A stretch of 64,000 bases of DNA from Octopus vulgaris (lineage: Eukaryota), in contig OX597840.1 in NCBI GenBank assembly GCA_951406725.2, positions 15,190,001-15,254,000 of the forward strand. Reading direction: 5' to 3'. Position numbers and translations under genes: made by a program. This document shows, piece after piece, positions 1 to 64,000 of the stretch (its first letter is position 1; each line of letters begins with the position of its first letter). The notes beneath the pieces were generated by a model, which did not search any database, was not told the DNA's origin, and saw only the letters and a list, made by a program, of their open reading frames with translations.

Positions 1-25650: not shown

Positions 25651-26809
25651 CGTTTCTGGATTTGGTTTGCAAGATTCTTTATGTGAGTTCAAGACTACTG
25701 AAAAGGTTGCAAGACGCAACGAAAATTTTAGGAAAATAAAAAAAAAGAACAAGTGGAAATTTTACTGTTGAGTGTGTTAAGGCACAAAAAGAAAATGACT
25801 CTCCCCAGACACAACAGTATATATATATATATATATATACTAGCAGCTAAGCCTGGTTTCACCAGGTCGGTTTGGATGATGTGGCTGTAAAACCTGCTTG
25901 GTGTAAGCATTTGACTTGTTTTGGCACGCTTACGTTAAAAAACAATTTTAGAATGAATTTTTTTTTTCAAAACGCTAAACTTAACTGACCAACAAAAAAA
26001 AACAATCAAGATTCAACCAAGTCTAAAAATGAACCCAAATACTAAGCAAACAAAGATGAACCATCCCACTTCCATTGCATGCGCACGCACACACACACAC
26101 AGATTCACATACCCACCTCTTTTACATGCACACACATATTTTCACACAGAGTTGACATGCTGTTTGATTTATTTTTTTCAGCATACAATTTTCATCATCC
26201 CACTACCAAGTATGACATCACCCCTTCCTTCCTTATTCATCTATCACCCCTTCTTTTCTCATTCATAAACACAAGAGTATTATCATTAGTAGATTATCTC
26301 GGTAACCATGGGAACTATGAAAAATACAAAACCCAGCATCACCACGAGATCATTCTACACATCTGCGTAATTTTTTGCACAATTCCACCCAGCCATTTGA
26401 CCATGAATCCCAAGACAAGAAAGATTCACCCATGTCAAATTTAATTATATACACATGTGCATATCTTTATGTCTGTATGCATATATGTATTTATGTATAT
26501 GTGTGTGTCTATATCTGTATATGTATATACCTGTTTCAGAAATGTGCATGTGTGGGCCTGTCCCTGTGTGTGTGTGCGCGTGCGTGTATGTGTGTGTCTA
26601 CTGGATTAGTACTGACCTTGGACTAAACAACATTGCCATCACCATCATCATAGTCGAGACTTTCTGCAGTCATTCAAAATGCTAGAAAGAGTGACCAAAC
26701 CTTCATCAAAGTCACATGCTATTGTCTTAAAAATGGGGATGACATTTTGCTTAATGTCAAGAAATATGATTGGATAGTCATGGTTGGATCATCTGTGACC
26801 ATTTGTCCG

Positions 26810-26985
26810 GGAGGGGACTAGTCGATTACATAGACCCCAGTGTTTCACTGGTACGTAATTTATCAACCCCGAAAGGATGAAAGGCAAAGTCGACCTCAGT
26901 GGAATTTGAACTCAGAACATAAAGACGGACAAAATGTTGCTAAGCATTTTGCCTGGCATGCTAACTATTCTGCCAGCCCACCGCC

Positions 26986-27023
<38 letters not shown>

Positions 27024-27405
27024 CTTTTCTACTATAGGTACAAGGCCTGAAAATTTGGGGGAGGAGAATAGTTGATTAAATCAACCCCAGTATTCAACTG
27101 GTACTTTCGGACTCAGAATGTTGCAGTAGATGAAATGCTGCTAAGCATTTCACCCAGAATGCTAATAGTTCTTATTTCTTTACTGTCCACAAGGGGCTAC
27201 ACACAGAGGGGACAAACAAGGACAGACAAATGGATTAAGTCGATTATATTGACCCCAGTGTGTAACTGGTACTTAATTTATCGCCCCCAAAAGGATGAAA
27301 GGCAAAGTCGACCTCAGCGGAATTTGAACTCAGAACGTAGTGACAGACGAAATACTGCTAAGCATTTCGCCTGGCGCGCTAACGTTTCTGCCAGCTTGCT
27401 GCCTT
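26810..27405 (-). mobile_element. Cluster of three family B SINEs
   Basis: Repeated GGAATTTGAACTCAGAAC and GCTAAGCATTT motifs. Confidence 0.8.
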
Positions 27406-27929
27406 CAACACCATCAACATTACCATTATCATCATCCCCTAACACCAACTTCAACATTACCACCACCACCCCGCCACTCCTATCCAGACCCCTCTGCTGT
27501 AGCAGATCTTTTGACATGGTGCCAGTTGATTAGCTAAATCTATTCTATACTCTGGCCCCTTTCTTCTGCTATGGAAATAGAAAGGATTTTTGGCAAGTAG
27601 TCTCTTCACCAAGGCTGACCCAATACAACCAGACCTGTTTTCCCTCTAGCATGTCCCCTGCTCTATTCCACCCAACCACCACCACCACATTTCTTACTCA
27701 TCACCAAAAACTACGTCTTTGGATTCTCATGTCTTACATTCTTGGCAATGGTGTCTGTGAATGACATCAGTTTGGCTTTTGGACCCTCACTTGTCAATAA
27801 AACCACTTTACAAAGGAGCCAAAGTGACAGAGGCCATTGATTGCGTGTGAACGTATATGTATATTTATACATCTATATTTTCAATTTCTTTTATATATCT
27901 ATATCTTTGTCTATTTATATCTATCTATT

Positions 27930-27976
<47 letters not shown>

Positions 27977-28050
27977 ATATACATACACACACACACACAT
28001 TCACATTCACATATATGCACTCGCTATATATATATAGTGAGCAGCAGAAA

Positions 28051-28108
28051 TTCAACAAAACCTGTTACTCGGAGTTTCACGTTCCCGTTCATCGGACAGT
28101 TTTGTTAA
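28051..28108 (-). ncRNA. Type I hammerhead ribozyme motif with U4C core variant (Penelope-like pseudo-LTR remnant)
   Basis: Minus strand UUAACAAAACUGU-CCGAUGA-ACG[GGAA]CGU-GAA-ACUC[C]GAGU-A-ACAGGUUUUGUUGA; all three stems pair; GUA cleavage triplet. Confidence 0.7.
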
Positions 28109-28130
28109 TATATATATATCTATATATATA

Positions 28131-28324
28131 TATCTGTAAAATAATATGTAACGATTATTCAATAGCCAAGATAAAACTCTGAGTTTTGCATACTGAAGTG
28201 GAAACACCATCTCTTCGGTTATCTGGCCAGATAACCGAAGTGGGATGGTGTTTCCACTTCAGTATGCAAAACTCAGAGTTTTATCTTGGCTATTGAATAA
28301 TCGTCACATATTATTTTACAGATA
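28131..28324. repeat. Near-perfect spacerless palindrome (96/98-bp arms), each arm carrying a decayed hammerhead motif
   Basis: Centre GGTTATCTGG|CCAGATAACC at 28226/28227. Confidence 0.9.
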
Positions 28325-28384
28325 AATTTCCTCTATTTACATAGTATTCAGATCTCTTTCTTTCTTTTGTTATCTTACCATTTT

Positions 28385-28757
28385 TAGGGCAGTGGATTTG
28401 TGGTCATAGGATTGCGGTTTCAATTCTCAGACCTGGCGTTGTGAGTGTTTATTGAGTGAATCACGCTAATCACACCCTAGTAGCATCCTTCTTTCTTTCT
28501 TCCCCCCCTATTTTTTTGTTTTCGAAAGCACTAAAGCTCTCGAAAACCTAAAGCTCCACGAGGCTCCGTCAGGGAGTGGTAGCAAACCCTGCTGTATTCT
28601 TTCACTACAACTTTCTCTCACTCTTTCTTTCTGTTTCTGTTGTACCTGTATTTCAAAGGGCCAGCTTGTCACACTGAATCTCCCTGAGAACTACATTAAG
28701 GGTACACATGTGTTTGTGCAGTGCTCAGCCACTTACATGTTAATTTCATGAGCAAGC
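28385..28757 (+). mobile_element. Family C SINE variant with an alternative tail and an internal templated insertion
   Basis: Head and body match 58428-58610; the tail diverges after CTCACTCTTTCTT. Confidence 0.75.
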
Positions 28758-30360
28758 ATTAATCCATATGTGTGAAGATATCTCATCATCGTCATTGTCA
28801 TCATCCTTCTTCTTGTCCAGGTATACTCAGGCATCTTCTATCTTTTACTGGCTTAGGTCATTGGTCAGTGGCCATGCTTGAAGCAGGGGTTTTAGTTGAA
28901 TAGGTCAGCCCTCGACTCCACTCAGTATTTATTTTTAACTTGGTTGCTTATTCTAGTGCTCTCTTTCACTGAAGCACTAAATTATGGGGATGCAAACAAG
29001 CCAACACCAGCTGCAAGTGTTGGTGCTAGGGACAAATACAGACACATAGATGCACACAAAACACTGAACCGTACAAAGGAGATGACAGAAAATTGGGATA
29101 TATGATGCATTGCTGCACTCAAGGAAACCTGCCCACCACCACAGAATCAAGATCCTAAAACCAAGGTGCCATGTAAAATTCATTGGTGTGAGTGCTGGAG
29201 CTACATAAAATGAACTGGTGCTTGTGCCATGTAAAAAGTACCCAGTACACTCTGTGGAGTGGTTGGCATTAGCGAGGGCACCAGGTCATAGAAGCCATGC
29301 CATACCAGAGTATGGAACCTGGTGAGACCCCTGACCTTGCCAGCTCCTGTCAAACCATCTGTTCCATGCCAGCATGGAAAATAGACATTAAGGATGATGA
29401 TGACGATGACAACGATATATACACACTGAGCTTTCAAATAGTTTCTTTTTACTAAATCCACTCACAAGGCATCGGTCAGTATGGAGGCTATAGCAGTAGA
29501 CACACAAGCAAGGTGCCATGCAATGGGATTGAACTTGAAGCAGCCTAGCTGGAAGATTATGCATCCTATCCACTCTTCCATGCCTGCACACGAATGATAA
29601 TACTGGAAGACAGAAACCTCATACAATATCCAATTCTCTTGCTAATCACACCCTAGTAGCATCCTTCTTTCCCTTCTTTCTTTCTTTCTTTCTTCCCCTT
29701 TTTTCTTCTTTTCGAAAGCACTAAATTATAAAACATACTGAATACTGTTATACAAGAGAAATTATGTCTGAAAAGACAAGATGGTCATTGCTGGAATGTC
29801 TTTGATCAATGTTCCACTGAATCAGGTCTGACCTGGAACTCATCATCCAACAACAATCTGCAGGAATTTAACTCGAGCATCAACCGCATCAATGTGGGTG
29901 GGCCAATAAGGATTAACTATGCCAGATCCCCGTTATCGGACTGATGTGAAAGAGTCAAGTAAGTAACAACAACAGTGGCTGCAGTATAATGCATCAAGCG
30001 ATGCATCCGTCTGTCTTTGATACAACATGCTGCATGCTTGCAACAACAACGAGGACACCAGATGCAGAGAGAGAGGGAGAAGGAATTTCATGCACGGATG
30101 CATGATGCAAGCATGTCTTCTTAGATACTGCAATACCACACTGCGCAATGGGAAAATGCATACACACACACACATATACATGCATACATATATGTATATA
30201 TATTTATATATGTATGTGTGTATGTGTGTGTATATTTGTATATACACACACACTTACATATGCATATGTGTATTCCAGTATGTGCATGCATTTACACACA
30301 CACTCATACGCATATATACACACACTCACACATACACATATGCATACATACATATGTGTT

Positions 30361-30401
<41 letters not shown>

Positions 30402-31185
30402 GTGTGTGTGTATATTTGTATATATACACTCACTCACATGCATACAATCACATAAGCATGTACAAATTTCGTGCCATAATGGATATCTGAATGAAACCAC
30501 TAGCATGCATGATAGTATTTCCAGCTCAGCTGCTGGGTGTGTATACGTATACGTATGCATATGTATGCTATTAGGTTATGATAATGTTCTCGTATGGAAT
30601 GAGTCATAGCAATCATCTGATATAGAATATATACCATATCAATATCGATATCATATTCCCAGGACTGATATTATGTTTATGTCATGTGTGTATTATATAA
30701 ATATTAAATGAACCATGTATCGATTTTTACGTCACACACACATATATTATTGGAAGTATCATGTCGGTATATATTATATCATGAGGTGAATCATGGATAT
30801 ACCATATGATGTAACAGAAATCCTGTGATGATATCGTATGGTAGCTTCATCGGTAATATCCTGTGGCAGAGGGTGGGTATGTGTATATTATATATATCAT
30901 TATCATCATATAACAGCTGTTTTCCATGCTGGCATGGGTTAGACATTTTGACAGGATGTGGTGAGCCGCAGGGGCACATCAAACTCCAGTATCAGCTTTG
31001 GTATGGTTTCAGCAGCTAAATGCCCTTCATGATGCCAACCAATTTATGGAGGGTGCTTGCTACTGGCACTCATGAGATCACTAAGTAATTTACTAGACAA
31101 AGAAGGCTATAATTTATATTAATATATACACATGTGCATACATTTACATATATATATAAATACACACACACACTGATATATACAC

Positions 31186-31244
<59 letters not shown>

Positions 31245-31284
31245 GCAAGATTTTTTTATGTGAAATTGTGTGTTGAAACAGATA

Positions 31285-31597
31285 TTGTATTTCGGAATGG
31301 TCATTTTGCCAGTTTAGCCAATAAAAACACACGCACTATGTATTTGGTGTTACTTTGCTTCAGTGTTATTTATTTTTTACATTATACAAAATGGCTGACA
31401 GTTAGTAAGGAGAGACACACAAATAAGAAAGAAGAAAGCAAAGGACCACTGATATGGTCACAGGAGTGTGACGAAAGAACTCTGGCTGAAATACGATTAA
31501 GTTTAATGTAAAAATTAAATAACACTGAAGCAAAATAACACCAAATATATAGTGCGTGTTTTTATTGGCTAAACTGGCAAAATGACCATTCCGAAAT

Positions 31598-31601
<4 letters not shown>
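31285..31601. repeat. Inverted repeat, about 100-bp arms and 120-bp spacer, between (TA)n tracts
   Basis: 31285-31384 is the reverse complement of 31504-31601. Confidence 0.9.
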
Positions 31602-31646
<45 letters not shown>

Positions 31647-31874
31647 TGCAAGTATGAGTATGTGACAAGAAGCTTGCTTTCCAACTACATGGCGCTGGGT
31701 TCAGTCCCACTGTGTGGCATTTGGACAAGTGTCTTCTATTGTAGACATGAGGCCAACCAAAGCCTTGTGAGTGGTTCTGATAGGCAGAAACTGAAGGAAG
31801 CCCATCAGATGACTGAAACAAGTAAAAGAATATATATATATATATATATTTACACACACAGGCATTTACACATG

Positions 31875-32089
31875 CAAGTGGGTTGCTGAAAAGTTCCTAT
31901 CTCTAAGGGTATCACGAAAGGCCTGGTTGGAGGCCCAACCTTCTGTGTTCTTTTCCAGGGCTTAGAAAAACTTCAGGACCGTTGCAATAAGTATGTGGAT
32001 CTAAGAAGGGAATTTGTTGAATAAAAATCATAATTAACTGATCCTCCTGTATTTTCTTTTACCCAAAGCCAGGAACTTTTCAATACAAC

Positions 32090-32092
<3 letters not shown>
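31875..32092 (+). mobile_element. mariner-derived MITE
   Basis: Terminal repeats GTTGCTGAAAAGTTCCT / AGGAACTTTTCAATACAAC; residual GLEKLQDRCNKYVDLRREFVE*. Confidence 0.7.
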
Positions 32093-32129
<37 letters not shown>

Positions 32130-32366
32130 TATGTGAGTTTGTGTATGTGTATGCATGTATGTGCATATATGTTTGTGTGAGTGTGTGTGCACATGTATGT
32201 GTGTCTGCACCATTCAAGTTACTGTGAAAAGGTGACTTAACCCCCCACAGTGTCACTGTAAATCAGAAGGTTTAGTCCAGACATCTAACTACAAGAGTCC
32301 TCCTGTTGCCCCGTGCCCAAGAACTGTGCACACAAATTTCCTGTTTCTGCTGTTCTTTAATAAATA

Positions 32367-32947
32367 TTGGGCTGTCTGAGAAGTTCGTGCCGATTTATAG
32401 TAGCTTACCTTTCGAATTATTTTAGAACATGGTTGAGTCCATAAAATAGGATTTGACTACACCTCCATTTAGAGCACAGTTTAATCTATCTTTTTGGGGG
32501 AAGAAGGTTTATGTTAATTCTGTAACCCTTTAAAATGGAAGATAAGAAAGTTCATTTTCGGCACTTGATGCTTTGGGAACCAGACAAAAATTGCTGCAGC
32601 TCAGCTGGGATGTGTTATTCCACCCTCCATATTCACCAGATATTGCTCCTTCGAATTTCCACTTATTCAGGTCTCTGAATGTATTTCTAATGAGTGTATG
32701 TATGTATATATATATATATATGGTAAAAATTTCAATTCCTTGGATGATGTAAAAAGATACCTTGATGAATTCTTTGCCATGAAACCACCTCAATTCTGGG
32801 AAGAGGGTATTTTCAAGTTAAAGGAAAGATGGAGACGCATTGTTCAACAAAATGGTTCATATTTGGTTGATTAAAAATGTAATGGCAAGTGTTTATTGAC
32901 CTTTTTCTTTCCTTTAAAAATCAGCATGAACTTTCTGGACAACCCAA
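32367..32947 (+). mobile_element. Internally deleted mariner element
   Basis: TA-flanked terminal repeats TTGGGCTGTCTGAGAAGTTCGTGCCGATTT / AAATCAGCATGAACTTTCTGGACAACCCAA; N-terminal MEDKKVHFRHLMLW joined to WDVLFHPPYSPDIAPSNFHLFRSL...GKNFNSLDDVKRYLDEFF...GIFKLKERWRRIVQQNGSY. Confidence 0.9.
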
Positions 32948-33057
32948 TACAATCATCAGATGTCCCACAATTACAAGAAATGATTACCTCTACAGACAAC
33001 CATAAACAAACAATAATTCTTTCTTATCAGTGCAACTTAAGTTAAGATAGTTGTTTG

Positions 33058-33352
33058 CGGTGGCAGACTGGCCAGATTGCCAGCTTGCCCGATGGCAAGT
33101 GGGCCACTGCGCCATTAGAATCCATATATGGGGGCCCATGTTAGTATCTAAGGGGCCCATTCCCCCAAGTTTGTGAATTTTTTATTCACACCCAGAAGAA
33201 TGCATTAATTATTTCAGCCTGGCTGTGTTTGTAGACACTTGAAAAGAATACTTTTTAACAAAAAAAAGAAAAATTAAATGATAGCATTGTAGTTGCGGGT
33301 GGGCCCCTTTAGTCTCCTGGCAACCAATATTTTTGGACTCAGTCCACCACTG
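33058..33352. mobile_element. hAT-type MITE
   Basis: Terminal repeats CGGTGGCAGACTG / CAGTCCACCACTG; 8-bp target duplication GTTGTTTG / CTTGTTTG. Confidence 0.8.
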
Positions 33353-33402
33353 CTTGTTTGACATATGTATTTCTAATGAGTGTATGTATGTATATATATA
33401 TA

Positions 33403-34230
33403 CCCGAGTAAGCACATAAATGTAAAACAAGGTGGGAAGAAATAGTATTCAAATACCGGAACTAGAGGAATATGCTTTATCAGTAAAGCTGCAAAAACAT
33501 CACAAAAATATCACAAAAAATTGCTACTCAGAGTTCCATGTCCTCATTTGATCACAACTGCCTGACAAACATGAATGTAAAACTTGCAGTTTTTGTGATA
33601 TTTTTTGAGGTTTTTGCATGTATGTATGTATGTACGTACGCATGTATGTATGTATGTATGTATGTACACGTACGTACATACATATGTACATACATACATA
33701 CATACATACATTCATTCATTCATTCTCTCATTCATTCTTTCATTCATTCCCACTTTAATAATTAGATGTTTACGAAAGGTGACTCTGATCGGAGTTTCTC
33801 ACAGATTACTTTTAAGTGAGAAACTCCTGTCAGAATCACCTTTTATAAACAGCTAATTATTAAAGAGGAAAAATTATCAGAAAAACGATTTCTGTTAATT
33901 TTTTCGAATAAATAATACTGTACCAAGGACTTTCTATTTCTTATTCTACAACACACACACACACATATGTACTTTTTTATACTAAAGCTGCAAAAAATCA
34001 CAAAAATATCACAAAGGATTGCTACTCAGAGTTTCACACTACCATTCATTGGACAATTTTCAATCAAAACTGTCTGACAAACGAGAACATGGAACTCCGA
34101 GTAGCAATTTTTTGGGATATTTTTGTGATTTTTTGCAGCTTTAATAATAATAAAGCGTATTACTCTACTTCCGGTATTTGAGTACTATTTTTTCCCACCT
34201 TGTTTCACATTTATGTGCTTACTTTGGTGT
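33403..34230. mobile_element. Two oppositely oriented fold-back units of the 28051 hammerhead family flanking a third palindrome (33753-33865)
   Basis: 33403-33550 is the reverse complement of 34078-34228; TACTC(A/G)GAGTT motif shared with 28066-28076. Confidence 0.75.
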
Positions 34231-34278
34231 GTATATATATATATAGAGAGAGGGAGAGAACAAAGTGTACGTATGCCG

Positions 34279-34310
<32 letters not shown>

Positions 34311-34311
<1 letters not shown>

Positions 34312-35061
34312 ATACAAAATGGGACAAGAATGCAAAACATCCAAATAGACGATACAAAAACACAGACAGGTCATTCGAAGCCTTTAATCTTCAGTCAAGA
34401 CCCAGATCATCCTCGCAATTTCGGCTGATTAATCTTGAGATTGCTCCAATCTGGCCAGCCCCAAGGAAAAACTAAGCTAAGAGCATTAGATTCCTTGGAA
34501 AAAGGATCAAATGTATACAAAACAAGGACGGAAAAACGGAGAATGTTGCACGAATATAAATACAAAAATAATACTAACATAAATACAAAAAAGCAATAAT
34601 AATAATAATAGACCGCTGCCCAACTACTAGCCCTTTGTGTCGGACCACAGTCATGGCTAGATTGTTCTTTTCCTCTGCCATAAGGCTTAATTCTCAACAC
34701 ATCAGCTGAATTCAATTCATCTCCAGTCGAAAGATGCCTGTTGTTATGTCCTGTTATTAATATTATTATTATTATTGTTTTTTTGTATTTATATTAGTAT
34801 TATTTTTGTATTTATATTTGTGCAACATTCTCCGTTTTTCCGTCCTTGTTTTGTATACATTTGATCCTTTTTCCAAGGAATCTAATGCTCTTAGCTTAGT
34901 TTTTCCTTGGGGCTGGCCAGATTGGAACAATCTCAAGATTAATCAGCCGAAATTGTGAGGATGATCCGGTTCTTGACTGTAGATTAAAGGCTTTGAATGA
35001 CCCGTCTGTGTTTTTTGTATCATCTATTTGGATGTTTTGCATTCTTGTCTCATTTTGTATT
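34311..35061. repeat. Long inverted repeat, about 300-bp arms and 150-bp spacer
   Basis: 34311-34608 is the reverse complement of about 34757-35061, high identity by eye. Confidence 0.92.
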
Positions 35062-35664
35062 TTATATTTATATGCATATATCATCATCATCATCAATATC
35101 ATTTAATGTCCATTTTCTCTGCTGGCATGGGTTGGAAGGTTTCACTGGAGCTGGCTTGGTTACTATGGCTGGATACCCTTCCTAATGCCAACCACTTTAC
35201 AAAGAGTACTGGGTGCCTCTTATGTGTCATCAGCATGGGTGCCTTTTACATGTCACTGGCACAGGTGCCCTTTGTGTGTCGTCACCAGCACTGGCAACAA
35301 CCACAATTTCACTTAGCTTGATGCGTTTTCTCAAACACAGCAAACCACCAGAATTATCAAGTATTTCTATACACTTTCAGCGGTGCAGGTGTGTATACAT
35401 GCATATAATGATTATGATAATTACGATATTAATGGTTATATCTTATATGGTGCTCAGGTGCACCACGATTCATAGATGTGTAGATGTATGCATATAAATA
35501 TATTTGTATATATACACACATGTTTTCATGTGCGTGGTGCAGTTTCTTTTAAAAGTTCATTCCTAACCCAAGGCCTTCTTTGTTATTATCTTCCTGTAAA
35601 AACCTTTTGCTGCTGATTTAATTGGCAAATACACATTTACGCACACATTTATTTATATATATAT

Positions 35665-35702
<38 letters not shown>

Positions 35703-35715
35703 CAAATATATATGT

Positions 35716-35746
<31 letters not shown>

Positions 35747-35974
35747 CACACACACACACGTGTGTATATTTAAGTATACATATGCATATATTTATACATA
35801 TACATTTATGTACACATATATGTATATATATACACACACAGACACATATATATATATGCATATATACATGTATATATGCATAAATATGTATATATATATT
35901 CTGTCTCTCTGTCTCTCTCTCTCTCTATATATATATATACTCTCTCCCACTCTCTCTCACTCTCTTTCTCTCTC

Positions 35975-36006
<32 letters not shown>

Positions 36007-36021
36007 TATCATCATCATCAA

Positions 36022-36385
36022 CGCAGGAGTGGCTGTGTGGTAAATAGCTTGCTTACCAGCCACATGGCTCCAGGTTCATCCCACTGCATGACACCTTAAG
36101 CATGTGTCTTCTACTATAGCTTCGGGCTGACCAAAGCCTTGTGAGTGGATTTGGTTGACAGAAACTGAAAGAAGCCCATCGTATATATGTTTGTGCATGT
36201 TTGTCTCCCACCATTGCTTGACATCCAATGGTGGCTTGTCTATGTCCCTGTAACTTAGCGGTTCAGCAAAAGAGGACGATAGAATAAGTGCTAGGCTTAC
36301 AAAGAATAAGTCCAGGGATCGATTTGTTCCACTAAAGGTGGTGCTCCATCATGGCTGCAGTCAACTGACTGGAACAAATAAAAGA
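36022..36385 (+). mobile_element. Family A SINE, full length
   Basis: GCAGGAGTGGCTGTGTGG head through ACTGGAACAAATAAAAGA tail. Confidence 0.88.
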
Positions 36386-36462
36386 ATATATATATATATA
36401 TATATTCTTGTTTGTGCATACACATGCACAAACAGAGCTCAACATATGTCTATATATATATA

Positions 36463-36680
36463 TAAAGTTAATCCAAACAAGAAAACAAAAAGACAACAAC
36501 GCGAGGATGTGGAACAAATAAAGTATTATTGGACGCTCAGGAAAGAAGGGAAGAAGGAGGGTATGACGTTTCGAGCGGAGCTCTTCGTCGGAAACATAGG
36601 CGAAAGAAAGATCCCGAGGTGGGAGGACAGAGGGAAAAAAAAAATTGCAAGTGGTCTTCACGAGGTCAACATACTGCATA
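36463..36680 (-). mobile_element. (TA)n-inserted Penelope-like pseudo-LTR remnant with a minimal hammerhead (36561-36597)
   Basis: Minus strand GUUU-CCGACGA-A-GAGC[UCC]GCUC-GAA-AC-GU-C-AUAC; sister copies at 47978-48172 and 2663-2727. Confidence 0.65.
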
Positions 36681-36692
36681 TATATATGCAGG

Positions 36693-36774
<82 letters not shown>

Positions 36775-37283
36775 CGCATGCTCAGTGGAAACCAGAAAAC
36801 ACTGTTTCTGGTAAATTAAATTAGGGAAGAAATTAAGCTCTGCATCTTGCTCCCTTGCTGAATTTTTCTGAAGGAAGTTGATCATAATGGTGTGTTGGTA
36901 TTTGATATGCAGTGAGAAGGAAAGCTTGAGCAAGGAATCAACAGTGTTGGGGGCTGAATATAATTTGCATTTAGCCATTCTATAGAATTATTTCAGTCTT
37001 TGGAGATTTTTACTAAGTCAATTATTTGTAAAGTTTGTTCTTCATTCTATTGTAACACTCTATTCACATGTTATCATGTGATGCTGTACATATATACATA
37101 TATGTGTGTGTGTGTATATACACACACACACATGCACACAGAAATATGTCTATATGTATGTGTGTATATATAAATGTGTGTATGTATATAGATAGATAGA
37201 TAGATAGATAGATAAATAGATATATTGATAAGTAGACAGATAGATAGATAGATGGATAAATAGATAGATAGATAGATAGAGAT

Positions 37284-38490
37284 ATCTTTTTTAGTCACAC
37301 AGGGCCGAACACAGAGGGGATAAAATACAATTTAGAGCTTTTTTACGAAAGGAAAAAAAGAAGAAAATAGATAGAAAAGGAGGAAAAAATTCAGATCAAA
37401 AGGGATCGTGTAAAAAAAAAGAATCCAATCAAAAGGGATTGTGTATCACAGAACAGAGTAAAAATATGGAAAACAGATTTGGCTTATCCATGGAAAGAAA
37501 AGCCTATGAAAAAGATCACAGTAAACTCAGGCAGGGCGGGAAAAACACATGAGAGCAAAGGACTCTCTCTCTCTCTCTTGGATTTACTGGATCATGCTCA
37601 AAGTGGTTTTGTCATTCACACATACCATCTTTGCTACATTTACCCACCTTTTATTGTAACTTTCATGAGACAAAGCTTCCCTCTCTACTCTCACCTACCT
37701 TTTCAAGTGGTACTTGAAAAAGTTGATGAGTGATTGGCCAGTGATTTGTCTTTAAACCTTTCACTCAAGTCCACCACACACATTCTTTCACCATGACCAC
37801 CAGTACAATGAAAACTGCCTTGCCTTCTGATTAAGGGAAGGTGGTGGAGCACTTTTCAGGATAGACTCGGCTGACAACCTAATTCATCCATGTGGCAGCA
37901 GCCATTCGCCATAAGCCCACAGGTCTAAAATGGTTGGACACTGCACAAGTGCATGCAGAATGGTTTCGTCACTCTGACTGCATCCTAGTCAAGTTGGTCC
38001 AGTGTATCTCAAGCTGTGCCTGTAGAGCTTATCCCAAACAGGCAGAGCTTCCTGATAGCACTGCCAGGCCAGGGATCTCTGGTGATTATCCATAGGTCCC
38101 GGCCCAAAAGTTGTCCTGAACAGGCAGCTCAGGTGTACCTTGTCAACACCCAGATTGTCCCCAGGAACGTCGTCGCACCTACCCTCCACTAATCCTCTAT
38201 AGAAAACCTTCAAGGAATTGAAGTTGCACAAGTTTGGTCCCAGATGGCAGAGTCACTTGAGAACAAGACAGCACTCACAGTGCCATTTGCCTAGCCTCGG
38301 TCTCTGTTTGATCAATGACTGCAGCTCGGCTAAACAGACAAGTTGCAGGAAAGCACGCCTCACAAACGGTGACCACAAACTGTTCACTATCGTCTATGAA
38401 GTGCCAGAGATGTCATAGTCTCAGCACATGTCTGTGCATCATCAGCCACGGCATGCCCAGCCCTCCATTTAGCTGGTGTTGACAGCAAAA
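37284..38490 (-). pseudogene. 5'-truncated L1/Tx1-clade LINE: decayed ORF2 C-terminus (about 37584-38490) plus 3' UTR
   Basis: CQHQLNGGLGMPWL motif; zf-RVT-like AWQCYQEALPVWDKL...PT*LGCSQSDETILHALVQCP; ends RWVNVAKMVCVNDKTTLSMIQ*; several stops and frameshifts. Confidence 0.85.
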
Positions 38491-38492
38491 GA

Positions 38493-38534
<42 letters not shown>

Positions 38535-38696
38535 TGATAGACAGAGGTGGATAGGTAGATAGATAGATTGACAGACTTATACTGGTTTTTGAGTGGGCTT
38601 TAGCTACTAATATCTCTTTATATGTATATATATGTGAGTGCATGTTTATGTGTATTTACCATACTCTCTATCTGTTGTGTGTGTGTATGCATGTGT

Positions 38697-38729
<33 letters not shown>

Positions 38730-39063
38730 ACATGATTGGCACTCATGCCAGTGGAACATTAAAAGCACCATCTGAGCGTGATTGTTGCCAGGGCCACTGA
38801 TTGGTTCTCGTGCCAGTGGCACATAAAAAGCTCCATTCAAGCGTGATTGTTGCTAGCATCACCTTACTGGCACATGTGGGTGCTTTTACGTAAAAGCACC
38901 CACTACACTCTCAGAGTAGTTAGCATTAGGAAGGGCATCCAGCTGTAGAAACTTTGCCGGATCAGATTGGAGCCTGGTGCAGCCATCTGGCTCGCCAGTC
39001 CTCAGTCAAACCGTCCAACCCATGGAAAGCAGGCGTTAAACAATGATGATGATGATGATGATA
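38730..39063 (+). mobile_element. RTE 3'-UTR fragment with (GAT)n tail
   Basis: Tandem GCCAGTGGCACATAAAAAGCWCCA-like units, then the RTE tail. Confidence 0.8.
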
Positions 39064-40379
39064 TATATATGTATAAAGAGAGAGAGAGTGGAGGAGGAGG
39101 AGGATATATTATCATTTTCCGTGTGTGTGTGAGTGAATATGTGTATGAGTAGGTATGTGACAGTGTGTGCTAGTGTGTGTCTGTGCAAATATGTTTGTCT
39201 TTGCATGTCTCTGAATTGACCCCATTTCAGCTCTGCTCACATTGTGTCTGTCTCCCCATAAATAAAATGAAGTGAAGTAAGGCACTTCAGTTACCATATT
39301 CGATGGCATTGAAGATGCCACTTTTCTTTCAAAAAGCAGGTCTCAAAAGCTTCAACCCAGGTCCAAAATGTGAAGTTGGGCGTTAATGCCCTGAAGACCT
39401 TTTCCCCCACAAAAAAGCACAGTTGAAATAAGCCTGTGTGGTGTCTCTCATGTGATCGAATACAGAAAAAGCAAAGGTTGGCCTCGGGAAGAGCATCCAG
39501 CTGTAGATCCTGGCTCTAAGGAACCTCTTGTCAATTATTTAACCTCTGTCAAGTATTGACAAGAAGGGATCCCCTATTGGAAGTGTGTGTGTATGTGTGA
39601 ATGTGTGTGTGTCTATATGTATGTGTGTGTAGGCATTGTGCATCAAGATAGAGGCAGGTGTCTCCAATAACGAAACATGTTCTATCATTCTCTCTGTTTC
39701 TCATTGTTCCTATCTTTTTCCATCTCTGCTTTCTTCTTGCTCTCTTTCCCTTTCTCTCTCTCTCTCTCTCCCTCACTCTTTTGATCTTTCTCTCCTCTCT
39801 TTTCTCACTTCTGTCACTCCAGCTCTCTCTCTCTTTTCTGCTCTCTCCTTTTCTCTCTCTCTCTCTCTCTCTCACCTCCTCTATTACTTCTGTCTTTCCT
39901 CTTTCACTCTTCATTCCTCTGCTCCCACCCACCCATTCTACTTGCAACCAAAGAAAATAGCCTCCAGCTACTTAATTAAACCATATTACATCGTCACCTC
40001 CATCAAAACATTTTCCCCTCCAGGGGAAATATGTACTCACATCAAGAAACCTCTGCAATAAAATTAAGTTCTGCTTTTTGTATTTTTTCTGTTCTTTCCT
40101 TTTCTTAACACATTTTCTTCTTGCTATTTTTGTTGTGGTTTTCCTTGGACTACCCCTCCTTGACATCTCCCTCTTCCCTTCCCCTCTGCCTCTTCCCCCT
40201 CCCCTCGATAACAATGTTATATGAAATGGTAAAAAGTTAAGGTAAACAAGCAAAAACAAATTTTCCTAAATATAATTAATTAGTTTAAGCATTGTTGTTG
40301 TTGTTGTTGTTACAGGTGTTCATGTTGACGGTAGGTGGGTGGAAGGGGGCATATTGTCTTGCACTTGTAGGTGTTATAT

Positions 40380-40800
40380 TTACTGATGGTGTTTGTGGTG
40401 GTAATGGTGGTGGTGGTGGTGGCAGTGATAATGACGACGACAATGATGCTACTACTGTTGCTGATGTTGATGATGCTGATGATGACGACAATGATGCTGT
40501 TGATGATGATGATTACGATGATGGTGATAATGACGATGAGGCTGTTGATGTTGGTGATGATGATGATGGTGATGGAGATGATGTTTATGATGATGATGAT
40601 GGTGATGGTAATGATGATGATGATGATGGTGATGATGGGTGGTGGTGGTGATGGTTGTGATGATGATGGTGATGATAATGGTGATTTTGATGATGTTGTT
40701 GATGATAGTGGCAGTGGTGGTAATGATGGTGATGATGATGATGGTGGTGGTGATGATGATGACAATGATGATGATTTCGATGATGGTGATGATGATGAGG
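40380..40800. repeat. Degenerate (GAT/GGT)n trinucleotide array
   Basis: Seen directly; gives poly-D/G/H/M pseudo-ORFs. Confidence 0.9.
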
Positions 40801-41367
40801 GTGAGGCCCTTTCTGTTGTTGATGTTCTTTTTAGTTTTGCCGTTATTGTTGTTCTTGTTTGTATTTATGTTGCTCATCATAACATCACGTTAAGACTGGC
40901 TCACGACCATCCCTCACTTAATACTCCCATCATCATCATCATCATCAACAACACCACCACCACCACCACTATGGAAGCCTGCCAACATTGTCCAGCCTCT
41001 CCCTCGCTACCATCATCTTAAAGAAAAAAAAGGAAAGACACAATTTATAAACTGTCAAACTACCTGCAAAATAAAAAGTAAAGATAAGATGATCACGACT
41101 GGAATGTCTTTGATCATTGTTCTCCTGTTGAATGTGGGTTAACCTGGGGCTAAAGGATAACAATATTCTTCAACAGAATCTGCACAAAATTGTGATGAGC
41201 TTTTTTTTTTAATTTTTTTTTTTTGCTTTGATTTCTAATTAGAGTTTGTGTGTTTGGATGTGACTGGATAAAGCAATAGGCACACACATTCCTACACGTC
41301 TGTATGTCTGTGAGTGTATATATGTATGCATGTATGCATTTATGTATGTAGTATGTATGTATGCATG

Positions 41368-41398
<31 letters not shown>

Positions 41399-41974
41399 GT
41401 ATATATGTATATATGCATGCATGTATGTAGTATGTATGTAACACATGTATATATATATGTATATATATATATATGTGTATATATGTATGCATGTAAATAG
41501 ATAGATAGATAATTAGACAGACAGACAGACAGACAGATAGATAGATAATTAGACACATAGAGAGACAAACAGACAGATAGATAGATAATTAGACACAAAG
41601 AGAGACAAACAGACAGATAGATAAATAGACAGAAATATAGACAGACAGATGGATAGATAGAGAGACGGAGAGACAGTTAGACACACAGACAGATAAGCTG
41701 GTAGACAGATGAGACATACACACATTTACACATATTTGTGTGCATGCCACTAGAGACAGGTATAGTACACACATCCACACACACATCCACACACACATCC
41801 ACACACACACACGTGTACATGTGTGTGTGTTTTCAAAGCCATTTGTACTCTTAACATGATCTTCGTTTAGGTTCAACATGACATGCCTTGGAACTAAACT
41901 GGCTTTGCAAATAAGGTGTGCATATGTATGTGTGTGTGGATGTGTGTGTGGATGTGTGTGTGTGTATGTTCTTT

Positions 41975-42738
41975 ATTTTTTTATTTGTTTCAGTCATTTG
42001 ATTGCGGCCATGCTGGAGCACTGCCTTCAGTTGAATGAATCGATCTCAGGACTTATTCTTTGTAAGCCTAGTACTTATTCTGTCGGTCTCTTCCACCAAA
42101 CAGCTAAGTTACAGGGACGTAAACACACCAATATCAGTTGTCAAGTGGTGGTGGTGGGGGGAGGGGGGCAAACACAGGCACAAACATATCTACACACACA
42201 CACACACGACGGGCTTTTTTCAGTTTCCATGTACCAAATCCACTCACAAGGCTATAGTAGAAGACACTTGCCCAAGGTGCCATGCAGTGCGACTGAACCT
42301 GGAACCATGTGGTTGGTAAGCAAGCTACTTATCACACAACCACACATATATATATATATGTATGTATGTATGGTAAGAAGCTTGCTTCCCAACCACATGG
42401 TTTCAAGTTCAGTCCCACTGCGTGGCACCTTGGACAAGTATCTTCTACTATAACCTTGTTAGTGGATTTGGTTGATGGAAACTGAAAGAAGCCCATCGTG
42501 TGCATGTGTGTGTATTTGTGTGTGTGTGTGTGTGTGTGTGTGCTTGTGTTTGTCCCCCACCGGTATTGGTGTGTTGACATCCCTATAACCTAGCAGTTCA
42601 GTGAAGGAGACCAATAGAAAAAGTAGCTGCTTAAAAAATTCTCCTGGGGTCAATCCATTCAACTAAAAGTTGGTCCATGCAGTGCCCCAGCATGGCCACA
42701 GTCAAAAGACTGAAACAAGTAAAAGATAAAAGATAAAG
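41975..42738. mobile_element. Head-to-head pair of family A SINEs
   Basis: Minus copy about 41975-42342; plus copy about 42370-42738. Confidence 0.85.
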
Positions 42739-43284
42739 ATGTGTGTGTTTGTGTGTGAAGGTGCATGACCTATTATCATAAGATTGTGGTTTCAATCCCA
42801 AGACTGGTTAGCATGTTGTATCCTTGAGCAAAAACATGTAATTTCCTCTCACCCCAGTCTGCTCAGCTGTAAACAAGTACCAAACAGTGCTAGTGCTTCC
42901 CTCTTTCTGCCTCCATCTGTCACATCTTTCATATTCCACTGGATCAAGAATGGGAGGGCCAGGGAGGACTGTCTGTGTCTGTGTTTGTTCACAACTACAA
43001 ACATATGATAATCCCTCGACTATCGCAAGTGTTACATTCCAGAACCCCCAGCGATAAGTGAAAATCCGCCAAGTAGAAACATTACTGTATATTTTTTTAT
43101 ATTTTTATAATTTGTATATATTTATTTTATTATAAATGCAAAATAACACCACACACTCACCTCCTGAGTTTTGTTTTCCATACAGTATGCACGATTCTTT
43201 GTTTACTCATCTATGGTACACTTAAGTATTTTCTTTATATGTATTTTAATTAATGTATTATACACTGCAGTACCGTATTGTATT

Positions 43285-43630
43285 TTTACCTCCGCCTTAG
43301 CAAAGCAGAGGTATTGTTTTCAGTTGTGTTTGTTTGTTTGTCTGTAGACAAGATATCTCAAGAACCACTGGATGGACTCAGATGAAACTTTCAGGGATGT
43401 TTGGCCTTGTGAATGACATAAACTGATTAAATTTTGGGATCAATCTGGTACCAAATAAGGATTCTGGATTATTTTTCTGTTTTTTTTTTCTTAATTTTTG
43501 AGAGTGGTCAGGCTCATTTTTATTATTCTCGTTTGTGAGAGTAGTTAAGTTTATTTCAGATATTCTCATTTTAAAAATCATCATTGAGAGGACGTTGGTG
43601 TTGCTTTGGTGGAGGTTTTTGCTCTTGTTA
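43285..43630 (+). mobile_element. HINE/DINE-1-like element, second copy
   Basis: Colinear with 7941-8282. Confidence 0.7.
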
Positions 43631-43825
43631 TTTATTAATTTTTAGGCATGAAAGTGTTTATTTTACCACAGAAATAATTAAAATCTAAGAAAATATAAAT
43701 ACCTTTCAGCTGCAGAAACCCGCAATATACTAAGGAGTCTGCGATATAAATTAGCCAGAAAAATTCGCAACATACTGAGGGCACAATAGGTGAACCATGA
43801 TAGGGTAAGGGATATTATTTACATT

Positions 43826-44475
43826 ATTTACATTTGACGGATATTTGTCCTCATCTTGTTTATTGCTAACACAATGTTTCGGCCTTCATCAGGTGTCTTG
43901 GAGAAATTTCAAACCTAGGTTCTCATTCCTAAGGATTTTTCCGATGTTATTATTATCATTATTGAGTGAGAGAGCAGTGCATGCCATCAAAGTGACAGTG
44001 AGGTAAAATATACGAAGCCCAGTATACCCATCATGACTACCTGTCTGATAAGGGTGCACCAGGCACATGCATCACAACCATTTGTGCACAACATGGTGAT
44101 CTCATATCAAGATAGACAGTACATGACCTTGCAGGTGGAGCCCAGTTAGAATTTTCTTCTGGTTGAATAACTCATCCTGCTCAAAAGGTCCCTGAATAAG
44201 GGTTGTTTAAGGATGTTGAATGAAAGATTCTGAGTTCAATTCCAGTCAGTGACCTGAATAATAATAATAACAACAACAACAACAACAATAATAATAAATA
44301 ATAATAATAATTATAATAATAATAACAACAACAACATCATCATTAAAAAAATACCTTAGGAATGAGAACCCAGGTTCAAAATTTCTCCAAGACACCTGAT
44401 GATGGCTGGAGTGTCTATCAGCTGAAACATGTTAACAAACAAGATGAGGACAAATATCCGACAAATGCAAATAAT
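43826..44475. mobile_element. Inverted pair of Penelope-like pseudo-LTRs with hammerhead motifs (43868-43897 minus; 44391-44433 plus)
   Basis: 43826-43960 is the reverse complement of about 44320-44475; both arms carry GACAC-CTGATGA...GAAAC. Confidence 0.7.
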
Positions 44476-44776
44476 TCCTCATCTCTTAAATATAGAACTG
44501 TATAGCAAGGGATTACTGTACATGAAAATAGTTAAACCAGTGGAAGGGTAATACAGGCCATCTGGTTACATTCTCTCACAAGGGATTCTAATGTTTTGTT
44601 TTATACACATCCACACGCACACAGTCATGCATGCATGCACGTGTAAAAGAAGCTCTGTACCCCTGAGTCATTAACATAGCTTCTCAGCTGCAATAAAATC
44701 ATACAAGCACTCTGTTTTATGTATTGAGTTCTGTTTTTGCATAAACTATTTTTTTATACACACACACATGCATATA

Positions 44777-45165
44777 CAGGGTTATTCAAAAAGAAAGAGC
44801 AGATTTCAAATTTATTTTTAAAACAAACGGTAAGAGACACATTCTACCTATTTCTTGATAGGGAAAAGTTTAAAGTTTATAGTTGAACATGATCAATTGA
44901 ATTAAGCCTTAAATAAAATGTTTTAATGGCGACACCACAAGAAAAGTCTTTTTGTGTACTGCAGTTTGAGAAATGCAAATTGATTGTGCAAGTGGAATGT
45001 GAATTTCGCTGCCAATTCAATAAAAATCCACCTTGTCACAAGCAAATTTACAAATGGCATAAAAATTTCACAGTAAAAGGTTTCAATGTTTGTCGAGCAA
45101 CACGTGGTGCTCATGTTGAGTGCATACTACCTTAAAATAAACTTTAAACCTTCCCCTAACAAGAA
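44777..45165 (+). pseudogene. Internally deleted Tc1/mariner-superfamily element (DUF4817-like HTH N-terminus joined to the extreme C-terminus)
   Basis: TA-CAGGGTTATTCAAAAAG start; ORF 44926-45135 MATPQEKSFCVLQF...PPCHKQIYKWHKNFTVKG joined to VCRATRGAHVE. Confidence 0.75.
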
Positions 45166-45169
45166 ATAT

Positions 45170-45582
45170 CTGTGTGGTAAGTAGTTTGCTTCCCAACTTC
45201 ATGGTTTCGGGTTCAGTCCCATGACGTGGCACTTTGGGCAAGTATCTTCTACTATAAGCCTTGGGCCAACCAAAGACTTGTGAGTGGATTTGGTAGGCAA
45301 AAAGTGAAAGAAGCCCTTCACATATATATGTACATATATATGTTTGTGTGTCTATATATACATATATATATATGTGTGTTTGTGCATCTATGTTTCTCCA
45401 CCCCTCACCATCACTTGATAACCAATGTTGGTGTGTTTACATCCCCATAACTTAGCAGTTTGGCAAAAGAGACAGGTAGAATAAGACTTATAAGGAATAA
45501 GTCCTGGGATTGATTTGTTCGACTAAAGGCAGTGCTCCAGCATGGCTGCAGTCAAATGACTGAAGCAAGTAAAAGAATAAAA

Positions 45583-45585
<3 letters not shown>
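45170..45585 (+). mobile_element. Family A SINE
   Basis: By-eye alignment to family A. Confidence 0.88.
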
Positions 45586-46790
<1,205 letters not shown>

Positions 46791-47059
46791 TATAAATGAA
46801 TGTATAGATACTTGCGTGTGTATGTGAATTTATATGCATACAGACATACATATACTGATGTGGACATGCCTCTGTAATCTTTTTCCATTGTCTGCCTTGT
46901 AAACACAATCATGCCTGAATGCACGCACTGATGCACAGACGCACACACTGGGTTGCGTGATTTCTTAGGTTTCATGATTAAGGAAAGAAGGGAAAAAAAT
47001 CTATTTCTCACATTTTGACTTTTATCTTGTGGATGAGAATCAATCTTGTTGTATTTGTC

Positions 47060-47430
47060 GTTACTGATGTTGTTGTAACTGGGATTGTGTTGCTGCTGCT
47101 GCTGTTGTTGTTGTTGTTGTTGCTACAGTTTTTGTTGCTACGGCTGTTGTTGTTGTTGCTGTTGTCGCTGTTGTTGTTGCTGGGATTGTTGTTGCCACTG
47201 TTGTTGCTGTTCTTGTTGTTGTTGCTGTTCTTGTTCTTGTTGCTGTTCTTGTTGTTGTTGCTGTTCTTGTTCTTGTTGCTGTTCTTGTTGTTGTTGCTGT
47301 TCTTGTTGTTGTTGTTCTTGTTGTTGTTGCTGTTCTTGTTGTTGTTGTTGTTGCTGTTCTTATTGTTGTTGTTGGTGGTGGTGTTGAGGCTGCTGCTGCT
47401 TTTATTGTTGTTGTTGCAGTTACTGCTGCT
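47060..47430. repeat. (GTT/GCT/CTT)n trinucleotide array
   Basis: Seen directly; gives poly-L/C/T pseudo-ORFs. Confidence 0.9.
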
Positions 47431-48174
47431 GGCGCCCTCATTGTTTGTTCTTGTAGATGCTGCTGATTATCATAATGGTCATGGTAGGGGTGAGGGTGGG
47501 GGTATTGGTGGTGTTGCTTCTGTTGGTGATGACGACGACGGTGTCATTCAGTCTTGTTGATGATGACAATGATGATATTTTAGTTGCTGTTGTTGATGTT
47601 GTTGTTGCTGTAGCTGCTGTGTGTGTCGATATTTCAATTGGTTTTCATTAAGTTAACGAAGTAAGATCTTATCGAATCAAAACCCAGATGTAAATATAAC
47701 AACCGCCGAAGGGATAAAACATACATTACATATATATATACATACACACATATATATATACACACACACACACACATAATACACACACACGTACATATAA
47801 TACACACACACACATAATACACACACATATGATATACATGCACACATAATACACACACAACACACACACACACTGAAAAAGCTGTCAACTTATGGAATAA
47901 GTGTCCATTCTCTCACTTCACTTCTCTGATCTGGTCGAGTTTTATATACATACATACATACATATATACATATATATAGTTACTCCAAACATGAACAAAG
48001 AAAAAACACAACAACACGAGGATGTGGAACAAGTATAGTGTTATTGGATGCTCAGGAAAGGAAACAAAGAAGGAGGATTTAACGTTTTGAGCGAAGCTCT
48101 TCATAAAAATCGAAAAGTCCAAGGAAGGGAAGACAGAGAAAGAAAATCGCCGATAGACACGTGGTCATGCACAC

Positions 48175-49570
48175 ATCATCATCATCATCATCATTTAACG
48201 TCCGCTTTCCATGCTAGCATGGGTTGGACGATTTGACTGAGGTCTGGCGAACCAGACTCCAATCTGATCTAGCAGAGTTTCTACAGCTGGATGCCCTTCC
48301 TAACACCAACCACTCCGAGAGTGTAGTGGGTGCTTTTATGTGCCACCGGGACGAGGGCCAGTTTGGTGGTACTGGCAACGGCCACACCCAAATGGTGCTT
48401 TTTATATGCCACCTGCACAGGAGCCAGTCCAGTGGCACTGGCGATGACCTCGCTCGAATATTTCACATGCCATCAGCACAAGTGCTAGTAAGGCAGCGCG
48501 GTAACGATCACACATGAAAAGTGTGCTTAACGTGCCATCGGCACGGAGGCCAGCTTGTTGCTCTGGCAACGATCTCACTCGTATGGTACTCTTAGGGCTC
48601 CACTAGCAACAGATGCCAGTCACTGAGTTTGATTTCAACTTCGATTTTCACTTGCCTCAACTGGTCTTCGCAAGCAGAGTTTAGTGTCCAATGAAGAAAG
48701 GCACACATAAGTGGACTGGTTACACCTCTAGCATAGGCCACAAGGTTATGGTCACACTTGCGCTTGCCGAGTCTTCTGCAGCACAGTATATATTTCCAGA
48801 GGTCCCGGTCACTATCATTGCCTCATTTGAAGGTCATGCTTCACCACCTCATCTCAGGTCTTCCTGGGTCTACCTCTTCCACAGGTTCCCTCAACTGCTA
48901 GGGTGTGGCACTTTTTCACACAGCTATCCACATCCATTCTCACACATGACCATACCAGCGCAATCGTCTCCCTTGTACACCACATCTGATGCTTCTTAGG
49001 TCCAACCTTTCTCTCAGGGCACTAACTCTCTGTCGAGTATGCACACTGACATTACACATCCATCGGAGCATGCTGGCTTCATTCCTTGGAAGCTTACGCA
49101 TATCCTCAGCAGTCACGGTCCATGTAGCATGGCTGTTCGTAAACATGCATCGTACAGTCTACCTTTTACTCTGAGCGAGAGGCCCTTTGTCACCAGCAGA
49201 GGTAAGAGCTCTCTGAACTTAGCCCAGGCAATTCTTATTCTAGCAGCTACACTTTCAGTGCACCCTCCCCCAATACTGACTTGGTCACCTAGGTAACAGA
49301 AGCTATCAACTACTTCTAGTTTTTCTCCCTGGAATGTGGCGGAAGTTGTTCTCTGAACATTTTCAGTGTTATTTATAGCGCCTGAGCATCTGCCACATAC
49401 AAAAACTATCCTCACAGTTAGCCTTCCTTTGATAATGCTGCACCTCTTATGTGTCCAGAGCTTACACTGGATACATCTTATAAAGTTTCTACCTACGCCT
49501 TTTCTACAGATCAAGCAGGGTTTGTGGTTTGCCTGCCTTCCTACTTATTAGGACTTTAGTTTTAGCTACA
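48175..49570 (-). pseudogene. 5'-truncated RTE-clade LINE: RT C-terminus with PHD finger (coding about 48752-49570) plus 3' UTR and (GAT)n tail
   Basis: AKTKVL, LEVVDSFCYLGD, RIRIAWAKFREL, RRLRWYGHV and GRGRPRKT*DEVV motifs typical of RTE ORFs; frameshifted. Confidence 0.92.
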
Positions 49571-49574
49571 CGCT

Positions 49575-49633
<59 letters not shown>

Positions 49634-50286
49634 CTATTTATATGTACATATATATATATATATATATATCTATATTACATATATATTACATATATATTTC
49701 TATATATATGTACATAAATATATATACACACACACACTCATGTATATACATACACACACTCACACGCACACGCATACACACATTTACATATGCACACACA
49801 CACGTTTAACAAAAGAGGAAAGTGGAAATTTTTTGGTTTTATTTATTGTCCATTATTTCATAATTCACAATTTTAATATGTATTTTGAGTAACACACAAC
49901 AGCAACTGTGACCACACATAGGGTTTGTAATAATGGAATAAGCAGATGTTCTTCATAAGACAAAAGCTGAGATTATCCTAATTACCTATATAATAAATAT
50001 ATATATTCTTAGCAAGGTTACCAATGGTTTCATGTAAAGAGGGATCTGTTATCAATTACCAATTGTCATGTGTGACATGAACTTATATATGTAACTTGGT
50101 GTATCCTCATCCAATATGGAGACAAGTAGCAGCTTTCTTATGTGGCAGGATCAATAATTGTTGAGAGACTGCTTGTTGCATGAAACATTTGGTAACCTTG
50201 TTAATCCACAAATACAGAATATTTATTCACTATTGTCGTATTGAGCATACTCATTCTCATCACTGTTTGATATTAGCATGTCTGTG

Positions 50287-50304
<18 letters not shown>

Positions 50305-50334
<30 letters not shown>

Positions 50335-50447
50335 TGTATGTATGTATGTATGTATGTATGTATGTATGTATGTATGTATGTATGTATGTATGTATGTATG
50401 TATGTATGTATGTATGTATGTATGTATGTATGTATGTATGTATGTAT
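50305..50447. repeat. Pure (ATGT)n microsatellite
   Basis: Seen directly. Confidence 0.97.
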
Positions 50448-50970
50448 ATATATATATCATATATAATCATATATGCACCAAAAAGTCATACTATATGTTT
50501 ATCAATGAAACTGTAATGACATGTGAAGAGTTAATAAGCCTGTTAATCGCTTACAAACACACACACACACACACAAACACACCTATCATTGCGTCTGGGG
50601 AGAGTCATTCTGTTTTAATGTAATACTTTGTTAATTAACACACTCACTGGTTAAATTTCCACTCATTTGCTTGATTGATTGATTGATTCTAGTTTCAGCT
50701 CATGAGCTGTGGCCATGCTGGGGCACCGTCATTTCGCTGGGGCACCGCCATTTATTTTTTCTTAAAACTTTCATTGTTTCTTGCAACCTCTTTAATAGTC
50801 CAAATGTGTGTGTGTGTATATATGATGGCTTCTTTCAGTTTCTGTATACCAGATCCACTCACAGAACTTTGGGCAGTAAAACACTTGCTGAAGGCCTCAG
50901 GTCTGAGCCCTGAAACATGTGTTTGGGATGCAAGCTTCTTACCACACAGCCTCACCTTCACCTTCATATG

Positions 50971-51033
<63 letters not shown>

Positions 51034-51372
51034 CATTATCATCCAGTGTTTTGAATTTAGGTTTTGTCCCCATTCACTGGGGTGGCTGGATCTACCTCAA
51101 TGCCATAGCAACTGAGGAAGGCAGGTACAACCCACCCCAGCCTTTGGGCTGGCTGGAGAACATTCTCCTTTGCTATCAAGAGGCTTTTTTGGAGCTGGAT
51201 TTTCTATGGAGAGCATGTCCTTGCTTACCCCCAACCTCAGTTTCTAGACATGAGTGGTCCCGAGACCAAGGCCTCTACCATGATTTTTAAGAAATGTGGT
51301 GGAAAACTAACTCAGGAAGGCAGGGATGCTACTTCCTGAGACCCCTTTCAGAGCCCCCCCTGCCTACATATA

Positions 51373-51419
<47 letters not shown>

Positions 51420-52344
51420 ATCAGCTTCCCTTTCCAGCTGCTATTTCAGAGACATGATTATATTCATGTCATTATTAGTAATTTGTAATATTTCCATTAA
51501 TAATCCTTAATCCTTTTCTGTTTAATCAAATCAATAATCCACCTATGTCTGGTTACCTCGAACACCTCACAACTTCTTGGTCTCGACGAATCATTCGATT
51601 TTATTGTCATACAGACAGTTTGTATTAAATTAGGTGGTTGTGGGTGGATTGTCTTCAGTCACCAGTCTTCTTGGTAAAGTTTTATTTTTGTGGCTAAACA
51701 TCAAGAACAACAACATTTCTACCCCAACAAGCATCATATAATGATTGTATGTGTGACAGATTAAATGGGAGGAAGAAGAAAAGAAATATTATTGGCCTTT
51801 TATTTCCATAATTACAAAGTAAGATACACCTTCTTCAAGTTGTTGTTAGACACAACTTATTTGTTGGTTCTGCTATCCATTCTGTAGGTGGTTAAATTCA
51901 TCTTTTGTTGACTGCTAGAAGACTGGTGGAAAAAGAAGAAAGAAAATGTAAAAGAATTTACACAAGTAGAGAGGATGAAATTTATATGCTTCCTCTTTGA
52001 CAACTCATCGGTCAAGAAAGAAACAGATACTCTTTGGCTAGATGTCAAATGACCAGAGCAATAGAGCCATTTTGGGTTCTGTATTTTTTTTTTTAACTAA
52101 ATTAGGTCCGGCTGAACAAAGGATCCTTTCCTCTGTAATCAGCCTTGACCCATGTTTGACTTGAAAAGGTTACAGGTTAACAATTAGCACTCATAGATTT
52201 CTAAGAACAAAAGCTGACAACAATTCGAAAGGAACTGGTAGAAAGATATAGATTCTGTTTCGAATCCTGGCTTAGAAGTCTAAGAAGCTATTCATTACAA
52301 TCACATCAAACATCAAATCTGAACCATATCAAAGCTAGGTCCTG

Positions 52345-52385
52345 TTATCATCATCATCATCATCATCATCATTACCAACACTATC

Positions 52386-52419
<34 letters not shown>

Positions 52420-52645
52420 CTCTTGTCATCATCATCATCACCCCACCCCTTCCTTTAATGCCGACAACAAACACCAACTTTCATCCCTCTCTCTTCATTT
52501 ATCTTCACTTCCACCACTACCACCACCACCACCATAACACCAACAACCACTGTCACTGCAACCACAACTACTGCTGCCACCACTACTATTACTACTACTA
52601 CTGTCTCAATCACCACCATTATCATTATCACTTGTAACTGCTGCC

Positions 52646-52689
<44 letters not shown>

Positions 52690-53080
52690 CAGCAGTAATA
52701 CTATACCAGTGTATTTCTTTTATCTCTTCTTTATAATCACCACCATCACCACTACCATTACTACCACTGCCACCACCACTACTACCACCACTACTACTAC
52801 TACCAGCATCTCTATTGACACCACCACCACCATCGCAACTACCACTACCACCACCACCGTCACCACAACAACCACTGCCACCACCACTATCATCATCAGC
52901 AGCACCACCCCCACCACAGCTATCACCACAACTGCCACCATCACAACTACCACCACCACTACAACCAGCATCAACACCACTACCACAACCACAACTCCCA
53001 CTGCCACTTTCACAATTACCAGCATGACAACTACTACTACCACTACCACCACCATCACCACCACTTCCAGTACCACCTCA
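52345..53080. repeat. Degenerate (ACC/ACT/ATC)n array
   Basis: Seen directly; gives a poly-T pseudo-ORF. Confidence 0.9.
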
Positions 53081-53324
53081 TGTGCTACTGTACTACAACC
53101 AACAAGAAATCCTTCCTCTTCTCCTTCCACCTCTCCCCCACCTCCGCTATATTGTCTTATCAACATGCAACACAACCAATAACTAATTACTGCCGCACAT
53201 TTAATTGGAATTAAGAAATAACGAATCTCATTTCATACAATTCGAACCACAACAAACAACAAGACATAAATAAATACAGAAATTAATATCATGTAAACAG
53301 CAACAACAGCAACAGCAACAAACC

Positions 53325-53397
53325 CCACCTTCCCACCAACACCACCTTCCCACCAACACCACCTTCCCACCAACACCACCTTCCCACCAACACCACC
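53325..53397. repeat. 17-bp minisatellite x4
   Basis: CCACCTTCCCACCAACA x4. Confidence 0.92.
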
Positions 53398-53514
53398 GTC
53401 CTCTTAGAAATATGTGTGTGATGGATGAGGTAGCTCCCAGCCATTCCGCTATGCATAGAGAAAACTCGGGAAGGGCACGGTTGGAATGTCTTGTTATGTC
53501 TGCTCAACATGGCC

Positions 53515-54165
53515 ACCTGGCAGGATTGTTAGCACACCAGGCAAAATGCTTAGTGATATTTTGTCCATCTGCATGTTCTGAGTTCAAATTCTGCCTTGGT
53601 TGACTTTGTCTTTCATTTTTCAAGGATCAATTAAATAAGTGCTCGTTATGCAATGGGGTCGATGTAATTGAGTTACCCCCTTCCCACCCACCAGTATTTC
53701 AGGCCTTGTGCCTGTAGTAGAAAGGATTATCATCATCATCATCATCATTATTATTATTATTAAGGTGGCGAGCTGGCAGAATTGTTAGCACACCAGGTGA
53801 AATGCTTAGCGGTATTTCGTCTGTCTTTACATTCTGAGTTCAAATTCCTTCAAGGTCAACTTTGCCTTTCATCCTTTTGGGGTTGATGCCATAAGTACCA
53901 GTTAAGTGCTGGGGTCAATATGATCGACTATCCCTCTCCCCATAAATTTCAAGCCTGTTGTTGTTATTGTTGCTGCTGCTGTTGTTGTCATGGTCGTTGT
54001 TGTTGTTGTTGCTGTTGTTGTTGTTTAGGTAGTGAGCTGGTAGAATCATTTGAACAATGAGCAAAATGCTTAGAGGTATTTCGTCTGCCCCTGCATTCCA
54101 AGCTGTTGTAATTGTCTTACCCCATCGCTGAAATTGCTGGCCTTGTGCCAAAATTCGAAAGTATT
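53515..54165 (+). mobile_element. Three tandem family B SINEs
   Basis: Repeated heads and GAGTTCAAATTC boxes; tail types 2 and 3. Confidence 0.8.
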
Positions 54166-54384
54166 TTTACTGTTACGCATTGCTATCATCAGCACCACCA
54201 CCCACACCATCACTTCCACTATAATCAACATCATCGTCATCATCATCAGAGCTTGACATCAGCTTTTCCATGTTGGTTTAGGCTGGACAAGGTTTTTGAT
54301 TCCATAATTTACAATTGGATGCATCGGTTGTTGCCAGTTCTTTTAGCCTCTCATGATGAGTAGGGAGACTGCTTTTCAATTATA

Positions 54385-54788
54385 TTCTTCTATTTGTTTC
54401 AGTCATTTGACTGCGGCCATGCTGGAGCACCACCTTTAGTTGAACAAATCGACTCCATGACTCATTCTTTGTATGCCTAGTACTTATTCTATCGGTCTCT
54501 TTTGCCGAACCGCTAAGATATAGGGACAAAGACAAGCCACCAAGGGATGTCAAGCGATGGTGGGGGACAAACACAAACATACACACACACACATACAAAT
54601 ATATATATATATATATATATATACAACGGGCTTCTTTCAGTTTCTGTCTACCAAATCCACTCACAAGGCTTTGGTCAGCCCAAGGCTATAGTAGAAAACA
54701 CTTGTCCAAGGTGCCACGCAGTGGGATTGAACCCGGAATTATGTGGTTGGTAAGCAAGCTACTTACTACACAGCCACTCCTGTGCCTA
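54385..54788 (-). mobile_element. Family A SINE, full length
   Basis: By-eye alignment to family A. Confidence 0.9.
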
Positions 54789-55142
54789 TCACAGTATAGC
54801 CCAGTGTGCTAATGATTCTGTCAGCTGACCACCTAAGCAACAAGAACAGCTACAACATTTCACAATATAATGAAGTGGTCACACATAAAAAAGTATGAGA
54901 GCAGAGTTTAGTGTTGAAACACACTGTCTTTATGTCAATAAATTTTGAAAATAATAAAGAATTTATTGAGAGAACTGTGTCGTTATTAACCCTTTTGATC
55001 TCCCCCCCCCCCAGCTGATGCCATCCCTGCCATAACACAAACTTCCAATTTTAAAGTGATCTGAATCAAAGACTTCCATCAAAATTTCATGTTAATATAT
55101 ATTCAAAAGGCCAGCTTAATAAGGACAAAATTATTTTATTAA

Positions 55143-55695
55143 ATTCTTTTATATGTTTCAGTCCAATGACTGTGGCCATACTAGAGCACCGCCATTGTAA
55201 TCATCTTTCCACTTTCCACCTTTGTCAGAGCAGCTTTTAGTGAAGAATGGAGTTCGATGCTACTGCCCTCTTTTGATTTTCTTGCTTAGATATTGGCTCA
55301 TCTGAGATCTCTGCGAGCCAGAGGTCAAGTTCACATTTGAAAACGTCTACATCCACTCGATGGAGGCTCCTCAGATGCTTCGGCAGACAGTTAAACAGCT
55401 GTGGGCCCTTGAAACACAAGCTATTGCAGTACATCGTCGTTGCCCGAGATGAAGCAGTCGGCACATTGGGGACAGCACAGTGATGTCCCATTCGTGGTCT
55501 GGTATAGCTCTTTACTCCAAAGTTTGGTTCCAGTCTTTCCAGTATCTTTCATAAATATATATTACTGCATACCTCTCCCGCCTTCACTCCAGGGAATAGA
55601 GTCGCAGCTCTTTCAACCTGTCCCAGTAACTCAATTGTTCCATTTCTTTGTGTTATGTTGTTGGACTGCTCTAAGCTCTGCCATCGTCCTTGTAG
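55143..55695 (-). pseudogene. 5'-truncated CR1-like LINE: ORF2 C-terminus (about 55237-55690) plus short 3' UTR
   Basis: LSYWDRLKELRLYSLE*RRERY and NSLCFKGPQLFNCLPKHLR...FKCELDLWL motifs typical of CR1-group ORF2 ends. Confidence 0.85.
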
Positions 55696-56015
55696 TATAA
55701 TTCTTTGTTGGTAAAGAAAGGTAAACATGTGTTTGGAACACAAATTAACAGGAAATTTTGATGGAAGGTTTTACTTTAGATTGCTTTCACAGAATCAGGG
55801 GGTCGTCTCAGATGTATTTGATATCAAAAGGGTTCAACAGACATTTTACAACGAACCAGACAGGATTTTGAAAATAATCAAGAATTGTAAGGAAGTGTGT
55901 TTATTTCAAGAGAAATACTGTGATTAAAGGGTTGAAGTAAATTCTGTCCTCATAAGCATGGCTGTGTGGTAAGAAGAGTGCTTCCCAACCATGTAGTCTT
56001 CGGTTCAGTACCGCT

Positions 56016-56675
56016 CAGTGGCGGCTCATAGATAAAATTGGAGTGGTTGCTGCTTCAGAAAATCTTTAGCCATTGTTTTAATTCTGTGTAAAAGAAACAA
56101 ACATGTAAAAAGAAAATGTGTGCATAAACTTGATTGCTTCATGTTTTAGCCATGTAGTGTGTTTAATTTGTTCACTGAACACTGCTGCAAATTCCCCATT
56201 GTTTTTCACCCCCCCCCCCCCAAAATCACAAAATAAGGGGAGAAAATCTGCCCTATTTTTCAAATCGTGACAGCACTGAAGCTGGAAGCAGAATAATAAT
56301 CTAATTCTACACTTTATCACACGTTTTTAAACACAACACACACAAAGTCAAACAGAAACACTACCTTTCACTTGCCACTGTCGTTCACGCAGCGCTCTCT
56401 CTCCCTAGCATGAAGCTTCCTGTCTCAGACATGTGCGCATGCACACAACAACCAAACACTATGTCGCTGGAACTGTGAAGCACACAGTTCTATACAAGGA
56501 TTTAAAAATTTTTTTCATAAGCTAAGGGATGGCTACTGAAATTAAGCTTAACGATTATATAATATAAAGAAAAAATTAAAGAGAAAAGGATTCATTATAT
56601 TGAATATTATCGATAACATCAAGTGGAAATAGGGGTTGCTACAGTTCCACAGTGCCTATACATGAGCCACCACTG
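56016..56675. mobile_element. hAT-type MITE inserted in a family A SINE (about 55955-56967)
   Basis: Terminal repeats CAGTGGCGGCTCAT / ATGAGCCACCACTG; 8-bp target duplication GTACCGCT / GTACTGCT; the SINE resumes after it. Confidence 0.88.
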
Positions 56676-57649
56676 GTACTGCTACATGGTGCCTTAAGCA
56701 AGTGCCCTCCACTATAGCACTGGGCCAATCGAAGCCTTGTGAGTGGATTTAGTAGATAGAAACTGAAAGAAACCTTATGTGTCTTTCTGTTTATGTTTTT
56801 ATCCTACCAGTGCTGGTTTGTTTACATCCCTGTTAAAAAAGAGACTGATAGAATAAGTACCAGGTTTAAGAATAAGTGCTGGAGTTAATTTTCAACTAAC
56901 CCCTTTAAGAAGGTGCTCTAGTTTGGTCAGAGACCAAAGGCTGAAACAAGCAAAAGATAAAAGATAACTCTATGTAAAAACTCTTCATTGTTTTCCCCTT
57001 TTAAATGAACTAATTTGATCAACGTTAACCAAACGACTGGAACATAATTTTATGAAAAGTATGCTTATAATTACAATGGAAGATTTAGTTCAAATATAAA
57101 TATTTTAAAATGGTAAAGCATTGAATCCAGAATCGCTTGTGATCTCAGGCAGATTGGTATCAAAAGGGTTAAATGAACAGACTGTGGCACTAAAACTGAA
57201 AGAATTATTATATTATTGAAGACATTGGTTGTTTGTATAAGCATGCGTCAGTGCAATGTGTTGTTGCAGTAACACAATTGCAGCTACACAATGGAACTAC
57301 CAGGATAATAAAATGGAATATTTTTCATGCATCTTTTTATTAATGTTTGAAATGAAATAGTAGAATTCCCCACAGACATATCTTGTCAAACAGAGAAAAA
57401 TCATATTTATCAAAGTCTGAATGGATTGGGAAAATATTAATTTAAAAATTTGTAATCGTTTGGAGCCAAACTTTTATTTACTGTTTATTTTTTTCTATTG
57501 TTTTCTACGTGTTGCTGTTTTTGTTATTGGTGAGCCACAGGTCAGCTAGCACTGATCAAACAAGCCTATGATCAAATGCATTCCAATTGTGGTTACCCTG
57601 CCTTCTTCATATGTGAGGGAAACAAAACCGGATTATTTTAACGTATCCT

Positions 57650-58015
57650 CTTTTACTCTTTTACTTCTTTCAGTCATTTGACTGCGGCCATGCTGGAGCA
57701 CCGCCTTTAGTCGAGCAAATCAACCCCAGGACTTATTCTTTGTAAGCCTAGTACTTATTCTATCGGTCCCTTTTGCTGAACCACTAAGTTACAGGGACGT
57801 AAACACACCACCATTGGCTGTCAAGCGATGTTGGGGCGACAAACACAAACACATAAATACACTCACACATACTTATATACGATGGGCTTCTTTCAGTTTC
57901 CGTCTACCAAATCCACTCACAAGGCTTTGGTCAGCCCGAGGCTATAGTAGAAGACACTTGCCCAAGGTGCCACGCAGTGGGAATGAACCCGGAACCACAC
58001 AGCCACTCTTGCGCC
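57650..58015 (-). mobile_element. Family A SINE inserted in a family D repeat
   Basis: By-eye alignment; family D halves at 57530-57650 and 58040-58125. Confidence 0.85.
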
Positions 58016-58427
58016 CAGTGTCCTGTTCAAATTTCAAATTTTCTAAGATGGTGAGCCATGATTTCAGGGATATTTGACTGCTGTTTCTAGCAAGAGCAGT
58101 TACCATATAGAGGATCTCTCATTGATTCATGTAATGTTGCTTAATTAGTAGGGTCATTAGAACAGACACAAAACCTTGCACAATACCTTGTGGTATTTAT
58201 TCCAATTTTCTACACTGCAAGTTCAAACTCTTGGGACATCAACTTAACTTTTCATCCTTTTGGGGTCAATAAAACAACTGTTCTACTAATCTGGTGTAAC
58301 TGCTCGTGTGTTGGACAGGATGGTTTGGAGACATTTTGAATTAGGAGGCGAGTGGGTGTATTGAAACATCCAGCCAAGTGGAATTTTGAAAATAATCAAG
58401 GATTTAAAGGCATTTATTAAAATAACT

Positions 58428-58737
58428 GTGGAGGCACAATGGCCCAGTGGTTAGCGCAGCAGACTTGCAGTCGTAGGATTGCAGTTTCGATACCCAGACT
58501 GGGCATTGTGAGTGTTTATTGAGCGAAAACATCTAAAGTTCCATGAGGCTCCGGCAGGGGGTGGTGGTGATCCCTGCTGTACTCTTTCACCACATCTTTC
58601 TCTCACTCTTTCTTTTGTTGTCCTGCTCGCTTAGCCAGCAGGGTGGCATCATTAAAGGCTAAAACAATGTGAAGCACATTGTGACCAGCGATGTGTAGCA
58701 ACATCTGATGGCTTGGTCGGTAATGTGATCATGTGAT
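58428..58737 (+). mobile_element. Family C SINE, full length
   Basis: Colinear with the reverse complement of 3401-3687. Confidence 0.88.
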
Positions 58738-58774
58738 TAAAATAACTAATTTTGTTATTTTAACATTTGGAATA

Positions 58775-59972
58775 TATTAGGATTGGCAGAAAAGTTCATA
58801 GGTTGATGAAGACACTCAAATAGAATGTGACCAAACATAGTCCTCTTTGCAGTCCACACACTTCTTCCATCAGTGTTCCAGTGCTTGGATCCCATTGGTG
58901 AAAAAGCTCTCATCCTGTTGGCCAAAAAAGCCATCAACAGCATCTATGAAGTCATCGTCACTGTGATTCTGGTTCCCAACCGACTGCTTTCTTTCTTGTT
59001 GTGGAACAGATGATAGTCAGATGAAACCAAATAAGGAGAAAAGATAGGGTGGAGCATTGTCCTGATGAAACAAGACCCCTTTTCTCAGTTCAGTGTCCCT
59101 GTGTATTTGGTCTTTATAGCCTTTCGTAACTGCCTCAGCAAGTTGGCATAGGACCACACCTCTCTATTGGTGGTGTGGTTCTTTTGGAAATAGTCATTCA
59201 ACCCAATGCTTTTAGTATCCCAAAAGACTGAGGCCATCACCTTCCCTACCAATGAAATGATTTTGGCTTTCTTTGAACCAGGTGAGGAGGGGGTGTTACC
59301 ACTGCATGGATTGTCTCTTTGTCTCTGGCTCAAAGCGATGAACTCAACACTCATTTTGGGTTGAGAAACATTCAAAGAAACCTGCTGGATCTGCTTCAAA
59401 CAATGTCAGATTTTCCCATGATTTTCAGCACATTTGATCAGGTGTCAGAAGATGTGGCATCCTCTGAGCAAAATCTTCATTATGCTAAGTTCATTGTGCA
59501 GAATATTCTCAGCTCTCACTGAATATGCCAATAGTATTGGCTGTTTGATTCATAGTCAATCGTCCATCATCCATCACCATATGGTGAACACGATCAATGT
59601 TTTCCTCGGTGGCGGCAGTTGCAGGATGTCCAGACTTGGGTCATCTACAAGACTCTCCATTCCTCTGCTAAATTCAGATGCCCACTTCTGCACTGTTGAT
59701 AAAGCTGGAGCATCATCTCCTGATGTAGCAGCCATGTCACTATGAATGTCCTTGGGGCTTAAACCCTTTTTCTGCAGGCACTTGATAATGCCACAATGCC
59801 AAATTTTGTCCCTTTTCAAGAGAGGTGGCTACTAGTTCTTTGAATAGTCAGTTTACCTGGAAAGAAACAAGGAGGTTATTAATAAGAAGAGCTGAAATTA
59901 ATGCATGGTAGAATTCACAGCTCAAGCATTACACCTCCGTAGTCAGCCTATGAGCTTTTCAGCCCACCCTCG
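58775..59972 (-). mobile_element. Near full-length decayed mariner element
   Basis: Terminal repeats GGATTGGCAGAAAAGTTCATAGGTTGA / TCAGCCTATGAGCTTTTCAGCCCACCC; IIKCLQKKGLSPKDIHSDM...STVQKWASEFSRG, GKVMASVFWD, LFHQDNAP and SDYHLF motifs across frameshifts. Confidence 0.9.
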
Positions 59973-60289
59973 AATCATCATCATCATCATCCTTTATCAT
60001 CCACTTTTCTATGTTTGCATGGGTTGGAAGGAATTTGTTGAGGCAAATTTTCTAAAGCTGGATGCCCATCCTGTCAACAACCTTTACCTGTTTCCAAGCA
60101 AGGTAATATTTCCCCTTGACCACACTGGAAATGACTAATGCTTCTTGTACGAGAATGACAACCATTTACAACTGTCGCTCAATGTCAAGACAAGGAGAGA
60201 CACACACACACACATACATATACATACACCTGCATACATATATATATACACGTACACACGCATACATATATACACACACATTATAAAGA

Positions 60290-60424
60290 TGAAGGTAGTC
60301 AGGATTTTGAATAAAAAAACTATTTATTGGCACTTTCATCTTTCGAGAAATCCATCATGATGAATATCTCAAAAGAGATGAAAGCACTAAAGAAATAATT
60401 TTCATCCAAAATCTTAACTACTTC
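60290..60424. repeat. Imperfect palindrome with a hammerhead-like core at its centre
   Basis: Centre CATCA|TGATG; plus arm ATGATGA-AT-ATCTC[AAAA]GAGAT-GAAAG-CA-CTA. Confidence 0.6.
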
Positions 60425-61255
60425 GTTTCTCTTAATATGAAAAATCTTTATACCACATCAAACAATCTATACATACATACGTATGTACATACATACGTAT
60501 GTACATACATACACACACACACACACACATACACACACACACACACATATATATGTGCATAGAGAATACATATATACATCCACACATACATACACACTCA
60601 TACATGCATACATACATACACACACATACACACATACACAAACGCACTCACATACATACATACACGCATATAGACACACATTCATACACACATGCACACA
60701 TACATGCATGAACACACATATATACATACACACATGCATACATACATAAATACATACATACATAGACACACACACACATACACACACACACAAACATATA
60801 TATACATACTTATAAAAAGAAACACATACATACATACATACACACACATGCACACACACACAAACATATATACATATATACTTATAAAAAGAAACACACA
60901 TACATGCATACATACATACACACATACATACATACACACACACATACATACATACATACACATACATTTATTCCTTCATTCCCTTATGTGACAAGCTTTC
61001 ACTTTCCATCTACCAAATCTTCTCAGAAGACTGAGGTCAGCCTGATGCTATCATTTGTTGAAGGCGCCACATGTGTGGTTGGGAAATGAACTTCTCCACA
61101 TGCGGGACACCATGAACAGCTAAGTCCTCTGGGGACCCTAAATACTTTAATGTATTTATCGTTGACGCTTTCCAGCCATGACCATCACAACCTTTTAGAA
61201 ATAGTAATAGCTACATTATTTAATCTGTTTTTCCAGTTTCTTTTTTTAATGATGA

Positions 61256-61952
61256 GACTAGCTTAAGGTGACCCGCTCTACGCACGGGTAAGAGTGTGGT
61301 TGTTACTTTTTGTTGCTTCCATTCTGTTTTTTATCACCACATTCTCCCTCTTTGTTTCTCTCCCCTTTCTCTCTCACTTTCCCACTCTCTTACTCTTCTT
61401 TTCTCTCAGACTTTCCCTTGCTTTCTCTTACTCTCTATCTTTATCTATCTATCTCTTTCCCATTTATAAACAACAAAAGATCTTGAGTAAGTTGAGAAAG
61501 TGAAATATTTTGAAAGATCAATCATAAATATCAGGCAGTGACAATAAAACTCTCTATGAATGCAGACAGACATACAGAGAGAGAGAGAGAGAGAGGGAGG
61601 CGGTGGGGGAAAGAGGGACAGCGCTGGCAAAGGTAGCGGGGGGGGGGAGATAGTAGTATCTGTCAAACGTCGTTATAGAGAGAAAGTGATGGGAAGGGAG
61701 GAAACAGAGAGAGACAGAGGAAGACATGCAGATAAGAGAATGAGAGGAGACTTGTCAAAGTGTGCGTTTTTTGCCCTAGTAACGACACCTTTTAAGATAG
61801 GGATTTCTAACCTAGCCCACTGACATCCTCACCTCATTTACATGTCCCTGTAAATTTTGGAGTCAATCTGACGGGATTTAGTGCCCTTTAACCCATTCCA
61901 ATGCCAAAACCAGACAAACAAACTTTTCGCATTTCAGATTTATTGATATGAT
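61256..61952. mobile_element. Probable Helentron-like non-autonomous element
   Basis: ACTAG...ACCCGCTCTACGCACGGGT terminal hairpin and CAGACAAACAAAC near the other end; appears to interrupt a family D repeat; similar start ACTAG..CCTGGTTTCACCAGG at 25839. Confidence 0.45.
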
Positions 61953-63124
61953 TTCAGTGAGATTAAGCTGCTATTTCTAGCAGATCAATTAACAAGATAA
62001 AAGCTCGTTGTTGTGCAAATATTATTATTTGTTGTTTAACCCCAGGTCAGCCCTGATTGTGAAGACCTGTAATGAAAGACATTCCAAGCATGACCAACCT
62101 GGCTGTTTTTCTTTCAGAGTGTATCTAGAACTTTTAATGTGTCTGTTCTTTTGTTAAGTTCATAGAGTGTGGGTTGTGGGAGATTAACCTGCCATTTCCA
62201 GCAGGTCGAGCCACATTTTTATCATGTGTGTGTTGTACCTTCATATGTTGGTGAAACTCTGAAAGCACATTTGAGTTTTAAAGTTCTTAAAACCACAACA
62301 ACAACAACAACAACAATAATAACAACAACCAGAAGTGTTTTAAGGTTGTTTTCCCTTCTGAAGCAAGGATTACTCTTGAGGGCTCTGTGATAGCCTTTTC
62401 TATTCTCCCCTGTCCTCTACATTGCCCCCACCCCATCACTAATCCCTGTTGCCTTTATTTCCTCCTCTTTTGTCCTTAGCCATGAATTTTTTTCACTTTT
62501 TCTATTTCCTTCCACATTCCTTTACACTATTCTCATCACCTGCTCACTTTTGTCCATCCTTTGCACATGACACAACCATTTCATCCCATTTCTCAGAAGT
62601 AGTTTTGAAAAGAACTTTGATAATGATGCTAAAAATTTGGCTAGATTATGTAAAATGATTACCTTAGTCATAATTAACCCTTTTATGCCCATATTTCTAA
62701 TTAGATACACTATCTGTTTCAATTAATTTTGAAAATTATTGGGAATTTGGAGATCTTTAGTAAAGTAATTTTGTCATTATGACACTGGCATTTTATTATT
62801 TAAATAAAGAAATAACAATTTAATTCAGATATAAATGAACTTCTTGAAGATGAACAGTTTAAAACTGTTTAAAAACGGTGTTTTGTATTGGAGAAAAAGA
62901 GGAAGAGGCAAGAAGAGATTTTAAAGATAAAGTTCTGGAAATGACAGGTTTATTAACAAGCAGAATCCTAGGAAATTCTTTGTTATTAATTTTTTATTAT
63001 TTCTATTTTGTTGCATATATTTGTTAATCTCCATAACATCAATTCATTATATTTAAAGCGTTTGCCTATATCTTAAGTTTTTTTCAGTAACAGAGGTTGT
63101 TTAAAGCATAACACTCAACACTTG

Positions 63125-63491
63125 TTTACTCTTTTACTTCTTTCAGTCATTTGACTGTGGCCATGCCGGAGCACCGTCTTTAGTCGAGCAAATTGACCCC
63201 AGGGCTTATTCTTTGTAAGCCTAGTATTTATTTTATCGGTCTCTTTTGCCAAACCACTTAGTTACAGTTGTCAAGCGATGTTGGGAGAACAAACCTATAC
63301 ACACACATACATATATATAGATATATACGACAGGCTTCTTTCAGTTTCCGTCTACCAAATCCACTCACAAAGCTTTGGTCAGCCTGAGGCTATAGTAGAA
63401 GACACTTGCCCAAGGTTCCACACAGTGGAACTGAACCCAGGACCATGTGGTTGGTAAGCAAGCTACTTACCACACAGCCACTCCGATGCCT
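63125..63491 (-). mobile_element. Family A SINE
   Basis: By-eye alignment to family A. Confidence 0.88.
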
Positions 63492-63780
63492 ATTTCTTTA
63501 CTTGAAATATTTTGATTTTTATCTTCGAGTTTGTTTGATAGTTAAGGTTGTTTACTGTGTAACGCTTTGAAGTCATTACAACTTAAGTTATGTTACTTGA
63601 TGCTTTGTGTTCACATCCAGCACCTGGATGAACTTTTCTTCTTTTGTCCTTTTGGGGATTTGATTAGATAAAATAGCAGTCAAATGCCTGTGTTTGAAGA
63701 AAACTGTTGACTGGAGAAGAAAGAAAAGAAGATTGGATAAAAAGTAGAATATATAAGGAGGAGGAAGGAGGAGAGGAAGT

Positions 63781-63898
63781 GGTGGAGGAGGATCGAGGGG
63801 AGGAGGTGGTGGAGGAGGATCGAGGGGAGGAGGTGGTGGAGGAGGATCGAGGGGAGGAGGTGGTGGAGGAGGATCGAGGGGAGGAGGTGGTGGAGGAG
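63781..63898. repeat. 27-bp G-rich minisatellite, about 4.4 copies
   Basis: GGTGGAGGAGGATCGAGGGGAGGAGGT repeated perfectly. Confidence 0.95.
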
Positions 63899-64000
63899 AC
63901 AGCAAGAAAAGAAATAAGAAATATATGCAGCAGAAGAGAAAAGAAGAATGTTAATTTGTGTGTGGATAACAGTGAAGACATGGTAGATATGGGGTATATG

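What the first reader, a model, noticed from the sequence alone, without database searches (positions are those of the whole stretch)
28051..28108. Structurally intact hammerhead candidate on the minus strand
Seen: stem I has 13 bp with one bulged G (UUAACAAAACUGU / ACAG-G-UUUUGUUGA). The core is CCGAUGA with C3-G8 intact, stem II is ACG/CGU closed by a GGAA GNRA tetraloop, then GAAA, stem III ACUC-C-GAGU and a GUA triplet. Predicted cleavage is between 28066 and 28065. Deviations from the canonical form are U4C and an A-U first pair in stem II. Inference: stem III forms either 3 bp with a CCG loop or an intermolecular duplex via its near-palindrome.
Basis: partly seen in the sequence, partly recalled or inferred. 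Interest (0 to 1): 0.72.

Follow-up and report, generated by a model that had tools for sequence, protein, structure and literature searches.

The report
Penelope-element stub with variant hammerhead
The hammerhead-ribozyme motif is real, but it is the 70-base cut-short end of a common Penelope-like jumping gene; its odd core letter is inherited from the parent element and shared by thousands of copies, and this single copy is likely inert.

Summary
The sequence, pairing and cut site (28066/28065) are as described. The motif is not stand-alone. It is a ~70-bp 5'-truncated end of a Penelope-like retrotransposon with Hydra-clade protein motifs, inserted at a (TA)n tract. U4C is inherited: 1,291 exact core matches carry C4, against 102 with U4 and 67 with G5A, roughly CpG-decay level. 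Across related families, 10,568 motifs have C4 and 8,825 have U4. The C4 set includes near-identical tandem elements with intact ORFs. All 26 published Hydra hammerhead rows have U4. Folding favours the dimer (-31.8 kcal/mol) over the monomer fold (probability 0.001). Added here: copies chosen only by sequence 3' of the cut end at the 5' edge of stem I, not at the cut, in two families (99 of 100 and 29 of 30 within the wall). Cleavage and expression are untested. This scan noted Hydra stubs and a U4C family before, on other DNA. Verdict: known kind of element, modest new variant.

The parts
28051..28108 (-). Type I hammerhead motif, U4C variant: stem I 28108-28096 / 28065-28052, core 28095-28089, stem II with GGAA loop 28088-28079, GAA 28078-28076, palindromic stem III 28075-28067, predicted cut 28066/28065
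28040..28112 (-). Family-1 stub: 5'-truncated 3' end (pLTR) of a Penelope-like element with Hydra-clade motifs. No ORF, no tail, no inverted partner; the last bases of the usual 3' end are missing. 28109-28112 is shared with the TA tract.
   Evidence: 97% over 73 bp to L031, whose upstream DNA encodes the endonuclease end; family ends
28108..28135 (.). (TA)n-type tract between the two insertions, the usual target of this clade
   Evidence: PMC8557442 section 11
28128..28386 (.). Neighbouring insertion of a second family (family 2): head-to-head pair of hammerhead-bearing ends, 84-nt arms 28128-28211 / 28244-28327, tail on the + arm to about 28386. Minus-arm core CCGAAGA starts at 28218; both arms carry G12A and a stem II deletion.
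33969..34228 (.). Older, decayed head-to-head pair of family 1. One arm reads U4, the other G5A, the two decay products expected from an ancestral C4-G5 CpG.
   Evidence: boundaries read by eye

Best explanation
This is the 5'-truncated, roughly 70-bp end of a high-copy Penelope-like retrotransposon with Hydra-clade protein motifs, inserted at a TA tract; it carries the parent's hammerhead motif with an inherited U4C change, and this copy is likely inert. Likely course: the element's reverse transcriptase primes on nicked (TA)n DNA and starts inside the RNA just 3' of the hammerhead (shown for an anole element, inferred here). It copies through an uncut hammerhead (shown: copies are continuous across the cut) and usually stops at the 5' edge of stem I (shown as a distribution of ends; cause inferred). 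In the parent RNA the ribozyme would cut after GUA as a dimer, two copies pairing through ACUC-N-GAGU, slowly because of U4C and probably with help from the element's protein (predicted, untested). For the stop I favour a hairpin in the new DNA plus a weak rU:dA hybrid at the U-tract before stem I (about 45%) over the RNA simply beginning there (about 35%).
For: Same-family copies continue upstream into an RT plus C-terminal endonuclease frame with DKT, YRDDG, CxCX5C, CxxC and CxH, the features listed for Hydra. Copies sit in (TA)n; 51 of 100 sampled rows are flagged as having an inverted partner (my count); pairs have one tailed and one tail-less arm. C4: 1,291 exact matches vs 102 U4 and 67 G5A; 62 of 69 whole-core copies in a sample not chosen by core. 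Genomic copies decay without regard to function: G5 is changed in 10 of 69. Dimer fold -31.8 kcal/mol vs cofold minimum -32.8 and two monomers -23.8. 5' ends: 99 of 100 lie within 51 nt of the cut, 27 at 44-47 (stem I edge 43-45); family 2, with a longer stem II, 29 of 30 within 70 nt, 12 at 61-65 (edge about 61-64); constant-hazard expectation 53 and 17 copies beyond the wall, 1 seen in each. PMC11167929: internal initiation, uncut RNA as main template, protein-assisted cleavage.
Against: No cleavage or expression data: only assembled contigs of runs guessed to be RNA were available. No tree with published Hydra proteins was built, and the family-1 N-terminus (RWK) was not recovered. Pfam gave no hit for four family-1 fragments and only a sub-threshold GIY-YIG hit for the family-2 protein (E 0.018). 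U4 exceeds G5A (102 vs 67, P about 0.009), so some U4 copies may descend from U4 parents rather than from decay. Part of the dimer's energy gain would come to any hairpin that swaps arms. The end samples are the first 100 of 869 and first 30 of 475 matches in contig order, include both arms of some pairs, and ends are lengthened by chance matches to A/T-rich flanks. Younger subfamilies have many kilobase-long arms, so the wall does not hold for all insertions.
Confidence: 0.85

Rival explanations
1. [quoted passage not shown] Stubs are then run-off copies, like retroviral strong-stop DNA, and the hammerhead sits at the very start of the message.
For: In Drosophila virilis Penelope an intron starts 46 nt after the transcription start (PMC2377424 passages) and ends at the 5' end of helix I (PMC4209133). 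Internal initiation near the 5' end of the RNA (PMC11167929) would give short cDNAs. A pyrimidine tract plus AG lies at the wall in family 2 and in several family-1 subfamilies.
Against: The ends spread over about 20 nt rather than one position; some stubs keep 5-25 nt beyond the AG; the window's subfamily lacks that AG; sequence upstream of the wall is heterogeneous, with no shared first exon.
Confidence: 0.35
2. The U4C hammerhead is catalytically dead or nearly so. The fold is kept for a structural role (protein binding, RT stop), or as a passenger.
For: U4C 'considerably decreases activity in vitro' (PMC3088659 passage). Hammerhead mutants do not affect insertion in vitro (PMC11167929). 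No pile-up of ends at the cut. Stem II is effectively 2 bp.
Against: The same passage says U4C still allows viroid infectivity. C3, G5, A6, G8, A9, G12-A15.1 and U16.1 are the majority state in both families, whose proteins are 42% identical. A younger sister subfamily has U4.
Confidence: 0.3
3. This copy is a working or host-adopted ribozyme at this locus.
For: All catalytic positions other than U4 and all of stem I are intact; there is no antisense arm of the same family to block it; the upstream fold-back pairs with itself and leaves stem I formed.
Against: It is 97-99% identical to dozens of dispersed copies, so intactness reflects youth. There is no same-strand partner with a matching stem I nearby. 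No host exon was found among 148 open frames scanned (short exons would be missed).
Confidence: 0.05
4. It is a non-coding retrozyme or SINE-like family that copies itself as a short RNA.
For: Most sampled copies are under 150 bp with similar ends.
Against: Short copies match the ends of long coding copies subfamily by subfamily; no short tandem arrays of hammerhead units were seen; ends are ragged.
Confidence: 0.07

Closest known systems
Hydra clade of C-terminal-endonuclease Penelope-like elements (Craig et al. 2021, PMC8557442; abstract passages, section 11 and supplementary files S1, S2 read); nearest hammerheads Hydra-2_aMil and Hydra-2_aJap
   Same: [quoted passage not shown] Hydra-2_aMil has the same CUGU/ACAG stem I start, ACUC-N-GAGU stem III and A17; 5 of 26 Hydra rows have that stem III.
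   Different: All 26 published Hydra rows have U4; here C4 is the family state. The paper's relaxed core search asked for 'cuganga', so C4 motifs could have been missed. The published Hydra-1_Obim hammerhead has a different stem II and III.
Dimeric PLE hammerheads with small palindromic helix III (Cervera and De la Pena 2014, PMC4209133; parts 1-2 of 4 read, supplements not seen)
   Same: Type I motif in the pLTR, palindromic helix III, mostly single truncated copies, pairs on opposite strands, low predicted monomer activity.
   Different: Long stem I (13 bp), 2-3 bp stem II with a GNRA loop, no G10.1-C11.1 pair, U4C. The core variant named in the text I read is U3-A8.
Natural U4C viroid hammerhead (Ambros and Flores 1998, seen only as cited in PMC3088659; the paper itself is not held)
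   Same: Same core change, reported to lower activity in vitro yet allow function in vivo.
   Different: There a viroid variant; here the state of whole retrotransposon subfamilies with thousands of copies.
Poseidon PLE of Anolis carolinensis (Frangieh et al. 2024, PMC11167929; passages and second half of main text read)
   Same: Two 3' ends (with and without tail), AT-rich targets, copies continuous across the hammerhead cut.
   Different: Different clade; hammerhead overlaps the ORF start there, while in family 2 the ORF starts about 260 nt after C3. No stop at the stem I edge is described in the parts I read.

Membership tests
Type I hammerhead ribozyme | Core C3, G5, A6, G8, A9, G12, A13, A14, A15.1-U16.1, H17 in type I order | tested here: met
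   majority state in 69 whole-core copies
Type I hammerhead ribozyme | U at position 4 (canonical CUGANGA) | tested here: not met
   C4 here and in 1,291 exact matches; filed as a U4C variant, not as a canonical member
Type I hammerhead ribozyme | G10.1-C11.1 pair opening stem II | tested here: not met
   A-U here; A opposite A, G or C in sister subfamilies
Type I hammerhead ribozyme | Three helices can form around the core | tested here: inconclusive
   Outer stem I pairs 0.83-1.0, inner four 0.32-0.68, stem II about 0.3, monomer stem III about 0.05; dimer fold within 1 kcal/mol of the cofold minimum
Type I hammerhead ribozyme | Match to an Rfam hammerhead model | tested here: not met
   none among 37 hits at E<=10
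Type I hammerhead ribozyme | Site-specific self-cleavage after H17 | not testable with these tools
   needs an assay or raw RNA reads; only contigs were served
Hydra-clade Penelope-like elements | Single ORF, RT then C-terminal GIY-YIG-type endonuclease, upstream of the hammerhead | tested here: met
   family 1: L080-L084, L148-L151, hammerhead 0.8-1.2 kb after the frame; family 2: intact 717-codon frame; Pfam GIY-YIG only E 0.018
Hydra-clade Penelope-like elements | DKT; CxCX5C linker; CxxC and CxH around the conserved E and N; no CCHH cysteines in the GIY-YIG core | tested here: met
   by motif search and by eye; the younger U4 sister subfamily has F in place of the second linker C
Hydra-clade Penelope-like elements | N-terminal RWK motif | tested here: inconclusive
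   present in family 2; the family-1 N-terminus was not in the loci fetched
Hydra-clade Penelope-like elements | (TA)n targets, inverted ends, optional tail | tested here: met
Hydra-clade Penelope-like elements | Length under 3 kb | tested here: inconclusive
   family-2 unit 2,579-2,585 bp; no full-length family-1 copy recovered
Hydra-clade Penelope-like elements | Phylogenetic placement with published Hydra proteins | not tested
   published sequences were seen in the supplement but not used in any alignment
Naiad (N-terminal endonuclease) PLEs | Endonuclease N-terminal to RT, no canonical hammerhead | tested here: not met
   endonuclease is C-terminal; definition
Non-LTR retrozymes | Non-coding tandem repeats with a hammerhead in each unit | tested here: not met
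   no tandem repeat over the motif; the tandem arrays examined are coding 2.6-kb units; definition in 10.64898/2026.07.22.740005, part 1

The most novel reading that the evidence does not exclude
In these Penelope-like elements the hammerhead fold sets where reverse transcription stops. Stem I and the U-tract before it act as a terminator for the reverse transcriptase and produce the thousands of hammerhead-sized, often mirror-image stubs, while cleavage is tuned down (U4C, switched on and off between subfamilies of two lineages) because the enzyme needs uncut RNA. More than half of such motifs in this genome would be invisible to CUGANGA-based searches.
Probability: 0.3. Interest if true: 0.62.

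Novelty: new variant of a known kind. Interest (0 to 1): 0.36.

Why it matters
The locus itself is ordinary debris. Two family-level points have some value. First, what the PLE hammerhead is for is an open question: mutants still insert in vitro (PMC11167929). Sister subfamilies with C4 and U4, and young intact C4 elements, give a natural comparison of cleavage rate against success in spreading. Second, the pile-up of 5' ends at the stem I edge in two families points either to a structural role in ending reverse transcription or to the RNA's 5' end, and both can be tested. In practice, ribozyme searches fixed on CUGANGA would miss 10,568 of the 19,393 motifs counted here.

Tried and rejected
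Rfam scan: no hammerhead hit; the miRNA hits come from TA repeats and the neighbouring fold-back. Pfam on four family-1 fragments: nothing. PDB sequence search with the family-2 protein: nothing. First guess of Naiad rejected once the endonuclease proved C-terminal. A heterodimer with the neighbouring family-2 motif (same stem III palindrome) rejected: stem I arms do not match, that motif has G12A and is locked in an 84-bp fold-back. Run-off at the cut site rejected: 3 of 100 ends within 2 nt. L095 looked like a family-1 tandem array but is a host segmental repeat carrying stubs. Expression: no RNA holder listed on record; contigs of runs guessed to be RNA cover family sequence but cannot show strand, level or ends; the tool skipped 28030-28143 as repeat. 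These blanks are not evidence either way. Host gene: 148 open frames of 70 aa or more gave only mariner-type hits above cut-off. Direction of the C4/U4 change: the tree of 18 endonuclease rows is unrooted and holds duplicates, so it shows only that the U4/GCAA subfamily is younger (1.7% vs 6.8% mean distance). Literature: hammerhead + U4C, 1 paper; hammerhead + octopus + Penelope, 5 papers, 4 listed; CCGAUGA/CCGA/U4 terms, 4 papers, listing only; pLTR/promoter/truncated; general. None of the listings or passages seen describes a family-wide U4C or a stop at stem I. A 2017 RNA Biology paper on PLE hammerhead variants that cleave as dimers (recalled, not in the listings) and the supplements of PMC4209133 were not seen and may hold such variants.

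Full report
Observation. Numbered as a type I hammerhead, stem I has 13 pairs with one G-U and one bulged G, the core reads CCGAUGA, stem II is ACG/CGU with a GGAA loop, then come GAA, the near-palindrome ACUC-C-GAGU and A17. The cut would fall between 28066 and 28065. A descriptor allowing C or U at position 4 finds only this site in the window; shuffled windows give 0.03-0.05. The fold is not unusually stable (z -0.23) and Rfam returns no hammerhead among 37 weak hits.

It is a repeat. The window lies on contig C27 of a 2.8-Gb genome in 227 contigs; size and repeat content suggest an octopus (inference from recalled values). A 68-base query gave 1,085 candidates, 40 scored, most 97-99% identical. 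Copies sit in (TA)n, end at one of two fixed 3' positions and often lie head to head. Longer copies run upstream through about 1.2 kb of non-coding DNA into a frame with a reverse-transcriptase YRDDG motif and a C-terminal endonuclease. DKT, CxCX5C, CxxC and CxH are present and the GIY-YIG core has no cysteines. These are the features given for the Hydra clade of Penelope-like elements (PMC8557442 section 11). The window holds only 28040-28112 of this element (97% to L031): no ORF, no tail, no partner arm. No tree with published proteins was made, so clade membership rests on motifs.

U4C is inherited. Exact matches to a 33-nt core pattern number 1,291 with C4, 102 with U4 and 67 with G5A. C4-G5 is a CpG, and U4 and G5A are its two decay products. 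U4 is somewhat in excess (P about 0.009), so a minority may have U4 parents. In 100 copies chosen only by the 25 bases 3' of the cut (first 100 of 869 matches), 69 held the whole core: position 4 was C in 62, U in 6, A in 1; G5 was A in 10; position 7 was C in 62 and U in 6. The window's U7 is therefore probably decay of a CpG, and catalytic positions decay as freely as neutral ones, as expected of unselected insertions. An older pair at about 33969-34228 shows U4 on one arm and G5A on the other.

The neighbour. The 84-bp fold-back at 28128-28327 is a head-to-head pair from a second family. Its relatives carry a hammerhead with core CCGAAGA, a long stem II and the same stem III palindrome. A 26-nt pattern with position 4 open gave 3,181 matches, and the 100 listed all had C4. 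This family has near-identical tandem units of 2,579-2,585 bp with an intact 717-codon frame holding RWK, DKT and CxCX5C, 42% identical to the family-1 protein. Young, intact elements thus carry C4. Both window arms have G12A and a deletion in stem II.

Position 4 varies by subfamily. With stem III fixed as ACUC-N-GAGU, the genome has 10,568 C4 and 8,825 U4 motifs (these patterns fix the other core positions, so they say nothing of their conservation). Both the short-stem-II and the long-stem-II lineages contain C4 and U4 subfamilies. In the short lineage the loop is GGAA or GCAA, 11.1 is U, C, G or A, and the bulged G becomes an A-G or A-A mismatch. A U4/GCAA sister subfamily is more uniform than the window's (1.7% vs 6.8% mean distance; 9 rows with duplicates vs 6). 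A return to U4 is plausible but unrooted. All 26 Hydra rows in the published table have U4, though that paper's core search asked for it. A natural U4C viroid hammerhead is known, with lower activity in vitro but function in vivo (PMC3088659, second-hand).

How it would cut. The monomeric active fold has ensemble probability 0.001 and stem III pair probabilities near 0.05. A two-strand fold with the palindromes paired and stems I swapped scores -31.8 kcal/mol, against a cofold minimum of -32.8 and -23.8 for two monomers; some of that gain is generic to hairpins. Dimeric, weak cleavage is reported for PLE hammerheads (PMC4209133). In an anole element cleavage needed the protein, and hammerhead mutants still inserted (PMC11167929). 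I infer slow, dimer- and protein-assisted cutting in tandem parent transcripts. The window copy has no same-strand partner with a matching stem I.

Where copies end. Of the 100 copies, 99 end within 51 nt upstream of the cut, 68 at 30-51 and 27 at 44-47; stem I begins at 43-45. Only 3 end within 2 nt of the cut, and 9 end at 9-11, several at the stem III palindrome. In family 2, where C3 is 51 nt from the cut, 29 of 30 end within 70 nt and 12 at 61-65, again the stem I edge. A constant rate of truncation would leave about 53 and 17 copies beyond these points; 1 was seen in each. Limits: contig-order samples, both arms of some pairs counted, chance matches to A/T flanks, and many long arms in younger subfamilies. 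The window copy, ending at 43, is typical. The cause is inferred: either a hairpin in the new DNA plus a weak rU:dA hybrid over the U-tract before stem I ends synthesis, or the RNA starts there. Drosophila Penelope has its start and intron just ahead of helix I. I found neither pattern described in the searches listed under Tried and rejected.

Expression could not be tested: only contigs of runs guessed to be RNA were served. No host exon was found.

Earlier notes of this scan, read after my reading was set, describe the same kind of Hydra stubs in this and other genomes, one with a U4C, GGAA-loop family. They are unchecked and not counted as support.

Verdict. Observation confirmed; interpretation partly supported. 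A known kind of element with a subfamily-wide core variant and a regular truncation pattern. The locus is ordinary; the family offers a usable test of what PLE hammerheads do. Interest 0.36.

Noticed in passing
window 28128-28386: Head-to-head pair from a second Hydra-type family, also C4, both arms G12A with a stem II deletion; two independent insertions share one TA tract.
   Followed up: yes
window 33969-34228: Older head-to-head pair of family 1, decayed at most CpG sites in opposite directions on the two arms.
   Followed up: partly
L094 776-9501 (G000:C1:57208000-57217500): Head-to-tail array of 99.7-100% identical 2.58-kb family-2 units, two with an intact 717-codon frame; six same-strand hammerheads in 14 kb. 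Recently active.
   Followed up: partly
L178, L186, L197, L201, L205: Inverted arms joined exactly at the stem III palindrome, as if two new DNA strands annealed there.
   Followed up: no
L057-L079 and L045-L052, just upstream of stem I: A pyrimidine tract plus AG, like a 3' splice site, lies at the stem I edge in family 2 and several family-1 subfamilies; in Drosophila Penelope an intron ends at helix I.
   Followed up: no
L153, L154 (G000:C1:364433 and 2524052): A third C4 motif with an intermediate stem II; parent element not identified.
   Followed up: no
window 59088-59828, minus strand: Mariner/Mos1-type transposase fragments (PF01359 E 2e-10, PF17906 E 2e-5).
   Followed up: no
window 28462-28534 and 29640-29720: Roughly 80-bp direct repeat 1.2 kb apart, seen by eye.
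   Followed up: no
window 26820-27000, 27070-27172 and 27238-27389: Several copies of another short dispersed repeat, partly picked up as direct repeats.
   Followed up: no
L095 (G000:C29:21177500-21186500): Host segmental repeat of 2.3-2.7 kb, three copies, each with the same G5A stub and a proline-rich frame.
   Followed up: partly
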